A stretch of DNA of 64,000 nucleotides from Blastocatellia bacterium. GTDB taxonomy: Bacteria > Acidobacteriota > Blastocatellia > Chloracidobacteriales > JADJPF01. How positions within the stretch are numbered: position 1 is the first letter of the stretch; each line of letters begins with the position of its first letter. Of this stretch, positions 1 through 64,000 are shown one piece after another. The position numbers and the translations under genes were made by a program. Where the stretch lies: NCBI GenBank assembly GCA_016713405.1, contig JADJPF010000020.1:616862-680861 (forward strand), written 5' to 3'. The notes below the pieces were generated by a model that had not been told where the DNA came from, searched no databases, and saw only the letters and a list, made by a program, of their open reading frames with translations.

Positions 1-1
1 A

Positions 2-958
2 GCCCGACTTGGACGGCCACTTGAGCCTTTTGATATTTGGTATAACGGTTTTAGACCTCGTGGAAGTTATAGCGAAGCACAACTTGATGAAATTGTATCA
101 AAACACTATCCAAACGGTGAAGCTTATAAAAAGGATATGCCTAATTTGTTGGTAAAATTAGGCTTTAGCAAAGAACGTGCAGAATATTTAGCTAATAATA
201 TTGAAGTTGATGCTGCTCGTGGTTCAGGTCATGCTATGGGTGCTTCTATGCGTTCAGAAAAAGCACATCTACGAACTAGAGTTGAAAAAACAGGAATGAA
301 TTATAAAGGTTACAATATTGCAGTTCATGAAATGGGGCATAATGTTGAGCAAACGTTTTCGCTTAATAATATTGACCATTTTCTATTGCAAGGCGTTCCA
401 AACACAGCTTTTACAGAAGCTTTAGCTTTTGTTTTCCAAGGGCATGATTTAGAGCTTTTAGGACTAGCTAAACCTGATAGCAAAAGCCAGGCCCTAAAAA
501 CACTTAATGATTTTTGGGCAACTTATGAAATTGCTGGAGTAGCTTTAGTTGATATGACGGTTTGGCATTGGATGTATGATCATCCTAACGCTACGCCAGC
601 AGAGCTAAAAGACGCTACTGTAAAAATTGCTAAGGATGTTTGGAATAAATACTATGCACCAGTATTTAAGAAAAAAGATGTTGTTCTACTAGGCATTTAT
701 TCTCATATGATTGATGGCTTTATGTATTTGCCTGATTATCCAATAGGCCATTTAATTGCATTTCAAATTGAAGAACAAATGGAAAAAGCAGGTAATATTG
801 GACAAGAGTTTGAACGAATGGCAGTTGTGGGTAGTGTTACGCCTGATATGTGGATGAAAAAGGCTAGCGGCGCACCTGTTGGAGCAGAAGCTTTACTTCA
901 TGCTACTAAAAAAGCTTTAACAGAAATTAATCTAAGTAATGCCAAAGCAGAAAAATAA
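2..958 (+). CDS. zinc metallopeptidase, C-terminal portion (5' end outside window)
   Basis: Frame is open from base 2 into listed ORF 137-958. HEXXH zinc site in IAVHEMGHNVEQ. TAA stop at 956-958. The M2/M3-like gluzincin assignment is resemblance only. Confidence 0.6.
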   Translation, partial: ARLGRPLEPFDIWYNGFRPRGSYSEAQLDEIVSKHYPNGEAYKKDMPNLLVKLGFSKERAEYLANNIEVDAARGSGHAMGASMRSEKAHLRTRVEKTGMNYKGYNIAVHEMGHNVEQTFSLNNIDHFLLQGVPNTAFTEALAFVFQGHDLELLGLAKPDSKSQALKTLNDFWATYEIAGVALVDMTVWHWMYDHPNATPAELKDATVKIAKDVWNKYYAPVFKKKDVVLLGIYSHMIDGFMYLPDYPIGHLIAFQIEEQMEKAGNIGQEFERMAVVGSVTPDMWMKKASGAPVGAEALLHATKKALTEINLSNAKAEK

Positions 959-1118
959 ATTAGCAAGTAGATAAGACTAAGCATTTTATATAGTAGTAAG
1001 CAAAAAAGCTTGGAACTACTAGATTTTAGTAATCAATGGTTAGGTAGAGAAAAGCTAGTTTTGTTATAATGCAAATTCTCACCTAGCCAAAATTGTTTAA
1101 AATCTTTGAGGAATAGCA

Positions 1119-2828
1119 ATGCGTTTATTGAAGTTATTTGCCATTTGTTTGATTCTAACTTTTCCAATTTCTAGTTTAGCTTTTCAGGAAAATGAAGTAA
1201 AAGATAAAAAAGAGCAAACAAATAAAAAAGAAAAGAAAGAAAAGAAAGAAAAACAAGATAAAAATAAAAAAGAACAAGATAACCAACAAGAAAATCAAGC
1301 CAATACAGAAGAAAATCAAGAACAAACACCAGCACCAAAACCAGAACCTGCTACTAATCCTTTAGTAACACAAATTGAACTAGCAATTTCTCTTAAGCAA
1401 CTAATTGAGCCACCTGGACAAAACGCTTATGAACTTTATCAAATATTAGCTAAAAATTCTCCAAATGAACCAGCATTAAAAAGCTTAAAAGAAACACTTA
1501 CTTTAATACTTGGGGATATAGCTAGATCGCCTTTAGAACTTTATGTTCAAGGAGCTAATTATAGCTTTACCCGGGAAGATTGGGCCTCGGCTCAAAAGTA
1601 TTCAGAACGCTTAAAAACATTACAGCCTAAAGATAAACGCTTTGCTGCATTTGATTTATTTTATCAAGGGATGATCGCTTTAGCTGATAAAGACCCTAAA
1701 AAAGCAGAAGAGCTTTTTCGTCAAGGAATAAAAAAAGATGATAAAGCACCCTATTTTTATAATGCTTTAGGACGAGCATTATCTGAACAAAAGAAGGAAG
1801 AAGATTCCTTAAAATCTTACTTAAAAGCCGCTTCGCTAGCACCAGATTGGAATTATCCTTTAGTTAATGTTGCGTTAAAATATTTACGACGAGGAAACTT
1901 AGAAGAAGCTCAACGCTTTGCTTTAGGAGCATTAAGTGTAAATGTTAATGATGTAGAAGCTCACTCTGTATTAGGTAATATTTATGCTAGTGTTGGGAAT
2001 TATGATGAAGCAATTAAGGAATATGAAATAGTGATTTCTCAGCGTCCTAATTCTATAGCAGATCAAATTGCTTATGGAAAATTGATGTTAGAAGAAGGGA
2101 ATTTATTAGCAGCCGAAAGAGCCTTTAGCACGGCATTACAAGCTAATCCTAACGATCAAACAGCAAAACTTTATCTCAGTATTACTACTCAAAGATATTC
2201 TGATATTGTGCTTAATGATGCTACTAATCAATTAAAAGATGTTGCCTCAAAAAATAATAATGCCCAAGCACAAGTAGCAATAGCTGAAGGGGCAGCCCAT
2301 AAAGGTAATACTACGCTAGCTATAGAAGCCTTTCAAGCAGCATTAAAAATAGAGCCTTGGCTTGCAGGTGCTAGATTAAAACTAGCTACCCTATTAGCTC
2401 AAACTGGCAAAACAGCAGAAGCCATTGCAGAATATCGTAATGTAAGTAAAACAAACCCATCATTAAAAGAAGCTTATTTTAGTCTTGGTAATTTACTTAG
2501 AAGAGAAGGGGATACTAAATCTGCAATTTTAGAATACCGTAAGGCTATTGCTGTAGCACCAAATTTTATACCAGCACATTCTAATTTGGCTATATTACTT
2601 CAAGAAATAGGGGAACTTGCGGCAGCGGCTGCTGAGTATCGAGCAATTTTATCTATTGAAGGAAATAATAGTGTTGCTGCTAGTGCATTAAAAGATCTTG
2701 AGGTAAAAATTGCTGAACAAAATAAACCTGAACCAGCTAAAACAGTAGAGGAACCAAAACCAACAAAACCAACAGAACCAGCTAAACCAAATGAAGAACC
2801 AAAAACTAACATTGAGAATAACAAATAA
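1119..2828 (+). CDS. secreted/periplasmic TPR-repeat protein with K/E/Q-rich low-complexity N-terminal region
   Basis: Signal-like N-terminus MRLLKLFAICLILTFPISSLA, a KKEKKEKKEK tract, then many 34-residue TPR-like units (e.g. AEAIAEYRNVSKTNPSLKEAYFSLGNLLRREGDTKSAILEYRKAIAVAPN). Confidence 0.7.
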   Translation: MRLLKLFAICLILTFPISSLAFQENEVKDKKEQTNKKEKKEKKEKQDKNKKEQDNQQENQANTEENQEQTPAPKPEPATNPLVTQIELAISLKQLIEPPGQNAYELYQILAKNSPNEPALKSLKETLTLILGDIARSPLELYVQGANYSFTREDWASAQKYSERLKTLQPKDKRFAAFDLFYQGMIALADKDPKKAEELFRQGIKKDDKAPYFYNALGRALSEQKKEEDSLKSYLKAASLAPDWNYPLVNVALKYLRRGNLEEAQRFALGALSVNVNDVEAHSVLGNIYASVGNYDEAIKEYEIVISQRPNSIADQIAYGKLMLEEGNLLAAERAFSTALQANPNDQTAKLYLSITTQRYSDIVLNDATNQLKDVASKNNNAQAQVAIAEGAAHKGNTTLAIEAFQAALKIEPWLAGARLKLATLLAQTGKTAEAIAEYRNVSKTNPSLKEAYFSLGNLLRREGDTKSAILEYRKAIAVAPNFIPAHSNLAILLQEIGELAAAAAEYRAILSIEGNNSVAASALKDLEVKIAEQNKPEPAKTVEEPKPTKPTEPAKPNEEPKTNIENNK

Positions 2829-2944
2829 AAATTTTCTTAAGGAAAATATTATCTTGCTTGCTTCTAAAGATTAAGTTCGTTAGAATCGTCCCCAATAATC
2901 TTAATTTTTATAACTAAAAACTAGTAGATTTTAGTAACTTCCAA

Positions 2945-3637
2945 ATGGGTTTTTTTGCTATGCAAAATTCTAAAAAAAAGTTAGCTCTTGACTTAAAAAA
3001 ATTTCCTAACTTAGATAAGTTTTCTAAAAACTTAGAAAAATTTCCTAAAAACTTAGATAGTTTTTCTAAAGATAAATTTTTATTTGTTAAAACTCTAGTT
3101 GAAAATCCTATAGAACTTGGTCAAGTAACACCTAGTTCACGCTTTTTAGCAGAAGGAATGGTGGCTAGTTTAGATTTGGCTAATGCCAAAGCAGTAGTTG
3201 AATTTGGCCCTGGTACAGGAGCAATTACCAAAGCTATTGTTAAAAAATGTGGTGATAAAACTAAATTTTTTGCTGTAGAAACTAACGCTAATATGATTGA
3301 AATTTGGCAAAGACGTTTTCCAGAACATCAAATTATTCAAGATAGTGCAGAAAATATTGGCGAACTTCTAAAACGTAACGGTTTGGAACATGCAGACTAT
3401 ATTATCTCTAGTCTCCCTTTTGCTTTAATTGAACCAAAACTTGGGCAACGAATCTTAAATAATTCTTATGCCAGTTTGCGACCCGGCGGCGTTTTTGTTA
3501 CTTATCAATATGTACATGCTAGGGTTATTAATAGTGTTATGAGGCTTTTAAGAAAAACTTTTCCTGTGGTTGATACGTCAGTAGTGTTTCGTAATCTGCC
3601 TCCTTCTTTTGTTTTTCGCTGTCAAAAACCTGAGTAA
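2945..3637 (+). CDS. class I SAM-dependent methyltransferase (phospholipid N-methyltransferase/COG3963-like)
   Basis: SAM motif I VVEFGPGTGAITKAI, preceded by ENPIELGQVTPSSRFLAEGM. Unusual repeat-containing N-terminal extension of about 45 aa. Start could also be ATG 2960. Confidence 0.65.
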   Translation: MGFFAMQNSKKKLALDLKKFPNLDKFSKNLEKFPKNLDSFSKDKFLFVKTLVENPIELGQVTPSSRFLAEGMVASLDLANAKAVVEFGPGTGAITKAIVKKCGDKTKFFAVETNANMIEIWQRRFPEHQIIQDSAENIGELLKRNGLEHADYIISSLPFALIEPKLGQRILNNSYASLRPGGVFVTYQYVHARVINSVMRLLRKTFPVVDTSVVFRNLPPSFVFRCQKPE

Positions 3638-3653
3638 AAGAAAAATACAAAAA

Positions 3654-3683
3654 AATAAGAGAGTAACAATTTACTCTCTTATT
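3654..3683. terminator. bidirectional intrinsic-terminator-like hairpin between convergent genes
   Basis: Perfect 13-bp stem aataagagagtaa/ttactctcttatt with a 4-nt loop, an A-run upstream and T-rich sequence downstream. Confidence 0.6.
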
Positions 3684-3704
3684 TTCCTTAAGATTTTAGC
3701 TAAT

Positions 3705-4063
3705 TTATTTTTTGGCTAATTCTTCAATTCTTTCATTTTCTTCAATGATAGTTGAGCGTAAAGCAATAAAAGCTCGTTGAACATTATCAGGTAAGCTATC
3801 ACAATTAGCACAAGCATCTGCATTTCCTTTTAATGCAGTAACTCCACAAATTCCACAAAGACGACGGTTAGCTACTTCTTGATAAGATTTTTTTTCTAAA
3901 TATTTTTTGCTTCTATGACTGCATCTTCTAACCAAGCAAAGTGTTTTACATCTGTTTCAACAAATTCTGTAATATGTTCAATAGTCATTACATTATGTTC
4001 GCTTGATTTAGTCAAAACTTCAAAGGTTGGTTCAAATAAAATTGCATGTTTTCCTAGTCTCAT
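3705..4063 (-). pseudogene. small zinc-ribbon protein (CxxC-x12-CxxC), frame broken by a 1-nt indel
   Basis: ORFs 3896-4090 and 3705-3935 join (..EDAVIEAKKYLEKKSYQEV..) if the T6 run 3903-3908 gains one base. AGGAGG lies 10 nt upstream of ATG 4063. Confidence 0.45.
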
Positions 4064-4221
4064 AACTTCAACTCCTCCTATAACTTGCAAAATAAGATTT
4101 TAGGCAGACATTAGATAAATCTGCATTAATAATTTTAAGTATTACTTAATTGTTAGGATGTTTTTATAGCCGACAGTATAGCACGAGTTAGAAAAATCTA
4201 ACCATTTTTGTCAAGAGATTT

Positions 4222-5055
4222 TTAATAATTTTCTAGTTTTTCAGCCACAACTAAACAGCTACCACCAAAAGGGATCTGGCGTTTGGATTTAATAAAGCTA
4301 AGTTCTAGCTCTAAATATTGATTAAGCAAATGGTTAAATAACCCTCGTTGAACATTATGTTCCTTACGTGTAGTTTCTAGGCTTCCTTCTTGTCGCCAAC
4401 CTAATTTACTAGGGATTGTTCTAAGTAAAAATATTGGTAAGGGTAAAAATGAAAAAAAATAAGAAGAATAATTAATTTTATAGCCTAAATTAACTAATTT
4501 TTTGGTTAATTTATTGAGTGTATAGCGTCTAAAATGTCCTGTTATTTCATCTTCGGTTGACCAAAGAAATTGATAAGCAGGAACTGTTAAATAAAGCTTA
4601 CCACCTATTTTTAAGATAGATTTTATTTGAAGCAAAAAATCTTTTTCTGCTTCAATGTGTTCTAAAACATCAAATAAACCTATAGCAGACAAAGAATTAG
4701 CAAAAAATCCAGCATCTTCTAAAGAAGAGCAGATCACTGTTAAACCTTTATTTTTAGCATTTTGTGCGCCAATCATTCCTGGCTCAACAGCTACTGAGTT
4801 AAAACCTGCTTGGCTTAAAGCTTTTGAAACATAACCGTTACCTGCACCAATATCAAAAATTGTTCCTTGAGGAGAAAAATTTTTCATTGTATCAATCAAG
4901 CAATTATTCCGATGGTAAAACCAAAAAGACTTTTCTTCTACTTGTTCACATTCTGAGTGACCATCTTCAGGAAAGGCTATTGCACGCTGATTATTTGCTA
5001 CCCAAATATCATTGCTTGAAAGAGTTAAATTTTTGGCTAATTGCTCTATATTCAT
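4222..5055 (-). CDS. class I SAM-dependent methyltransferase
   Basis: Motif I IFDIGAGNGYVSKAL, LFDVLEHI, GGKLYLTVP. Confidence 0.7.
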   Translation of the reverse strand: MNIEQLAKNLTLSSNDIWVANNQRAIAFPEDGHSECEQVEEKSFWFYHRNNCLIDTMKNFSPQGTIFDIGAGNGYVSKALSQAGFNSVAVEPGMIGAQNAKNKGLTVICSSLEDAGFFANSLSAIGLFDVLEHIEAEKDFLLQIKSILKIGGKLYLTVPAYQFLWSTEDEITGHFRRYTLNKLTKKLVNLGYKINYSSYFFSFLPLPIFLLRTIPSKLGWRQEGSLETTRKEHNVQRGLFNHLLNQYLELELSFIKSKRQIPFGGSCLVVAEKLENY

Positions 5056-5078
5056 AACTTAGTTGGAGATATTGTAGA

Positions 5079-5753
5079 TTACTGCAATATTTTTACTCCA
5101 GGTGGAACAGAAAATTCAAATTGTTCATCTATAGCTAAAAAGTTTTCTCGGAAATTTGATAAAATAAAATCTGACCGACGATCATTTGCATTAATTAATA
5201 CTAACCGACTTAATTGCATAGCTTTAGGGTTTACTTCTACAAATAATCTTTTCAATGAACTACTTATACGTTTAGGGATTAACTCTAGCACAATATTACC
5301 AGAGATTACTGGTGATTCTACATTAGAAATTTCTATAGACTTAAAATCTTTTTGTAGATTACGGCGACCTAAGAGAAAAACAAATGGTGCGCGTGGATCA
5401 TCGCTTTCTTTAAGTGCAGTGATTGTTACTTCTTTTTCTTCAGGGAGGTAAAAATAAACTTTTTTATCATTTACAATAAATATTTTTTCTTCAGGCTGTT
5501 GATAATCCCAACGCATTTTTCCGGGTCGTTTTAAGGTTAAAGTGCCTTGTTCACGGAGTTTGCGCCCGGCTCGGTCGCTATAAACTTGGGTAAAATCTGC
5601 TGCTAACCCTTTCATATTGCCATAGCGATTTTCTAGCCCAATAATTAACTTTTTGACTGTTTCATCTTCAGCTTGCCCTGGTAAAGCAATTAATATCAAT
5701 AAGATAAAAACGAAAATAGCCTTAAAAATTGCAAAATTAATAAAACGTGTCAT
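5079..5753 (-). CDS. lolA: outer-membrane lipoprotein carrier LolA-like protein
   Basis: Signal peptide, then LAADFTQVY..GTLTLKRPGKMRWDY..EKIFIVNDKKVYFYLPEE, a pattern typical of the LolA family. Confidence 0.65.
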   Translation of the reverse strand: MTRFINFAIFKAIFVFILLILIALPGQAEDETVKKLIIGLENRYGNMKGLAADFTQVYSDRAGRKLREQGTLTLKRPGKMRWDYQQPEEKIFIVNDKKVYFYLPEEKEVTITALKESDDPRAPFVFLLGRRNLQKDFKSIEISNVESPVISGNIVLELIPKRISSSLKRLFVEVNPKAMQLSRLVLINANDRRSDFILSNFRENFLAIDEQFEFSVPPGVKILQ

Positions 5754-5981
5754 AAATAAAATATCCTTAAATTTATTGTCTAATGCTAATTTCTAAAAGT
5801 TTTAGATGCAGCATAAGTTTATTTTTGTATCTTTCTAATAGTTTTTTCTACATAAGAAAAGTTTTGTTATTTATTCTTTTTGGGACAGCATTATCCCACA
5901 AACGAACAAACCTAAATATGCAAAGTTAGAGATTTTTCTACAAGGCTAATTTTATCAATTAAATAAAATAAATCAAAAAGT

Positions 5982-5996
5982 TGGCACAGCATTTGG
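5982..5996 (+). promoter_or_regulatory. candidate sigma54 (-24/-12) promoter upstream of the orphan permease
   Basis: TGGCACagcatTTGG matches TGGCAC-N5-TTGC at 9 of 10 core positions with the correct GG-N10-G spacing. It sits 52 nt upstream of ATG 6048. Confidence 0.4.
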
Positions 5997-6047
5997 GTAA
6001 GTATTTTAATGGCCTTTTTAAGTTCTACAAAATAAAAGGGGAAAGTT

Positions 6048-8512
6048 ATGGAAAAATTTCTTCAAGATTTCCGCTATGGATTACGAGTATTAGCAAAAAG
6101 CAAAATTTTTACTGTAGCAGTAGTTTTTATTTTAGCTTTGGGCATTGGGGCAAACACAACTATTTTTACAATCCTAAATGCTATTTTCCTACAACCATTG
6201 CCAATGGAAAAGGTTGAAGAAGTAGTTTCCCTTTTTACTCTAGATGGAAAAAATTCTAATGATAGTCGTAACACCTTGGCGGTTTCTTTTCCAAACTATA
6301 AAGATTACCGTGACCAAAATACTACTTTTACCGCTATTGCAGCCTTTTCAGGCGCATCTTTAAGTCTAATAGGTCAAGGAGAGCCTAGACAGCTTAATGG
6401 CTCAATCGTTACAGGGAATTACTTTGATGTTTTAGGAGTAAAAGCTTTAATAGGGCGGACTTTTTTACCTGAAGAAGACCAAACCCCAGGACTGCATCCT
6501 GTGATTGTTTTAAGCCATAATGTATGGAAAAACCAATTTGGTGCAAAGCCTGAAATTATAGGTAGCCAAATTACATTAAATGCTACTAGCTACACAGTAA
6601 TTGGTGTAACTCCACCAAACTTTCGAGGAACTTTTGCTATAGGATCAGTGGACTTTTTTGTCCCAATGATGATGCATGAACAAGTTTTTAATGGCATTTT
6701 TAAGCAATGGTTTGATTCTCGGCGGGCATTACTTTTTAATTTGGTAGGTAGACTTAAGCCAAATGTAACTATCGAACAAGCACAAGCCGAAATCACAACC
6801 ATTGCTAGCCAATTAGCTAAAGAATATCCAAAAGATAATGATGGTCGTACACTAACGCTTATACCATTAGCACAATCTACTATTAATCCTAACCAACGAG
6901 ACATTTTTATAAGAGGTGGGGCATTATTAATGGTAGTTGTTGGATTAGTTTTATTAATTGCTTGTGCAAATATTGCTAATCTTTTGTTAATACGGGCTAA
7001 TATTCGTCGTCGGGAAGTTGCTATTCGTATTGCTCTTGGTGCTAGTGCGTGGCGATTATTTCAACAATTTATGATTGAAAGTATTTTACTTTCCACTATA
7101 GGGGGTATTATTGGCCTTTGTTTAGCTCTTTGGGGACGTGATTTATTATGGTCTTATCGTCCTGTTTTTATTCAAGCTGATGGACTGGATTTAAGTCTAG
7201 ATTTAAGAGTGCTAGTTTTTACTTTTTTGATTTCACTAATTACAGGGATAATTTTTGGTATTATTCCAACACTTCAAGCTACTAGGTCAAACTTAGTAAT
7301 AGAATTAAAAGAAAAAACAGCCCCAATTAATTCAGGTAATAAACTGCTAACACTACGTAATATTCTAGTGATTGCTCAAATAGCTTTTTCATTAGTAGCT
7401 TTAATTAGTGCTAGTCTTTTCCTTCATAGCCTTATCAATGCCCAATCAATTAACCCAGGCTTTGAAACTAAAAAAGTTTTTACAATCTCATTTGAATTAA
7501 ATCGCCAAAATTATAATGAAGTTCAAGGAAAAGAATTTTTCCGTAATGTTCAAAGCCATGTTCAAGGCTTACCGGGTGTAAAGTCTGTTAGCGTAGCGGC
7601 TAACCCTCCGCTTGGAGGAGGCTTTTAAGGAGCGTTTTCCCTGAAGGTGGAGATCCTCAAGCTTTAGGTAAAGGTATCCTTACAACTACTAATAATATTG
7701 GAACAAAATTCTTTGAAACCCTTAATATTCCTATGCTTCAAGGGCGCGATTTTAATGACTCTGATAGAGAAACGGCTCCAGGAGTTGCAATTATTAATGA
7801 AGCAATGGTAAAACGCTTTTGGCCCGGACAAGATGCTGTCGGAAAACGATTTAGGTTTTTTGGAGATGATAATTTTACCGAAGTAATAGGGATAGTTAAA
7901 GATACAAAAATAGTTTCTCTTGGTGAAGAGCCAACACCTTGTGCTTATATTCCAATATTTCAACGCTATACAAATTTAGTAACTTTATATGTCCAAAGCA
8001 AAGAAGACCCTAAAACCATTTTAGGAATAGTTAGAGCAGAAGTACAATCGCTTGATAGCAATTTAGCTCTTACAAATATCAACACGGTTTCCGAAATAAT
8101 AGGTCAAAGTCTTTGGGCTGCTCGTATGAGTGCTACTTTGTTAGTTTTGTTTGGGTTGTTAGCTTTAGTTCTTGCTGCTGTTGGAATTTATGGAATTTTA
8201 GCCTACTCTGTAAATCAGCGTACCCAAGAAATAGGTGTTCGCATGGCGTTAGGTGCAAAACCATTTGATATCTTAAAACTAGTTCTTAGCCAAGCAATGT
8301 TGTTAGTTGGAATAGGGATTACGCTTGGCACAGTGGGCGGTTTATTTTTAGTACGTATTTTTGCAGGTCTTTTATTTGGTGTAAGTGCTTTTGATCCAGT
8401 AACTTTTATAGTAGCCCCATTAATTTTAGCTCTAGTGGCCTTGCTAGCTAGCTATATCCCAGCTTATCGTGCTACAAAAGTTGATCCATTAGTAGCCTTA
8501 CGCTGTGAATAA
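6048..8512 (+). pseudogene. duplicated MacB/FtsX-type ABC permease (ADOP-like architecture), one frameshift
   Basis: ORFs 6048-7628 and 7733-8512 are the two halves, each a periplasmic domain plus an FtsX TM unit. Frame 2 reads [43 protein letters not shown] directly after ..PPLGGGF if the T-run 7623-7626 gains one T. Confidence 0.8.
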
Positions 8513-8527
8513 TAAAGTCATATTAAA

Positions 8528-8555
8528 CTAGGGCTAATTTTTTTCTTAGCCCTAG
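8528..8555 (+). terminator. hairpin downstream of the permease gene
   Basis: 10-bp stem ctagggctaa/ttagccctag with an 8-nt T-rich loop. No clear U-tail. Confidence 0.35.
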
Positions 8556-8698
8556 TAATTAACCTAAAGTCCAGTTTAATCTAATACTTACGCTATTTTT
8601 CTAAAACATTACTCACACAACTTAAAAAAATGTTATTGCATCCCAACAATGGTTAAGCAACAATTAATTATCTCGAAAAAGGAAGGTTGGGTAATTTT

Positions 8699-8938
8699 AT
8701 GGGAAAAGAAGGGACTAATAAAACTTCTGGTGCAAAATGTTGGATTAGATTAAGAGGATCTCCAAATGACCCAGAATCCTTTGAATTAGCTGCTTGGACT
8801 GGTATTGCTTGGGAAATCCCTGCAAAAACGAATGATGGACGTATAGTAGTTTTATCTATACCTGATTATATGGTTGCAGAAACATTACCAGCAGAAACAG
8901 ACCCAGAAAAGCTCTATCATCCATTAAAAGTAGCTTAA
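8699..8938 (+). CDS. hypothetical small protein
   Basis: ORF evidence only. ATG 8699 is preceded by AAGGAAGG. No motif recognised. Confidence 0.3.
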   Translation: MGKEGTNKTSGAKCWIRLRGSPNDPESFELAAWTGIAWEIPAKTNDGRIVVLSIPDYMVAETLPAETDPEKLYHPLKVA

Positions 8939-9037
8939 GATTGCAAGTGCAATCTTAAAAAATTTGTAAATTATAGCTAGCACAACGTTAAAAAGTGTTT
9001 AAAAGTATTTCTTTTGCCCTCCTCATTTTGTTAAAAG

Positions 9038-11275
9038 CTAGGAAACAAAAAACTTATAAGTAGCTGAACGTATACCATTAATTTCTATTACTAGGGTATT
9101 TTCACCTTTTTTAAACTTAAATTTTTTCTCTTTACCCTTAAAAAATAATAAATCCTCTGTTAATTTTGCTGCGCGGTTAATAGAAACACCATTAATCAAT
9201 AATTTTACTTTTGTAGAAAGCCCTTCACCTATTACTTCTAAGCGGTTATCTAGAATTGAATAACGGGCAAAATCTATGCGTAAATTTGTGCCAATATTGA
9301 TGTTAGCATCACTTGTGTCAACTATTTGACTACTAGAATTTGTACGTACAACAATACGAAAAAGTGCTGTTGCGGTTATTTTTGTTGGAGTAAAATCAAA
9401 ACTTCGCAAGTTTGCAGCTAAATTGCTAGCAATGGTTTGGAATGTTTTTCCTTCATCTGTAGAAAGCATTAAATCTTGGTTTGTAGTCTTAGCAGCTAGG
9501 TCTTGAGATAAAATCCAGCGAATATTGATTGCTTGGTTTTGTGGTAAAACTTCACCTCCATTTGGAAAAGTTAAAAATAATCCATCAACTTTATCTGGAA
9601 CGCTAGCGAGACTACGAGCAAAACGATCAACATTAGGAGTCCCCCAACCTGTAGCTAGATCGTAACCTGGGCGTGCTTGATAGCCATCAAGTCCACCACC
9701 ACTATTATTTCCTACCGTAATATCATTGAAAAATAATGAACGTGGGCTAGCACTAGTTTCTTGTTGTTTACCTAGTTGGTAGATGCGATGGTTGGCATTA
9801 CCAAACCCATCTGTTTTAGAAAATTGATTAGTTAAAGCTAAAATCCCCGCCCAAACCGGAGCAGAAGCACTTGTTCCACCAATAACACGAGTAACACCAC
9901 TTTCAACAACAAAAAATCCTGGACGGCTAAAGTCGGCTAGTAATGAAACATCTGGCACAGTTCGACCTGTTTGAGTAATTCCGGCTAAAGTTTGAAAGTC
10001 TGGACGTGGAAACATTACACTTATTCCACCGCCGCTACCTTGCCAAACTTGTTCGTCTTGATAAGCTGTTACATTTCCATTTGCATCACTTTCAACCATT
10101 AAAGATGTGCCTCCAACCCCAACTATAAAAGGACTTGAGGCTAAACCATTAACTTGCAAACTTTGCCCATCACCACAATCATTTGCACCTCGATCACCTG
10201 AGGAAACAAAAACCGTCTGACCCTGAGCCGCAGCTTGTTTATAAAGATTGTTAAATATGGCGACAAATTGAGGAAATAAAAACTTTTCACAAGCTCCAAA
10301 GCTAATACTTAATATTTTCGTATCAGGTAAAACATTTAGAAAATAGGTTAAAGATTGATCAATCTCGCTATCTCTATCAGCAATAACAACTTGGATATCT
10401 GCTTTTGGTGCTGCCGCGCCTGATAATTGGGTGTCAAGCAAAACTTCTAAAGTTTCTATGCCTCCACGATCAATAATTTCTCCGCCAGCAGGGATTTTTA
10501 CAATGTTAACAGCAGGTAACTTAAATAAATCTCGATAAGTGTTAACATCTGACATATCAAAATCACTTCTAGCAATAATACCAATTTTTTGTCCTTGGCC
10601 TTCAATACCATTAGCAAAAAGAGGTTTGAAATTATAAGCAACGTGTAAATCCTGTGGGCCAATAGCAAAACGTCCGCGATCTATTACAGTAGGCAAAATA
10701 TCTTGGGGTTGTCTTTTAAGGCTTGGTTCTGTAAAAAGAAAACTATTTAACTTAACATCCATAATCTCTAAAGCTAAGTTAGAAGGTAAGTAGTTAGTTT
10801 GGGAGTTTGCATAATAAATTTGGTTATCTAATTCAAATAATTTTATTTGTGTTTGAAAAGCTTTTTGTAGCGTTGAGACGGAAGCTTGAAAATCTAGCCT
10901 TAAACGATTTGACCAGCTTTGAGTAACTTTAATATTTGAGCTTTCTAGCCAACTAATAGCCATTTGATAAACATCTTTTGAAACACCAAACTTTTCGCCA
11001 AATTGAGTAGGAGTAAGCCATTTTTGATAATTTTCGCTTGTAGGGTTTTGTTGTTCTCTTAAAAGCTCATCAAGTGTAGATTCATTTTTTAAGCGAAAAT
11101 ATAATGTACCACTAATAAGCATATTTGCTGGTGCAGCAGTTTTTAATCTTGCTTGAAGAGGAATAAAGGGTTTGCTAACAGGCTCTAAATTTTCTACTTG
11201 GGCTTTAGTTGTAGGAAAGATAATTGTTAAAAGGCAGAAAATACAAATTATTAGCAAGAAAACTTTTTTAGCCAT
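9038..11275 (-). CDS. secreted S53 (sedolisin/kumamolisin-type) serine peptidase with C-terminal extension
   Basis: Signal peptide. Pro-kumamolisin activation-domain-like NPTSENYQKWLTPTQFGEKFG. SSGDRGA and GGTSASAPVWAG catalytic-type motifs. About 190 extra C-terminal residues. Confidence 0.8.
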   Translation of the reverse strand: MAKKVFLLIICIFCLLTIIFPTTKAQVENLEPVSKPFIPLQARLKTAAPANMLISGTLYFRLKNESTLDELLREQQNPTSENYQKWLTPTQFGEKFGVSKDVYQMAISWLESSNIKVTQSWSNRLRLDFQASVSTLQKAFQTQIKLFELDNQIYYANSQTNYLPSNLALEIMDVKLNSFLFTEPSLKRQPQDILPTVIDRGRFAIGPQDLHVAYNFKPLFANGIEGQGQKIGIIARSDFDMSDVNTYRDLFKLPAVNIVKIPAGGEIIDRGGIETLEVLLDTQLSGAAAPKADIQVVIADRDSEIDQSLTYFLNVLPDTKILSISFGACEKFLFPQFVAIFNNLYKQAAAQGQTVFVSSGDRGANDCGDGQSLQVNGLASSPFIVGVGGTSLMVESDANGNVTAYQDEQVWQGSGGGISVMFPRPDFQTLAGITQTGRTVPDVSLLADFSRPGFFVVESGVTRVIGGTSASAPVWAGILALTNQFSKTDGFGNANHRIYQLGKQQETSASPRSLFFNDITVGNNSGGGLDGYQARPGYDLATGWGTPNVDRFARSLASVPDKVDGLFLTFPNGGEVLPQNQAINIRWILSQDLAAKTTNQDLMLSTDEGKTFQTIASNLAANLRSFDFTPTKITATALFRIVVRTNSSSQIVDTSDANINIGTNLRIDFARYSILDNRLEVIGEGLSTKVKLLINGVSINRAAKLTEDLLFFKGKEKKFKFKKGENTLVIEINGIRSATYKFFVS

Positions 11276-11411
11276 AAATAACCTACTCTCAACAATTTAT
11301 TTTGATAAATTTATATTATTTGTTATTAACTCTTTTATTTTCTGTAAAAAACCGTGATAGAATTTTAATCATTTTTTAATTATTCAAACAAGGGGATAAA
11401 CTAGCTAAATT

Positions 11412-12469
11412 ATGGACTCACCACAATCAAAAACCAAGACTAAAACACCTAATAAATCAACTAGTGAAGCTAACAATAACGATAGACAATCGGATATTAA
11501 AAAAATCTATGATATTGCTACAGGGTTTTGGGCTTCTGGCGCACTTATTGCCGCAATTAAACTTGGAGTCTTTACTAGGCTAGAAAATAACCCTGCTACA
11601 AGTGATTATTTAGCACGTAAACTTGGCTTAAATCGCCGTTGGACAGAAAAACTTTTAACTGCTTGTGCTGCTATGGGAATGTTAGAAAAAAGCGATAAAT
11701 ATTTCAGCAACTCCCCCACCGCATCACAATATCTAGTTGAATATAAACCACATTACCAAGGTCATTTCCTGCTGCATTTAGGATCATTATGGGAAAGATT
11801 TGGTTCTTTAGCCAGTACAGTCCAAACTGGTATGCGAAATGATAGTCAAACAACAGAACGAACAGATCAAGAAACTAGTAGAGCCTGGATTCTTAGCTCA
11901 CATAGTGTTGCAATGAGTGGTCAGGCAGAAGCTTTAGCTAAAATGCTGGATTTAAGCGATAGTCAGCATTTATGTGATGTTGGAGGAGGCCCGGAACCTA
12001 TGCAGCAGTTCTTTGTTTACGTAATCCAAATTTACAGGCCACTGTTTTAGATGATCCAGAAGTAGTTCCTTATGCTGAGGAAATTATTGCTCGCTCTGGC
12101 CTAAAAGAGCGTGTTAGCGTTAAACCAGCACAAGTTCCTTTTCATACCTATGATCAAGACTATGACGTAATGTTGATTTCTGGTGTTTTGCATGGTTTTT
12201 CTGAAGCTACTTGTAAAAAAATGTTACGTAAAGCCTATAAAGCTATGTCTTCAAATGGTTTAATTGTAATTCAAGAAATGCTCTTAGATGATGAAGACGC
12301 TCAACCCTTGTTACCAGCACTATTTAGCTTAAATATGACTATGGGAGAAAGTTACACGGCTGCACAAATTATGTCTTGGCTTTATGATGCAGGGTTTGTT
12401 AAAGCGGAAGTAAAAGAAATTCCTGATGGTTCTTGGATGGATCATGTAATTATGGCTGTAAAAGCCTAA
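11412..12469 (+). pseudogene. O-methyltransferase (dimerisation domain + Methyltransf_2 type), one frameshift
   Basis: ORFs 11412-12050 and 12170-12469 join through frame 2: ..CDVGGG|PGTYAAVLCLRNPNLQATVLDDPEVVPYAEE..DYDVMLISGVLHGF. The lesion is at C-run 11990-11992. Confidence 0.75.
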
Positions 12470-12486
12470 AAAACTTATATTTAACT

Positions 12487-12519
12487 TAAAAATAGCCTAG
12501 TGACTGCTAGGCTATTTTT
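12487..12519. terminator. bidirectional intrinsic terminator between convergent genes
   Basis: 9-bp stem atagcctag/ctaggctat with a 6-nt loop, flanked by an A-run and a T-run. Confidence 0.6.
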
Positions 12520-13587
12520 TTATTTGGCTGCAACTTTAGGTGCTGCATCAACAAATACATCTACTTGTTGACCAACATAAACAGGAAATGAAGGTGGTGA
12601 AAACCTGTAAATTACTTGTAAAACCCGAATATCTACACGCTCAGTATTATCACCAGTTAAACTTTTCTTTGGCAAAATATAAGGGTCTATTCTGACAAAT
12701 TCTAAGGGAATTTTTTTATTTGAATCTCCTTTTAGATGTGCAACTGCTTGGCTACCAGAAGAAAATTTAACAGCATTGACCTCATCTATATCTACTCTAA
12801 CCTGTAAAAGGTCTGTTTCTCCAAGCAACATTGAAGCTTGATTTGGGTTAGCTGTAATCATTTCTCCAACACGAATATTAAGTTGTAGGACTCGTCCAGT
12901 TTGCGGTGCAGTAACTGTTAATCTTTCTAAATTAACTAAAAGTTCTGCTCTTTGTGCTTTTAAGACACTTAAATTGGCTTCAGATTCTTTTATTCTAGCT
13001 TTTGCACTGTTAAGCAAGGCATCTGCTTGTTGAAATTGTGCCTCGGCTTGACTTACGCGAGCTTTTGCAGCATCACGAGCCTTAAGGCTAGTGTTATAAG
13101 TTAAAAAAGGAATTACACCAGTCTGATAAAGTTTTTCATTGCTGATTAAAACTTGTTCATTATCTTCTAGTAGTGCTTTTAATTGAGAAATATTAGCATC
13201 AGCACTTTGTTTAGCTGCTTCTTGAGTAGCAATATCAGCTTGTGCTGTAGCTAAAGTTGCTTCAGCACGGGCAATATTAGCCTCGGCACTAACAATTTTA
13301 GATCGTTGTTCCCGATCATCTATCAAAAAAAGTTTATCACCTGTTTTTACCAAATCGTTTTCTTTAACAAATATTTGTATAACTTGACCCGCTATAGGAG
13401 GGTTAATTTGAATATTTCGCCCTGCTGCTTCAATAATTCCGGCTCCAGCAATGGTTTGATCATAAGTATTTTGGGCAGGTTCATTAAGAGGTGGGGCAAC
13501 AGGTGTTGGACGAGCAGAGACTTTTACCCAATAGATCGCAAAACTTATTCCAATTAATGCTAATAAAATACTGGCATACTTTCTCAT
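12520..13587 (-). CDS. HlyD-family membrane fusion (periplasmic adaptor) protein
   Basis: N-terminal TM helix, long Ala/Gln-rich coiled coil, beta-rich C-terminus. Last gene of the TetR-permease-ATPase-MFP run. Confidence 0.8.
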   Translation of the reverse strand: MRKYASILLALIGISFAIYWVKVSARPTPVAPPLNEPAQNTYDQTIAGAGIIEAAGRNIQINPPIAGQVIQIFVKENDLVKTGDKLFLIDDREQRSKIVSAEANIARAEATLATAQADIATQEAAKQSADANISQLKALLEDNEQVLISNEKLYQTGVIPFLTYNTSLKARDAAKARVSQAEAQFQQADALLNSAKARIKESEANLSVLKAQRAELLVNLERLTVTAPQTGRVLQLNIRVGEMITANPNQASMLLGETDLLQVRVDIDEVNAVKFSSGSQAVAHLKGDSNKKIPLEFVRIDPYILPKKSLTGDNTERVDIRVLQVIYRFSPPSFPVYVGQQVDVFVDAAPKVAAK

Positions 13588-13606
13588 ACTTTCTAATCCC
13601 TCTATA

Positions 13607-14353
13607 TTATTGATGTACTAAATTGTTATCGTTATTTTGGTTAGTATGAACGGCTATAATTTCCCCATCTAGCATTTCTGCTATTCGGTCGCCATAAGAA
13701 AAAATACGGTTATCATGTGTTACAACAATAATTGCTCGATCTTTGCTAAGAGCAGTACGTCTAAACATTTCCATTACTAATTTTCCTGTATCTCCATCCA
13801 AGCTAGCTGTAGGTTCATCACAGACAATAAGCCTAGGTTCAGATACTAAAGCACGAGCAATAGCGACACGTTGTTGTTGACCGCCTGAAAGTTGTGTAGG
13901 AAAAAATTCTGTTCTTTCGCCTAACCCTACTAAAGATAAAAACTCTCGCCCTTTTTTTACAGCCTTTGCATAAGGAGTTTTGGCAATTAGTAAGGGAACA
14001 GCAACATTTTCCGCGGCTGTTAAAGTTGGAATTAAGTTAAATTGCTGAAAAATAAAGCCTATATACTGGCGGCGAAAACTAGTTTTTTGAGATTGGCTTA
14101 ATTTATCTACTCTTACACCAAAAACATCAACTACCCCATCATCATTATCTAATATTCCAGCCATTACACTTAGTAAGGTAGTTTTACCGCATCCAGACGG
14201 CCCAACTAGCAAAAGTAGCTCACCACAAGAAACTTGTAAATCTACTGTTTTTAATGCTTTAACCTGAGTATCTCCAACGCCAAAAGTTTTAGACACTTTA
14301 GTTAAAGACACTGCTATATCATAATTTGTTAATTGATTATCTTGTATTTTCAT
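13607..14353 (-). CDS. ABC transporter ATP-binding protein (MacB/LolD/DevA-like)
   Basis: Walker A GPSGCGKTT, signature LSGGQQQRVAIARAL, Walker B LIVCDEPT, H-loop VVTHD. Confidence 0.9.
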   Translation of the reverse strand: MKIQDNQLTNYDIAVSLTKVSKTFGVGDTQVKALKTVDLQVSCGELLLLVGPSGCGKTTLLSVMAGILDNDDGVVDVFGVRVDKLSQSQKTSFRRQYIGFIFQQFNLIPTLTAAENVAVPLLIAKTPYAKAVKKGREFLSLVGLGERTEFFPTQLSGGQQQRVAIARALVSEPRLIVCDEPTASLDGDTGKLVMEMFRRTALSKDRAIIVVTHDNRIFSYGDRIAEMLDGEIIAVHTNQNNDNNLVHQ

Positions 14354-14358
14354 AATTA

Positions 14359-15480
14359 TTAACTTCGGAAAACTACGGCAGGTTCTAATTGTAAGACTCG
14401 TTTAATACTAATTAAACTAGACACCATACATATTACTATTGTTATAACAAAACTAATTAAAAGTAGTTGATAGGGAGTAAAAAATGCTAGTCGGCCAGTT
14501 TGATTTACCCAACCAATAAGGCAGCCTGCTCCTGAACCAATACTATAGCCAATTATTCCTACTGTTAAACTTTGAAGTAAAATCATTTTAACTAATGTAA
14601 AACTACTAGTTCCCATCGCTTTAAGCGCGCCAAAATAACGCTCGTTTTGCAGAGCAAAAGCATAAAATGTTTGTCCCGCAATAGCCATTCCAACAAGAAA
14701 AACTAGGGTTAAAGAAATACCGATATTAATTGGAATACCAGTATTTTTCATATAGTAGCCAATAGTAAGCCACTGCATATCTGCTTTAGTATAAGCAGCT
14801 AAACCTGTAGATTTTTTAATAGTTTCTACAAGTTCTTTTGGGTCTAAAGAGTCTTGAGCTTGGACTAAAATAAAATTAAGTTGTTTACGTTGACGGGGTG
14901 AATATTGTAATGCACGGTCATAAGTAGTGTAAACATAAGGGTTAGACAAAAAATCTCTTGGAACATCAGCAATTCCAACTACACGAGCAAGACGGTCATT
15001 AATTTCAAAAGTATCCCCAATTTTAGGACTATTTAAGCGTTCTGATTCTGCTTTTCCAATAATTACAGAATCAGGAGAATTAAGCGCAGATGTGTCGCCT
15101 TCAAGCATTTTGCCGGGACGACCTGCTAAACTAGCATTATCTAAACCAAAAAGTCTTACAGTTTGAAACTTACCAGTTTTTAACCTTACCTGTGTTTGTC
15201 TCATAAATAGAGGAACTGCCCATTTTACACCTGGCACACTTCGCACACGTGTTAAATCGGTGTCTAGTAATGGTTTAGACTCATCAATAGATTGTAGTGT
15301 AGGATCTGCTACCCAAATTTGCGCTCCAACAGTTTCTATAGGTTTGGCAGTACGAAGCATTAATCCACAGAAAACAGAGCCTTGTTGAATAAATAACAAT
15401 GAAACAAAGGCTAATCCACTAACTAAAGTAATGTACTTAGCGCGATCACCAATAAGCATTTGTAAGGCAATACGTAACAT
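14359..15480 (-). CDS. FtsX/MacB-type ABC permease, single unit (DevC-like)
   Basis: N-terminal TM helix, a periplasmic domain of about 230 aa, and three C-terminal TM helices. Adjacent to the ATPase and MFP genes. Confidence 0.75.
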   Translation of the reverse strand: MLRIALQMLIGDRAKYITLVSGLAFVSLLFIQQGSVFCGLMLRTAKPIETVGAQIWVADPTLQSIDESKPLLDTDLTRVRSVPGVKWAVPLFMRQTQVRLKTGKFQTVRLFGLDNASLAGRPGKMLEGDTSALNSPDSVIIGKAESERLNSPKIGDTFEINDRLARVVGIADVPRDFLSNPYVYTTYDRALQYSPRQRKQLNFILVQAQDSLDPKELVETIKKSTGLAAYTKADMQWLTIGYYMKNTGIPINIGISLTLVFLVGMAIAGQTFYAFALQNERYFGALKAMGTSSFTLVKMILLQSLTVGIIGYSIGSGAGCLIGWVNQTGRLAFFTPYQLLLISFVITIVICMVSSLISIKRVLQLEPAVVFRS

Positions 15481-15482
15481 AT

Positions 15483-16157
15483 TTAGACCTCTATTTGATT
15501 TACACCTTTTAATGCTGTTAGGGAAAACTCAGCAATATGTTTAGCAATACGACTAATTAAGTCGGGAGACATTTCTTTTTGATTAAGCACTTTTAAGATA
15601 ATTGGTAGGGCAAAATGATAATGCAAACATTGAGAAACAATACTAAGAGTATAAAGCGGTAACTTATCAGAATTTGCTAAAGCAGGTTGAAATTGGGCAA
15701 TTAATCTAGATAAAGCTCTATTTTTAGGCAAAATAAATTCCTGCACAATAACATCTAAAGCTGGTGTAGGATCGCTAATTTCTCTGCTCATTAAACAAGC
15801 GTGCCGACGTGCTTGGTCAGAGGAAAGAATTAAGAGCAGAAATTCTTCAATATATTTAGTAATAGCTATTTCGGCAGCTTCTTTTGTATTAATGACTTCA
15901 GCTTTTTTAATTATTTTTTGAAATTCTGGAGAACTTACACCGGTTTGTTGAAAAGCATAACGCAGAGTTTCTAGGTAAAGATTTTCTTTACTACCAAAAT
16001 AATAATTTACCGCAGCAACATTAACTTCTGCTTCCCGTGCTAAGTCTCGAATGCTTGTTGCAGCTAAACCACGCTCGGCAAAAAGCTTTTCTGCAACTGC
16101 TAGTAGCCGTTCTTTGGTTCCTAATTCTTCCTGATTTTCTACTAAATTATTTGCCAT
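15483..16157 (-). CDS. TetR/AcrR-family transcriptional regulator
   Basis: N-terminal HTH: ERLLAVAEKLFAERGLAATSIRDLAREAEVNVAAVNYYFGSKENLY. Confidence 0.85.
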   Translation of the reverse strand: MANNLVENQEELGTKERLLAVAEKLFAERGLAATSIRDLAREAEVNVAAVNYYFGSKENLYLETLRYAFQQTGVSSPEFQKIIKKAEVINTKEAAEIAITKYIEEFLLLILSSDQARRHACLMSREISDPTPALDVIVQEFILPKNRALSRLIAQFQPALANSDKLPLYTLSIVSQCLHYHFALPIILKVLNQKEMSPDLISRIAKHIAEFSLTALKGVNQIEV

Positions 16158-16185
16158 TTTTATAATTTAAAACAGATGATTAAAA

Positions 16186-16195
16186 CAAACGTTTG
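16186..16195. promoter_or_regulatory. candidate TetR operator core
   Basis: Perfect 10-bp palindrome caaacgtttg, 29 nt upstream of the TetR start codon. Confidence 0.3.
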
Positions 16196-16275
16196 ATTTT
16201 CTTAAAGTAAATGGCAATGGCAAAAAGGTCAATTAAATTTTGCTAAAACTTGGATAATTTTTAAGACAGAAAATT

Positions 16276-16527
16276 TTATAGTTGAAGTATTGGAATAGAG
16301 AACTGACGGGCTTGGGTAAAAATACTTTCTACTTCAGTTGCTTTTAATTTGCGGGAAATCACAACTAAAGCATTATTTTTTGCTTTGGAAAAATCATAAG
16401 TATTAAGTTCACTAGGCTTTTTACTAGTAAAATTTACTATGCCACATTTTATTAAGAGACACTTTAAGCTAATAAGCTCTATGTCCTCGCCGCTACCAAA
16501 AATTACTATTGATAAATTTTTTCTCAT
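16276..16527 (-). CDS. hypothetical protein
   Basis: ORF only. ATG 16527 (MRKNLSIVIFGSGED..) seems a more plausible start than the TTG at 16560. No motif recognised. Confidence 0.3.
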   Translation of the reverse strand: MRKNLSIVIFGSGEDIELISLKCLLIKCGIVNFTSKKPSELNTYDFSKAKNNALVVISRKLKATEVESIFTQARQFSIPILQL

Positions 16528-16626
16528 AAGATTACCTAGCAAATTTATTAAAACTAGCAAAAAGCTACATTTAAGGATAAGTCCTGCCTAAGCTCAATGT
16601 AGTTTTTGCTAGCATTTTGTAAAAAT

Positions 16627-16806
16627 TTAAGGTGTCTTAAAGTTGCTTATTTCAATGACTCTTGCGCTTATTACACCATTTTCTGCACAAATTATGCGAC
16701 GCTCAGAAGGAAACCAAATGTCTAGTTTATCCTTTACGTAGCGGACAATCTTTACAGTATTTACCAGCTTTTTTGTATTTTTTACAGCATTTTTCTTATA
16801 GTGCAT
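16627..16806 (-). CDS. unlisted small ORF (59 aa), hypothetical
   Basis: ATG 16806 is preceded by GAAGGA. Translates MHYKKNAVKNTKKLVNTVKIVRYVKDKLDIWFPSERRIICAENGVISARVIEISNFKTP with a TAA stop. It falls just below the ORF-track cutoff. Confidence 0.3.
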   Translation of the reverse strand: MHYKKNAVKNTKKLVNTVKIVRYVKDKLDIWFPSERRIICAENGVISARVIEISNFKTP

Positions 16807-17015
16807 AACTTATCCTTCTTTTAGTAAATTAGAAATTAGACTCATAGTTTTAACCTAATAAAAATACTATTTTGTTAATGTTAATTTTGAAAATCAATGT
16901 CAATTTCATTTTTCTAAAAATACTAAATCTTCTAGAAATATGTCAAGGTAAGTTAGGAAAGGTTTTGGCAAGTTTTCTAAAAATTTTTAACTGTTGTGGT
17001 AAGTGCTAAATTTAT

Positions 17016-17869
17016 CTATAAGTTATGGGCAGTATTTTTAGTATATTGGTAAAAAGTGTTTGCTAGCAGAGCAAATTCCTTAGAACTAAGAGTTTCAGCG
17101 CGTCTTGTTAAAACAATATTGGCTTGCTCAAGAATAATTGGTATTTGAGAAGGTTCTAGCTTTGAATCAATAGTTTTGTAGTTGGATTTTAGGCTGTTTA
17201 AGATGGTTTTGCGACGTTCAGAAAAAGCAGCACAAACAACTTTTACAAATAAATTTCGGTCTAAAACCTCAACTAAAGGTTGTGGATAGACTTTTAATTG
17301 TAAAATGGCTGATTCTACTTTAGGAATAGGGCGAAATGAGCCAGCTTTTACAGGAAATAAAACCCTTGTATCAGCATAAAGTTGGGAAATTACAGATAAA
17401 ATTCCATAATCTTTTCCTCCAGCCGTGCTAGCAATTCGTTCTGCTACTTCTCTTTGAAGCATTAAAGTCATATCTCGAATTAAATCACTAGCTGATAATA
17501 ATCTAGTTAATATTGCTGTAGAAATATAGTAAGGAAGGTTAGCTACAATGCGAACTTTCTTTTTAACTCAGGGTGCAAATTTAATTGGCTATGAATTAAC
17601 TGTTCTAAGTCTAAATCTAAGGCATCGGCTAAGATTAGCTCTAAATTATTTTGGGGAAGAGTTATTTTTAGTTCTTGAAGAAGTTCGCTATCTATTTCAA
17701 TTGCAACAACTTTGCCCGCTTTTTCAAGTAAAGCTTCGGTCAAAATACCATGACCTGGGCCAATTTCTATTATTAATTCATCTGATGTTGGCGCAACATG
17801 TCCGACAATTCGGGCAATAATGTTTTGATCAACAAGAAAATTTTGTCCAAGGCTTTTTTTTGCTTTCAA
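17016..17869 (-). pseudogene. rsmA: 16S rRNA (adenine1518/1519-N6)-dimethyltransferase RsmA/KsgA, one frameshift
   Basis: KSLGQNFLVD and EIGPGHGILT lie in 17543-17869. The bridging frame gives VANLPYYISTAILTRLL and runs into 17016-17471. Adding one base to the T5 run 17560-17564 restores the frame. Confidence 0.85.
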
Positions 17870-17875
17870 TGTAGT

Positions 17876-19015
17876 TTAATTTTCCACCTGAGTTTTAGGA
17901 TAGCCAGTAATTTCAATATCTTTGTTATGTTGGATGATTTCAACGTTTTCTAGCTCTACGGCTTCATCTAGGCTTTCAAAGCCAGTTGCGCCCATTGCTA
18001 CAGTTGCATTTTGTCCACCAACTAATTTAGGAGCAATAAAAAATGAGGCTTTATCAAACAAATGATTTTCTAAAAACTGTCCTGTGATGCTTGAGCCGCC
18101 TTCAACAATTAAGCTTGTAATTTGACGGCGTGCTAGTTCATTAAGTAGTGCAGGAAGCGACACATAGCCGCTTATTCCTGCTTCAAAAATTATTTGAACT
18201 CCAAGATCTTCATATTGTTTAACACGCTGCATTAAAGCTTCTTTGCTTCCAAGATTATTAATAGCTGATTGCTCATCAGCAAAAATAACTACAGGATATA
18301 GCGTGGTAGTAGTAAACATTTTTGCTGTAAGTGGAGTGTTTAGACTACCATCAACAATAATTCTAAATAATGCGCGATGTCGTTTAGCTTCAATTCTTAG
18401 GGTTAGTTCTGGATCATCAGCAATAACAGTTCCAGCACCTACTAAAATAGCATCATATTCTGCTCGGAGTTTTTGAGATGCTAGGCGAGAGGCTTCGCCC
18501 GTTATCCATTGGGATTTGCCAGAGTAAGTAGCAATTTTACCACCTAGGGTCATAGCTGTTTTTAGCAAAACAAAAGGGCGTTTTTTAGTAACAAAAGTAA
18601 CAAATTTTTCATTAAGCTTTTGAGCTTCTTTTTCACATAGTCCAACTTGAACTTCTACACCATTTACTTGAAGCGCGTGAAAACCTCCACCAGCTACCAA
18701 AGGATTAGGGTCTGTCATTGCAGCAACTACACGACTTACACCGCTTCTTAAAATTAAATCTGTACAAGGGGGAGTTCGTCCATGATGGCAACAAGGCTCA
18801 AGATTTACAAAAAGTGTCGCATTTTGGGCAAGACTTCCAGCTTCTCTTAAAGCGTGTACCTCGGCATGGTCAAAACTGCTATAGCGATGATAGCCACGTC
18901 CAAGAACTACATCGCTTTTTACTACCAAAGCACCAACCATTGGATTAGGGCTAACTTGACCTTGACCCTTAGCGGCAAGTTTTAAGACTTCCTGCATCCA
19001 TTTAAGATCATTCAT
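17876..19015 (-). CDS. ribD: bifunctional riboflavin biosynthesis protein RibD (deaminase/reductase)
   Basis: Deaminase zinc motifs HAEVHALREAG and PCCHHGRTPPC, followed by a reductase domain. Confidence 0.9.
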   Translation of the reverse strand: MNDLKWMQEVLKLAAKGQGQVSPNPMVGALVVKSDVVLGRGYHRYSSFDHAEVHALREAGSLAQNATLFVNLEPCCHHGRTPPCTDLILRSGVSRVVAAMTDPNPLVAGGGFHALQVNGVEVQVGLCEKEAQKLNEKFVTFVTKKRPFVLLKTAMTLGGKIATYSGKSQWITGEASRLASQKLRAEYDAILVGAGTVIADDPELTLRIEAKRHRALFRIIVDGSLNTPLTAKMFTTTTLYPVVIFADEQSAINNLGSKEALMQRVKQYEDLGVQIIFEAGISGYVSLPALLNELARRQITSLIVEGGSSITGQFLENHLFDKASFFIAPKLVGGQNATVAMGATGFESLDEAVELENVEIIQHNKDIEITGYPKTQVEN

Positions 19016-19018
19016 AAT

Positions 19019-20413
19019 TTAAGCCTTTGTTATTTGTTTTTTGATTACTGCTGGAACACCTACAGCTAAAGAGTTTGCTGGAATATCTTTTGTAACAACA
19101 GTTCCGGCACCTGTTATTGAACCTTCGCCAACTGTGACAGGGGCAACTAGCATTGTATCGCTGCCAATCTTAACATTATCAGCAATGATTGTAGAATGCT
19201 TATTTTTCCCATCATAATTACAAGTAATCGTTCCTGCACCAATATTTACTTGGTTGCCAATGGTTGCATCTCCTAAATAAGCTAGGTGCATAGCTTTAGT
19301 TTTACAGCCTAAAGTTGATTTTTTTACTTCAACAAAATTTCCTACAGTTGCATTAGCTTCTAATCTTGCTCCCATACGTAGATGTGCAAATGGGCCAACC
19401 ATAGTGTCATCAGCTAAAAAGCTATCTACAACTAAACAGTAATCCTTAACCGTAACTCCATTAGCTAGTTGAGCGTTAACTAAATGAACTCCCGGGTAAA
19501 GTGTGCAATTTTCTCCTACAGTTGTATAACCTTCAATAACTACATTTGGGTAAATTACGCTATCCATTCCAATTGTAACTTGTGGGTCAATAAAAGTGCT
19601 ATCAGGGTCAATAATTGTGACACCTGAAAGCATTAGGTTAGTTAATTTGCTTTTACGCAGGCGTTTTTCGGCTTCGGCAAGTTCTAAACGGTTATTAATT
19701 CCTAACACTTCATTGGCTACAGGGTATTGATAAATAGCTACTTTATTACCTTGTTTTTTTAGAACAGATAAAACATCTGTTAAATAATATTCACCTTGGG
19801 AATTGTTAGGGGAAATTCGCTCTAAAGCATTAAAAAGGGCATTAGATTCAAAACAATAAATTCCTGCATTAATTTCATTAATTGCTAGCTCTGTTGGGCT
19901 AGCATCTCGATGCTCAACAATATAGCTAAAATCTTCACCAGTGCGAACTATACGACCATAACCAGTTGGATCTGCAATAGTTGTAGTTAAAACAGTAGCT
20001 TTAGCATTATTTGATTTATGGACTTCAAAAAGATTTTTTAAGGTTTGAGCAGAAATTAAAGGAACATCGCCAGATAAAACTAAAATAGGTGTATTGTCGT
20101 TTGCAAGCTGTTCTTTAGCCATCATTACCATATGACCTGTGCCGCGTTGCTCAAGTTGTAAAACATGCTCTGGAGCAACAAGATTAGAGTCTGATAATTT
20201 TGTAAGTTGTTGATGACAAGTTTTTAAGTTTCGGGCTACATCGTCAGCTTGATGACCAATAATCATTAGGATTCTTTTTGGTGAAAGTGAAAGGGCTGTT
20301 TGGTAGACATGATTTATCAAAGGTTGACCAACTAAATTATGTAAAACCTTAGCTTTACGTGATTTCATTCTTGTACCTAAACCAGCAGCCATTACTAAAA
20401 TATTTAAGTCCAT
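19019..20413 (-). CDS. glmU: bifunctional UDP-N-acetylglucosamine pyrophosphorylase / glucosamine-1-phosphate N-acetyltransferase GlmU
   Basis: N-terminal LVMAAGLGTRMKS nucleotidyltransferase motif and C-terminal hexapeptide-repeat beta-helix. Confidence 0.9.
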   Translation of the reverse strand: MDLNILVMAAGLGTRMKSRKAKVLHNLVGQPLINHVYQTALSLSPKRILMIIGHQADDVARNLKTCHQQLTKLSDSNLVAPEHVLQLEQRGTGHMVMMAKEQLANDNTPILVLSGDVPLISAQTLKNLFEVHKSNNAKATVLTTTIADPTGYGRIVRTGEDFSYIVEHRDASPTELAINEINAGIYCFESNALFNALERISPNNSQGEYYLTDVLSVLKKQGNKVAIYQYPVANEVLGINNRLELAEAEKRLRKSKLTNLMLSGVTIIDPDSTFIDPQVTIGMDSVIYPNVVIEGYTTVGENCTLYPGVHLVNAQLANGVTVKDYCLVVDSFLADDTMVGPFAHLRMGARLEANATVGNFVEVKKSTLGCKTKAMHLAYLGDATIGNQVNIGAGTITCNYDGKNKHSTIIADNVKIGSDTMLVAPVTVGEGSITGAGTVVTKDIPANSLAVGVPAVIKKQITKA

Positions 20414-20496
20414 AAATATATCCTACAAAAAAGAAGTTTTAAGAAAGCCAAGATTTTAACTACTTAAAAGCAAAAAGTTAATAGACTTATGCAAAT

Positions 20497-20536
20497 ACAA
20501 AAAAATAAGGCAGCCATTTAAGCTGCCTTATTTTTT
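20497..20536 (-). terminator. intrinsic terminator downstream of the ABC permease gene
   Basis: 10-bp stem ataaggcagc/gctgccttat with a 7-nt loop, an A-run on one side and a T-run on the other. It lies directly after the stop at 20557. Confidence 0.6.
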
Positions 20537-20556
20537 GGATTATTTGTTAAAAGTTA

Positions 20557-22515
20557 TTAGTTAGTAAAGCCAAAGCTATTCATCACTTCTGAGCTATCTT
20601 TTGTAAAGTCCATTTTTACTAACCCTTGCTTATTTAAGAAATATCTTTCAGAAGTACTTGATATGGTAGGGATATTTCTTTTTAGTCCCCAAGTCCAGTC
20701 TTGAATTTGTTGGAGTTTTTGTTGTTTGCTAACAGTTAATAAACCAGTGTTGATGTCTAGGATTGCAAGTTGTTGTTCAGGAGCAACATTGTAATCTTTT
20801 ACTAAAGTTACTAGTATTTGGCTATTATTAATATAATCCATAATGTAAACATCAGCAAAATTCCCTGTTTCAATGGTTTTTTCTACTTGTCCTTCAGAAG
20901 ATAAAATTTGCATAGTAGATTTTTTAGCATTTCTATCTACTTGTGCTAAAGCTATTTTGTCATTAGCAATAAAACGGACACGTTGATTTAACTCTTTATT
21001 TGGAGTGTAGATATTAGCTATAAGTTCACCTGTTTTAGCATTATAGAGTCCTGTAAGTTCATCGTTGCTTAGAATCATTTTTTCATTGTTGGATGACAAC
21101 ATAATTTGGTGAAATCTAAATGCTGTTGCTTTGCCAACTTCAACTAATTTTTTGTCACTAACATTTAGTTCAAATATTGCTAAATCATAGCTATCTTTGT
21201 TTCTTTTAGTATCATCAACTATATAAAAGCGTGCTAACTCAGGAGTTAAAAACACACCACCTTTATAAACCTTGTTTGTTAAAGGAATATGAACAGTTGC
21301 TAATTCTTTATCTGTGTTTAAGTCAAATATAGTAATCATATTATCTCTAACAAAAGCAAGACGTGAACCATCATCAGAAAGCTCTATTTGACCAAAAGAG
21401 GACACATTAATATCAGTGTAAACAGGTTTAATTTTGTCTGTGCTTAAATCTGCTTTAACTATTGAAAATTTGTCATAAAGTAAACCATAAACTCCAGCTT
21501 TGCTTTCTAACCAAACAGCCTTGTTACCATCAGCAGAAAATACTATTCCATAGAAGGAAGCACTAAAATTATCAAGTTGATGATAGTTACCACTTTTTAC
21601 ATTAAGTAAATAGCCGGATGTATAGTTGCCGCGTCCCCAACCTGCGCCCTGGAAAGTTACCCAACTACCTTTTGAATTAGTTTCAGCATAATTTACATTA
21701 GTTAAATCATCTGGAGCAGCAGAAACTATCCATTGAGAAACACCATAACCACCTACTATTAGAGTCATTATCATGCTCCAAAAAGAGATAGATAAAAATT
21801 TGTGTATACTTTTAATGTTAGAACGACCAAAAGAGAGAGCAAAACCATTAACAACTAGTAGCAGTAAGCCTAAGCCAAAAGGTAAAGCAGTTGCTAAAGT
21901 TTCGCTATAGTTGGTAGATACATAACCAGGGTTAAAATAGGCGACGAAGATAACAAAAAAGGAAAATGCTCCTAAAACTAGTGCAACAGGAGTAAGTGCT
22001 AAATCAGTTATTAACCAAAGAGATTTAGAACGAAAAATAATGCCTGCTGTTACGCCTAAACCTAGGCAAAGAACGGTTAGCGTACTATATATTTCTATTG
22101 CCTCGGGTGCAAAGAACTGATGGGATTGTGAACTAAAAAATAATAAGCTTGGTAGTGTTGTAAGCATTAGTGAGAGAACAACTATAGATAATGCACCTAG
22201 CACTTTTCCTATATAAAGGGTTGTAGCCGATAAGGGACGGGAAAAATAAAAACTCATTTGTCGGTTTGCTAGTTCTCTACCTAAAATAGATTCTCCTAAT
22301 AGTAAAGAGAAGGCAAAAACAACACAAATTGTTATAGCAAAAGTACCAATTCCAACATCATTACCAGTAAAAGGTGCGCCAAATTTATTAAACACTGGGA
22401 ATAGTGCGGGGAAAAGACCTATTACAAATGCTGCACCAAATAATGTGATTCTAGATTTTACTTCTCTTAAGGCGACGGTAAATAAACTTTTTAATTCTCT
22501 TTTAATTTCTCTCAT
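20557..22515 (-). CDS. ABC-2-type multi-TM permease fused to a C-terminal beta-propeller-like (TolB/PD40-like) domain
   Basis: About 260 N-terminal residues with multiple hydrophobic helices, then about 390 residues of repeated blade-like segments (..DGNKAVWLE.., ..DDGSRLAFV.., ..SNNEKMILS..). A 2-nt gap separates it from the upstream ABC ATPase gene. Confidence 0.6.
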   Translation of the reverse strand: MREIKRELKSLFTVALREVKSRITLFGAAFVIGLFPALFPVFNKFGAPFTGNDVGIGTFAITICVVFAFSLLLGESILGRELANRQMSFYFSRPLSATTLYIGKVLGALSIVVLSLMLTTLPSLLFFSSQSHQFFAPEAIEIYSTLTVLCLGLGVTAGIIFRSKSLWLITDLALTPVALVLGAFSFFVIFVAYFNPGYVSTNYSETLATALPFGLGLLLLVVNGFALSFGRSNIKSIHKFLSISFWSMIMTLIVGGYGVSQWIVSAAPDDLTNVNYAETNSKGSWVTFQGAGWGRGNYTSGYLLNVKSGNYHQLDNFSASFYGIVFSADGNKAVWLESKAGVYGLLYDKFSIVKADLSTDKIKPVYTDINVSSFGQIELSDDGSRLAFVRDNMITIFDLNTDKELATVHIPLTNKVYKGGVFLTPELARFYIVDDTKRNKDSYDLAIFELNVSDKKLVEVGKATAFRFHQIMLSSNNEKMILSNDELTGLYNAKTGELIANIYTPNKELNQRVRFIANDKIALAQVDRNAKKSTMQILSSEGQVEKTIETGNFADVYIMDYINNSQILVTLVKDYNVAPEQQLAILDINTGLLTVSKQQKLQQIQDWTWGLKRNIPTISSTSERYFLNKQGLVKMDFTKDSSEVMNSFGFTN

Positions 22516-22517
22516 AG

Positions 22518-23447
22518 CTATTCTCCTTTTTCTCCTACCATAACAGTAAAAATATCTTCTAATGACGTTGCAGAAACTTCTGCATCAGTTATTCCACCTA
22601 AATTTCTAAATTTATTAAATGAATATTCGTCATAGTTTGAAACAACAGCCTCTACTCCCCAACCCGACACCTTAACTTGAACTGTTGTAAGTCCATCCCA
22701 AGCCGCATCTCGGCTAGTTATTTCCATACCTCGGTTAGGGCAGCGGATACGACGAAATTTTGCTTTTAATGTTTCAATTTCTTCATTTGCTACTAATTTA
22801 TTGTCCTTAATAATTCCTACTCGATCAGCGATTCTTTCAATACCAGCTAAATCATGCGAAGTAATAATTACGGTCATACCGCGATCAGCTAATTCACCAA
22901 CTAATTCTTCAAAAAAATTTTTTCGTGCTACCACATCTAAGCCAAGTGTTGGGTCGTCAAGCACTAAAATTTCTGGGCAAGAACCAAGTGCAAGTGCAAG
23001 TGCAACTTGACCTTTTTGGCCTTTAGATAAATTGCCAAAAGCTACATTTAAGGGGACTTGAAAACGTGCTAGACGTTGGTTAACTCCAACAGCATCCCAT
23101 TTTGGATAAAGATCTGAACAAAAATTTACTAATTGTTTAGCTGTCATATCAGCAGGGGCATCTGGTTCTTCTGGAATTACTCCAACTTTTTCCATTAGTC
23201 TAGAACGGTTTTTCCAGACATCTTGACCAAACATTGTTACTCTACCTGTTGTGGGCTTTTGTTGTCCTAAAAGACAACGTACAGTAGAAGATTTTCCTGT
23301 ACCATTGCGCCCAAGTAGAGCATAAACTGAACCTGAAGGAACTTGAAAAGAAACATTTTCTAAAACGCTTTTTTTACCATAGCGGATGGTTAAAGCTTCA
23401 AAACCTATTGTTGCACCATCTGACAAACTTTCCATAAAACCTCCCAT
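22518..23447 (-). CDS. ABC transporter ATP-binding protein (ABC-2/YtrB-like)
   Basis: Walker A GRNGTGKSST, signature LSKGQKGQVALALAL, Walker B ILVLDDPT. Alternative start ATG 23435 has GGGAGG 4 nt upstream. Confidence 0.85.
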   Translation of the reverse strand: MGGFMESLSDGATIGFEALTIRYGKKSVLENVSFQVPSGSVYALLGRNGTGKSSTVRCLLGQQKPTTGRVTMFGQDVWKNRSRLMEKVGVIPEEPDAPADMTAKQLVNFCSDLYPKWDAVGVNQRLARFQVPLNVAFGNLSKGQKGQVALALALGSCPEILVLDDPTLGLDVVARKNFFEELVGELADRGMTVIITSHDLAGIERIADRVGIIKDNKLVANEEIETLKAKFRRIRCPNRGMEITSRDAAWDGLTTVQVKVSGWGVEAVVSNYDEYSFNKFRNLGGITDAEVSATSLEDIFTVMVGEKGE

Positions 23448-23449
23448 TC

Positions 23450-23881
23450 CTACCTTTGCCCTAACCTTGTTAATTTTACGGCTACTTTTAATCTACCTTG
23501 TTGTAGTTTTATATTGTGAAATGCCATTTTTAATTGCTGAATGGCTACTTCTTTTTCTATTCCTAATTCACTGGCAGCATAGGCATATCTTAAAGCTTCT
23601 TGATGTAATAAATCTTTTTGTTCATCTACTGTTAAATAATTAGCTACTATGATACCTTCCCAACGCTTATTTACTAAAAGCCCTGTATCTATTAAACGTT
23701 GATAAGCCTTTGCTACAATGGTTGGATTGATTTTTAATTCTTGAGCTAGCTCACGTACAGAAATAATTAAGCTTCCAGGGGCTAGAATTCCACTTGTAAT
23801 TAACTTTCTTACGCCTTCTTCAACTTGTTGCCATAAGGGTTTTTCATTACTTGGATCTACTTTTAATCTAAAACTGACCAT
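23450..23881 (-). CDS. GntR-family (YtrA-subfamily) transcriptional regulator, second copy
   Basis: Winged HTH PGSLIISVRELAQELKINPTIVAKAYQRLIDTGLL, followed by a short C-terminal helical domain. Confidence 0.8.
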   Translation of the reverse strand: MVSFRLKVDPSNEKPLWQQVEEGVRKLITSGILAPGSLIISVRELAQELKINPTIVAKAYQRLIDTGLLVNKRWEGIIVANYLTVDEQKDLLHQEALRYAYAASELGIEKEVAIQQLKMAFHNIKLQQGRLKVAVKLTRLGQR

Positions 23882-23900
23882 AAGTAACTACTCCTAATCC

Positions 23901-24308
23901 TTAAAATTCTGTTTCAAGTTCACTGCTACTAATTTGTTCAATAGCTTCTTTTAACTCTAAAATAGCTTCTTCAGAACTAGCTCCAATAGTAATAGCTGTA
24001 GTTGCATAGCGAATAGCACCTTCTCTTAAGAGTTGCTTACGTTCAACAATTCCCATTACTGGGCGACTTTCAGCAACAAAAGTTCCTTCACCACGCTTGA
24101 CCATTAAAACTCCAGCGTCTACTAGACGTTGATAAGCTTTTGCTACTGTTGCTGGATTAACTCTTAACTCTTTGGCTAAATCTCTGACAGAAGGAACAGC
24201 TTCTCCTGGCACTAAAGCACCAGAAGCAACCAAACGTCGCAACCCTTCTTCTATTTGCCGCCAAATTGGAGCAGCATCACTAGGATCTATATGCAACGCT
24301 CGACTCAT
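23901..24308 (-). CDS. GntR-family (YtrA-subfamily) transcriptional regulator, first copy
   Basis: PGEAVPSVRDLAKELRVNPATVAKAYQRLVDAGVL. AAGGAGG precedes ATG 24308. Confidence 0.8.
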   Translation of the reverse strand: MSRALHIDPSDAAPIWRQIEEGLRRLVASGALVPGEAVPSVRDLAKELRVNPATVAKAYQRLVDAGVLMVKRGEGTFVAESRPVMGIVERKQLLREGAIRYATTAITIGASSEEAILELKEAIEQISSSELETEF

Positions 24309-24348
24309 CTGTCCTCCTTAAAATTTAACTAATACGCTTTAGTTTTAC

Positions 24349-24410
24349 TGTATTACTGTGTCACTGTATTAGTGTATTAGAAGTCTAATACACTAATACA
24401 GTGAAGTCAA
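24349..24410 (-). promoter_or_regulatory. sigma70-type promoter overlapped by a heptamer-based operator
   Basis: On the minus strand: -35 TTGACT (24405-24410), 17-nt spacer, -10 TAGACT (24382-24387). Perfect 20-bp inverted repeat 24361-24380 / 24385-24404. Five TGTATTA heptamers start at 24349, 24365 and 24373 (direct) and 24386 and 24394 (inverted). Confidence 0.55.
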
Positions 24411-24714
24411 TAATAATTTTGCAAAAATTTTTAATTTTTAGCTTAAGATAATAAAAAATTAGAAAAAACTATAAAAATAGTAAAAAATAATAAAGATAAT
24501 AAGAATAAAAGCCTAGGAATTTTGCTAAATACAAATTAACATCCATAAATAGCTTGTTAGTTAGGAGGTCTATACATAAAATAAGAAATTTAGCTAAGGT
24601 TGGTTTGTTAATTAGCAATTTTTTAGCAATTTTTAATAAATATAGAAATAGGAATAAAATTAAAACTTATAGCTTTAACATATAATTGAAGCTTTTATAA
24701 AAATAGTATTGATG

Positions 24715-25011
24715 ATTAGTACACTGTAAACAAAGTTTTCTGAAATTTTATCTCTTAAAGCCCCAACGGGGCGGCATATTTGTAGCGCAGGGGTTCAACC
24801 CTACGTATGATAGTGTAATATTTATAGAGTCACGTAGTGACGACATAATTAAAATATTGTGTTAATTAGGTTTATTATGTTGTCGCTACGCGACTCTAGT
24901 TATGTATAATCACTAAGCTTATGTCTTACGACCTAGGCTACAATTATTTCGTCCCTTCAGGACTCAAGAAATTCAAAAAATATTAACTTACTTAGTTTAC
25001 GCTGTAATTAG
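24715..25011. mobile_element. MITE-like foldback element (alternatively a structured ncRNA)
   Basis: Terminal inverted repeats tacactgtaaac (24720-24731) and gtttacgctgta (24995-25006) are 10/12 complementary. An identical 5-bp attag flanks both ends (24715-24719, 25007-25011). The two halves are inverted copies of each other. The apical stem 24826-24849 / 24874-24897 is 21/24 Watson-Crick, and the 3 exceptions are all transitions. Confidence 0.4.
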
Positions 25012-25063
25012 CTAATTTTTAATAAAAATCTTGCTGTAGTCTTAGGACAAAACTTTTAACTAT

Positions 25064-28000
25064 ATGAGTTCACAACAAATTAAATCCTTTGTTTCTTTAC
25101 ATCAATTTAATCAAATAACCCAGTTTGAGCTAGTAAGCGATGAGCAAAATGCCAAAGCTTATCAATTTACAGAAGATTTGCAAGAACTAGCTATAAGAAT
25201 ATTAGTTAATGCTGCTGCTGGTATTGGCACACAAGCTATTGTAGCTGAGCGTGGTATGGGTAAAAGTCATTTGCTTAATTTAGTACGTAGTTTAGCTAAT
25301 CGCCCAAGATTTGTTAATTTATTACAAGATCAAAACGTAGTCAGTGCTTTTGAGAAACTAGCTTTACCTAAATTACCATCAGATGGATTTCCTACTTTAA
25401 TTTTAGGGTTTGATTTAGAAAAAGGGTTAAATCTAGTAAAAGCTTATCCTATCATTCCTGGAACAGAAAATCTTTCTCCAGAAAATTTAATTACTCAAGT
25501 AGATGATATTATTGATCAAAAAATACGCACAGGAGTACAAATAGCTTTATTTATTGATGGTATTTCTCAATTTCTTATTGATCCACAACAAGGTGGGCCA
25601 CTACTTGAATGGCTCCAAGAATTAGCAAAAGAGGCTGTTAATGGCAAATTTAGTTTGGTAATTACCTTGGATCAAAATGTTGCTGAAGGATCACTAAAAA
25701 AAGTACTCTCTACTATATTTAAGTATGAATACATCAATACTAATAGTATTGTTAATATTATTGATAAAAAGATCTTTGTTAAAACACAATCCCAACGCTT
25801 ACAAGTAGAAAGTCTTTATTCTGATTTACGCCGTAGAATACCTTATTTTTCTTCTTCACAATCTCAATTTGCACAACTTTATCCCTTACATCCTTTAGTT
25901 GTAAAGCTAGCACCAGCAGTAAGACGCTATGCACGTTCATTTTCATTATTTGGATTTATTACAGCCGTTTCTTCTCGCGCATTGCTTAGACGAGCATTTA
26001 ATTTAATTTGCTTAGATGAAGTGTTTGATAGTTTTGAGTTTGATTTACGTAAACATCCAAGTTTAGCTGAGACTTTTGTTCTTTATGATTATCTGTTTAA
26101 TAAATACATTCCTTCCTTACCACAACCACAACCGCTTTATGCCAAAATGATGTTAAAAGCTTTGTTAATATTTTCATTAGCAGGCCAATCTGTAGCAGCA
26201 AAAAGCTTAGCTGATTCTGTAATGCTTTATGATGAGCGAGATCCATTATCTTTTATTGAAATGCTTAATTCCATTATGGCGCGACTTGCTGCTACAAGTA
26301 GCGGAATTGTTGTTAGTGCAGAGGGGCCAGAACTAAGCTATAAATTTAATATTGCAGAAACCAACCCCTTATCTTTACTTGCTAATAAACCTGATATAGA
26401 TATTAGAACTATTACTAAAACTATTGCTAGAGATAAGCCCAAACGACAAGTCTCTAGCCAAAACTTTAAACCTATAGAAGTTAAAGGTGAACCTAGTTTA
26501 TTGCCCCAATCCCCTATTAAAACAGATAGTCTTGTTGCTGCTAGTTCTAATGCTTCCGATATTTTACTAGATTTAGCTGATGCAATACCTGATGATGAGA
26601 TTAAGCTAGATTACCTGCTTGTATCTACAGGAAAGAAGTTTTTTAAGGATTGGCCTTTTGTCTTAGAACAGGATAAACTCCGCGATAGAATAGAACTTAA
26701 CGTAAAATGGCGAGGTTCATTAAGAAAAGGTATATTAGCCTTTGGTGGAAGTATTGAGTTATTTAATGATACAGATGAGCATCAAGCTGTTTGTGAGTAT
26801 GATTGGCAAATAATTATGCTACGTGCTTATGCTCCAATGGCACTACCTCCACCAATAGAATTACCTAATACTTTGCTGTATTGGCAACCAATAGCAGTTA
26901 GTAGTATAGAACGTTTGTTATTAAAACAGTTATTAGTTATCAATGAAGGTAAATCACCTTTAAGCAAAGAAGAAACTTTACAGCTTAAAACTCATTTGGA
27001 AGAAGAAATAGGAAATATTTTTCAGCATGTTTATTTGACTAAAGGACGCTTAATTAATAATCAACAAACAGACTTACATTTAACTGCTAGTAATTCTTTT
27101 TTAATACTAATTTAACTAAACTCTTAGAACCTCTTTTAAGCAAACGTTTTTCTAAACATCCTGAATTTGAAGATTTATTAACTTTAGAAACAGTTTATGA
27201 GCTACTTCCTGGGTTATTTCAACCAACTAGTACACCTAGCCCAGATCAACAAGTTTCATTAGAACAATTTGCACGTCCTTTACACTTAATTTTTAATGAA
27301 GGAAATACTTATAAAATATCTGATTTATTAAATAATGTTGTAAAAGGTTCTGTAGTTGATTATTTTCATCAAGCACTTGAGCAAAATCAAGTCATAACTA
27401 AATTACAAGCTTTTAAGTTAGTTCATAAAGAGCCTTTTGGACTTCAACGACCAGCTTTGCTGTTGATTCTTGCTATTTTAGCTGCTAGTGGTCAAATAGT
27501 CTTATTAGATGAGGTTGACTTACCTATTCATGATAGTAATGGTCTTCGTACCGATATAGACCTTTCAGATTTTAGTTCTATACGCCTTTTACAAGGAAAT
27601 ATTAAACAAGTTAGCTGGAAAGATGTTAATACAAAACCAGTAGATGAGATTACTGAGTACCAAAACTCTAATATATTAGTAGTCGATGATGATCCTACCA
27701 TCCATATGATCTTAAAGATTGCTGCACAAAAGCTTAAATGCCATATAGAAACAGCACTAGATGGGGTAAATGCTTTAGAAAAATTAGAAAAACTTCCTAT
27801 ACATTTACTAATATCTGATTTACGTATGCCCAATATGACAGGTATAGAATTATTTCAAAGTTTGCAAAATAATCCTAAATTAGCAGATATTCCTTTTGTT
27901 GTACTATCTTCTATTGATGATGATGAAGAAGTTGCAGCAGCTTTAGAACAAGGTGTAGAAGATTATTGGATTAAACCCTTAAGAGTAAATGAAATCCAAG

Positions 28001-28311
28001 CTCGTATCAAACGCTTACTTACACGTCAAAATAAAAAAACAACCAAAGCTAAAGACTCAAAACCACCTGCTCTAAATATACCAACATTGCCTAATAAAGA
28101 TGTAGTTGTCAAAGGATTAGCTGCCCCACCAACTTTGCCAACTTCAATAACTCCAGCAATTACACCACCACCAATAATAACTTCATCCACTACACCACCT
28201 CAACAAACAAGTAAAACACTTGATGAGCAAACAGCACAAAACTTGTTGCACTATTTCAAGAAGAAGCTAATAAGGAAATTACTATTCTTCCAGGAAAAAT
28301 GGATCTTATAA
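25064..28311 (+). pseudogene. P-loop NTPase with large helical region and C-terminal response-regulator receiver domain, frameshifted
   Basis: ORF 25064-27115 carries Walker A AERGMGKSHLL (about 25247-25273), Walker B-like IALFIDG, and LYPLHPLVV. It continues in frame 1 (..SNSF|FNTNLTKLLEPLLSKRF..) if the T6 run 27097-27102 gains one T. The receiver domain spans about 27673-28020 (VVDDD, ISDLRMP, VLSS, IKP), followed by a Pro/Thr-rich tail. Confidence 0.7.
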
Positions 28312-28317
28312 AAAGAA

Positions 28318-28962
28318 ATGCTGCCCAAAGTCAGTGCAGCAAAAACACCAGCAAATCCTGTTACTTCCACAAAAACGCCAGCTAACTCTGCTGTTTTACC
28401 AAAAGTTTCTCAAGTGGAAAAACCTACCGCAAGTAACACTGATAGTAAGTTTACTACCAGGAAGTATGCTATTAAACCATTACCACCAAATATAGATCTA
28501 TTTCAAAGTGAGTCTTCTCAACCTACTACAATAGAAAATAAATCTACTACAGATGGCTTAACTATCCCTACTATAGATAAAGAAACTCCACCTATTAATC
28601 AATTACCAGAATTTGAAATTACATCTGATGAAGAAAAAGAAACTTCACATAAAATAAATGAATCAATACCTACAACTTTTAGTATTAACTTATCAAATCC
28701 AGAAGCAATGGGTATTGAAATTATGCAGCTTTATAATCAATTTTGGGACACTTGTCGCCGAGTTGGTAAACCTACTATTATTCCAGAATATGAAGAATTT
28801 AAGGATCTCGTTATAACAAAAGCTAATAAATTAAAAAAACAATTTCATTGTGATGAAATTGCTTTTATTGTGATCACAGAAGAAGATCAAGCTTATATAG
28901 ATTGTCAGGTAAATCGCACTAGTAATTTCCTAAAAACCCCACCTAAGTTTAGATTATTATAG
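28318..28962 (+). CDS. Pro/Thr-rich protein with a small C-terminal domain; probably the C-terminus of the preceding reading frame
   Basis: Same frame as 27457-28311, separated only by TAA 28309-28311. The C-terminal IMQLYNQFWDTCRRVGKPTIIPEYEEFKDLVITKANKLKKQFHCDEIAFIVITEEDQAYIDCQV resembles, from memory, the myxobacterial MXAN_5187-type C-terminal domain. Confidence 0.45.
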   Translation: MLPKVSAAKTPANPVTSTKTPANSAVLPKVSQVEKPTASNTDSKFTTRKYAIKPLPPNIDLFQSESSQPTTIENKSTTDGLTIPTIDKETPPINQLPEFEITSDEEKETSHKINESIPTTFSINLSNPEAMGIEIMQLYNQFWDTCRRVGKPTIIPEYEEFKDLVITKANKLKKQFHCDEIAFIVITEEDQAYIDCQVNRTSNFLKTPPKFRLL

Positions 28963-29189
28963 TATTTTTTCTTAAGATCGGTATTTTTGCTAGAATAACA
29001 AATAAAATTATCTAACTAATCCAATACAATTTTTGTTAAAATGGATTTTTACTTTGATAATTTCACAAGAAATAGATATTGTTTTATTAAAATCTTAACA
29101 AAATTTTAACAATTATTTCTCACACTAAAAAAACTGTTAAGTATGTGTTTGTAACATGTTGATTTAGTTCAACTTAAACGGGAATCTAT

Positions 29190-31820
29190 ATGTCTGAGCT
29201 AAAAGAAAATTTTATCCCACAAATACTACTAGACTATTACTTTAATCAAAGAACAGGTATTCTTACCATTAAACAGCAATCTGTCCGTAAGACTATACAT
29301 TTTGAAAATGGTAATATCGTTTTTGCTACTAGTAATTTAGAAACTGAGCAGTTAGGTCAATATCTTCTTAGTTGCAACTTACTTACTTTACAACAATTAG
29401 AAGAAGTAAATAAATTAGTCCAAGAAAACCGACGTTTTGGAAAAAGTTTAGTTCAACTAGGTTATTTTCAGACAGAAGCATTACCAGCGATGTTTCAACA
29501 GCAAATAATAAGCATTATTACTAGTATGTTTATATGGCAAAACTTTGATAATCGTTTTACTCGTTGTGCATTGCCAGAATATGAAGTTAAAAATCTTATT
29601 TCTGTACCACAAATTTTATTAGCTGGATTTCGTGAACTAACTGATCTCTCAGTAGTTGAGCAAATTTTGGGTAATTTTCAAGCACCATTAAAACTAGCTA
29701 AACCGCTAGTAGAAATTCGTAAGCAAATAATTTTAAGTCCCCAAGAAGATATTTTATTAGGTAGGTTAGAAAATATTACTTTTAATATTAATGAAATAAT
29801 AAAACTAGCTTCTTTTCCTAAAGAACTAATCCTAAAAACTTTGGCTACCTTGCAATTACTAGGATATTTATCTGTTTCTGCTGAACCAATTAGTTTGACT
29901 AATTTAGTAGAACAAAGTAAGGGAACTAAAACAGAACATAATAGCGGTAAAACAGGGGATTTAATGCAACAAATGGCTAGTTTACTTATAGAGTCCTCTA
30001 GTCCAAGTTTACAAGAAAAATTACCTAATGTTTCTCCTGTAATACATAGTAAAACAGCTAACGTGCCAGATTCACAAAATACTTCTAAAGCTTATGTTGA
30101 TAATAGTTTAGATACACGTTCAGCAATGGAATTTTATTATCAAGTTGAATCAAAAGTAAGAGCTATAAATTCTCAAGCTTCTATTTATGAAGTACTAGAA
30201 GTAGATATTAGCTCTAGTTTGACACAAATAAATGTTTCTTATCAAAAACTAAGTAATTACTTTAACCCGAGTAGGCAAAAAGAGTTACAAGCTTATAACA
30301 TGGATGTTAGTTCACACATAAATTATATAAATACTGCTCTCAATCAACCCTATCAAATATTAATTACCCAACAATCTCAAAACAAAACAAATAATGCTAG
30401 TTCTTCTGGCAATAAAACAGCACCTATTGCCAAAACACCTAGTTCTCAAACTGTATTACCTTCTACAAGTCCAAATACAAATTCAAAAACTTCTCTTAAT
30501 TATCAAGAAATAATGGAGTTTTGTTATCTTATAGAAAATAAGTTAAATCAAATTCGTGCTAATGCAACTCATTATCAAGTATTGGAGCTAGAACGAAGTG
30601 CAACAAAAGATATGATTGAACAGTCATATACTAATTTGATGAGGCAATTTGATATAAAAAAACAAGAAAACTTGACAGCGTATGGAATGAATATGTCTTT
30701 GCAGTTGGAAGAAATTTCTAGGGCAATCCGCTTAGCTGTAGAAGTTTTATCTAATCCGCATAAAAGAAACTTATATGATGATCAAACAGGTAAAATGTTA
30801 CGTAGAAATACAGGTCAATATAATACTTTACCAAATCCACAAGAACAAAAAATAGTTTCTACAGATAATAAATATGCTTCTCCAATTACAGGCTCTAAAT
30901 ATCAACCTTCTCCACCAAGGCCAACTCCATCAGCAATGCCATCTCTAAAAGTAGATTCTAAAACAGGTAGTCAGCTATCTAATCAGGCCCCAAAGACAAG
31001 TGGTAGTTATTCCTTAAACCCTGAGTTGCTTCGCTCTAATGCTGGTACTCGTCCAAATACAAATGAATTGGTTGACCCTAATAAATCTAGTGCAGGTACT
31101 AAAATACCAACTAATCTTCCTAATACTAATCAAAGTCCAGTACGCTCTAATCCTGGTGCAAAACCTTCTATAGTAATTGATACAACTAGCAATATACGCC
31201 CAACTATTACACCTTTAGCAGCTTCTCGCGCACAGTTTAATCAGCCAGCAGTACCTGTGGCGCAAGTACCGACACCACCCATTAATGAGCCTACTACTAA
31301 TAATAGCGTTGCTAAACAATCAACTCCCACAACTCCTATAACTCCTACAAATGAATTACCCTCACAAAATAGGCCATCTCCTGGAGGTAAAAGCAAATCT
31401 TTTACAGCCGCAGAATATTACTTAAAATCTATTGAGTTTTGTGATGAAAAAAAATATGTTGAAGCAATAGAAATGTTAATGATGGCAATAAAAATTTCTT
31501 CAAAAGACGCAGAATACTGGGCCCAACTTGCTCGTGCTTATAATCATTTGCCTGGTTATGAAAATGATGCAGAATTTGGTTATCAAAAAGCTATTGAATG
31601 TGCGCCTAGAGATAGCAACTATTTGTTAGAGTTAGGGGATTTTTATCGCAATCACAATAAAATAGATAAAGCCATAGAAACCTATCAGGATGCGTTAAGA
31701 GTAAATCCTAATGGTAAACGTGCTAGACAAGCATTAGAAGAAATAGAAAAAGAGGAAACAGATACTAAATCTGGCACAAAACCTAAAGGTTTTTGGTCAA
31801 AACTCCTTGGTCAAGAATAG
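29190..31820 (+). CDS. DUF4388-like N-terminal domain, two degenerate J-like domains, Pro/Ser/Thr-rich linker, C-terminal TPR
   Basis: N-terminus ILLDYYFNQRTGILTIKQQSVRKTIHFENGNIVFATSN..LGQYLL fits the DUF4388 pattern. J-like modules lie at about 30126-30359 and 30513-30779 (IYEVLEV.., HYQVLEL..LSNPHKRNLYD) and lack HPD. TPR-like units fall in the last ~130 residues. Confidence 0.6.
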   Translation: MSELKENFIPQILLDYYFNQRTGILTIKQQSVRKTIHFENGNIVFATSNLETEQLGQYLLSCNLLTLQQLEEVNKLVQENRRFGKSLVQLGYFQTEALPAMFQQQIISIITSMFIWQNFDNRFTRCALPEYEVKNLISVPQILLAGFRELTDLSVVEQILGNFQAPLKLAKPLVEIRKQIILSPQEDILLGRLENITFNINEIIKLASFPKELILKTLATLQLLGYLSVSAEPISLTNLVEQSKGTKTEHNSGKTGDLMQQMASLLIESSSPSLQEKLPNVSPVIHSKTANVPDSQNTSKAYVDNSLDTRSAMEFYYQVESKVRAINSQASIYEVLEVDISSSLTQINVSYQKLSNYFNPSRQKELQAYNMDVSSHINYINTALNQPYQILITQQSQNKTNNASSSGNKTAPIAKTPSSQTVLPSTSPNTNSKTSLNYQEIMEFCYLIENKLNQIRANATHYQVLELERSATKDMIEQSYTNLMRQFDIKKQENLTAYGMNMSLQLEEISRAIRLAVEVLSNPHKRNLYDDQTGKMLRRNTGQYNTLPNPQEQKIVSTDNKYASPITGSKYQPSPPRPTPSAMPSLKVDSKTGSQLSNQAPKTSGSYSLNPELLRSNAGTRPNTNELVDPNKSSAGTKIPTNLPNTNQSPVRSNPGAKPSIVIDTTSNIRPTITPLAASRAQFNQPAVPVAQVPTPPINEPTTNNSVAKQSTPTTPITPTNELPSQNRPSPGGKSKSFTAAEYYLKSIEFCDEKKYVEAIEMLMMAIKISSKDAEYWAQLARAYNHLPGYENDAEFGYQKAIECAPRDSNYLLELGDFYRNHNKIDKAIETYQDALRVNPNGKRARQALEEIEKEETDTKSGTKPKGFWSKLLGQE

Positions 31821-31934
31821 TTTTTATTTTATCTAACAACTATCCTCCTTACTATGCTTGCTGTTTATAAAACATTTTTTTATAATAGCCAAGTTTTGCA
31901 GTCACAAACTATAGATTACTTAAAATAACTTCTT

Positions 31935-32021
31935 GGAGAGGTGGCTGAGTGGTTTAAAGCAACGGTCTTGAAAACCGTCGTAGGGTTACTCCTACCGTGG
32001 GTTCAAATCCCACCCTCTCCG
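31935..32021 (+). tRNA. tRNA-Ser (anticodon UGA)
   Basis: Acceptor stem GGAGAGG/CCTCTCC. Anticodon stem ACGGT/ACCGT with loop CTTGAAA. Long variable arm GTAGG-GTTACT-CCTAC. T arm GTGGG-TTCAAAT-CCCAC. Discriminator G. CCA is not encoded. Confidence 0.95.
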
Positions 32022-32031
32022 TAAATAAAAA

Positions 32032-32059
32032 AGCTCTAGTATGTACTAGAGCTTTTTTA
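32032..32059. terminator. bidirectional intrinsic terminator between the tRNA and the convergent OMP gene
   Basis: 10-bp stem agctctagta/tactagagct with a 2-nt centre. The palindrome extends to 23-bp arms (ccgtaaataaaaaagctctagta / tactagagcttttttatttacgg), with an A-run and a T-run on either side. Confidence 0.7.
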
Positions 32060-32081
32060 TTTACGGAACTAAAATAAGAAA

Positions 32082-33455
32082 CTAAAATTTATAAGTTAAC
32101 ATACTATAGGCAAAAGAAACTTTAGCTCCCATAGTTGCTTCTTTCCAAAAATCTCCAGGTATCCAGCGACCATAACCGTTTTCTAAATCAACTCATGGAC
32201 GTAAATTATAAGTAGCTCTTATATCTATTTCTTGGGCGACATGATTTGATTTTGCTCCCATTGCAACACGAGCAATTAAATTTCCACCAGCGTTATAAAG
32301 GCCATCCCGACGTTTAGCTAGCCAAATTGAATGATAATCAAGCTGCAATTTTAGTTTTTTATGTGCCTGCCAAACACTACCTACCCAAACATCGTGCATA
32401 TTACGTAAACCAACTAAATCAGTTAATCCATATTTTGCATGTCCTGTAGGAAATAACTGGTCAAATGTTCCTCTAACACGATCATTAGGACTGGCATCTC
32501 CAGAAGCATGATTATATTCAACAAAAAGTGTAGGAATATTTTCTTTTTTGGAGAAAGTATAGTTAATTTTACTATGAGCAGCATAAGCCCTAACATCATC
32601 AGTTGAAAAAGAGCCTCTTTGCAGCATTAAATCAACTTCATAGTTTATTTTTGGATTTAATGCACCTATAAGATTTGTTCCTAAGGTGACAATGTTAGCT
32701 GAACCAATTAGACCGTTTTCGCTACGTACAAGTGGACGCTCAGTTTTCCAAAATAAATATGTATTAAGTGTGGTTTTAGGAGCTATTTTTGGAAGTTTAA
32801 GATATGCCCCATATAAGTTTTTACCATCTCTATGACGGTCAAATACAGTATTATCAACATTTACAACTGAAGAAGCAAAAACTTCTAGTCCATAATTTTT
32901 TTGGCTATAACCAATTTTAATTGCATCAAAAGTCCTTGATGTGTTAGTCCAATTAAGGCTTCCAATTAAACGCTGATCTCCAAAATTTAGTTCTTGACGG
33001 CCTGCTTTTACTGACCAACCAACTTTAGATTTTTGTTGCCATTCAATATAAGCTTGTCTTAAGTCAATACTATTAGCATGTATTGTTGGAGTTGGTTTGC
33101 TGTTAAATCCAAAAACTCGTGAGTCTTGAGCTTGTAGGAAAATTTTTAAGTTTTCTGTAGGCTTTATAGTTAAATCTAAGCGAATCCTAGAAAGACTATA
33201 AAGGTCATCTCGGTTTCTTTGACCATTAATACCAGAAAATCCCTCTACTCTTAATCTATATTCACCAGAAAAACTCAACCATTTAGGAAGTTCTTTATTT
33301 ATTTCATCAGAGATTGGGGTACTTGATACTTTTTGTGTTTGTCCATTAACCTCACTAACATAAATTATTACTATAAGAAATAAGAATGCTAATTTTGTTA
33401 TTAAGTTATTCATAATTTTTGCCCCCAAGTATATAGTTTTACAACTTTTAAGCAA
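32082..33455 (-). pseudogene. outer-membrane beta-barrel, alginate-export (AlgE-like) family, in-frame TGA near the 3' end
   Basis: Signal peptide, WLSFSGEYRLRVEGF, and an alternating beta-strand pattern. ORF 32193-33455 stops at TGA 32193-32195, but the same frame runs 36 more codons to ..KVSFAYSMLTYKF-TAG, a typical OMP C-terminal signal ending in Phe. Confidence 0.7.
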
Positions 33456-33707
33456 TTTTTATTCCAGCAATTAATCTATTGATAGGACAGCTTTTATAGG
33501 TTTTAAATAATTGTTTTTGCGAACATTTCACCAAATTTAGCAAAAGATTTTTAATTTTCCCCATTCCTAGACAACCATTTTTAACTATACAATTTTAAGA
33601 ATTTTTAATTCGTATTATTACTATTATGCAATTTTATTCTAACTTAAGATCTAACTTGTAGTAAAACAAGAGCTTTATCTTATTAAATAGAAATAGTTTT
33701 ATCAAAT

Positions 33708-33735
33708 TTATATTAAACCTACTGGTTTAATATAA
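33708..33735. promoter_or_regulatory. perfect 12-bp inverted repeat in a divergent intergenic region (possible operator)
   Basis: ttatattaaacc-tact-ggtttaatataa lies between the divergent starts 33455 (-) and 33869 (+). Confidence 0.3.
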
Positions 33736-33868
33736 GTTTGGAATAATGGTTGCTTTATTTGTTGCTCAAATAAGCTAGATAAAGTTCTTAGAAATTTAAG
33801 TTTAATCTTTCTAAAGATATAGGCTAGATAAAATACTACTTATTAGTATTAAAGTAAGAGGAGGGATT

Positions 33869-35755
33869 ATGAAACAGGTAATATTTACACTACTATTAAT
33901 TTTGATTAGCCTTAATGTATTGCCATCAAATACTTTAGCTCAAATTACTAATCATGATCGAATACCTCAAGCAGCAATGGCAAAACCTGAAATAAGAATG
34001 GCTGTTAAAGAGCCTGATTTTTTTACAAAAATGGTAAGAATAACAGATAGCCAAACTGCTAATATGAAAGGCTCTTTCCCACTTTTGTCTAAACGCCAAG
34101 CTTGGAACATAGACGAAAGCTTAATGATTCTAAAAAATGGCGATGATTCTGTTTTACTTTATGATGCTCAAACTTATGAGTTTAAGAAAATACTAATGGG
34201 TGTATCGGGCCAAGACATCTTTTGGCATCCAACCGACCCTTTTTCAATAATTTACAACCCAGGAAATGCACTCTATTCTTACAATGTAATTACTGATGAA
34301 GTAAAACTTATTCGCTCTTTTTCTGAGTATGTTATAGCAAGTAGTCGTGGTGAAGGTAATCTGTCTGATAATGGTCGCTATTATGCCTTTATTGGTGAAA
34401 CTAATAAACTTCAAAGTCTTAAGCTAGAACATTTAGTTCTTTATGATCTTTGGATGGATAAAATTGTAGGCCAAAAAACATTTCTTAATAGATTTGCTGA
34501 TTTTTCAGGAATCTCTGTTTCTCCAAAAGGAAATTTTATTGTTGTTCATTACCAAACAGAAATGAATACTTTCTTTCATGCAATAGAAGTTTATGATCAA
34601 AATTTTAATGTTTTATGGCGAGATAACTTAGATATTAAACATAGCGATTTGGCTATAGATTCTAATGGAATGGAAGTATTAGTTGCTAGCCGTTATAAAC
34701 TAGAAACTAATGCTACTGTGATTGAAAAATATCGCCTAATTGATGGAGAAATGACAACATTATTAACTCTTTCTCCAGAATTTAATGCTAGTGTTTCTTG
34801 TCGTAATGCTATGCGTTATGGCTGGTCTTTAATTAGTACTTATGATAACCAAGCACGTTTAACAGATAGTATAGACAATTGGCTACCATTTGAAGATGAA
34901 ATTTTTTTATTAAATATGGATGGCAGTCAAAGAGTACAACGTCTTGCACATCATCGTAGCCGTCGTTTTTCTCCTACTACTCCAGATGCTTATAACAGCA
35001 TTGCTCAAGCTGAACCACAAGCCACGATTAGTAAAAATTTAGATAGAGTATTATTTGCTAGTAATTGGCGAGAAAATGTAGAAAGTATGCCTAGCATAGA
35101 CACTTATTTAGTAGATACACGTAGCTTAACCACTATTTTGAAAGATTTTCGTATTGAACTAGATCGCTCTAAAATACTAACTCAAGCTGGCAATATTGCA
35201 GATTTTTCCTTAGAAGTTAAATCATTTGCTGCTGTTAAAGATGTTGTAGACCTAGACATTAACATTAGTCCTAATCCAGAAAACTTTAGAGTATTTTTTA
35301 CTAGCTCTGTTGTAAAAGGTGAAAACATTAAAGTTAGTATAATGGTGCTAAATAAAACTCCTATGGGTAAATATTTAGTACATATTACAGGTCGATCAGG
35401 TCAAGTTATTCATAATTATGGATTAATGCTACAAGTTGGATCCGTTGAGCAAGATTTTCGTATCCGATTACAACCATCATCAATGACACTTCGACAAGGT
35501 GAAAGCTTTCCTGTAATGATAGGTATAGAACGCTTTAATGGTTTTTCTGATGAAGTAATGATTTGGGTAGCTGATACTAAGCAATTAAAGATAAAAGCAG
35601 CCCCAACAGTAGTAACAACCATTGATGCAATGGCAGAGATAACGCTAAAAGCTAGAAATAAAACACCACTAGGGACACATTTAGTTAGGTTTTTAGCTAA
35701 AGATTCTAGCGGTAGAATACAAATGGCAACAATGAATTTAACCGTAATTGAATGA
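33869..35755 (+). CDS. secreted protein: beta-rich N-terminal region plus two tandem Ig-like C-terminal repeats of about 98 aa
   Basis: Signal peptide MKQVIFTLLLILISLNVLPSNTLA. Repeats at aa 426-523 and 529-626 both begin DFRI and share NKTP(M/L)G. TGA stop is followed by a terminator. Confidence 0.5.
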   Translation: MKQVIFTLLLILISLNVLPSNTLAQITNHDRIPQAAMAKPEIRMAVKEPDFFTKMVRITDSQTANMKGSFPLLSKRQAWNIDESLMILKNGDDSVLLYDAQTYEFKKILMGVSGQDIFWHPTDPFSIIYNPGNALYSYNVITDEVKLIRSFSEYVIASSRGEGNLSDNGRYYAFIGETNKLQSLKLEHLVLYDLWMDKIVGQKTFLNRFADFSGISVSPKGNFIVVHYQTEMNTFFHAIEVYDQNFNVLWRDNLDIKHSDLAIDSNGMEVLVASRYKLETNATVIEKYRLIDGEMTTLLTLSPEFNASVSCRNAMRYGWSLISTYDNQARLTDSIDNWLPFEDEIFLLNMDGSQRVQRLAHHRSRRFSPTTPDAYNSIAQAEPQATISKNLDRVLFASNWRENVESMPSIDTYLVDTRSLTTILKDFRIELDRSKILTQAGNIADFSLEVKSFAAVKDVVDLDINISPNPENFRVFFTSSVVKGENIKVSIMVLNKTPMGKYLVHITGRSGQVIHNYGLMLQVGSVEQDFRIRLQPSSMTLRQGESFPVMIGIERFNGFSDEVMIWVADTKQLKIKAAPTVVTTIDAMAEITLKARNKTPLGTHLVRFLAKDSSGRIQMATMNLTVIE

Positions 35756-35797
35756 TTTTTTCGTGACAAGCTATTGCTTGTCTTCCCTCAAAAATAG

Positions 35798-35827
35798 GAA
35801 GGTGTAGATAAACTAATCTACACCTTC
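35798..35827. terminator. intrinsic terminator between convergent genes
   Basis: 12-bp stem gaaggtgtagat/atctacaccttc with a 6-nt loop and a T-rich tail. Confidence 0.6.
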
Positions 35828-35860
35828 TTAGTTTTTATACAGTAAATTTTTAATCTTAAC

Positions 35861-36591
35861 TTAGCTAGAAGTTTTATAATGACTTAATTCATTACTAATA
35901 TTACTATATAAGTCTGTTTGCCATAGATATTCTATTTTTAACTCTTCTATTTTTCGTTTTCTTAAATCTATTGGAGCAATAATAATTTTAGTTTTGTCCT
36001 TTCCAACTGAATAAACTGTATAGAAAAGCTCTTCTATAGCCGTATCTCCAATAGGAATACAGCCAATTGTCACCGCTTTTCCATGAATAAAAATGTCGCC
36101 ACCTAAATTTGTTCTTGCTTGCTGGCTAGCAATTTTTCTATCAAACTGATTAGGATAATTTACTTTGATGGATAAATGATAGCTGCTATTAGGGTTAAGA
36201 CCTTCTGCCCTGTAGATTCCTTCTGGAATTTGACGATCTCCTTCTTTTAGCTTTGGCCCTAATTTTCCGCTAAATGCTGTAAAATCATAGGTCTTAATTA
36301 GTTGCCAGCTATCCTTTTTCCCCAAACTTCTAGCTTTTTCTCATCCTTTAATGCAATCAATGTAAGTTCTTTAAATTCATTAAAATTAATTGGCAATCGC
36401 TTCTTAACATCTGACTCAATGGTTTGAATTGCTTCTATTGTTGTTCGTTTTCCTGCTAATTTATATTTAATATTTTCAGACAGGGAAGAACGATAAAAAT
36501 AAATTGCTGTAATAAAAATAACACCTACCACCAATAAAACTATTAATTTATTATTAGCTATTTTATTTGGCAGATCTTTTTTCTCACCCAT
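35861..36591 (-). pseudogene. L,D-transpeptidase family protein (YafK-like), one frameshift
   Basis: 36298-36591 (N-terminal TM, ..KKLEVWGK) and 35861-36325 (DSWQLIKTYDF..GPKLKEGDRQIPEGIY..IHG..GCIPI) join by a 1-nt change in the homopolymer tract 36315-36323. Confidence 0.7.
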
Positions 36592-36597
36592 AAACAG

Positions 36598-36999
36598 TTA
36601 ATCCATATAAACTGCAACAGAGGTTTCTGTTTCCCAAAGTTTTACAGATATAACAGGGAGGTTTTGCAAGCGAGCATAATCAAAAATTAATTTAGCAATA
36701 TTTTCTGCTGTTGGATTTTCCTTCATTGTGTAAAAAACTTCATTACATTCTGTAAGTATTGGTACTAGAGGGTCATCTTCTCTTAGTAAAAGTTTATGGT
36801 CAAGTTCTGACATAATCCAATTTTGTACAATATTTTTAATATCAACAAAATCAACAACCATTCCCCGATAATCTAATTTATCTGTAGCTAAGGTAATTTC
36901 TACACGGCCATTATGACCATGCAAATCCTTACATTTTTTTGCGTAATCTCTTAACCTATGACCGTAAGAGAAGGAAATTTCTTTTGTTACTTGAAACAT
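36598..36999 (-). CDS. queD: 6-carboxytetrahydropterin synthase QueD / 6-pyruvoyl-tetrahydropterin synthase family
   Basis: ISFSYGHRLRDY..CKDLHGHNGRVEITL, size about 133 aa. Confidence 0.8.
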   Translation of the reverse strand: MFQVTKEISFSYGHRLRDYAKKCKDLHGHNGRVEITLATDKLDYRGMVVDFVDIKNIVQNWIMSELDHKLLLREDDPLVPILTECNEVFYTMKENPTAENIAKLIFDYARLQNLPVISVKLWETETSVAVYMD

Positions 37000-37083
37000 T
37001 AAGCTTACTCCGAAATATTGGCTAAAATGACTTTGTATTTTGGCGATAATAAAGAAATAAGTAAAGAGGACTTTGATTTAGAA

Positions 37084-38160
37084 CTAATAGGGTGGAAATA
37101 ATCGTCTAAGCCCATGTAGCAAGATAATAATTATAAAAAAGATATTACGCAGTAATACTTGATAAATAGGTAATCTTAAAACTTTTCTTGGCTGGTTTGA
37201 ATTTAATGAGTTGCTTAACTCTATAGCTAAATTTTCTAGCCATTTTCTTGATCTAGGCCATTCAAATAAATTTTCAAGTAAATCTTTTGGAATACCTTCT
37301 TTACCAACTCTAGCACCAACAATACCCCCAACTATTGCAGCAGTTGAATCTGCATCCCCCCCACATTCAATAATTTGTGTAACGGCTTTAGAAAAGTTTT
37401 TTTGATTACTTAGCCAAGCATGAATAGCAACAGGTACAGTATGATAAACATAGCCTGAAACGCCTTTTGCTAAACCCAAATGCTTTGCAAAAGTAATAGT
37501 TAGCTCTTGTTTTTCAACGCTTTTAACAACCTGTTCAATTAAATTTATTAATTCTTCTCCTCCGCCAACAAGCAAAGGCCTTAGCTGTTGAAAAAAATCT
37601 TTTGGTGAAATATCTAGTTTTGTTGCTGCCATTCTAGCTGCAAAAGCAACCGTTAATGCTCCATATTCAGCTTTTGGATCTGTATGTGTAATTTTGGCAG
37701 AAGCTTTAACAAAAGCTTTTAGTTCTTCTAAATCCTCTATTGCTATTCCAAGTATTGCTGCTCGCATTGCTGGAGCATTTCCAGCAGAAAAGACACCGCT
37801 ATTATTAGGATTAAAACCTAACCAAAGTTTTATAACTGCTCGTAATGTTGCCCAACCTACTCCAGCAGGTAAACAAATTGCCCATAATCTTAATTGCCAA
37901 GAAAATTCTTTTTGAAAAGCTTTAACATCTTGGTTTGCAACAATTAGCGATTGTACTAACATAGCAGTATGCTCGGTATCATCAGAAATCATTCCAAACC
38001 TAAATAAAAATCTATATCTATTAGCTTTACCTAGTAATTTTGCTGCTCTACGAGGTGACAAAGCCTCATAAGGCAATCCCAACGCATCACCAACAGCCGT
38101 TCCAAGTATTGAACCAACTATTGTTGATTGATTAGAATTATTTTGTTGATTGTCTGACAT
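37084..38160 (-). CDS. ADP-ribosylglycohydrolase family protein with C-terminal hydrophobic anchor
   Basis: GSILGTAVGDALGLPYE, ..DDTEHT.., GGDADSTAAIVGGIVGA. C-terminal IFFIIIILLHGL. Confidence 0.8.
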   Translation of the reverse strand: MSDNQQNNSNQSTIVGSILGTAVGDALGLPYEALSPRRAAKLLGKANRYRFLFRFGMISDDTEHTAMLVQSLIVANQDVKAFQKEFSWQLRLWAICLPAGVGWATLRAVIKLWLGFNPNNSGVFSAGNAPAMRAAILGIAIEDLEELKAFVKASAKITHTDPKAEYGALTVAFAARMAATKLDISPKDFFQQLRPLLVGGGEELINLIEQVVKSVEKQELTITFAKHLGLAKGVSGYVYHTVPVAIHAWLSNQKNFSKAVTQIIECGGDADSTAAIVGGIVGARVGKEGIPKDLLENLFEWPRSRKWLENLAIELSNSLNSNQPRKVLRLPIYQVLLRNIFFIIIILLHGLRRLFPPY

Positions 38161-38202
38161 CTTGGTCTGATAATACTAAATAATTTATAACTAAGTGGAT
38201 GT

Positions 38203-39992
38203 TTAGAACTTAATATTTGTTAGTAGTAATTTTCCGCCTGATTCACGCACTAGATAAAAACTTTCTTTGCCAGCAAGCTCTTGTAATCTAGCAAAAGAAG
38301 GTTTTTCTACCAACAAATAACAGCGATCGGGTTTTGCCCATAATGCCTTAAATTCTGTCATCAATAAAAACGTCTGGCGCGCCCGGAGCATATGACCCAT
38401 ATTCTAAATTATTGATCCTACCATTAAGTAAAACAGCTCTTTTGGATGAGCATAAAAAAAGACTGATGAAAATGTAATATTGATTATCAAAATTACTAGT
38501 CCTTTGGGAGCATCTACAAGGGCTTCGGCTAAAGGACGTGAGCCTAAATAAGGCTCAAATACCACTAAAGCTTGATGTGCAGCTTGAAAGAAAATAATCA
38601 TCATTACTGCTAAAATTACACAAGCACGATCTCGATTTTTCCTAGCAAAAAATATTACTGATAACCCTAGTAACATACTAATTAAAGCCATTACTAACGG
38701 CAATTTTAAGTAAGCAAATGAATTTAGGGTTAAGTCTCCAAAATGTCCTAATGATAAGGTGTAAACACCATAAACATCTTCATTTTTAGCTAGTGCATTA
38801 GAAATATCTCCTGACACAGGAACATTTCTTACTAGATATAAAATTGCAATTATGGCAATACTGGCTAGGGTAGAAACAATTGTGATTAACCATAAACCAA
38901 ATTTTGGTAACTCACTCTTTTTGTCAAGTGCTAGGCCAACTAGCAGGGCAACCGCAGGATAAATTGGCATTGAATAATATTCTTGAGTTGTGGAAAGACT
39001 AAAAAATCCCATAACGGTTGCTATCCAACACACAGCTAATAAACAAACTCGTTGCAAACGGTTTTTTGGTGTAAAAGTAAAAGCTAGTGTTTTAAGTGAA
39101 GGTAAAAGCTACTCCAGGAAATAACCAAACTAGGTTAAGTAACCAAAATGAAAGCAATGGGACAGTGTTATAGTCTTTTGGATAGCGGCGACCTAAAAAG
39201 CGCAAAATATGCTCATTAAAAAAATATAACCAGAAAAAACCACGATATTTTCCCGGTTCGCTAACAAGTGAAAAATCAAAGTAAGGAGGATTTTTTAAGG
39301 TTGCTAAAATATGCCAAGGGGCAACAATTACAGCTAAGACTAGGATAAAAACAGGTAAATTAACACGTTGCCAAACACGTTTTTCTAAAATTTGTCGGCT
39401 AACGACTAGGTATAAACCAGCGATTCCTATTGGAAAAATAAAAGCAATTAATCCTTTAAGTAAAATACCAAAACCAATAGAACTTGCTCCTAATACTGAA
39501 TAAAGCAAAGGCTTAGGCTCATCATCATCAATAATACGTAAAAAGCACCAAAGAGAAGTTGTAATTGTTAATGCTATCAAAACATCAGCAATTAAAATTC
39601 GAGTAAAAAGAAATAGCCCAATACAGCTTGCAATAGCTAGTCCAGCTTGAAACCCTGCTCGTTCTGAAAGAGTCCATTTGCCAAAAAGAAAAACAACCCA
39701 AGCTAAAGTTACTGCTCCAAGCGCGATTGGAAGACGTGCAACCCAGTCATGTACCCCAAAAATAGAGAAAAAACTAGCTATTAGCCAGTATTTCATAGGG
39801 GGGTTTTTCCATATAAGCAATTGTATTAAGGTGAGGTGTTATCCAATCGCCTGTTTCTAGCATAGTTCGCGCGATTTGTGCTTGTACTGCATCAACATCA
39901 TCCATTAAACCAGGAGGGGAAATGCAGGCTAGCAAAAACACACCAGCAGCAATTAAAATTACTCCCCATTGATAACGATTAACTAAGCTCAT
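38203..39992 (-). pseudogene. GT39 (ArnT/PMT_2-like) membrane glycosyltransferase, several frameshifts
   Basis: Fragments 39774-39992, 39092-39820, 38404-39057 and 38203-38400 assemble into one multi-TM protein (..[23 protein letters not shown]|[14 protein letters not shown]..). Lesions lie at the G6/T5 run 39798-39808, near 39085-39095, and as a compensated pair at 38357 and 38424-38427. Confidence 0.75.
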
Positions 39993-41157
39993 TTTTTACT
40001 TCACCTTCTATAGGAATAAATCGCCCACCGGCGACAATTCGGAAACGACGGTTACGCCAAGAAATTTCACTTCCTAAAAAACCACCTAACCAGGAAGCAA
40101 AACTAATAAAATCTTGTAGTGGAATTAAAAATAAATATTTGTAAATAGTTTTATCTTCTAAAAGATAAACTCCAACTTGAATTGCTAAAAACCATCTAAT
40201 TATTAATGTAAATAAAAATAAAAAAAGGCCATAGGGAAAAGGTAAAAGAAAAATTCCTAGAAATGCCCAAGATAATCCATAAGTAAAACCTTGTCCAATG
40301 TAGCCAGATGGACGAGAAAAACGAGTACTACGATTCCAGCGAAGTCTATGCTTAAAACTAAGTAAAAAACCTGGGGATGTTGCATGGTGATTAATTACAT
40401 GAGTTGATAAAACTACTTCAGCACCTTTTTCTGCTACCCAATTGCCTAGCACAAAATCATCAGCTAAAAAGTCCGCCATTGCAGCAAATCCACCTATTTG
40501 AGCCAGGTTAGATTTACGAATAGCCATTGATGGGCCAAGGGTGAATTTCATCCCCTCTAACCATTCCGCCACAATTACCCCAGACATAAACTCGCTACTC
40601 ATTCCCAAAGCTTCAAGCTTTGACCAAAAATCATTTGCTGCAACTCCGCGATAAAGATTAGTCATTGCTCCAACTTTTTCAGATTGAAAAGCTTCAGCTA
40701 TTGCATTTAAGTAATCTTTTGCTACAGAAGTATCACTATCAGTAATTACCAGAATATCAAAGGTTGCTACTTTTGCCATTTGTTCTAAACTATATACTTT
40801 AGCATTAGCATAAGGTGGATTTTCAGCAATTACTAGACGTGACTTGACTTGTGGATAATGTGAAATAAGCTTATTGACTACTTCAACAGCAGGATCATCT
40901 TTAGTATGAACAGCAAAAATAATTTCAAATTTAGGATAATCTAGTAAGTAAAAACTTGTTAAATATTCTTTTAATCCATCCTCAACACCTTTTAGAGGCT
41001 TTAATATGCTGATTCCTAAACTACTAGCCATAAAAGCTTTAGGTCGTCTTTTAATCAACTTTTTTGCTGCAATAATTCCTAGAAAATAATAAACAATGCC
41101 ACCAATGATAATGGCTGTTAAAATTAGCTGTAAGACAATAACTGCCCAATGCAGCAT
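39979..41157 (-). CDS. GT2/GT21-type glycosyltransferase (ceramide glucosyltransferase / HpnI-like)
   Basis: N-terminal [16 protein letters not shown], DxD as ITDSD, (Q/R)xxRW as KHRLRWNRS, and C-terminal TM helices. Its 3' end overlaps the GT39 start by 14 nt. Confidence 0.7.
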
Positions 41158-41361
41158 AGTTGCTCCAAAATATAAAAAATTTTTAGTTGAAATTTTTATA
41201 ACCGGCTAGTATATCAGCAGCAAAAAATAATTCTACAGATGCTAGAAATTTGGGTGGTTTTAGACTAAATTTCAACTACTTCTGCTTTATGTTGAAATTT
41301 TAGCTAATACTGTAGAAAAAATAATTAAGCGTGATTAAGCCTAATCAAAGTTAGTAGCTAC

Positions 41362-42630
41362 TTAAACAGTAGCTACTTGTTCATTTTTAGCTATAGTGTT
41401 TTTACTAGTTATAAAGTCATTTCGGTAGCGCAGTAGCCAAAATAAAAAGCCTATAGATAAAACTATTGTTAAAGAGAGAGCTAAAAGAGGTAATTGATTT
41501 AATAAAAAGTAACTTGTACTAATTGCAGCAATTAAAATTAATCTAAAAATCTCTGCTGGAAATGCCCAAGATTTTCCTTCAAACATCGCTCCCCAAATTA
41601 ATGAAGTAAATAAAATTAGTATAATTCCTAGCACTATTTGAGATAGTGGTAAAGCTTTTTCAAAAAACATTAACCCACTTGTAGCCAAAGCTACAAAAAT
41701 AAAGTTTACAAAAATATAAATAGCTAACCCTGATGAAATTTTGGTATTAAAACGAACAGCCCTTTCAGGTTGAATAATTTTTTCTATATCATATTTAGCT
41801 TCTAGTCCGCGTGGCTGCCATCCTGGACGCATAAACCAAACTTTAATTTTATCAACAAAATAAGGTGCTTTTTGAGCCTGCTTAAATAAATCTACCCAAT
41901 AATGAAAATTTGCCCAAATAGGATTCCAACTTGTATAAGGTGAAACTGTTCCATAAACAGGTTCTTCTTCTTCCTCTTGAAATGAACCAAATATTCGATC
42001 CCAAATAATAGAAATTGCTCCATAATTACGATCTAAATATTTAACATTACGGCCATGATGGACACGGTGATGTGCTGGAGTATTGAAAAACCACTCAAAA
42101 AAGCCTAATTTGCCTATTGTACGCGTGTGAATCCAAAATTGATAAAGTGTGCTAATTGATTCTGCTGTAAGTAAAATAGCAGGATGTACACCTAATAAAC
42201 TTAATGGAGCATAAAAAGGCCAAATGCTAAAACCAGAAAACCATGCCTGACGCAAGGCTACAGATAAGTTATATTCTTCGCTGTGATGGTGAACTACATG
42301 AATGGCCCAGAGAAAATTTACTTCATGACTTAATCGATGCCACCAATAATAAAAAAAGTCTACACCAACAATTGCTACTACCCACATTAGCCAAACTGGT
42401 AATTCAAAAAGTGCATAATTTTCATATAGATAGAAATGTCCTGCTAAAAGTAAGCCTTTTTTTAAAATATGAATTACTTGTTGACCAATACCACAAGTTA
42501 AGTCTGTAATTGAATCATTAAGCCGATAATAATGAGCTTTACCTTGTCGGCGAGCAACAAAAATTTCTACCATAATCAAAATAAAAAATACTGGAATAGC
42601 TAAGGCAATATAACTAGCACAACTTATCAC
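41362..42630 (-). CDS. fatty acid hydroxylase/desaturase-superfamily membrane protein with extra C-terminal multi-TM region
   Basis: Three His boxes: HRLSHE, HVVHHH, HHRVHH. The additional hydrophobic C-terminus is about 150 aa. GTG start. Confidence 0.75.
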   Translation of the reverse strand: MISCASYIALAIPVFFILIMVEIFVARRQGKAHYYRLNDSITDLTCGIGQQVIHILKKGLLLAGHFYLYENYALFELPVWLMWVVAIVGVDFFYYWWHRLSHEVNFLWAIHVVHHHSEEYNLSVALRQAWFSGFSIWPFYAPLSLLGVHPAILLTAESISTLYQFWIHTRTIGKLGFFEWFFNTPAHHRVHHGRNVKYLDRNYGAISIIWDRIFGSFQEEEEEPVYGTVSPYTSWNPIWANFHYWVDLFKQAQKAPYFVDKIKVWFMRPGWQPRGLEAKYDIEKIIQPERAVRFNTKISSGLAIYIFVNFIFVALATSGLMFFEKALPLSQIVLGIILILFTSLIWGAMFEGKSWAFPAEIFRLILIAAISTSYFLLNQLPLLALSLTIVLSIGFLFWLLRYRNDFITSKNTIAKNEQVATV

Positions 42631-42766
42631 CTTTCAAATAAATAACATAAATAAAAATTTTGGATTAATTGAAGCCTTCTAATTATGCTTGTTTTTGGTT
42701 ATCTAGCCAAGCTAAATTGGTAAGACCACTGGAAAAATTTTACAAAAATTTTATTAACAAAATAAC

Positions 42767-42801
42767 AAACCCAGCAGAATTAATTAGACTCTACTGGGTT
42801 T
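42767..42801 (-). terminator. hairpin downstream of the Tes-like gene
   Basis: Stem aaacccagcag/ctactgggttt (10/11 paired) with a 13-nt loop, followed on the minus strand by T-rich gttattttgtt. Confidence 0.45.
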
Positions 42802-42832
42802 ATCGGTTTATTTAGTTAAATAACTTTACAGA

Positions 42833-44872
42833 TTAATCACCAACACCGGCTGGAGTATTATCTTTACGTTTTTTCACACCAAGCTGTAGTAATTTACCTT
42901 CGGCTGGTTCAGCTTCTCCAACTTGTTTAAGAACGTTTTGTTGATAAAGTTTTTTCATCATTCTAGCTTCTTCTCTAGCATTCATTGGCTTAGTCTTATC
43001 ACGGTCACGAATTGCATTAGCTGCTTCATCATTAACTATTAATTTGTGATCAAAAGAGCCAAGATTTACATTTCTGTTATTAGCATAAACTTCGTGTTTT
43101 CCATATTCCTTGTACCATTTAGCTACAGTAGCATTTTGGTGCATATTCTCAATAATATTTCTCCAACCAATACCAGTATTATAGGCACAGAAAGAAATCT
43201 CGCCTTCTTGAGTACCATAAGGAATAATACACATTTCTGTACGGCGGAAATCGTAATTAAAGAGGTCTTGGAACCACATACCAGCAACAAACAAGAAATT
43301 CCATGGGTCGCTACGTCGTTTTTCAATATCTTCACGAGTGCGATCACCTGATACTTTACCGTAACTCTTACCAGTTAAGCCAAATGACTTATCAAATTTC
43401 TTAAACATTGCTCCTAGTGAAAAGCTCTTAGGTGCGCCATAAGGATTATAATTTTTAAGTAAGGCTAAACCCATCATAAGATTAGACATCCATTTTCCAC
43501 GGGCAGCATCAGTAATTTTTGTCATATCTTGGACTAGTCCAGGAATATTTAGAAATTGTGGAACAGGTGCCATTTCTTTAGTTTCTTTGTTAACCATTAA
43601 TGCTGTACCTACACCACAATTAGGATGGCAACCACAGCTTACTTGTCCCCATTCAGCCTTTGGGCCAAATGCTAAATCAGCAAAATCAGCAAAGGAACTC
43701 ATTAAAGAAAGTGGGAACCAATCACGAGTAGGTTCGGTTATGCTCATTTGGTTTTTAACGTCATGTGCTAAATGTGAAAGGGTATAGCGTTGACGTATAC
43801 GACGCTCATCGGTGATTTCTTCATCGCGGCCAGTAAAGGAAACTGGTTGAAAAGCAAGGAAGGCAATCTTTTTGGGGTTTTGTAATGCAAACTCTACGAT
43901 TCTACCTACTTGATCATTATTAACACCATTGACTAGGGTTGTAACAAGAACAATTTCAATACCAGCATCATGGATATTGTTGATAGCTCTTAACTTAACA
44001 TCAAAGAGGTTGCCGATTTGACGATGGCTATTAGCATCATTACCAATGCCATCAAATTGTAGATAAACATAGCGCAAGCCTGCTTCAGCAGCTTTTCTAG
44101 CATATGTCATATCTTTAGCAAATTCAATTCCATTAGTAGCAGCTTGAACACTGTTATAACCAACTTTTCTAGCATAGCGAATAGCATCAAAGAAATAAGG
44201 TGACATTGTTGGTTCGCCGCCAGAGAATTGTACTGACATTTGACGACGTGGCTTAATTTGCATTGCATTATCTAAAACTTGTTTAATGTCGTCAAAGTTT
44301 AGTTCATGAACAAAACCAACTTGGTTTGCGTCCATAAAACAAGGGTCACACATCATGTTACAACGGTTAGTAAGGTCTACTGTTAAAACTGCACCTCAAC
44401 CATGTTTAATTGTGCTGCTGCCATAATTATGTAATTTCTCGTCATTGTGCGCCCAAATATCACGACCTGGAAACATTGCTTCAATGTGTTCTAGGAATTT
44501 GGAGTCTATTGCCATCATGTCTTCGATTTTGCCATGTTTATGGCATTCTTTTACCATCCAAACTTCGCCATCACGCTCAATAATTTGAGCTTTTACTTCG
44601 CCTACTTGCTCATTGATTAATACACGATAATCTTTTTCACCATTAATAATCTGGTTTCGTGCTTCAATAACACATTTTGGGCAAAGTGAATCTGTAGTAC
44701 GAGGCCAACCTAGTACAGGCTTGGATTTTTGCCAAGACTTGAGCATAGGTTTTTCTGACCATTTAGGGGTAAAAGATGGGTTGGGACGAAATTGATTTAA
44801 TTTTTGAATTCCATTGAATGCTTTGCCAGCAACTACGCTTAATCCCTTTTCTACCATTTTTTTCAATGACAT
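42833..44872 (-). pseudogene. large radical SAM enzyme of the COG1964/MJ0619 (Tes, GDGT-MAS) type, single in-frame TGA
   Basis: N-terminal Cys ribbon SLCPKCV..VKECHKHG. TGA at 44396-44398, then GAVLTVDLTNRCNMMCDPCF (CxxxCxxC). C-terminal CGCHPNCG and FLFVAGMWFQDLFNYDFRRTEMCIIPYGTQEGEISFCAYNT. Confidence 0.7.
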
Positions 44873-44962
44873 GTTTTTATCTTTCTCCTTAAGCAGACTT
44901 AATTGGTCGCATAATTTAGGGATTTTATTCCCCTAGTCTTAAAATATTGTTTTTAATCACCT

Positions 44963-44984
44963 AAAAAATTAGCCATATGGCTAA
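44963..44984 (-). terminator. weak hairpin plus T6 between the two radical SAM genes
   Basis: 16-bp palindrome ttagccatatggctaa (6-bp stem, 4-nt loop), followed on the minus strand by TTTTTT. Confidence 0.3.
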
Positions 44985-45019
44985 GAACAAAATAAAGCTT
45001 GTTATTAAGAAAATTAACT

Positions 45020-46131
45020 TTATCCAGCATTAACTAATTCTTCTTTTTCGGACTTGGTTGAAGTTGCTTTTGCAGCTACTTTCTTAGATTTTTTAGAAGT
45101 TAGTGATACTAGTTTTAACTCTTCAGCAATAGCTCGGCCTGGGGTTAAAGTAAGGCTTACTGGGTCTGGTAAAGTTTGTGGAGCCGAACGCCAGTTATCC
45201 ATTACTGCTACTTTATGCACACAAGCTACTGTGCAATAAGGTGCGCAATCTTTTTTGGTGTTAAACTCTCGGACAATATCCTGTGTTGTATATTGCAGTA
45301 AATCTACTCCAGGATAGCCTCGGCGTTGAGAACAATAGTGTACTAAACCATCTTCACAAATATAAAGGTAACGACTACCAGCCCGACAACGCCAATCATT
45401 TGCTTTTCCAGTAGCTAAATTATCCTGAAAGCGATTAAAGCGAGCATAACTAGTTTTTCCTAAATCTCTTAACTGCATAAAGATATTTTGTTCAACTTCA
45501 TTAAGTTGACCTAGTTGTCCGTGATGGTCATGAATAATTCCTACAGTAGTAGAAAATCCTAGCTCTACGGCTCGTTTTCCAACTACTAGGGCATCTTCTG
45601 GGGTACGAATACCACCGCCAATAACAGAGTTGATATTTACTGCAAAAACTGCATGTTCTTGGAGCATTTGCAGTTTTTTATCTAATACTTTTAAGCTTTT
45701 AACAGAAATTTCATCAGGTTGGATATTATCAATGCTAATTTGCATATAATCCAAACCTGCTTCATTTAGTCGTTTGATACGCTCTGGCATAAGCAGATAG
45801 CCATTTGTAATCATACCAACTAACAAACCTGATTTACGGGCATGAGCAATAATTTCATCTAAGTCTGGGTGTAAAAGAGGCTCACCACCACTAAAAACCA
45901 AAGCAGAAAGACCTAGTTTAACTAAGTGGTCAATTCGCTTTTTCATTGTCTCTAAAGCAATACCCTTAGAGTAATCATCATATTCATTGCAATAAACACA
46001 AGATAAATTGCATTTGCGAATAGGTATAATATGAGCAACTAATGGATGGTTAGTTGATGTAAGTCCTTTGGCGATAAACTTTAGCTCTTTTACCTTTCGT
46101 TGCCAAGCGGCACGAGTTTTTTTACATTCAT
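45020..46131 (-). pseudogene. radical SAM enzyme with Cys-rich (SPASM-like) C-terminus, one frameshift near the 5' end
   Basis: The listed ORF 45020-45946 is N-terminally truncated. The same frame upstream reads ..AHIIPIRKCNLSCVYCNEYDDYSKG... ATG 46131 is reached by adding one base to the T7 run 46117-46123. C-terminus: CRAGSRYLYICEDGLVHYCS..CAPYCTVACV. Confidence 0.7.
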
Positions 46132-46566
46132 AGCTTAAAAGTTATAGAGCTCTTTAGAACAAGATCAGGAAAATAGCACTAATTTTCTATTTCAACAAGC
46201 TTTGCTTCTCTGTTTTGTACCTTTAGCTGAACTAGTTGCTTTTAGTGGCCTGTTTTAGGTAGGTTTTGGCACATTAGCATTAAATATAGATTAGTTTCAG
46301 CTTATTAGGTGTGTTGTCTTAAAGCTAAAGCAAAATTTATGCCACTCAGAGTAGAATATTTAATAGCTTTATTTACAATAAGTTACAAATAATAAAATAG
46401 TTTGTGCTTTTTAGCAAAAAATGCTTGCGTGTCGAAATGACACAGGCTTTTAATCTTATAGTTAACTAATTAGTCAAGAGTAGATTTTAGTGAGTCTTAT
46501 TGACTCACAGAAGGTTTAACAAAAATTTTTCCTGTATCAAAACGACACAAAATATTAATTAAGAGG

Positions 46567-48408
46567 TTATTTTTTTTGATCTGCTAATTCATTTAAGGCT
46601 GGATCAAGTTCTGAAAGATTGTCATTTGATTTGTCTAATTCTCTTAATTCTCTTAATTCTCCTAATTCGCCTATTTGTAAAAATAGGCGATCGTAGACAA
46701 ATAAATGTAACCAAACTAAAGGAAAACATAATGCAGGAAGTAAGGCTTTTGCCCAGAAATTAAACCAGTTTTGTCTTAATTTTGAATAAAATTTAGCTAA
46801 AATTATACGTAAGAACAATAATATTGCTAAAATAGGGCTAATTGTTAATATTGCTTGATTTAAAGGAATATTTAATATTGTTTGGACATGCTCAATATTC
46901 CAAATAATGCTTAAAATAGAAAAAATACCAAGAAGAATTAAAAGAAAAACTAGAAATAATACTGTTAAACTAATAGTTCTTACTTGAGAATTTAAGCGAA
47001 ATACTTTAAGAAATCTTTCAGTAGCTACTTTAAGCTGAAATAAAAAGTCTTCAGTAGGTTGGCGCATTAGAGGAGCAATTTTTAGAAAATTCCAATTTAT
47101 CTTATTAGCTTGTTTTTTAATAAATACTTGTTGAAAAGATGTTTGGTCAAAAGTTTGCTCACTAAGCTTATAGCCATAATACATCAAGGAATCTGCTTCT
47201 AAGTTAGTAAATGAATCTAAATGCGTTCGTACTCGTGCTAATAACTGTTGAACTTTTGGATCTATGCCAGTTTTATCACTATCTAACTTAGTAGTTGGTA
47301 AATCAGGGCTTAGAGAATTATTAGAGTCTGATAAGTGGTGTTTAGTAGTAATTGGAAAGTTTTTTCTTAAATGAATAAAAGCAGTATGGTTTTTATGCTT
47401 ACCTGTTAGCATTCTTAAGAGTTGTTCTTCTCTAAGTCGATCTCCTAGCATACTTCTTACTCTTAGAAGTAAACCATCTGTACGTAAATCTGGGCGCGTT
47501 TCAAACTCTAACGGACGACAAGCATCACTAATAATAAAATCTGTACAACCAAAAGTAAGTAACCCTGCAATTCCTTGGTTATCGTGTACTCCAGCATCAA
47601 CTAATTGTAGTTGAATATCATCTGGATATAGCCCATCTATTTTTATTGGTGCAAAAACACCAGGCAGTGCAGCAGAGGCAGCAACAGCGTGGCTTAAAAG
47701 AAAATTTTTATGCTTATCTTTTAATTTTTGGTAGCTTTCTGGTCTAAGTAATCTAGGGTTTTTATCTACACTTTGCCAATCTAGGGTGTCACGGGGATGT
47801 TCTCCCATATGAGTAGCTTCAAAATACCAATTGCGACCAGTGTTTAAGAGGGCAGCATTGATAAGCAAAACGGGGACTTTTGCTTGGCGGGATGGATTAT
47901 CTTTTAAGGGGTAAAAATTATTATTTTCTCCTTTAGGAATAATCTTTAAATCAGACATTTTTATAGGTTCTTTGCTGTTTTTATTAAAAACTGGTCTATA
48001 AAAATGCTCTTCATAAAGCTCTGCTAAACGTATGCTAGAATTATAGTTATCCCCAGCCATACGGATAGTCTTAAAAGGATTCTTATAAGCTGTCATAATA
48101 ATATTTTTTTGAACAGCTTTAAGAAAATCTACTTCTATTTTTTGTAAGATATCTAAGTAATCTTTATTAGAAATTTCATCGTCAGACTTGGTTTCCAGTA
48201 AATTTTTTAGATGTAAATAATAAAGTGCGCCAATAATGGAACCACCTGAGACAGTAGAAATAACTTCCACCTGTCTTAATAATCCTATTTCAGCTAGATG
48301 TGCTAGTAGGCCAATATGGAAGAAAGAAGCACGAAAACCGCCCCCAGAAAGTGCTAAGCCCAATTTAGGTAGATTAGGATTAGCATTTTCTAAGAACGGT
48401 TTTAACAT
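46567..48408 (-). CDS. patatin-like phospholipase with C-terminal transmembrane region
   Basis: GLALSGGGFRASFFHIG (oxyanion Gly-rich loop), GxSxG as VSGGS, catalytic Asp in DAGVHDNQG, and C-terminal hydrophobic helices. A 9-nt x4 repeat at 46635-46670 encodes (G/R)EL. Confidence 0.8.
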   Translation of the reverse strand: MLKPFLENANPNLPKLGLALSGGGFRASFFHIGLLAHLAEIGLLRQVEVISTVSGGSIIGALYYLHLKNLLETKSDDEISNKDYLDILQKIEVDFLKAVQKNIIMTAYKNPFKTIRMAGDNYNSSIRLAELYEEHFYRPVFNKNSKEPIKMSDLKIIPKGENNNFYPLKDNPSRQAKVPVLLINAALLNTGRNWYFEATHMGEHPRDTLDWQSVDKNPRLLRPESYQKLKDKHKNFLLSHAVAASAALPGVFAPIKIDGLYPDDIQLQLVDAGVHDNQGIAGLLTFGCTDFIISDACRPLEFETRPDLRTDGLLLRVRSMLGDRLREEQLLRMLTGKHKNHTAFIHLRKNFPITTKHHLSDSNNSLSPDLPTTKLDSDKTGIDPKVQQLLARVRTHLDSFTNLEADSLMYYGYKLSEQTFDQTSFQQVFIKKQANKINWNFLKIAPLMRQPTEDFLFQLKVATERFLKVFRLNSQVRTISLTVLFLVFLLILLGIFSILSIIWNIEHVQTILNIPLNQAILTISPILAILLFLRIILAKFYSKLRQNWFNFWAKALLPALCFPLVWLHLFVYDRLFLQIGELGELRELRELDKSNDNLSELDPALNELADQKK

Positions 48409-48445
48409 AATTACCTACTATATTAAGCTAGGAAAGTAAATTTAC

Positions 48446-49012
48446 TTATCGGTAATAAGGGTTTGCACCACCAGCATGATCTGTAGCATCTAAGATTTGT
48501 CCAATGCTAGGAACTGCTTCACGAATCATACGTTCAATTCCCATTTTCAAAGTCATATTAGCCGAGCCACAACCTTGGCAACCGCCACCCATGCGAATAT
48601 AAACATTATTGTTTTCTACATTAATTAAATCTACAAAACCACCATGTGAAGCTACACTAGGATTAATTTGTAGATCTAATACTTCTTGAACTTTTTTTCT
48701 AAGCTCTTCTGTTGATAGAGTGTTAGCATAAACTTCTGGTTGTAAAAAAGCGCGAATAAAGCCGCCAATACGTTTTCCAATAACTGACCAATCATCATGA
48801 CCATCTTTTACAACAGTTAATACATTGTCAGCTATTTCCGCTTTTTTGATTTCAGGAATGCTAAAAAGGTTTTCTGCTAAAGCGTTTCCTTTTGCAGATG
48901 TTTTGCTTGTAAAACTAGCAGTACCATTAATTAGCGGTCTATCTGCCATAAAACGGCAAGTATTTATGTCTTGTTTATCTACATTAGCTTTAATCATTAT
49001 TGCTTGACTCAT
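48446..49012 (-). CDS. NifU/Nfu-type Fe-S cluster scaffold/carrier protein
   Basis: Nfu_N-like N-terminal half. C-terminal HGGFVDLINVENNNVYIRMGGGCQGCGSANMTLKMGIE with CxxC. Confidence 0.8.
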   Translation of the reverse strand: MSQAIMIKANVDKQDINTCRFMADRPLINGTASFTSKTSAKGNALAENLFSIPEIKKAEIADNVLTVVKDGHDDWSVIGKRIGGFIRAFLQPEVYANTLSTEELRKKVQEVLDLQINPSVASHGGFVDLINVENNNVYIRMGGGCQGCGSANMTLKMGIERMIREAVPSIGQILDATDHAGGANPYYR

Positions 49013-49314
49013 TATTTTTTATTCCTCCAAAATAAAGTTGTTATTTTGCGCTCATTATAACAACTTAAATAATTAGCTGCGACTAGCTTTGCACTACTTA
49101 CCGATAAGTGTATTTATTGGAGACAAAAAACTAAGTAGTAAAATCTTGTATTTAATAATAGCTTTTAACATACACATATAATCTATAAGCTATATTTTTT
49201 ATCCCTACTAAAATATTTAATTTCTTGCAAATAGCTTATTGATTATAATATATTTCTTTTAGCATATTAATTATATATTTATATAGTTATATTATTAAAT
49301 ATAGGTGGGTATTT

Positions 49315-49665
49315 ATGAGTAAATCTTCTAGTAAGCCAAATATGTCAATGGAAGCATTAGAATTAGTGGCAGAACGTTTTAAGGCTTTGTCTGAGCCAAT
49401 TAGACTTCGTATTTTACAAGAATTACATGATGGTGAAATGAGTGTTTCGGAAATTACACAAGTAATAGATTCTAGTCAGCCTAATGTAAGCAAACACTTA
49501 AAGTTATTACAAGATGCTGGCCTACTAGCACGACGACAAGAAGGAAATACAGTTTATTACTCTATTTCTGATAAAGTAATTTTTGATATTTGCGAAATAG
49601 TTTGTAATAGTTTACGGGAAAAATTTTCTGCTAAAGCTGATGCTCTTAGTCTTAAATTAAAATAA
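49315..49665 (+). CDS. ArsR/SmtB-family transcriptional regulator
   Basis: LSEPIRLRILQELHDGEMSVSEITQVIDSSQPNVSKHLKLLQDAGLLARRQEGNTVYY. Confidence 0.85.
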   Translation: MSKSSSKPNMSMEALELVAERFKALSEPIRLRILQELHDGEMSVSEITQVIDSSQPNVSKHLKLLQDAGLLARRQEGNTVYYSISDKVIFDICEIVCNSLREKFSAKADALSLKLK

Positions 49666-49857
49666 TTATCTTAAGTTACAAAGTTTGTTTTCAGTTATTG
49701 CAAGTAAGTCAAAGCTTAACTAAACTTAGCTACCAAGACTCTAACGAAATTAAAAGTTTTAACTGTTTCAATCGACACATTTTTCTAAATTTCTAAAACA
49801 ATTTAGCTAAACAACAAAAATTTTATTTCATCAGCATATAAAAACTTAGGAGCTTTT

Positions 49858-52810
49858 ATGAAGTGGACTAACACACTAAAACATTTTTTCTTGTTTTTAA
49901 TTTGTTTTCAATTAATGACTTTAGGCTTGCCAATAGCAAACAATGAAGTTTTAGCTAAACCTAGAACATCAAAAAAGCTAGAAATGAATCCTGAAATACT
50001 TCCTGGACTTGCTGCAAAAGTTGATGTTGTGGAAGATGAATTTGGAACGCCACATATTTTTGGCAAAAACTTTAAGGATGTTTTTTTTATGCAGGGCTTT
50101 TTGCATGCACGGGATAGATTTTTCCAAATGGATGTTACACGTCGCACGGTTGAAGGCTCTTTAGCTGAATTACTTGGCGTTGGGCCAAATAACAGTATTT
50201 TATCTAGCGATGTGCAATTGCGAGGCTTAAATCTTAAAGCTTCTGTCACCAAAGCTTTATCAATGATGCAAAAAGAAACTCGACAATTCTTAAAAGCTTA
50301 TAGTGATGGTGTTAATGCCTACTTAAAAGACAACCCACTACCAGCAGAATATCAAGCATTAAAAATCACCCAAAAACGTATGTGGACGGAAACAGACTGT
50401 TTATTAGTTGGTAAAGGTTTAGCACTAAGTCTTTCTTTTGACACAGGCGATATTAACAACACATTAGCTTTACAAGCTTATCAAGCAGCAGGTATGGCGC
50501 AAGGTTTTGATGGTTCAGCATTATTTTTTGAAGATGTATTTCGTGTAGCTCCTTTTGACCCAAGTTTTTCTATTCCTGACGCAACGGGTCGGCCATTTTC
50601 TACCACTGGCACTAAAGCTAATAATCAAAGACTTAGTGCTAAAGTCCAAGAGCAGCAAAAATGGGCTAAACATATTTCTGACACAATTAAGCCTGAAACT
50701 TTAGAAATGGCTCAAGACTACTTAAATAAAGTTAAAAATATTCCTCTGCTAGCTAATGGTGCTGAAGGTCATGACCCAGATCGTGGAAGCAATTGGTTTA
50801 TTTTAAGTGGTAGACTAACTGATTCTGGCGCACCGCTTTTAAATAATGATCCTCACTTAGGGTTTAATACTCCTCCAATTTGGTATCAAGTTCAACTTAA
50901 TGTTACAAAAGGCAAAGGCAAAAAATTACTTAATGTTACAGGAGTAAGTTTAGCTGGGGTGCCTGGTGTGGTTTTAGGCCATAATGATGATATTGCTTGG
51001 GGTGCAACCACTTCAAACTTTGATGTTACAGATGTTTATCAAGAACAAATTAAAGCACAATTTGGTAGTGTATCAATTATTCATGATGGCAAAGAAGAAC
51101 CTGTAATATTTCGAGATGAGTTTTTCCGAGCAAATCAAGTGGTAGATGGTATGAATGATAATTTAGTTATGATACCTGCTAGTGATTCTGTTCCTGGCCG
51201 ATTTCCTTCTGTTCCACGTCGTAATGGTGGCCCAATTGTATCTATTAACTTATCTGCTCAAACAGCTTTAACACTGCAATATACTGGCTTTGGGCCAACT
51301 TTAGAAGTAGAAACATTTCTTGGCTTTAACCGTGCAAAAAATGTTGATGATTTCAAAAAAGCATTAGAGTTTTTTGATGTTGGATCACAAAACTTTTCTG
51401 TGATTACCACAACAGGCGATATGGCTTATTTTACAACAGGCGAAGTGCCTATAAGAGAAGACCTAGAAGCAGGTAAAGTTAACGGCGCACCTCCGTTTTT
51501 AATTCGTAATGGTGTAACTGGTAATGAATGGATGAGCATTAGAAATCGTCAACCAAACCAAGTCTTACAATATGAAATTTTGCCTTTTAATGAGCTACCT
51601 CAAGTCGTCAATCCAACCAACGGTTTTGTAGTTACTGCAAACGCTGACCCAACAGGTATTACAGCCAACAACAACCCATTTGAGCGTAAACGAGCAACAG
51701 GGGGAATCTATTATCTAGCTGCTACTGGTTATGCTTCGGGTGCGCGTAATGCACGATTAACAAAAGATATTCAAGAAGCTATTGCAAGCGGGCAGAAAAT
51801 TACAGTTGAAATGGCCCGACGTTTTCAAGCAGATGTAAGAATGCGTGATGCAGAAATTTTAATGCCATTTATTCAACAAGCTTTTGCTAATGCTACAGCC
51901 GTAAATGCTCCAACTGAACTTTCTGCACTAGCCAAAGATGCAGGTATAAGTGAAGCTGTAAATCGCTTTAAGACTTGGGATTTTAGCACCCCTACAGGCT
52001 TAAAATCTGGTTATGATTCTTTTGTAGCTTTTGGCAGTGACCCTTCACAAAAACAAATTGATGATAGTGTTTCTACCACAATTTATAGCCTGTGGCGTTC
52101 ACAAATGGTTAGAGATACTATTGATGCCACACTTCAATCAATGCAATTAACTAGACTTCCTGATAATGCTACCTCTATGGCATCTCTTCGTAATTTACTA
52201 GATAAATTTTCATCCAACAAAGGAAAAGGTGTTTCAGGAATATTTTTCTTTGGAAATACTGGTTTAGATAGTGCAAGTCCTGAAGTACAAAGAGATTTTG
52301 TTATTTTACGTAGCTTGCGACGTGCTTTAGATTCATTGGCGGCCAGATTTTGCTCTAGCTTTCCAAGGCTCTACCAAACAAAGTGATTATCGTTGGGGAG
52401 CTTTACATCGTGTTTCCTTCCCAAGTATGTTAGGGGTAAATACTGATTTTACAATTCCTTCTGTTAATGGCAAGTTCCAATCTCCAGTTCCAGGGCTTTT
52501 TGGACTACCTAGAGACGGAGGTTTTGATGTTCCAAACGCTTCTGGACATTCAGTTAGAGCTAGGGGAGTCAATGATTTTACTTTTAGAAGTGGGCCTAGC
52601 AAACGCACAACTATTGTTATGAAACCTGGGGCAATTGATTTTACTACTGCTATACCAGGTGGACAAAGTGCAGCACCTAATAGCAAATTCTTTGATAATT
52701 TACTTCAGTTTTGGTTAACAGCAGATGTTTATCCTGTACGTGATATTACTAAGCCAACTGCGGCACCAAATGAAAAACGTACTACTTTTGCTCCATTCAG
52801 AAAAGAGTAG
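49858..52810 (+). pseudogene. penicillin acylase (Ntn-hydrolase, S45) family protein, one frameshift
   Basis: Signal peptide, FMQGFLHARDRFFQMD, nucleophile context DRGSNWFILSG, NDPHL. 49858-52386 joins 52427-52810 through ..SLA|(G)PDFALAFQGSTKQSDYRWGALHRVSFPSMLG.. with the lesion near 52339-52345. Confidence 0.85.
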
Positions 52811-52843
52811 GTCTTACTATAAATAAACAATTTTGTTAAATTT

Positions 52844-52870
52844 TAGCCCAGCAGATAGATCGCTGGGCTA
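52844..52870 (+). terminator. hairpin downstream of the acylase gene
   Basis: 9-bp stem tagcccagc/gctgggcta with a 9-nt loop and a weak T-rich tail. Confidence 0.5.
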
Positions 52871-53004
52871 ATAATTTGTTGATACTATTATTGTTCTCGT
52901 TTTTGATAATAGCTTGTCCCAGAAACGGGCACCACATCTTGATTTTCCTTCTAGTTATTTTAGCTAAGTCCAATTAGATAAGTAGTTAACTAATAATACT
53001 TGAG

Positions 53005-53020
53005 TGGCATAGAAGTTTCT
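53005..53020 (+). promoter_or_regulatory. weaker candidate sigma54 promoter upstream of the HlyD-ABC-ABC-activator cluster
   Basis: TGGCATagaagTTTCT has the correct GG-N10 spacing, but the -12 element is TC instead of GC. It sits 25 nt upstream of ATG 53045. Confidence 0.3.
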
Positions 53021-53044
53021 TTATAGTTAGCTTGGAGGCATTAA

Positions 53045-54298
53045 ATGGACATTCAGCGCAAAGGCGTTAGTCGCAACCGCAAAATTCGCAATATTGTTTA
53101 TCTAGTCCTAACACTAGTTGTTATTGCTGGTGTTAGCGTTGGTCTATCAAAGTTAAAACCTGCTGCTCCAACTGTTGAACGCTCTACAATTTGGGTTGAC
53201 AGTGTTAAACAAGGCGCGATGCTGCGCCAAGTTCGCGGATTAGGAACATTAGTTCCTGAAGACATTCGTTTTATTCCTGCCACAACTCAGGGCAGAGTAG
53301 AAAAAATTCTTGTCCGTCCCGGTGCAATGGTGACACCTGACACAGTTTTAATGGTGTTAAGCAACCCAGAGCTTGATCAATCTGTTCAAGATGTAGACCT
53401 TCAACTAAAAGGCGCAGAAGCTGATTATGCTACATTACAAGTAAAATTAGAAAGCCAACAATTAGACCAACAAGCCATTGCTGCTAGTGTTCAAGCTGAT
53501 TATAACCAAGCAAAATTACAAGCTGAAGCAAACGAAGAACTTTATAACAAAGGGTTACTTTCAGAATTACTTTATAAAGTAGCTAAAAATAAAGTTTCAG
53601 AACTAGCCACACGTTGCCAAATTGAAGAAAAACGTATAACAATTAGTTCAGAGTCCACTAAAGCCCAATTAGTAGCTCAACAAGCTAAAACTGACCAATT
53701 ACGCGCCCTTTATCAACTAAGACGAAACCAATTAGATTCGCTTAACGTTCGCGCGGGTAGCAATGGAGTCTTACAACAATTATCAGTTGAAGTAGGCCAA
53801 CAAGTCACCATTGGCACAAATCTAGCTCGTGTTGCCGACCCTAGTCGCTTAAAAGCAGAATTAAAAATTGCAGAAACTCAAGCTAAAGATATTCAAGTAG
53901 GGCAAAATGCTACAATTGATACTCGTAATGGAATTATTGCAGGCCAAGTTACTCGAATAGATCCAGCCGTGTTACAAGGCACTGTTACTGTAGATGTTGC
54001 TTTACTAGAATAACTGCCTAAAGGCGCACGTCCTGATTTAAGCGTAGATGGTACAATTGAGTTAGAAAATTTAACTAATATTCTTTATGTTGGTCGACCT
54101 GTTCATGGTCAAGCTAATAGCACAATAGGCTTATTTAAGCTAGATAGCACTGGAAAAGAAGCCATTCGTGTAACTGTAAAACTTGGTCGTAGTTCTGTTA
54201 ATACAATTGAAGTTATAGAAGGTCTTTCTGTAGGAGAACAAGTAATTCTTTCCGATATGTCTGCTTGGGATGCTTATAATCGTGTCCGATTAAATTAA
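53045..54298 (+). pseudogene. HlyD-family membrane fusion protein, single in-frame TAA
   Basis: N-terminal TM IVYLVLTLVVIAGVSVGL and a coiled coil. ORF 53045-54013 stops at TAA 54011-54013, but the same frame continues LPKGARPDLSVDGTIELENL...VILSDMSAWDAYNRVRLN to TAA 54296-54298. Confidence 0.8.
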
Positions 54299-54328
54299 AA
54301 GTCTGATAAATCAAGGAGAACAATAACA

Positions 54329-55042
54329 ATGAGTAAAGCTGACCAGCCCTTAATACGCTTAGAAGGAGTAACTAAAGTTTTTTATACCGATGAAGTAGAA
54401 ACACACGCCCTTTCAGGCATTGAGCTAGAAATCCGATCAGGTGAATATGTTTCTATTGCTGGGCCATCTGGTTGCGGTAAATCTACGTTACTATCAATCT
54501 TAGGTCTACTTGATACACCCAGCCAAGGAAGTTATGCCTTAAATGGTAAACCTGTAGAAAAGCTAACTTTACCCGAACGCGCCAGAATTCGTAATCAAGA
54601 AATAGGCTTTATTTTTCAGAGTTTTAATTTAATTGGAGATTTAACAGTTTATGAAAATGTTGAACTGCCGCTAACTTACCGAGGTATGGCAGCCACAGAA
54701 CGTAGAAAACTAGTCAATGAAGCATTAGAAAAAGTTGGTATGGGACATCGTGCTAAACACCTTCCTAGTCAGCTTTCCGGCGGGCAACAACAACGTGTTG
54801 CTGTTGCACGTGCAATTGCTGGGCAACCGCTAATTTTGATGGCTGATGAACCTACAGGAAACTTGGATTCAAAAAATGGTGATGCTGTAATGGAACTTTT
54901 AAGAGACTTACACCGAGGCGGTGCAACCATTTGTATGGTGACACACGACCAACGATTTGCCCGACACGCTGATAGAACTGTCCATCTTTTTGATGGTCGT
55001 ATTGTAGAAGAGCGAATGACTGTCAATAGTGCGACTGCCTAG
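54329..55042 (+). CDS. ABC transporter ATP-binding protein (MacB/LolD-like)
   Basis: Walker A GPSGCGKST, signature LSGGQQQRVAVARAI, Walker B LILMADEPT, H-loop MVTHD. Confidence 0.9.
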   Translation: MSKADQPLIRLEGVTKVFYTDEVETHALSGIELEIRSGEYVSIAGPSGCGKSTLLSILGLLDTPSQGSYALNGKPVEKLTLPERARIRNQEIGFIFQSFNLIGDLTVYENVELPLTYRGMAATERRKLVNEALEKVGMGHRAKHLPSQLSGGQQQRVAVARAIAGQPLILMADEPTGNLDSKNGDAVMELLRDLHRGGATICMVTHDQRFARHADRTVHLFDGRIVEERMTVNSATA

Positions 55043-55141
55043 AACAAAACTACTCCTTGGTTGATGAAAACATGTTTTTACCAACCAAAATCACATTATA
55101 ATAGCCTAAGTTATACTCTTAGGCTATCTACTGGTTTATTT

Positions 55142-55798
55142 ATGATATCACTACGAGATATAGATAAAGTTTATTCTCATGGCGTAAGTAAAACTTATGT
55201 ACTTCGCAAAGTAGCCTTTTATGTTTCAGAAGGCGAGTTTATTTCAATAATGGAATATCTGGAGCAGGAAAATCACCTTGCTACATTTGTTAGAATGCAT
55301 GATAGTTCTTGGACGGGTGAATATTATTTTTAGATCATCCAGTTCATAAATTAGGTAAGAGGGAAAGATCAGATTTACATAAAAAAATATATTGGTTTTG
55401 TATTTCAAAGCTATCAATTACTTGATAATTTAACAGTTTATGAAAATTTAGAAGTACCTCTTTCTTATCGTGATATTAAAAGAAGTGAACGAGATAGCAT
55501 AGTTTGTGATGTTTTAGATCGCTTTCAAATGGTTGGAAAAAAAGACCTTTACCCTAATCAACTGTCTGGTGGACAACAACAATTAGTTGCTATTGCAAGG
55601 GCTGTTATTGCTAAACCAAAGCTGATTTTAGCCGATGAACCAACAGGAAATTTACACTCAGATCAGGGAAGAGAAATTATGGAAATGTTCCGCTTACTTA
55701 ACCAAAGTGGTACAACTATAATCCAAGTTACCCATTCTGAGCAAAATGCTGGTTATGGTAATCGAGTTATTAGACTTAGGGATGGTTGGATAGTTTAA
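55142..55798 (+). pseudogene. second ABC transporter ATP-binding protein, multiple frameshifts
   Basis: MISLRDIDKVY..EGEFISIM, then a Walker A recoverable only after restoring 1-nt deletions (G.SGAGKSTLLHLLG). Next YIGFVFQSYQLLDNLTVYENLEVP in another frame, then 55529-55798 with LSGGQQQLVAIARAV, LILADEPT and QVTHS. Confidence 0.75.
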
Positions 55799-55819
55799 AA
55801 ATTTTTTGAGGTTTAGTTA

Positions 55820-57180
55820 ATGAATTTTCCAAAGGTTTTAGTAGCTGATGATCAGCCACATATTTTAGAAGCTTTAAGACTGTTGCTAAAAAGCGAAGGG
55901 TTTCAAATAGAAACCGCTACATCTCCAGCAGCCGTTTTAAGTGCCATTAACGCAAGAGATTTTGATGCTCTATTAATGGATCTTAATTATGCAAGAGACA
56001 CTACATCAGGCCAAGAAGGACTAGATTTACTTTTCCGTCTACACGCAGTTGATAGCACTTTGCCTATAGTAGTAATGACAGCTTGGGGAAGCGTTGAACT
56101 TGCTGTTGAAGCAATGCGACGTGGAGCAAGAGATTTTGTACAAAAACCCTGGGAAAATGACCGTCTTATTAGTATTTTACGAAACCAAATTGAACTAGGA
56201 CAAGCACTTAGAAAAGGACAACGCTTAGAAGCAGAAAATCAGTTGCTTAGAAATGAGGGCCAAAATGTCCCAAAGTTGATTGCTGAATCTGCAACAATGA
56301 AGCCTATTTTACAAATAATTTCACGTGTCGGGCCATCGGATGCTAACGTGTTAATTACTGGTGAAAATGGAACTGGTAAAGGCTTAGTTGCACAGGCTTT
56401 ACACGCGGTTTCTTCACGTTCGTCTAAGTCTTTAGTAACCGTTAATGCTGGTGGACTTTCAGAAGGAGTTTTTGAAAGTGAGTTGTTTGGTCATGTAAAA
56501 GGTGCTTTTACTGATGCTAAAAGTGAAAGAGTTGGACGATTTGAATTAGCTGATACAGGAACATTATTTTTAGATGAAATTGCTAATGTTCCACTAAATC
56601 TTCAAACTAAATTGCTAAGAGTTTTAGAAACAGGCGAATTTGAGCGCGTTGGATCTTCTCGTACTCGTAAAGCAGATGTAAGAATTATTTCTGCTACCAA
56701 TGCTGATCTTAATGAAGAAGTTAATATAAACCGTTTTCGTCAAGACCTACTTTTTCGATTAAATACAATTGAAATACGCTTGCCACCCTTGCGTAACCGA
56801 CGTGAAGATATACCATTACTTGCATCACATTTCTTACGCCAACATTCTCAACGTTACCGAAAAAAAATTATAGGTATTGATGATGCTGCTATGCAGGAAT
56901 TGCTTAATCACCCTTGGCCCGGCAATGTACGCGAATTAGATCACTCATTAGAAAGAGCCGTGTTGATGGCTCAAGGAACTTCTATAAAAGCCGCAGATTT
57001 AGGTTTAAGAGTTGGACGCGAAACTGCCCTACGTTTAGAGGATATGAGTTTAGAAGATGTAGAATGCCATTAATTAAAAAAGCTCTAGCTCGCTATGAAG
57101 GTAATGTTAGTCGTGCCGCTGAAGCACTAGGATTAAGTAGAAGTGCGCTTTACCGACGACTGCAACGCTACCAACTATAA
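55820..57180 (+). pseudogene. sigma54-dependent response regulator (NtrC family), one frameshift before the HTH
   Basis: Receiver domain (VLVADDQ..LLMDLNY). AAA+ sigma54-interaction domain (GENGTGKG, GAFTDA, ESELFGH). Fis-type HTH NVSRAAEALGLSRSALYRRLQRY is reached by restoring one T at 57070-57071. Confidence 0.85.
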
Positions 57181-57220
57181 ATTTCAAAGTGCGGGCATCC
57201 TGCCCGCATTCCTTTGAAAT
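57181..57220. terminator. strong bidirectional hairpin between convergent genes
   Basis: GC-rich stem tgcgggca-tcc-tgcccgca, extended by atttcaaag / ctttgaaat. Confidence 0.65.
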
Positions 57221-58567
57221 TTAATTATTTATTTCCATATCGCTATAAAAAACGCCTATAGGCACACTTTCGCCTTCTGACTCGGCTGTAACATCAGTTA
57301 ATTTTAGATTAGCTTTTCCTGCTCCAAAAGCCTCAATGTTTATTGAAAAAGTGTTATGTTGATCATTTGGTTCAGGATGTCCAAATGTAGAAATCCCAAT
57401 ACTTGCAACAGTTATTTGCTTATCAACTTCATGAGGAAATAACACAGAAGCATTATTGCCAACAGATCGTTTAACTTTAATTACTTGTGGATTAAACTGT
57501 AAGTTAAACTTTAAACTAACAGATTGTTGAGTATTAACAGAAATTCTTATCTCTCCACTTTGACCAACTCTTAAATTTGGATTAAGAGGAGTTACTACAA
57601 CTTTTATAGGTGAACGTGTTGTTGTGTTTGTTGGATTTTCGACTTTTGAACTAACTTTTCCTGTTGCATTAGAAGCCAGTTCTGTAACTGATTTGTTACC
57701 TAAACTAGTAGTATTATTAGTTGTTGGATAAGGGGTAAAAATTATTTCTCCTGTTGTTGGTTCGTTTTTATCACAGACACCATTTTTGTTGTCATCTAAG
57801 CAATTTGGATCTTTAGTTTTTGTGTTGGATGTGATTTTGTTATTGTCTAAAAAGCTGTTAACAAAAGGTTTTTTTGACTTTTTAGTACTAGATGAGGCCA
57901 TAAGACTATTTTGTTTTGTTTTTTTTGAGGGCTTATGGTTTGCAGTTAGAGTTAAGTTTTGATTTTTGCTAATAGCAAAACGGCTAGTTTTATCAATGGT
58001 AAGGCGTGTTTCAGCCGTCTTTGGTGAAAGGGCAATATAATAAACTTTCTCTTGGTTGGGAAAGGCTGTATTACTAGATAGAGTAATTTTGCTAGTATCT
58101 GTGGAAAATCCAAGCCCAAAACCTCCATAGAAAATTAAGGAAGCAACACTAGTAAGCCAAATAAAAGTTGCTACTCTAACGCCTTTATCCCAGTAGGGGC
58201 CTTTATGCGCTTGACCAATATCATTAATAATTGCAATCATAAAAACTTTAGGACTACTAGCAAAATCCCGTAAGCTAGTTTCTACTTCATCAAAGCAATT
58301 AGTAATAAGTGGTTTTTGATTTAACAGAGTAAATTCAATAGGTTTAGTTAAAGAAATAGGGTTTGAAATTAGCAATTTAAGTTCTTGCCATTGAGGAGAA
58401 TCCAAATTAGAAACCCTTTCTTTACTTGGAAAAGTAGAAAGTAACTTTTGGCAATCCTTACGGCAAAATTCGCAGGTGTATAGATGGGCAAAGAGATCTT
58501 TACCAATGTTACTAGTTATTTCTTCCAAATAATCTTGGAAGTCGGAGATCACTGTTTCGCAGCGCAT
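57221..58567 (-). CDS. zf-HC2 (anti-sigma-factor-like) membrane protein with beta-rich C-terminal domain
   Basis: N-terminal ..FAHLYTCEFCRKDCQKL.. (H-x3-C-x2-C), a central TM helix (VATFIWLTSVASLIFYGGFGLGF), a Ser/Thr/Asn/Lys-rich linker, and a C-terminal beta-sandwich-like region of about 130 aa. Confidence 0.6.
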   Translation of the reverse strand: MRCETVISDFQDYLEEITSNIGKDLFAHLYTCEFCRKDCQKLLSTFPSKERVSNLDSPQWQELKLLISNPISLTKPIEFTLLNQKPLITNCFDEVETSLRDFASSPKVFMIAIINDIGQAHKGPYWDKGVRVATFIWLTSVASLIFYGGFGLGFSTDTSKITLSSNTAFPNQEKVYYIALSPKTAETRLTIDKTSRFAISKNQNLTLTANHKPSKKTKQNSLMASSSTKKSKKPFVNSFLDNNKITSNTKTKDPNCLDDNKNGVCDKNEPTTGEIIFTPYPTTNNTTSLGNKSVTELASNATGKVSSKVENPTNTTTRSPIKVVVTPLNPNLRVGQSGEIRISVNTQQSVSLKFNLQFNPQVIKVKRSVGNNASVLFPHEVDKQITVASIGISTFGHPEPNDQHNTFSINIEAFGAGKANLKLTDVTAESEGESVPIGVFYSDMEINN

Positions 58568-58696
58568 AGTTGCTCCTCAAAATTAGTAAATGGCTTAATA
58601 TTTTCGTTTTAGAGATTGGTTCAGACTGGTCTAACATTAAACTTCAGATAAGCAAAAGAAGTTGCAAATTTTTCTCTTTTTTACGGAACTTTTTTC

Positions 58697-60076
58697 ATGT
58701 CAGAACTAGAAAAAAACTTTACTCAAGAAACATTAGAAAAAAGAGTCTTAACCTACCAAAACCGTATCTTACTTTTTAGTTTGCTTACGGGTTTTCCCGC
58801 AGTAGTTGTATCAATTGTCTTGCTTTGGAATAACAACTATAGCCCAAAAGTTATTTGGACATTAATTTTAATTATTCTGAGCTTTTGGTTAGGCTTTTCT
58901 TTTTCTATTGCCAGAAAAATTGTTTTTAATTTACAAACAGTTACTAATTTACTTGCTGCTCTACGTGAGGGAGATTATTCAATTCGCGCTCGTAGTATTG
59001 GACGAGGTGACGTACTAGGAGAAGTAATGCTAGAAGTAAATGCTATGGCAGAAACCTTACGTGAGCAGCGACTAGGAGCATTAGAAGCAAATGCCCTACT
59101 ACGTAAAGTTATGGTAGAAATTGATGTAGCAATATTTACTTTTGATAGTGAACAGAGGCTGCAATTAGTCAACCGTGCAGGAGAAAAACTTTTATCTCAG
59201 CCAATGGAAAGAGTTTTAGGACGAACAGCTAAAGAATTAGGTTTAGCAGAATGTTTACAAGGAGAAAGTAATACTACAGTTACTCGAACATTTCCTGGTG
59301 GACGTGCTGGACGGTGGGAAATTAGACGTGGAATTTTTCGGGAAAAAGGCATGGCTAACCAACTACTAGTTTTAACTGACCTTAGCCGCGCACTACGTGA
59401 AGAAGAACGCCAAGCTTGGCAACGCTTAGTTAGGGTGTTGGGGCATGAGTTAAATAACTCTTTAGCTCCAATTAAATCTATTGCTGGAAGTTTAGAAAAT
59501 ATGCTGACTCGTAAGCCCCCTGATTGGCAAGAAGATATAAAACATGGTCTTTCTGTTATTGCTGCTCTCGCCGAAGCCTTAAACCGGTTTATGGGTTCTT
59601 ATGCACGGTTAGCTAGGCTTCCACAACCAAGATTTCATAGTCTTGATGTAGCTGAATGGATTAAGCGTGTTGTTAGGTTAGAAACACGAATGGAAATAAA
59701 ATTATCCCCAGGCCCAGATTTAATTATTGAAGCAGATGGAGATCAGTTAGATCAATTACTAATAAATTTACTACGTAATGCTGTAGATGCTGCTTTAGAA
59801 ACTAGTGGTGGAGTTAGCCTTAGTTGGCAAGTAGAAAATAATTATCTTGAAATCTGCATAGAAGACGAGGGTTTAGGTTTAGCAAATACCTCTAATTTAT
59901 TTGTTCCATTTTTTACTACTAAGCCGCAAGGCTCTGGAATTGGGCTTGTTTTATCCCGCCAAATTGCAGAAGCGCATGGAGGAACACTTTCTTTGCAAAA
60001 TCGACCAAATGATAAGGGATGTGAAGCAAGGTTAAGAATTCCAATGGCTTCAGATGTAAGTAACTCTATAATATGA
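58697..60076 (+). CDS. sensor histidine kinase (TM-HAMP-PAS-HisKA-HATPase)
   Basis: Two N-terminal TM helices. H-box LGHELNNSLAPIKS. ATP-binding boxes LLRNAVDA, DEGLGL, GSGIGLVLS. Confidence 0.85.
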   Translation: MSELEKNFTQETLEKRVLTYQNRILLFSLLTGFPAVVVSIVLLWNNNYSPKVIWTLILIILSFWLGFSFSIARKIVFNLQTVTNLLAALREGDYSIRARSIGRGDVLGEVMLEVNAMAETLREQRLGALEANALLRKVMVEIDVAIFTFDSEQRLQLVNRAGEKLLSQPMERVLGRTAKELGLAECLQGESNTTVTRTFPGGRAGRWEIRRGIFREKGMANQLLVLTDLSRALREEERQAWQRLVRVLGHELNNSLAPIKSIAGSLENMLTRKPPDWQEDIKHGLSVIAALAEALNRFMGSYARLARLPQPRFHSLDVAEWIKRVVRLETRMEIKLSPGPDLIIEADGDQLDQLLINLLRNAVDAALETSGGVSLSWQVENNYLEICIEDEGLGLANTSNLFVPFFTTKPQGSGIGLVLSRQIAEAHGGTLSLQNRPNDKGCEARLRIPMASDVSNSII

Positions 60077-61026
60077 TATTTAGTAATTGTATGAAATTAG
60101 AATTAGTAGCAGAATCAATAGAAATAGGTAGACAAACGCTTTTAATTCGAGATCTTGCATTTAGTCCTGATGGTAAGTTGCTGGCTAGTGCTGGGACGGA
60201 TTCAATAATTAGATTTTGGGATGTTGCCACACAAAAAGAAGTAGGGCAAATTCTATGGGAAAAATTAGTTCCATATGGCTACTCTACTGTTGAATCAGTT
60301 GCATTTAGCCCTGATGGTAAATTATTTGCTGCCTGTGGCGGTATTGGCAGTCTAGCCCTTTTTTACACCTCTAACTTTCAATTAATTACAGAATTTCCTT
60401 TGCAAAAACGGACAAAACTTATTGAATCAAATGTTGCATTTAGTCCTTGTGGAAGATATCTTGCTGTAGTTGGCTGGAATAACGTTTTGCGTCTAATTTC
60501 TATAGAAGAACAAAAGGTAGTTCAACAATTAAATCTTCAAGGCTGGCTACATTCAATAGCTTTTCATCCTACAAAAAAATTATTAGCTGTTGGTGGTTCT
60601 AATTTTGTGCGATTGTTTGATTTTGAAACTAATCAAAGCTTTAATAATTTGCCAAAGAAAATAGCTCTTGATACTGAAAAGTTAGGTGGTAGCGATCTAG
60701 GTTTTAGTAATAATGGAAAATGGCTAGCTATAGCTTGTAGTGATGATAGCGTAAGAATTTACCAAGCCAACAAAAAGGAACCTCAGTTTATTTGTCGTAA
60801 TCATCGTGGTGGATCTACTGCTGTGGCCTGGCATCCCAAAAATGACTTATTTATTAGTGGTGATGGAAGTAAGTTTATTTATCTTTGGAATGGTGAAAGC
60901 GCAGAATTACTTACATCTATTGCTGGTCATCAAAAAAAAGTTTCTTGTCTAAAATGGCGTTTAGACGGTGAGGTGTTTGCTTCAGCAAGTTGGGATAGAT
61001 CCATTAAATTTTGGCAAATAGTTTAG
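60073..61026 (+). CDS. WD40-repeat protein
   Basis: Repeated ..AFSPDGKLLASAGTDSIIRFWDV.., ..VAFSPDGKLFAA.., ..SASWDRSIKFWQI. The start overlaps the kinase stop (ATGA). Confidence 0.8.
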   Translation: MIFSNCMKLELVAESIEIGRQTLLIRDLAFSPDGKLLASAGTDSIIRFWDVATQKEVGQILWEKLVPYGYSTVESVAFSPDGKLFAACGGIGSLALFYTSNFQLITEFPLQKRTKLIESNVAFSPCGRYLAVVGWNNVLRLISIEEQKVVQQLNLQGWLHSIAFHPTKKLLAVGGSNFVRLFDFETNQSFNNLPKKIALDTEKLGGSDLGFSNNGKWLAIACSDDSVRIYQANKKEPQFICRNHRGGSTAVAWHPKNDLFISGDGSKFIYLWNGESAELLTSIAGHQKKVSCLKWRLDGEVFASASWDRSIKFWQIV

Positions 61027-61042
61027 TTATACTTTACAACTT

Positions 61043-61072
61043 TAAACTAGCTTTAATTAAACTAGCTTTAAT
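61043..61072. repeat. perfect 15-bp tandem duplication (x2)
   Basis: taaactagctttaat at 61043-61057 is repeated exactly at 61058-61072, in the intergenic region. Confidence 0.9.
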
Positions 61073-61087
61073 AAAGGTAAGAAAATA

Positions 61088-61570
61088 ATGGAAAAAATAA
61101 TATTAGGGGCAGGATGTTTTTGGGGTGTTGAAGACTTGTTTAAGCAAGTTTGCGGAGTTATTTCAACCTGTGTTGGCTATTCAGGAGGATTTTTAGAAAA
61201 TCCAAGCTATGAAGATGTATGCTACAAAAATACTGGACATACAGAAGTTATTGAAATTGAATATGATACAGCACAAATTAATCTTCAAGAAATATTGAAT
61301 TTATTTTGGGATAATCATAACCCTACTTATAAAACTAAACCTCAATATAAATCTGTGATTTTTTATTTTACTCCTGAGCAAAAAAATTTAGCTGAGAACT
61401 TAAAAGAGCAATTAATTAAAAGTCAAAAATACAATAGTGAGATTAGAACAGATATTTTGCCTGCGCAAACCTTTTATAAAGCTGAAGAATACCATCAAAA
61501 ATATTATGAAAAGCAAAAAATTAAGCTTGAGAAATATTTATCAATTTGCAAAGTTGATTTAACAGATTGA
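61088..61570 (+). CDS. msrA: peptide-methionine (S)-S-oxide reductase MsrA
   Basis: GAGCFWGVE active-site motif, GHTEVIEIEYD, EEYHQKY. Confidence 0.9.
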   Translation: MEKIILGAGCFWGVEDLFKQVCGVISTCVGYSGGFLENPSYEDVCYKNTGHTEVIEIEYDTAQINLQEILNLFWDNHNPTYKTKPQYKSVIFYFTPEQKNLAENLKEQLIKSQKYNSEIRTDILPAQTFYKAEEYHQKYYEKQKIKLEKYLSICKVDLTD

Positions 61571-61571
61571 G

Positions 61572-61604
61572 AGCTAAAAAGCTTAGTTAGCTAGCTTTTT
61601 TTTT
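61572..61604 (+). terminator. intrinsic terminator after msrA
   Basis: Stem agctaa/ttagct with a 9-nt loop, then a T9 run at 61596-61604. Confidence 0.5.
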
Positions 61605-61657
61605 AAGAATAACAATAATCAACCATTAGCTAAATTTAATTTAGGTAGTTTAGTTTT

Positions 61658-62859
61658 ATGGTCGTCTCACGGACGAAATTATGGTGGACATTTCTTTGGT
61701 TAGGCTGTATTGGTTTTGGTGGTGGAATAGCTGTTTTAGCTCAAATTTATGTCCTCATAGTCCAAAAAGAGGTTGGTTAAAAGAAGCAGAATATTGGGAG
61801 GCTGCTGCCTTTGGTCAAAGTCTACCTGGCTCATATGCTGTTAATGCTGTTAGCTATATTGGTTTAAGACTTCAAGGTACAATAGGAGCAATTATAGCTG
61901 TTGTAGCTTTTTTACTACCTTCTTTTTTTATGATGATTGGTCTAACGCTTCTTTATCGTGAACTACAATCCAGACAAATAACAAATCTAGTAACCCTTTT
62001 TATGTCAATGAATGCTGCTGTTGTAGGCATTGTTTTAGCTGTCAGCATCAAACTTGGACGTAATGGAGTTAAAAATTATACTCAAGCAATAATGGCTGTT
62101 GCAGCTTGTCTTATTCTGCTGCTTAAATTCTTAATGTAGTTGAGGTAATTTTAGCTGCGGGTATTATTGGAATTTTTCTAAATTCATTAAAACATTCTAA
62201 TGAGGCTGTAATACAAACCGATGCTAGCACAAAGTCTAAAACAGATACTAGCTCTATACCTTCAACACGACCTGAAAAACTGTTATTGTTAATTCCACTA
62301 CTTTTACTACTTACACCTATCTTACCATTATTAGGAAAAGTTATCTTTTTTATTTCTACGAATTGGAGCAGTAACTTTTGGTGGTGGGTTTGTGATGATC
62401 CCACTAATTGAGCAGGAAGTAGTTAAAAACGCTCATTGGCTTACACATCAGCAATTTGTTGATGGTATGGCTAGGACAAATGACCCTTAGGCCAGTTTTA
62501 ATCACAGCTACTTTTGTTGGCTATTATGTAGCAGGTTTTTTAGGTGCAATAATATCTACTATTGCCGTATTTCTCCCATCGTTACTTATTACTATTATCA
62601 TAGGTCATCCTTTAGAACGTTTTCGCACTAATCCACAAGTCCAAGCTTTTCTATCAAGCTGTTACTCCTACTGTTGTAGGAATGATAGAGCCTTATTGTT
62701 AATATTACCCAAGCAGGCGTTACTTCTAAAATAGGCATTTTAATTGCAGCTACAGGTTGTTTAGTTTTGCTTAAATGGCGCGTTAGCCCTGCTTTAGTGA
62801 TGTTGGGAGCCATAATATTAGGTATCGCCTTAAGATATTTTCAAATAAGTTTAATTTAA
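61658..62859 (+). pseudogene. chrA: chromate transporter ChrA family, many frameshifts
   Basis: MVVSRTKLWWTFLWLGCIGFGGGIAVLAQ..|RGWLKEAEYWEAAAFGQSLPGSYAVNAVSYIG..; the second half (..GPVLITATFVGYYVAGFLGAIISTIAVFLPS..) is recoverable only by repeated frame changes. The first lesion is in the A-run near 61770. Confidence 0.75.
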
Positions 62860-62947
62860 TTAACTATTAGCAATGTTTTGATTTAATCAAAAACTAAATA
62901 TATAATCTCTGCTCACCGCAGTTTTCTTGATTTTTATGGAGCAAAAA

Positions 62948-64000
62948 ATGAAGTATTCAGATGTAGAAAATTATATTCAGGTCAATTTGTCCCTGTTAAC
63001 CTAGACCTCTTGGATGCATATAATCCCCGCTAATGGTAGTGTTATATCTAAAGTCCCGCTTTCAGGTATGGAACAAGTTGACGCGGCTGTAAAGGCTGCA
63101 AAAGAAGCCTTGCCTGCTTGGTCAAGTCTGCCTGTTAAAGAGCGTGTCCAAGTTCTTTATCGCTATAGAATGCTTTTAGAAAAAAATATTGAAGAACTTT
63201 ACACATCTTATAACTGAAGAAAAATGGGAAAAATTTATAGTGAAGCAAAAGCTGAAGTCTTAAAGTCTATGGAATTAACAGAATTTGCTTGCTCAATGCC
63301 CTCAAATTGTCGCTGGCGAAGTAATGAAGTTAGCCGAGGCGTAGAATGTCTATAGAAAATACCTGTTGTTGGAATTGTAGCTTCTATAACTCCTTTTAAC
63401 TTTCCAAATATAAAGGCTTAATTGACTATACCTAATGCTCTTGCTTTAGGCAATTGTATGATATTAAGCCTTCTGAATTAGTTCCTTTAAGCAGCGGGAC
63501 GTATTGCAGAACTGCTAAAAGAAGCTGGGCTGCCTGATGGAGTGCTTAATATTGTTCATGGTAGTAAAGATAACAGTAGATGCAATTTGTGACCACCCTG
63601 ACATAGAAGCAATTAGCTTTGGGTTCAACTAGTAGCAAAAATAGTTTACCGACGTGGTTTAGCTAACTTAAAGAGTATTAGCTTTGGGTGGTGCAAAAAT
63701 CACTTAATTGTAATGCCTGATGCTGATTTAGAAATGAGTGCAAGCAATATTGTTTGCCTCAATGTCTGGCTGCAGGGCAGCGTTAGATGGCTGCATCGGT
63801 AATGATGGCTGTAGGTAAAGTAGATCACATCATTGACCGAATGGTTAGCTTTGTAAAAACTTGCGCTAAAGAAAGACATTGGCCCAGTAATTTCCAAGGA
63901 AGCCAAAGCACGAATTGAAGGCTATATCACAGAAGCGAGCAGCAAGGAGCAAAAGTTTTAGTTGATGGACGCGGCACAGTTGTGCAGGTCAAGAAGATGG
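62948..64000 (+). pseudogene. aldehyde dehydrogenase, methylmalonate-semialdehyde dehydrogenase-like, heavily frameshifted, 3' end outside window
   Basis: Fragments across all three frames: NPANGSVISKVPLSGMEQVDAAVKAAKEALPAWS, ITPFNFPN, EAGLPDGVLNIVHGS, MPDADLE. ATG 62948 follows GGAG. Confidence 0.7.

Follow-up and report, generated by a model that had tools for sequence, protein, structure and literature searches.

The 287-bp block at positions 24720–25006 of the window (the whole 64-kb stretch of Blastocatellia DNA analysed here) is very probably a non-autonomous foldback transposable element (MITE), that is, a piece of mobile DNA. Comparison with related loci demonstrates mobility, terminal inverted repeats (TIRs) and true 5-bp target-site duplications (TSDs), which vary from copy to copy; it also reveals multiple copies in a second genome and shows that the repeat units of the element are homologous to repeats flanking Y1 transposase genes. 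A preliminary description had proposed a MITE from the foldback form, the TIRs and the 5-bp TSD; empty sites in relatives and homologous copies with different duplications now support this reading.

Boundaries and symmetry of the element

The element lies in a spacer of 755 bp (24309–25063) and is locally richer in GC (34.7% versus 26.8% for the spacer). It is non-coding, with no open reading frame of at least 40 residues inside 24720–25006. Its ends, tacactgtaaac (24720–24731) and gtttacgctgta (24995–25006), are complementary at ten of 12 positions and are abutted by ATTAG at 24715–24719 and 25007–25011; with one TSD copy, the insertion amounts to 292 nt. These 12-nt ends are the conserved termini, TACACTGTAAAC on the left and GTTTACGCTGTA on the right, of longer TIRs in which pairing extends to 30 nt at 70% (24720–24749/24977–25006), the right one being defined by inverted-repeat search together with the homologous copies. 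Inverted-repeat search also returned inner arms at 24825–24852/24871–24898 (28 nt, 86%).

When the left half is aligned with the reverse-complemented right half, 96 of 150 positions are identical and the score is 124, compared with 50.6 ± 9.0 (maximum 75) for 200 shuffles; the element is an imperfect palindrome over its whole length. The dyad centre (24858–24865), which like the TSD copies is assigned no strand, falls between two inner repeat units. The whole element has a predicted fold of −90.9 kcal/mol (z −7.1); both strands are far more stable than their shuffles, and to an equal degree (z −7.1 and −7.2), placing the symmetry at the DNA level. The central 24-bp stem has three non-Watson–Crick positions, all transitions, at 24832·24891 (A·C), 24838·24885 (T·G) and 24842·24881 (G·T). 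The compensatory change A24832–T24838 versus G24885–C24891 leaves the local hairpins intact but disrupts pairing in the long stem. The small hairpins gcccc-aac-ggggc and gtcc-cttca-ggac, one in each arm, were both found in the sequence. The earlier account of the spacer with its GC-richer block, the foldback ends with flanking ATTAG, the palindrome, the central stem and the two small hairpins is therefore verified. The 64-kb window contains one copy of the element, and about 90 kb of loci from relatives yielded no copy away from this site.

Filled and empty insertion sites

A search of relatives for an empty site with a single ATTAG, which had been proposed as a check, was successful in the orthologous loci. 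Two relatives with identical synteny and 87–88% protein identity in the neighbouring 876-residue gene have a single ATTAG at this position (…GATGATTAG|CTAATTTTT…). The junction in loci L203, L208 and L209 reads …TTGATGATTAG|CTAATTTTTAATAAAAATCTTGCTGTAG, with one ATTAG followed by CTAATTTTT, and the window sequence minus the element and minus one ATTAG aligns across it with no gap at the junction itself. The spacer measures 755/756 bp in filled loci and 446/462 bp in empty loci. Where the element is absent, the flanking spacer is about 93–95% identical to that of the window; the empty loci were inspected for deletion of flanking bases and these are intact. The filled state is also found in a 99% relative (L204), as ATTAG-[287 bp]-ATTAG with an element that is 99.3% identical. 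Since two relatives are empty, the simplest reading is an insertion in the lineage of this Blastocatellia strain after its split from the relatives at about 87–88% identity, although precise excision in the empty relatives may be an alternative. The empty target, ATTAG|CTAAT, is palindromic, and its exact midpoint is the point of insertion; a BrxC-like NTPase/response-regulator gene has its start codon 52 bp downstream of the element. The element integrated at this target with duplication of ATTAG.

Homologous copies in a second genome

Three full-length homologues are present in one Acidobacteria metagenome-assembled genome (JACQZQ01), in L085 (5684–5965), L059 (1347–1629) and L070 (approximately 3727–4007). 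The copies in L085 and L059 are 89.4% identical to each other and have unrelated flanks, and both are about 65% identical to the window copy. Assembly duplication of one locus was checked for in JACQZQ01, and the flanks of the copies proved to be unrelated. All four copies share the termini TAC(A/T)NNGTAAA(C/G), a consensus that can also be written TAC(A/T)NNGTAAAC. Beside these termini stand ATTAG/ATTAG in the window and GTAAA/GTAAA, TTAAC/TTAAC and GTTAG/GTTAT in the other copies, the last pair agreeing at four of five positions; the probability of a chance match at all five positions in such AT-rich DNA is about 0.003 per site. Copies with different flanks had likewise been suggested as a check on a MITE, and these three, each with its own 5-bp duplication, provide them in a second genome.

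The element resembles bacterial MITEs (e.g. Correia/NEMIS and ERIC-type) in its small size (below about 500 bp), its lack of open reading frames, its TIRs and TSD, its presence in some relatives and clean absence from others, and its multiple, differently flanked copies in a related genome. It differs from them in that the entire element is a dyad of REP-like stem-loops rather than a pair of short TIRs around an unrelated core.

Stem-loop units and the Acido-Lenti-1 motif

The dyad consists of four stem-loop units. A model (R2) built from 106 units that flank Y1 genes in other organisms, none of them from the window, was run over all 64 kb, and its four best matches fall within the element, ordered minus, minus, plus, plus; L121 and L070 show this order as well. 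The outer-left unit (24757–24788, minus strand; GCTACAAATATGCC GCCCC GTT GGGGC T) scores 30.2 bits (E 8e-5) and matches the 19-position core exactly. The inner-left unit (24826–24857, minus strand; ATTATGTC GTCAC TAC GTGAC T; 29.1 bits, E 1.5e-4) contains a local hairpin at 24829–24841 and supplies the left arm of the 24-bp central stem. Its inner-right counterpart (24866–24897, plus strand; ATTATGTT GTCGC TAC GCGAC T) has a local hairpin at 24882–24894 with a compensatory G–C in place of the A–T of the left unit, and is the fourth best match of R2 in the entire window despite a score of 13.5 bits (E 0.93). The outer-right unit (24935–24966, plus strand; GCTACAATTATTTC GTCCC TTC AGGAC T; 21.6 bits, E 0.0098) is again an exact match to the core pattern. 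A pair count on alignment A3 was set aside as circular, the units having been chosen for perfect stems.

Each outer unit has a CTAC-AAATATGNC head and is accompanied by a further hairpin, the combination being the Acido-Lenti-1 motif (RF01687); the inner units lack the head. The right arm (24918–24964, plus strand), comprising hairpin 1 (24918–24937) and the outer unit, scores 39.0 bits (E 2.6e-5 for the window), above the Rfam gathering score of 37 bits. The left arm (24759–24805, minus strand), comprising the outer unit and hairpin 1 (24787–24806), is below it at 24.7 bits (E 0.0025) and reaches 27.3 bits with a rebuilt seed model (R1). The arrangement of a minus-strand motif followed at about 100–113 nt by a plus-strand motif recurs in L121, L030, L070, L085 and L204, with both arms above the Rfam threshold in L121 and L030, and the seed coordinates published for Acido-Lenti-1 already show such minus/plus pairs at a distance of about 100 nt.

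Association of the core repeat with Y1 genes

The core pattern derived from both arms has at least 120 genome matches, compared with about four expected, and occurs also in Desulfobacterota, Acidobacteriota, Verrucomicrobiota, Planctomycetota and Ignavibacteria. Adjacent cores are arranged as minus–minus (92 pairs), plus–plus (50), minus–plus (40) and plus–minus (8). Neither the core pattern nor the element matched viral contigs, plasmids or phages, and a literature search with the core sequence brought up nothing but an unrelated plant primer. Locus L010 has a Y1_Tnp open reading frame (PF01797, E 2.4e-26) between cores at 13 (minus) and 597 (plus). Among 80 Y1-gene loci collected by protein similarity alone, the core adjoins the gene in about half, typically 45–58 nt upstream on the minus strand and 20–30 nt downstream on the plus strand. 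A generic detector found the upstream minus unit in 44 of 77 loci and the downstream plus unit in 40 of 75, compared with 12 of 77 and 17 of 75 for the wrong orientations and a background of 0.15 per kb. The full Acido-Lenti-1 model has few matches beside Y1 genes because most gene-flanking units are without hairpin 1. The pairing of repeat and gene was seen entirely in other organisms, with no Acidobacteria subclass 1.2 gene among the cases shown. Clustering of 1182 open reading frames from 120 loci gave no recurrent neighbour family, the shared neighbours being only common signalling and TPR proteins.

The repeat-flanked proteins are about 153–163 residues long and carry DH[VI]H, WQ and YIxNQExHH motifs, the HUH and Tyr catalytic motifs among them, which match the published signature of TnpA-Y1 subclass 1.2 (PMC6006769). 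The repeat-flanked protein scores 35.8 bits against the NCBIfam model REP_Tyr_transpos, the cut-off of which is 80. Members of the family are labelled `REP element-mobilizing transposase RayT' by JGI. Quentin et al. (2018; PMC6006769) list subclass 1.2 without an associated REP and place it chiefly in Cyanobacteria and Bacteroidetes, whereas in about half or more of the 80 loci a specific inverted repeat brackets the gene. A large Y1/HUH subclass described as repeat-free is now tied to a particular hairpin repeat whose distribution spans at least seven phyla, and the REP/RAYT picture is extended well beyond Proteobacteria.

As judged from sequence, the units of the element are the same kind of REP-like repeat as flanks subclass 1.2 genes in many phyla, inverted and in the same outer/inner layout. 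Because the match covers kind, orientation and layout, the element looks like a Y1-gene locus from which the gene has been removed. Outside the outer hairpin the Y1-gene loci have no TIRs, and TSDs are likewise absent; the link between the units and movement is therefore indirect. It is conceivable, but rather improbable, that subclass 1.2 partners a repeat family of many phyla that includes Acido-Lenti-1 and, in Acidobacteriota, mobilizes gene-less four-hairpin derivatives, leaving defined termini and 5-bp TSDs. If true, this integration mode would be new for HUH single-strand transposases; to our knowledge, it is known for none of them.

Mode of integration and the mobilizing enzyme

The element would act as DNA, with its 12-bp conserved termini enclosing the four units in the order minus, minus, plus, plus. 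A transposase supplied in trans and recognizing the TAC..GTAAAC termini would make a staggered 5-bp cut. As each copy has a different 5-bp duplication, integration through such a cut is the most likely mode, the trans-acting enzyme being one that we infer. MITEs usually arise from an autonomous element by internal deletion, and we know of no parent insertion sequence or transposase with the termini of this element. The statement that no transposase is nearby holds: Pfam detected none of any kind, neither in the flanking open reading frames nor, as precomputed annotation, across about 22 kb from syntenic relatives, and a Y1 transposase query gave no tblastn match in the 64-kb window. An exact search for the terminus gave no further occurrence in the window or in 209 loci, and no insertion sequence with matching termini was found among these sequences. 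The DDE transposase in L062 came into question as an autonomous parent but was ruled out, as it belongs to an insertion sequence with its own TIRs that is nested in an inner hairpin and flanked by a duplication of about 10 bp. A retron RNA, prompted by a1/a2-like ends and the long stem, was also discarded; there is no reverse transcriptase nearby, and the Rfam and repeat evidence was followed instead. The chances that the mobilizing enzyme is of the DDE type appear about even, a Y1 enzyme of subclass 1.2 acting non-classically is a tentative second candidate, and other routes take up what remains.

With a Y1 enzyme, the element would be a REPIN-type doublet of REP doublets, moved or copied in trans by a RAYT-like Y1/HUH protein (TnpA-Y1 subclass 1.2) from another part of the genome; the substrate of this protein would be the stem-loops in single-stranded DNA, and the 5-bp duplication would come from a non-classical step. 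This alternative is possible, although we consider it unlikely. It is favoured by the match of all four units to subclass 1.2-flanking repeats in the same outer/inner order and orientation, by the HUH and Tyr catalytic motifs of the family and by the naming of its members as RayT. An origin of MITEs by internal deletion fits the gene-less look of the locus, and central insertion into the palindromic target ATTAG|CTAAT suits a strand-symmetric single-strand cut. The inverted REP stem-loops able to form a larger hairpin that are a feature of REPINs are present as the four units, and the same repeat flanks a Y1 gene in inverted orientation in L010 and in about half of the 80 loci, in other organisms. 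Against it, the gene-containing loci have neither TIRs nor TSDs, and there is no Y1 gene in the 64-kb window. The chemistry of IS200/IS605 and RAYT enzymes (IS608, ISDra2 and E. coli TnpA-REP) uses a fixed target and produces no target duplication, whereas four different 5-mers are found in the four copies here. These variable duplications do not fit the classical Y1 mechanism, and the differences among the 5-mers also led to rejection of a pseudo-TSD, in which a Y1 element would carry its fixed target at its end.

Comparison with the known systems divides similarly. The REP/RAYT literature reportedly includes work by Nunvar in 2010, Bertels & Rainey in 2011 and Ton-Hoang in 2012. REP, BIME and REPIN sequences of E. 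coli and Pseudomonas are, like the present units, short GC-rich stem-loops with a GTAG-type tag that occur singly, as inverted doublets and in clusters, and in REPtrons a low-copy Y1/HUH gene has these repeats, inverted, on either side. Unlike in REPs, the (G/A)TAG tag of the core unit lies 8–9 nt 3′ of the hairpin and not at its 5′ foot, and GTAGC abuts a second hairpin only in the two-hairpin form. The associated protein is of subclass 1.2 (Y---Q--HH), whereas canonical REP systems combine GT[AG]G directly at the 5′ foot of the hairpin with a class 2 RAYT (Y---NP). We know of no REPINs with defined 12-bp termini or target-site duplications. The related Y1/HUH enzymes of IS200/IS605 also recognize subterminal hairpins in single-stranded DNA, but the ends of these elements are hairpins in direct orientation, without TIR or TSD, and insertion occurs 3′ of a fixed tetranucleotide or pentanucleotide; the present element has inverted units, TIRs, variable TSDs and no gene (no TnpA or TnpB open reading frame). 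The tags of the element face inward, an arrangement that Di Nocera et al. (2013; PMC3733652) call the `TT' dimer. Defined termini and variable 5-bp duplications on an element assembled from REPs lie outside the accepted Y1 mechanism, under which no TSD is expected. Either REP clusters are the cargo of some other transposase or HUH enzymes have an undescribed capability, and with filled sites, empty sites and multiple copies available the question is directly testable.

RNA and relic interpretations

The preliminary description had offered a structured RNA as its second option. The element would then be an Acido-Lenti-1 small RNA or a 5′ leader of 200–290 nt that regulates the downstream NTPase gene, which we regard as very unlikely. 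The RF01687 match above the gathering score is on the plus strand, which is the strand of the downstream gene, the predicted fold is very stable (z −7.1) and the element, lying only 52 nt upstream of the start codon, may well be transcribed. Moreover, the Acido-Lenti-1 motif was rated a likely RNA on covariation (Weinberg et al., 2010). Covariation in hairpins is equally expected of single-stranded DNA recognition sites, however, and the motif occurs on both strands of one element, the minus strand of which folds equally well, with compensatory changes that keep the hairpin of each arm and not the long stem. The element is absent from relatives that retain the gene and a flanking spacer of about 93–95% identity, and it is therefore not a conserved regulator of this gene. 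The motif family is dispersed, in tandem and inverted in many phyla and also beside transposase genes; no terminator-like site was found, and promoter-like sites are not above chance.

An Rfam match had been expected to reclassify the element. The match exists, but on the evidence it is the Rfam motif that changes class, becoming part of a mobile-DNA repeat, and the element does not turn into an RNA gene. In an acidobacterial host, the right arm fits the 46-nt model with both its hairpins in full, whereas Rfam files Acido-Lenti-1 as a small RNA gene of unknown function and here it is a module of mobile DNA; its 3′ half is a widespread repeat that also flanks transposase genes. The occurrence on both strands, the mobility and the transposase link point to a repeat at the DNA level and not to an RNA. 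Acido-Lenti-1, function-less in Rfam since 2010, would thus gain a concrete identity as a mobile or repetitive DNA module, and small-RNA annotations and regulatory speculation based on it therefore need caution.

An immobile relic, left by a REPtron after in-place deletion of its gene and flanked by ATTAG/ATTAG by chance, would explain why the unit layout is identical to that of a gene-less REPtron. The orthologous site is cleanly empty with a single ATTAG, however, and three gene-less homologues elsewhere have the same termini and each its own 5-bp duplication, making this reading extremely improbable. Searches for homologues of the downstream NTPase found few, all distant and without an orthologous spacer, and exact-protein look-ups for three open reading frames of the window gave no match. 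A PatA_N domain had suggested a cyanobacterial origin; this proved wrong, as NCBI assigns cluster members to Blastocatellia/Acidobacteriota. From the position of the insertion, an effect on the downstream gene is possible.

Insertion site and family termini

The 287-bp element (24720–25006) lies in a spacer of 755 bp, the length given in the preliminary description, all of whose details were found in the sequence. This spacer separates a GntR-family gene on the − strand (23901–24308) from a gene that runs from 25064 on the + strand. The ends of the element, tacactgtaaac (24720–24731) and gtttacgctgta (24995–25006), are complementary at 10 of 12 positions and are each adjoined by the pentamer ATTAG (24715–24719 and 25007–25011). 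The block had been called GC-richer and imperfectly palindromic; its GC content is 34.7% against 26.8% for the spacer, and the left half aligns with the reverse complement of the right half with 96/150 identities. This dyad is well above chance, with an alignment score of 124 compared with 50.6 ± 9.0 (maximum 75) in 200 shuffles, and a repeat search resolves a central arm pair (28 nt, 86% complementarity) and a terminal arm pair (30 nt, 70%). The two strands fold equally well and both far better than shuffled sequence (−90.9 and −91.8 kcal/mol; z −7.1 and −7.2). The 64-kb window contains one copy.

An 876-aa protein encoded 4.2 kb downstream has relatives at 99%, 88% and 87% identity, in a cluster whose members are annotated by NCBI as Blastocatellia/Acidobacteriota MAGs, and the contigs of these relatives are fully syntenic with the window. 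In the 99% relative (L204) the spacer is 756 bp long and holds the element at 99.3% identity; the spacers of the 88% (L203) and 87% (L208) relatives measure 446 and 462 bp and lack it. The empty site with a single ATTAG that the preliminary description had proposed to look for is present in L203, L208 and a further relative, L209, as ...TTGATGATTAG joined directly to CTAATTTTTAATAAAAATCTTGCTGTAG.... Removal of the element and one ATTAG from the window sequence gives an alignment that runs through this junction with no gap there. The inserted length is exactly 292 bp (287 + 5). ATTAG–CTAAT, the empty target, reads as a perfect palindrome of 10 bp, and the element went in at its center. No family units occur in ∼35 kb of sequence from the empty-site relatives. 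A Logan contig of the 99% relative (L205, 1–23) begins at element position 265, so that the assembly broke inside the foldback.

Outward extension of the dyads in all genome loci singled out three loci, all from the MAG 'Acidobacteria bacterium NC_groundwater_1571...' (JACQZQ01). Aligned over their full length, these copies have the modules of the window copy, namely terminus, outer unit, hairpin 1, inner unit and center, followed by the mirror image. Two of them, L085 5684–5965 (282 bp) and L059 1347–1629 (283 bp), share 89.4% identity but no similarity of flanks, and each is ∼65% identical to the window copy. With the boundaries set by the conserved termini, the window copy (TACACTGTAAAC...GTTTACGCTGTA) lies between ATTAG and ATTAG, the L059 copy (TACAACGTAAAG...GTTTACTGAGTA) between GTAAA and GTAAA, the L070 copy (TACTCTGTAAAC...GTTTACTGAGTA) between TTAAC and TTAAC and the L085 copy (TACATTGTAAAC...GTTTACTGAGTA) between GTTAG and GTTAT. 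A 5/5 match is expected by chance in this AT-rich DNA at ∼0.003 per site. The flanking 5-mers, which differ between copies, are real target-site duplications (TSDs).

Acido-Lenti-1 and the core repeat

The Rfam scan suggested in the preliminary description yielded one non-tRNA match above threshold in the window, to Acido-Lenti-1 (RF01687), in the right arm (24918–24964, + strand, 39.0 bits; gathering score 37). Under permissive settings the left arm also matches (24759–24805, − strand, 24.7 bits, E = 0.0025), and the two matches are placed symmetrically about the central stem. Weinberg et al. (2010; PMC2864571) described Acido-Lenti-1 from Acidobacteria and Lentisphaerae, where it sometimes lies close to group II introns, and took it for a likely sRNA whose function was unknown; a 2026 preprint still gives its function as unknown. 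Repeat-like behavior is already visible in the published seed coordinates: Lentisphaera araneosa has same-strand runs at 74, 110, 115 and 192 nt and a −,+,−,+ alternation on contig 16, and one whale-fall metagenome read carries a −/+ pair spaced by 106 nt. In L121 and L030, each arm of the pair scores above the official Rfam threshold. Within the searchable literature, no paper was found that ties Acido-Lenti-1 to REP-like repeats or transposases. The element re-identifies this orphan family. L121, a Blastocatellia MAG, has extra Acido-Lenti-1-like units at 1540–1600 and 4079–4125, just outside and 2.3 kb from a − − + + dyad (1597–1798) whose outer ends differ and in which TAC..GTAAAC termini are not obvious.

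Both arms satisfy a 28-nt core pattern with 19 specified bases, GCTACAANTATNNCGNCCCNNNNGGNCT, for which the window should hold ∼0.01 chance matches. Among species-representative genomes at least 120 stretches match, against ∼4 expected by chance, in Desulfobacterota, Bacteroidota, Ignavibacteria, Acidobacteriota, Verrucomicrobiota and Planctomycetota. With three mismatches allowed, the 120 loci and the window together hold 332 copies; neighboring copies are oriented −− (92), ++ (50), −+ (40) or +− (8), same-strand copies have a period of 48–54 nt, and − − + + composite dyads are common (L012, L028, L044, L084, L068, L087 and L014). In Bacteroidota, Acidobacteriota and Verrucomicrobiota, a hairpin that covaries and has a loop of the CTTACG or TTGAAA type lies directly 5′ of the core, and the core together with this hairpin is the full Acido-Lenti-1 form. 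Long tandem core arrays in Desulfonema magnum lack the preceding hairpin. On NZ_CP061800 these arrays, L081 1393–2617 and 4198–4960 (24 and 15 copies) and L066 7491–7984 continuing into L096 9–296 (10 copies in L066), run head to tail with a 52-nt period and without hairpin 1, and some read as spurious ORFs.

Association with Y1 transposase genes

In the Ignavibacteria locus L010 the core lies at 13(−) and 597(+), on either side of a 163-aa ORF encoding an IS200-like Y1 transposase (PF01797, E = 2.4 × 10−26). The protein family is very large (at least 8000 matches at E ≤ 1e-15), and several members are labeled 'REP element-mobilizing transposase RayT' by JGI. NCBIfam names the L010 protein an IS200/IS605 transposase (68 bits), and its score of 35.8 is below the RAYT cut-off of 80. 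Across 18 aligned members, H55/H57 (DHxH) and the Tyr of a KYIxNQExHH motif are invariant, and an SWQ motif is present as well. This combination is the signature of TnpA-Y1 subclass 1.2, a low-copy group of ∼148-aa proteins mainly from Cyanobacteria and Bacteroidetes and explicitly without an associated REP (Quentin et al., 2018; PMC6006769). The repeat gives this 'repeat-less' subclass a cognate repeat.

Among 80 metagenomic loci chosen by similarity to the Y1 protein alone, the window-derived core (≤4 mismatches) adjoins the Y1 gene in about half, against a chance expectation of ∼0.001 per locus. Its placement is stereotyped, the (−) copy ending 45–58 nt upstream of the start and the (+) copy beginning 20–30 nt past the stop. 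By a generic detector (CT[AG][CT]A[AG] head, short linker, perfect GC-rich stem), 44/77 loci have a unit upstream(−) and 40/75 have one downstream(+), compared with 12/77 and 17/75 for the wrong orientations. The background is 0.15 per kb in the rest of these loci and 0.03 per kb in shuffled sequence. The flanks hold two classes of unit: inner units (..AACATG(T/C)C GCTCC TAC GGAGC T), which lack the CTAC head and sit ∼17 nt away from the ATG or extend across the stop codon, and outer units (CTA(C/T)AAA(C/T)AT..C GCxCC TAC GGxGC T) ∼50 nt farther out. The inner downstream unit covers the last codons of the Y1 gene in L010 (540–575, ..LYAAPTELK) and in many of L123–L202, so that part of the repeat is also coding sequence.

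A model, R2, was built from 106 gene-flanking units, none from the window, and applied with filters off to all 64 kb of the window. The four top-scoring matches all fall within the element in the order − − + +: 24757–24788 (−, 30.2 bits, E = 8e-5), 24826–24857 (−, 29.1 bits, E = 1.5e-4), 24866–24897 (+, 13.5 bits, E = 0.93) and 24935–24966 (+, 21.6 bits, E = 0.0098), the fifth-best match scoring 12.1 bits. The element shares the four-unit layout of the Y1-gene-flanking repeats. The 24-bp central stem, whose three reported non-Watson–Crick positions are present, accordingly consists of two inverted inner units (GTCAC gta GTGAC then GACAT; ATGTT then GTCGC tac GCGAC). Two of the three positions, 24832·24891 and 24838·24885, are one compensatory change, A24832–T24838 pairing in the left inner hairpin and G24885–C24891 in the right. 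The outer hairpins of the two arms likewise differ by a compensatory C–G to T–A change, and hairpin 1 forms in both arms from wholly different sequence. The small per-arm hairpins are kept at the cost of the long stem, a pattern expected for stem-loops recognized singly in single-stranded nucleic acid and not for a long foldback helix. The sole indel between the window copy and L204 5529–5816 is in the inner-left hairpin loop (24834–24836; GTA in the window, GAAC in L204).

Mobilization and function

The element behaves as an ordinary MITE insertion and, as initially suggested, has the structural features of a MITE except for a known autonomous partner. As also noted previously, no transposase is encoded near it, nor in ∼22 kb of syntenic sequence from relatives, and its termini were not found outside element copies in the other sequences compared. 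The enzyme that mobilizes it is a clear mechanistic question. Classical Y1 transposition (IS608, ISDra2, E. coli TnpA-REP) is directed to a fixed target, which it does not duplicate, and a staggered 5-bp cut is typical of DDE transposases. Given the variable 5-bp TSDs, integration most likely proceeds through such a cut; a pseudo-TSD, with the element ending in its own fixed target, is ruled out by the four different 5-mers. A DDE-type enzyme acting in trans has about an even chance of being the mobilizer. A Y1 enzyme acting in a non-classical way is a less likely candidate, both because the 5-mers differ between copies and because the Y1-gene loci examined end at the outer hairpin without terminal inverted repeats (TIRs) or TSDs, in which they resemble immobile RAYT loci. 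Other routes take up the remaining probability. In workings and build the element is like a REPIN/BIME cluster, but it differs from REPINs in tag position, protein class and the presence of TSDs.

The preliminary description had also allowed for an ncRNA or 5′ leader. A conserved riboregulator or sRNA gene is unlikely here, since relatives without the element keep the downstream gene and flanking spacer, the motif is on both strands and the family consists of dispersed, tandem and inverted repeats beside transposase genes. The element may be transcribed as part of the region upstream of the NTPase gene. A scan gives eight promoter-like sites, which is not above chance (4.3 ± 2.4 for shuffled sequence), and finds nothing resembling a terminator.

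The one DDE insertion sequence found between units, in L062 (2798–4365, Saprospiraceae MAG; 435-aa DDE_Tnp_1 transposase), has 21-bp TIRs of its own and is nested, with a ∼10-bp duplication (CCCTTTAGGG/CCCTTGAGGG), in the inner hairpin of a dyad otherwise like L055 7459–7635. By analogy with REPs in Pseudomonas and E. coli, unit hairpins may serve as targets for insertion sequences.

Neighboring genes

The BrxC/PglY-like NTPase and response-regulator gene (25064–28962) is one ∼1300-aa ORF in relatives (L204, 1299 aa; L203, 1297 aa; L208, 1312 aa) and is split in the window into ORFs of 683, 284 and 214 aa by three 1-nt homopolymer-run differences near 27096, 28237 and 28310 from the 99.8%-identical L204; the split probably reflects errors in sequencing and not a true pseudogene. 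A near-perfect palindrome (24343–24414; ctgtattagtgtattaga/tctaatacactaatacag) just upstream of the GntR-family gene, kept in L203, L204 and L208, is probably the GntR operator and gave spurious low-score microRNA matches in Rfam. A tRNA-Ser gene (anticodon TGA) lies at 31934–32022 and in the same place in L204.

Follow-up and report, generated by a model that had tools for sequence, protein, structure and literature searches.

By its sequence and its structural model, the product of the central gene described here truly belongs to the Tes/GDGT-MAS family of radical SAM enzymes and has the multi-domain fold of GDGT-MAS. Its sequence makes it a divergent relative from a long bacterial clade and no plain Tes, since its score stays under the curated cut-off for Tes equivalogs and, of the four metal sites of GDGT-MAS, one is missing. 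We propose, with a probability of roughly 0.55, that this enzyme joins lipid tails and thereby makes membrane-spanning lipids of the iso-diabolic-acid type. The window (the whole stretch of 64,000 nucleotides that was analysed) comes from an acidobacterial host known from a MAG alone, and the features that concern us are the following:

48446-49012 (-): Nfu-type Fe-S cluster carrier, 188 aa (Pfam Nfu_N and NifU on a near-identical public product)
46567-48408 (-): phospholipase of the patatin type, 613 aa, ending in a transmembrane tail (Pfam Patatin, 83.7 bits)
45020-46131 (-): small radical SAM enzyme, rSAM2 (Pfam Radical_SAM, 84.5 bits; 369 aa in public copies)
44969-44984 (-): weak hairpin (-7.8 kcal/mol, z -1.5) in the gap from rSAM2 to the Tes-like gene, with UUUUUU after it
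42833-44872 (-): Tes-like gene, encoding a 679-aa radical SAM enzyme of the Tes/GDGT-MAS family (long bacterial clade)
42764-42804 (-): intrinsic-terminator-like hairpin of 17 pairs with a U-rich tail (-25.7 kcal/mol, z -8.0)
41362-42630 (-): membrane protein of the FA_hydroxylase superfamily, with an additional transmembrane domain at its C-terminus (Pfam FA_hydroxylase, 102 bits)
39979-41157 (-): GT21/GT2 glycosyltransferase, HpnI-like, 392 aa, intact (Pfam Glyco_transf_21, 138 bits)
38203-39992 (-): ArnT-like glycosyltransferase of the GT39/PMT_2 family, its public copies 598 aa long, here with seven small indel events

The first-pass annotation had read the central frame as a radical SAM protein of about 680 residues broken by one TGA, and this is what translation gives: 679 codons, only one of them, codon 159 (window 44396-44398), being an in-frame TGA. 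All the motifs that it quoted were found, namely CPKC at residues 64-67, CHKH at 110-113, CNMMCDPC at 171-178, CGCHPNCG at 413-420 and the C-terminal block. Its assignment to Tes/GDGT-MAS/MJ0619 was right at the level of family and fold. The protein covers the NCBIfam Tes model end to end (positions 2-483 of 486) with 321 bits, against an equivalog cut-off of 450 bits and 474-645 bits for canonical representatives, and its second-best NCBIfam model is TrsS (215 bits). Pfam recognises Zn_ribbon_HMPTM and Radical_SAM domains, and PDB 7TOL is matched over residues 92-566 with an E-value of 1.3e-59. Regarding the fold, the AF2 model (pLDDT 84, pTM 0.84) matched 7TOM/7TOL with an E-value of 2e-36, a TM-score of 0.88-0.89 and an rmsd of 2.9 A, the next match being MoaA with 3e-9. 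In a midpoint-rooted NJ tree the protein falls apart from the canonical Tes clade. Its own clade is widespread in Acidobacteriota and Gemmatimonadota, and homologues of 66-83% identity occur in at least 598 species representatives.

The metal ligands reported for GDGT-MAS (PMC9433317) were mapped onto the protein through alignments. [quoted passage not shown] However, the Cys triad that holds the N-terminal auxiliary [4Fe-4S] cluster is missing altogether in the alignment to GDGT-MAS, and in the long clade a conserved LH(N/D)HGSS takes its place. A representative with a canonical score, P0363 (584 bits), also lacks this triad, so the site is not obligatory within the family. Compared with the archaeal tetraether lipid synthases (MJ0619, MA_1486 and Maeo_0574), the window protein shows 27-33% identity. 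Its rubredoxin knuckle contains an insertion of 20 residues, a helix is predicted at its N-terminus, and its C-terminus is longer by about 100 residues. Furthermore, its host is bacterial with fatty-acid-based lipids, and therefore its substrate must differ from that of GDGT-MAS.

The first-pass annotation considered the neighbourhood worth following up, but the lead itself is not new: Tes homologues of Acidobacteria had already been published as brGDGT candidates (PMC8941075, PMC10087280, PMC11214058), and the window gene is one of these homologues (Zeng et al. 2022; Chen et al. 2022; Halamka et al. 2022; Garcia et al. 2024). Their existence and their proposed role in brGDGT synthesis were published in 2022, and iso-diabolic-acid lipids have been proposed as products as well, the activity being putative. 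The published work focused on closer homologues, those of Solibacter and Koribacter, with 40-42% identity to MA_1486. The window protein probably represents a more distant class, because its E-value of 1e-59 to MJ0619 resembles that of the single Tes homologue of Edaphobacter aggregans (4e-61, 32%). In Thermotoga and Thermoanaerobacter, Mss (Sahonero-Canavesi et al. 2022) links fatty acyl chains tail to tail by C-C bonds, and the reaction of the window enzyme would be analogous. Mss is also a radical SAM enzyme but of a different family, set apart from the window protein by its description; it was found only in anaerobes and is reported to be absent from Acidobacteria.

The family calls made before for the four flanking genes, all on the minus strand, were right according to Pfam and NCBIfam. 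The small enzyme rSAM2 carries CNLSCVYC and six more invariant Cys in a twitch/SPASM-like C-terminus. It belongs to an unnamed family (60-68% identity over Terriglobia, Binatia and others), and its fold search returned generic radical SAM folds only. The Nfu gene lies two genes upstream of it. The hydroxylase, judged by its sequence, is more specifically of alkylglycerol-monooxygenase-like architecture, having in common with AGMO/TMEM195 an FA_hydroxylase di-iron domain and, behind it, a C-terminal domain with several transmembrane segments. Its AGMP_C match covers 85 of 88 profile positions but stays below threshold (14 vs 28.3 bits); JGI gives homologues the name 'alkylglycerol monooxygenase', and some homologues match AGMP_C weakly and below the gathering cut-off. 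We know of no bacterial AGMO member that has been characterised. The GT21 protein shares Pfam Glyco_transf_21 with the ceramide/diacylglycerol glucosyltransferases, and matches HpnI, the bacteriohopanetetrol glucosamine glycosyltransferase, over its full length (positions 4-370 of 373) with 306.9 bits, just below the NCBIfam cut-off of 310 bits. Among the annotated ORFs, which are most of the larger ORFs of the window, there were no hpnJ, hpnK, hpnH or shc-type genes. The GT39 gene was correctly recognised, but it lies outside the range that had been given to the locus.

These genes had been thought to form a compact locus, in which rSAM2, the Tes-like enzyme, the hydroxylase, GT21 and GT39 would build C-C-coupled or membrane-spanning lipids and then hydroxylate and glycosylate them. 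The five genes do share a strand and their families are all compatible with lipid or glycolipid metabolism, the adjoining patatin phospholipase adds to the lipid flavour, and the start of GT39 overlaps the stop of GT21 by 14 nt, so that this pair is probably co-translated. In the relative with 93% identity the order Nfu-patatin-rSAM2-Tes-hydroxylase is kept, with PMT_2 genes close by. Nevertheless, we consider this reading very unlikely, since it did not survive the comparison of neighbourhoods, which the first-pass annotation had itself named as a test: across 80 other species the Tes-like gene was never adjoined by the hydroxylase, GT21, GT39 or patatin, and among four close relatives (81-93% identity), which were compared separately, GT21 adjoined it in none and the hydroxylase solely in the 93% relative. 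The genes are, moreover, separated by 150-200 bp, and a strong terminator hairpin stands directly 3' of the Tes-like stop codon (0 of 200 shuffles fold equally well); there is a hairpin 3' of the hydroxylase gene too. The earlier caution against taking this neighbourhood for a proven operon was well placed. Of the two hairpins said to bracket the Tes-like gene, the downstream one is strong, and the upstream one is weak and at most a leaky terminator.

The sole neighbours with any recurrent association are rSAM2 and Nfu. rSAM2 adjoins the Tes-like gene in all four close relatives and in 1 of 53 distant metagenome loci (L121, from one distant lineage). Nfu lies upstream on the same strand in three of the four, with patatin between it and rSAM2 in two, and NfuA-like genes flank the Tes-like gene in seven further loci, divergently or convergently; taken together, the adjacency appears in three different orientations and in different phyla. 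At another locus (L073), a Tes-like gene of 70% identity has, 930 bp further downstream, a gene for an AhbD-like SPASM radical SAM protein with an N-terminal extension. The patatin, the hydroxylase and the GT21-GT39 pair, although related to lipids, are specific to the species as neighbours and form no conserved pathway. In most genomes the Tes-like gene lies amid housekeeping genes (surE, pcm, dedA) with no lipid context.

By analogy with GDGT-MAS, SAM-derived 5'-deoxyadenosyl radicals would take hydrogen off the terminal carbons of two lipid tails, which in an acidobacterium would most plausibly be iso-C15 acyl or alkyl chains of glycerolipids. Coupling of the tails would proceed through a carbon-sulfur bond formed transiently with the C-terminal cluster, and the products would be membrane-spanning lipids of the iso-diabolic-acid type. 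rSAM2 and Nfu may assist by supplying or repairing clusters, or in a second tail modification. There is a biological need for such an enzyme, as Acidobacteria of SD1, 3, 4 and 6 make iso-diabolic acid and have no Mss (PMC13159169), and we count as a link to lipids that gms homologues are reported to cluster with tes in Acidobacteria (Garcia et al.), together with the arrangement at L073. Against this function counts that membrane-spanning lipid production has been shown for no bacterial Tes homologue (PMC11868695), that only three of 14 Acidobacteria producing iso-diabolic acid had a Tes homologue in a stringent screen, and that of the two homologues of S. usitatus the one noticed is the closer, with 40% identity to MA_1486.

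It is possible, although we think it rather unlikely, that the long-clade protein is a Tes-family paralogue with another job and not the enzyme that makes membrane-spanning lipids in Acidobacteria. It might then catalyse another radical reaction on a lipid, such as macrocyclisation of a single lipid, cross-linking or C-S chemistry, or else act on a non-lipid substrate. The sub-threshold Tes score together with the TrsS match, the loss of one metal site in favour of LH(N/D)HGSS, the extra residues (about 55 N-terminal and 100 C-terminal), an identity across phyla that is unusually tight and the housekeeping neighbours in Pyrinomonadaceae would all fit such a paralogue. There is also a precedent, as the archaeal paralogue MA_1114 gave no GDGT, so family membership is no guarantee of activity, and MJ0619 itself was originally assigned as a pterin methylase, which the Pfam name HMPTM preserves. 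However, the whole GDGT-MAS fold is kept in the AF2 model (TM 0.88), including the C-terminal lipid-pocket domain, the Cys and Met of its cluster are conserved, the canonical-scoring P0363 does without the same triad, and the long clade clusters with Gms-like genes.

Whether the gene works at all in this strain is a separate question, as the Tes-like gene, rSAM2 and GT39 could be true pseudogenes and the function lost. The window copy of the Tes-like protein differs from the public product (P0001) only by H150Y, R159* and H402F, and the five private base substitutions behind them change the protein in all three codons, none being silent. rSAM2 is frameshifted by an AA insertion at 46122-46123 seen in three-frame translation, also private to the window, and the hydroxylase gene has a 1-bp deletion at 42617, among its first codons. 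The GT39 gene has more than one lesion, for it carries seven of the ten frameshifting indel events in 21 kb of comparable sequence. Nevertheless, decay appears quite unlikely to us. Most of the lesions are indels in runs of a single base or of a dinucleotide (A5 to A7, C5 to C6, T5 to T4, ACAC to AC), as expected for read or assembly error, and several offset one another over tens of bases. Unrelated genes are damaged too (YkuD at 36319; a penicillin amidase split at about 52386), and CAC to TTT, the change behind H402F, is implausible as a single mutational event. Furthermore, public MAG contigs of Acidobacteriota match the window at about 99.5% identity, and in six of them (99.3-99.7%), independent assemblies from the same population, all the lesions are missing and the five genes intact. 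The lesions noted before are thus present as written but are private to this assembly and no feature of the locus: the stop codon and the frameshifts are errors or private changes of one assembly, and the Tes-like gene is intact in the population.

The protein encoded at 42833-44872 on the minus strand (the Tes-like protein) belongs to the Tes/GDGT-MAS family, whose archaeal member MJ0619 is the reference enzyme; matches to profiles, to PDB sequences and in Foldseek establish this at the level of sequence and predicted fold. Pfam assigned Zn_ribbon_HMPTM and Radical_SAM domains, and the NCBIfam Tes equivalog NF045702 matched with 321-323 bits across profile positions 2-483 of 486, under its curated cut-off of 450 bits. 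The sequence search against the PDB returned GDGT-MAS 7TOL (E 1.3e-59, residues 92-566). Furthermore, the AF2 model (pLDDT 84, pTM 0.84) matched 7TOM/7TOL in Foldseek with E 2e-36, a target-normalised TM of 0.88-0.89 and an rmsd of 2.9 Å, the runner-up being MoaA (E 3e-9), and it contains the four domains of the GDGT-MAS fold, that is, rubredoxin, N-terminal auxiliary, radical SAM core and C-terminal lipid/cluster domain. The reading frame has 679 codons and is interrupted once, by a TGA at codon 159 (window 44396-44398), as seen in the ORF list and by direct translation. Every motif quoted in the first-pass annotation is there: CPKC (64-67), CHKH (110-113), CNMMCDPC (171-178), CGCHPNCG (413-420) and the C-terminal block FLFVAGMWFQD...SFCAYNT. 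The earlier assignment to Tes/GDGT-MAS/MJ0619 was therefore right as to family and fold. Nevertheless, the sequence points to a divergent relative, because two features of the family fail, namely the equivalog score (321 against 450 bits) and the cysteines of the N-terminal cluster.

In order to compare the metal sites, we took the cofactor ligands of GDGT-MAS from Lloyd et al. (PMC9433317) and mapped them onto the alignments. The radical SAM CX3CX2C is kept, C171, C175 and C178 aligning with C98, C102 and C105 of MJ0619. The rubredoxin-type mononuclear Fe site C-X2-C...C-X2-H is also kept as C64, C67, C110 and H113, which are invariant or nearly so in our alignment A1 and correspond to the MJ0619 ligands C9, C12, C33 and H36 given there. 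The N-terminal auxiliary [4Fe-4S] cluster is described there with C73, C77 and C80 plus a conserved His as ligands; the Tes-like protein has H, S and I instead of the three cysteines and retains the His alone. Across the whole long clade, the divergent bacterial group that holds this protein, LH(N/D)HGSS stands in the place of CPxxCGxC. P0363, a representative with a canonical score, likewise has no N-terminal Cys triad, and the loss is thus a difference rather than a disqualification. In the C-terminal domain, the cysteines of CHPNCG (413-420), EMCII (548) and SFCAYN (562) align with cysteines of 7TOL, and Met532 (AGMWFQD) aligns with a Met in the same domain of 7TOL and is probably the counterpart of the labile one. 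In the portion of the source text used, this labile ligand of the C-terminal cluster is Met439 and the Cys ligands go unnamed (PMC9433317). Compared with GDGT-MAS, the Tes-like protein has a 20-residue insertion within the rubredoxin knuckle and adds around 100 C-terminal residues and an N-terminal helix, the latter confidently predicted in the AF2 model.

The separation of this group was examined with matching sequences found among 1.84 billion cluster representatives. Canonical Tes representatives scored 474-645 bits against the Tes model and the long clade 204-323 bits with the window protein included (204-299 bits for the other members), and the two fall apart on a midpoint-rooted NJ tree. 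The long clade occurs very widely and is tightly conserved. With each species represented by one genome, at least 598 relatives were confirmed; the 80 best matches, 66-83% identical, all came from MAGs of Blastocatellia, Pyrinomonadaceae, Terriglobia, Bryobacterales, Solibacteraceae, Gemmatimonadota, Eisenbacteria and a small number of other groups.

Around the Tes-like gene the following features were found.

38203-39992, minus strand: PMT_2/GT39 gene (GT39), split into four pieces
39979-41157, minus strand: GT21/GT2 gene (GT21)
41362-42630, minus strand: FA_hydroxylase-superfamily gene (hydroxylase), with a hairpin overlying its stop codon
42764-42804: hairpin 3' of the Tes-like gene, -25.7 kcal/mol, z -8.0, with a U-rich tail after it
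44969-44984: weak hairpin 3' of rSAM2, -7.8 kcal/mol, z -1.5, followed by UUUUUU
45020-46131, minus strand: rSAM2, a radical SAM gene of 369 aa, with a frameshift close to the start codon region
46567-48408, minus strand: patatin gene
48446-49012, minus strand: Nfu (Nfu_N+NifU), upstream of the Tes-like gene in this lineage

The four flanking genes that had been annotated within 39979-46131 are all present on the minus strand, although GT39 falls outside that interval. The two hairpins said to bracket the Tes-like gene are real, the one after it being strong and the one after rSAM2 weak. However, the proposal that the five genes form one lipid locus is unsupported. When the intact neighbours were compared by tblastn with 80 species loci, up to 10 kb of flank on each side, hydroxylase, GT21, GT39 and patatin were found beside the Tes-like gene in none of the 80, and rSAM2 in a single one (L007). 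In Pyrinomonadaceae the neighbours kept were surE, pcm, a DedA-family gene and Tad-pilus genes; these were discarded as informative partners, as they reflect lineage synteny and have no lipid meaning. Conservation of the neighbourhood in relatives, run as the decisive check, gave the same answer among the closest loci, where the block erodes and only rSAM2 is kept in all four. The gene orders, by identity of the Tes-like gene, were as follows.

93% relative: Nfu - patatin - rSAM2 - Tes - hydroxylase, without GT21, and with a PMT_2 gene 4 kb beyond
86% relative: Nfu - patatin - rSAM2 - Tes
83% relative: Nfu - rSAM2 - Tes
81% relative: rSAM2 - Tes

Given this erosion and the strong terminator that follows the Tes-like gene, hydroxylase, GT21 and GT39 are best regarded as neighbours transcribed separately from it; among them GT21 and GT39, overlapping by 14 nt, make a unit of their own. 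The glycolipid gene neighbourhood of the Tes-like gene is incidental.

The family calls of these neighbours were good, all three being compatible with lipid or glycolipid metabolism by profile, but the evidence does not link them to the Tes-like enzyme. The hydroxylase scored 102 bits with Pfam FA_hydroxylase and only 14 bits (E 0.05) with AGMP_C, below the threshold of 28.3, yet covering 85 of the 88 profile positions; its homologues, labelled 'alkylglycerol monooxygenase' by JGI, reached up to 25 bits, also below the gathering cut-off. GT21 is borderline for HpnI (TIGR03472, 306.9 bits against a cut-off of 310), and no hopanoid genes were found among the annotated ORFs of the window, so a hopanoid role was rejected. 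GT39 has only the general PMT_2 domain (67.5 bits) and scored 83 bits with the ArnT equivalog NF009784, below its cut-off of 567. The PTPS-family gene at 36598-36999, with two genes between it and the five-gene block, passes the QueD equivalog cut-off (92.5 against 89.25 bits), and the idea that tetrahydrobiopterin connects it with the AGMO-like hydroxylase was dropped.

Regarding the lesions, a search for proteins identical to the intact GT21 product led to 14 public contigs that carry this locus, including NCBI GCA_017303955.1 'Acidobacteria bacterium', and the window was 99.3-99.7% identical to six of these over 11-21 kb. In all of these the five genes are unbroken (rSAM2 369, Tes-like 679, hydroxylase 418-419, GT21 392 and GT39 598 aa), GT39 being called shorter, 569 aa, in one assembly. 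The indels private to the window lie in homopolymer or dinucleotide runs, with A5 to A7 in rSAM2, C5 to C6 and T5 to T4 among them, and ACAC to AC twice in GT39. In the 21 kb comparable with public contigs, GT39 (window 38358-39803) holds 7 of the 10 frameshifting indel events, several pairs of which regain the frame within 20-80 bases (e.g. -1 then -2), and this clustering suggests a low-quality assembly stretch rather than ordinary mutation. Codon 159 of the Tes-like gene is CGA in the public copies and TGA in the window. Apart from it, the protein differs from the public one just at H150Y (window 44423-44425), a private missense inside the clade-conserved LH(N/D)HGSS motif, and at H402F (window 43667-43669), a private three-base change of CAC to TTT. 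The private substitutions of this gene are all protein-altering, with no silent ones, which is odd as natural drift between strains 99.5% identical.

Genes beyond the five are also hit: a YkuD-domain gene (window 35861-36591, 243 aa in public copies) is cut in two by the loss of 1 bp at 36319, and a penicillin amidase (window 49858-52810, 984 aa in public copies) is split around 52386 into 842 and 127 aa. TGA terminates 5 of the 44 long ORFs of the window, hence the genetic code is standard. TrsS, the second NCBIfam match of the Tes-like protein (215 bits), is a related family with selenocysteine. Recoding of the TGA, as selenocysteine or under genetic code 4/25, was rejected because six near-identical contigs have CGA (Arg), and it is also countered by codon 159 being conserved as R/H/K across the clade. 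As the public copies are intact, other genes are damaged and the code is standard, the lesions are taken to be errors in this assembly or changes private to it, with true decay of the locus in this one strain as a minor alternative. Two further differences were seen. The ADP-ribosylglycohydrolase gene (window 37323-38101) carries 17 of the 35 private base substitutions of the compared region, in three patches without indels that look recombined or hypervariable. The patatin gene has a 9-bp in-frame indel polymorphism (window 46653-46673) in its repetitive GELGELRELRELD tail, the longer allele being shared by the window and one public contig (L006).

The rSAM2 family, unnamed in the sources searched, has around 341 aa, 60-68% identity among members from Terriglobia, Binatia and other taxa, and nine invariant cysteines, that is, CX3CX2C and six in a twitch/SPASM-like C-terminus. 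Elsewhere the gene is mostly alone, adjoining a divergent SurA/PpiD-like chaperone gene in five loci (L087-L091). Among 80 metagenome loci (L096-L175), 53 were sufficiently flanked and only one, from a distant lineage (L121), had a Tes-like gene downstream of rSAM2. A mediocre structure model (pLDDT 66) matched generic twitch/SPASM radical SAM folds only, and no function could be read from it. Gms, the GMGT synthase, is a SPASM/twitch radical SAM enzyme near AhbD that has an extra N-terminal COG4001-type domain and clusters with tes (PMC11214058). Judged against this description, profiles and fold search gave no support for rSAM2 as Gms: it has neither a Pfam SPASM match nor an N-terminal extension, and it scored 66-75 bits with AhbD/NirJ. 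A different gene, in a Terriglobia MAG (L073:4956-6584), appears to fit the published picture of bacterial Gms homologues clustering with tes. It encodes a 543-aa AhbD/NirJ-like radical SAM protein with a SPASM match, 230 bits to AhbD and NirJ2 and a 130-aa N-terminal extension, and a long-clade Tes-like gene, 70% identical, stands 930 bp upstream of it.

Just upstream of Nfu-patatin-rSAM2-Tes in the 86% relative there are genes for a B12-binding radical SAM enzyme (L093:3346-4737) and an ATP-grasp protein. In archaea, B12-dependent radical SAM enzymes add methyl groups or rings to tetraethers, and by analogy this one could be a tail-modifying enzyme.

Nfu or NfuA genes were found beside the Tes-like gene in three different arrangements. 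Besides the same-strand, upstream Nfu of the window's lineage, these were:

Two other Acidobacteriota (L064, L079): NfuA-like gene divergent to the Tes-like gene
Five Gemmatimonadota (L057, L065, L066, L068, L083): NfuA-like gene convergent, 33-150 bp off the Tes-like gene

The NfuA-like proteins have around 200 aa and a GGGCHGCG motif. That the genes adjoin in three independent arrangements is a hint that Nfu and the Tes-like enzyme are functionally connected. In lipoyl synthase, the cluster that is sacrificed is restored by NfuA. As GDGT-MAS makes a transient bond between a substrate carbon and a cluster sulfur (PMC9433317), Nfu would by analogy be a mechanistically plausible partner.

The most likely function of the Tes-like enzyme, judging from homology and from there being no other candidate in these bacteria, would be the radical tail-to-tail coupling of iso-branched lipid chains into membrane-spanning lipids. 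A more specific reading, tentative and to which we give a probability of around 0.3, is that the long clade is the missing iso-diabolic-acid synthase of aerobic Acidobacteria and Gemmatimonadota, working with Nfu and, in some lineages, with rSAM2. The Nfu-type carrier would supply or repair the sulfur-donating cluster, and the small radical SAM enzyme would assist in those lineages.

The brGDGT lipids are the basis of widely used palaeotemperature and pH proxies, and their gene candidates are of interest because the tail-coupling enzyme of aerobic Acidobacteria remains at candidate level. In 2022, Zeng et al. described 456 Tes homologues from bacteria, Acidobacteria included, and proposed a role in brGDGT synthesis. 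This lead was followed to Solibacter usitatus, a bacterium with two Tes homologues that proved to produce brGDGTs (Chen et al., Halamka et al.), and gms-tes clusters were described in Acidobacteria (Garcia et al. 2024, PMC11214058). Literature of 2025-2026 still calls the activity of Tes homologues from bacteria unconfirmed (PMC11868695), and MA_1114, an archaeal paralogue, made no GDGT. Since acidobacterial Tes homologues have been on record since 2022, the window brings no new kind of candidate. It sharpens the candidate list, as the long clade is set apart from canonical Tes-like proteins by its metal-site complement and has two recurrent partners worth co-expressing, the Nfu Fe-S carrier and the unnamed small radical SAM enzyme. 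A published screen found Mss in no Acidobacteria and Tes homologues, at E <=1e-50 and identity >=30%, in 3 of 14 iso-diabolic-acid producers (Sahonero-Canavesi et al., PMC13159169). The long clade lies right at this threshold; screens at >=30% identity to archaeal Tes could have overlooked it and, if so, the low number of apparent Tes-bearing producers would be explained.

Two RNA features were also found in the window.

24918-24964: Acido-Lenti-1 small RNA, scoring 39 bits (gathering score 37)
31935-32021: tRNA of 87 nt

The small RNA, the low GC content (around 34%) and the nearest other species among the matches listed, a Blastocatellia MAG, fit an acidobacterial origin of the window.
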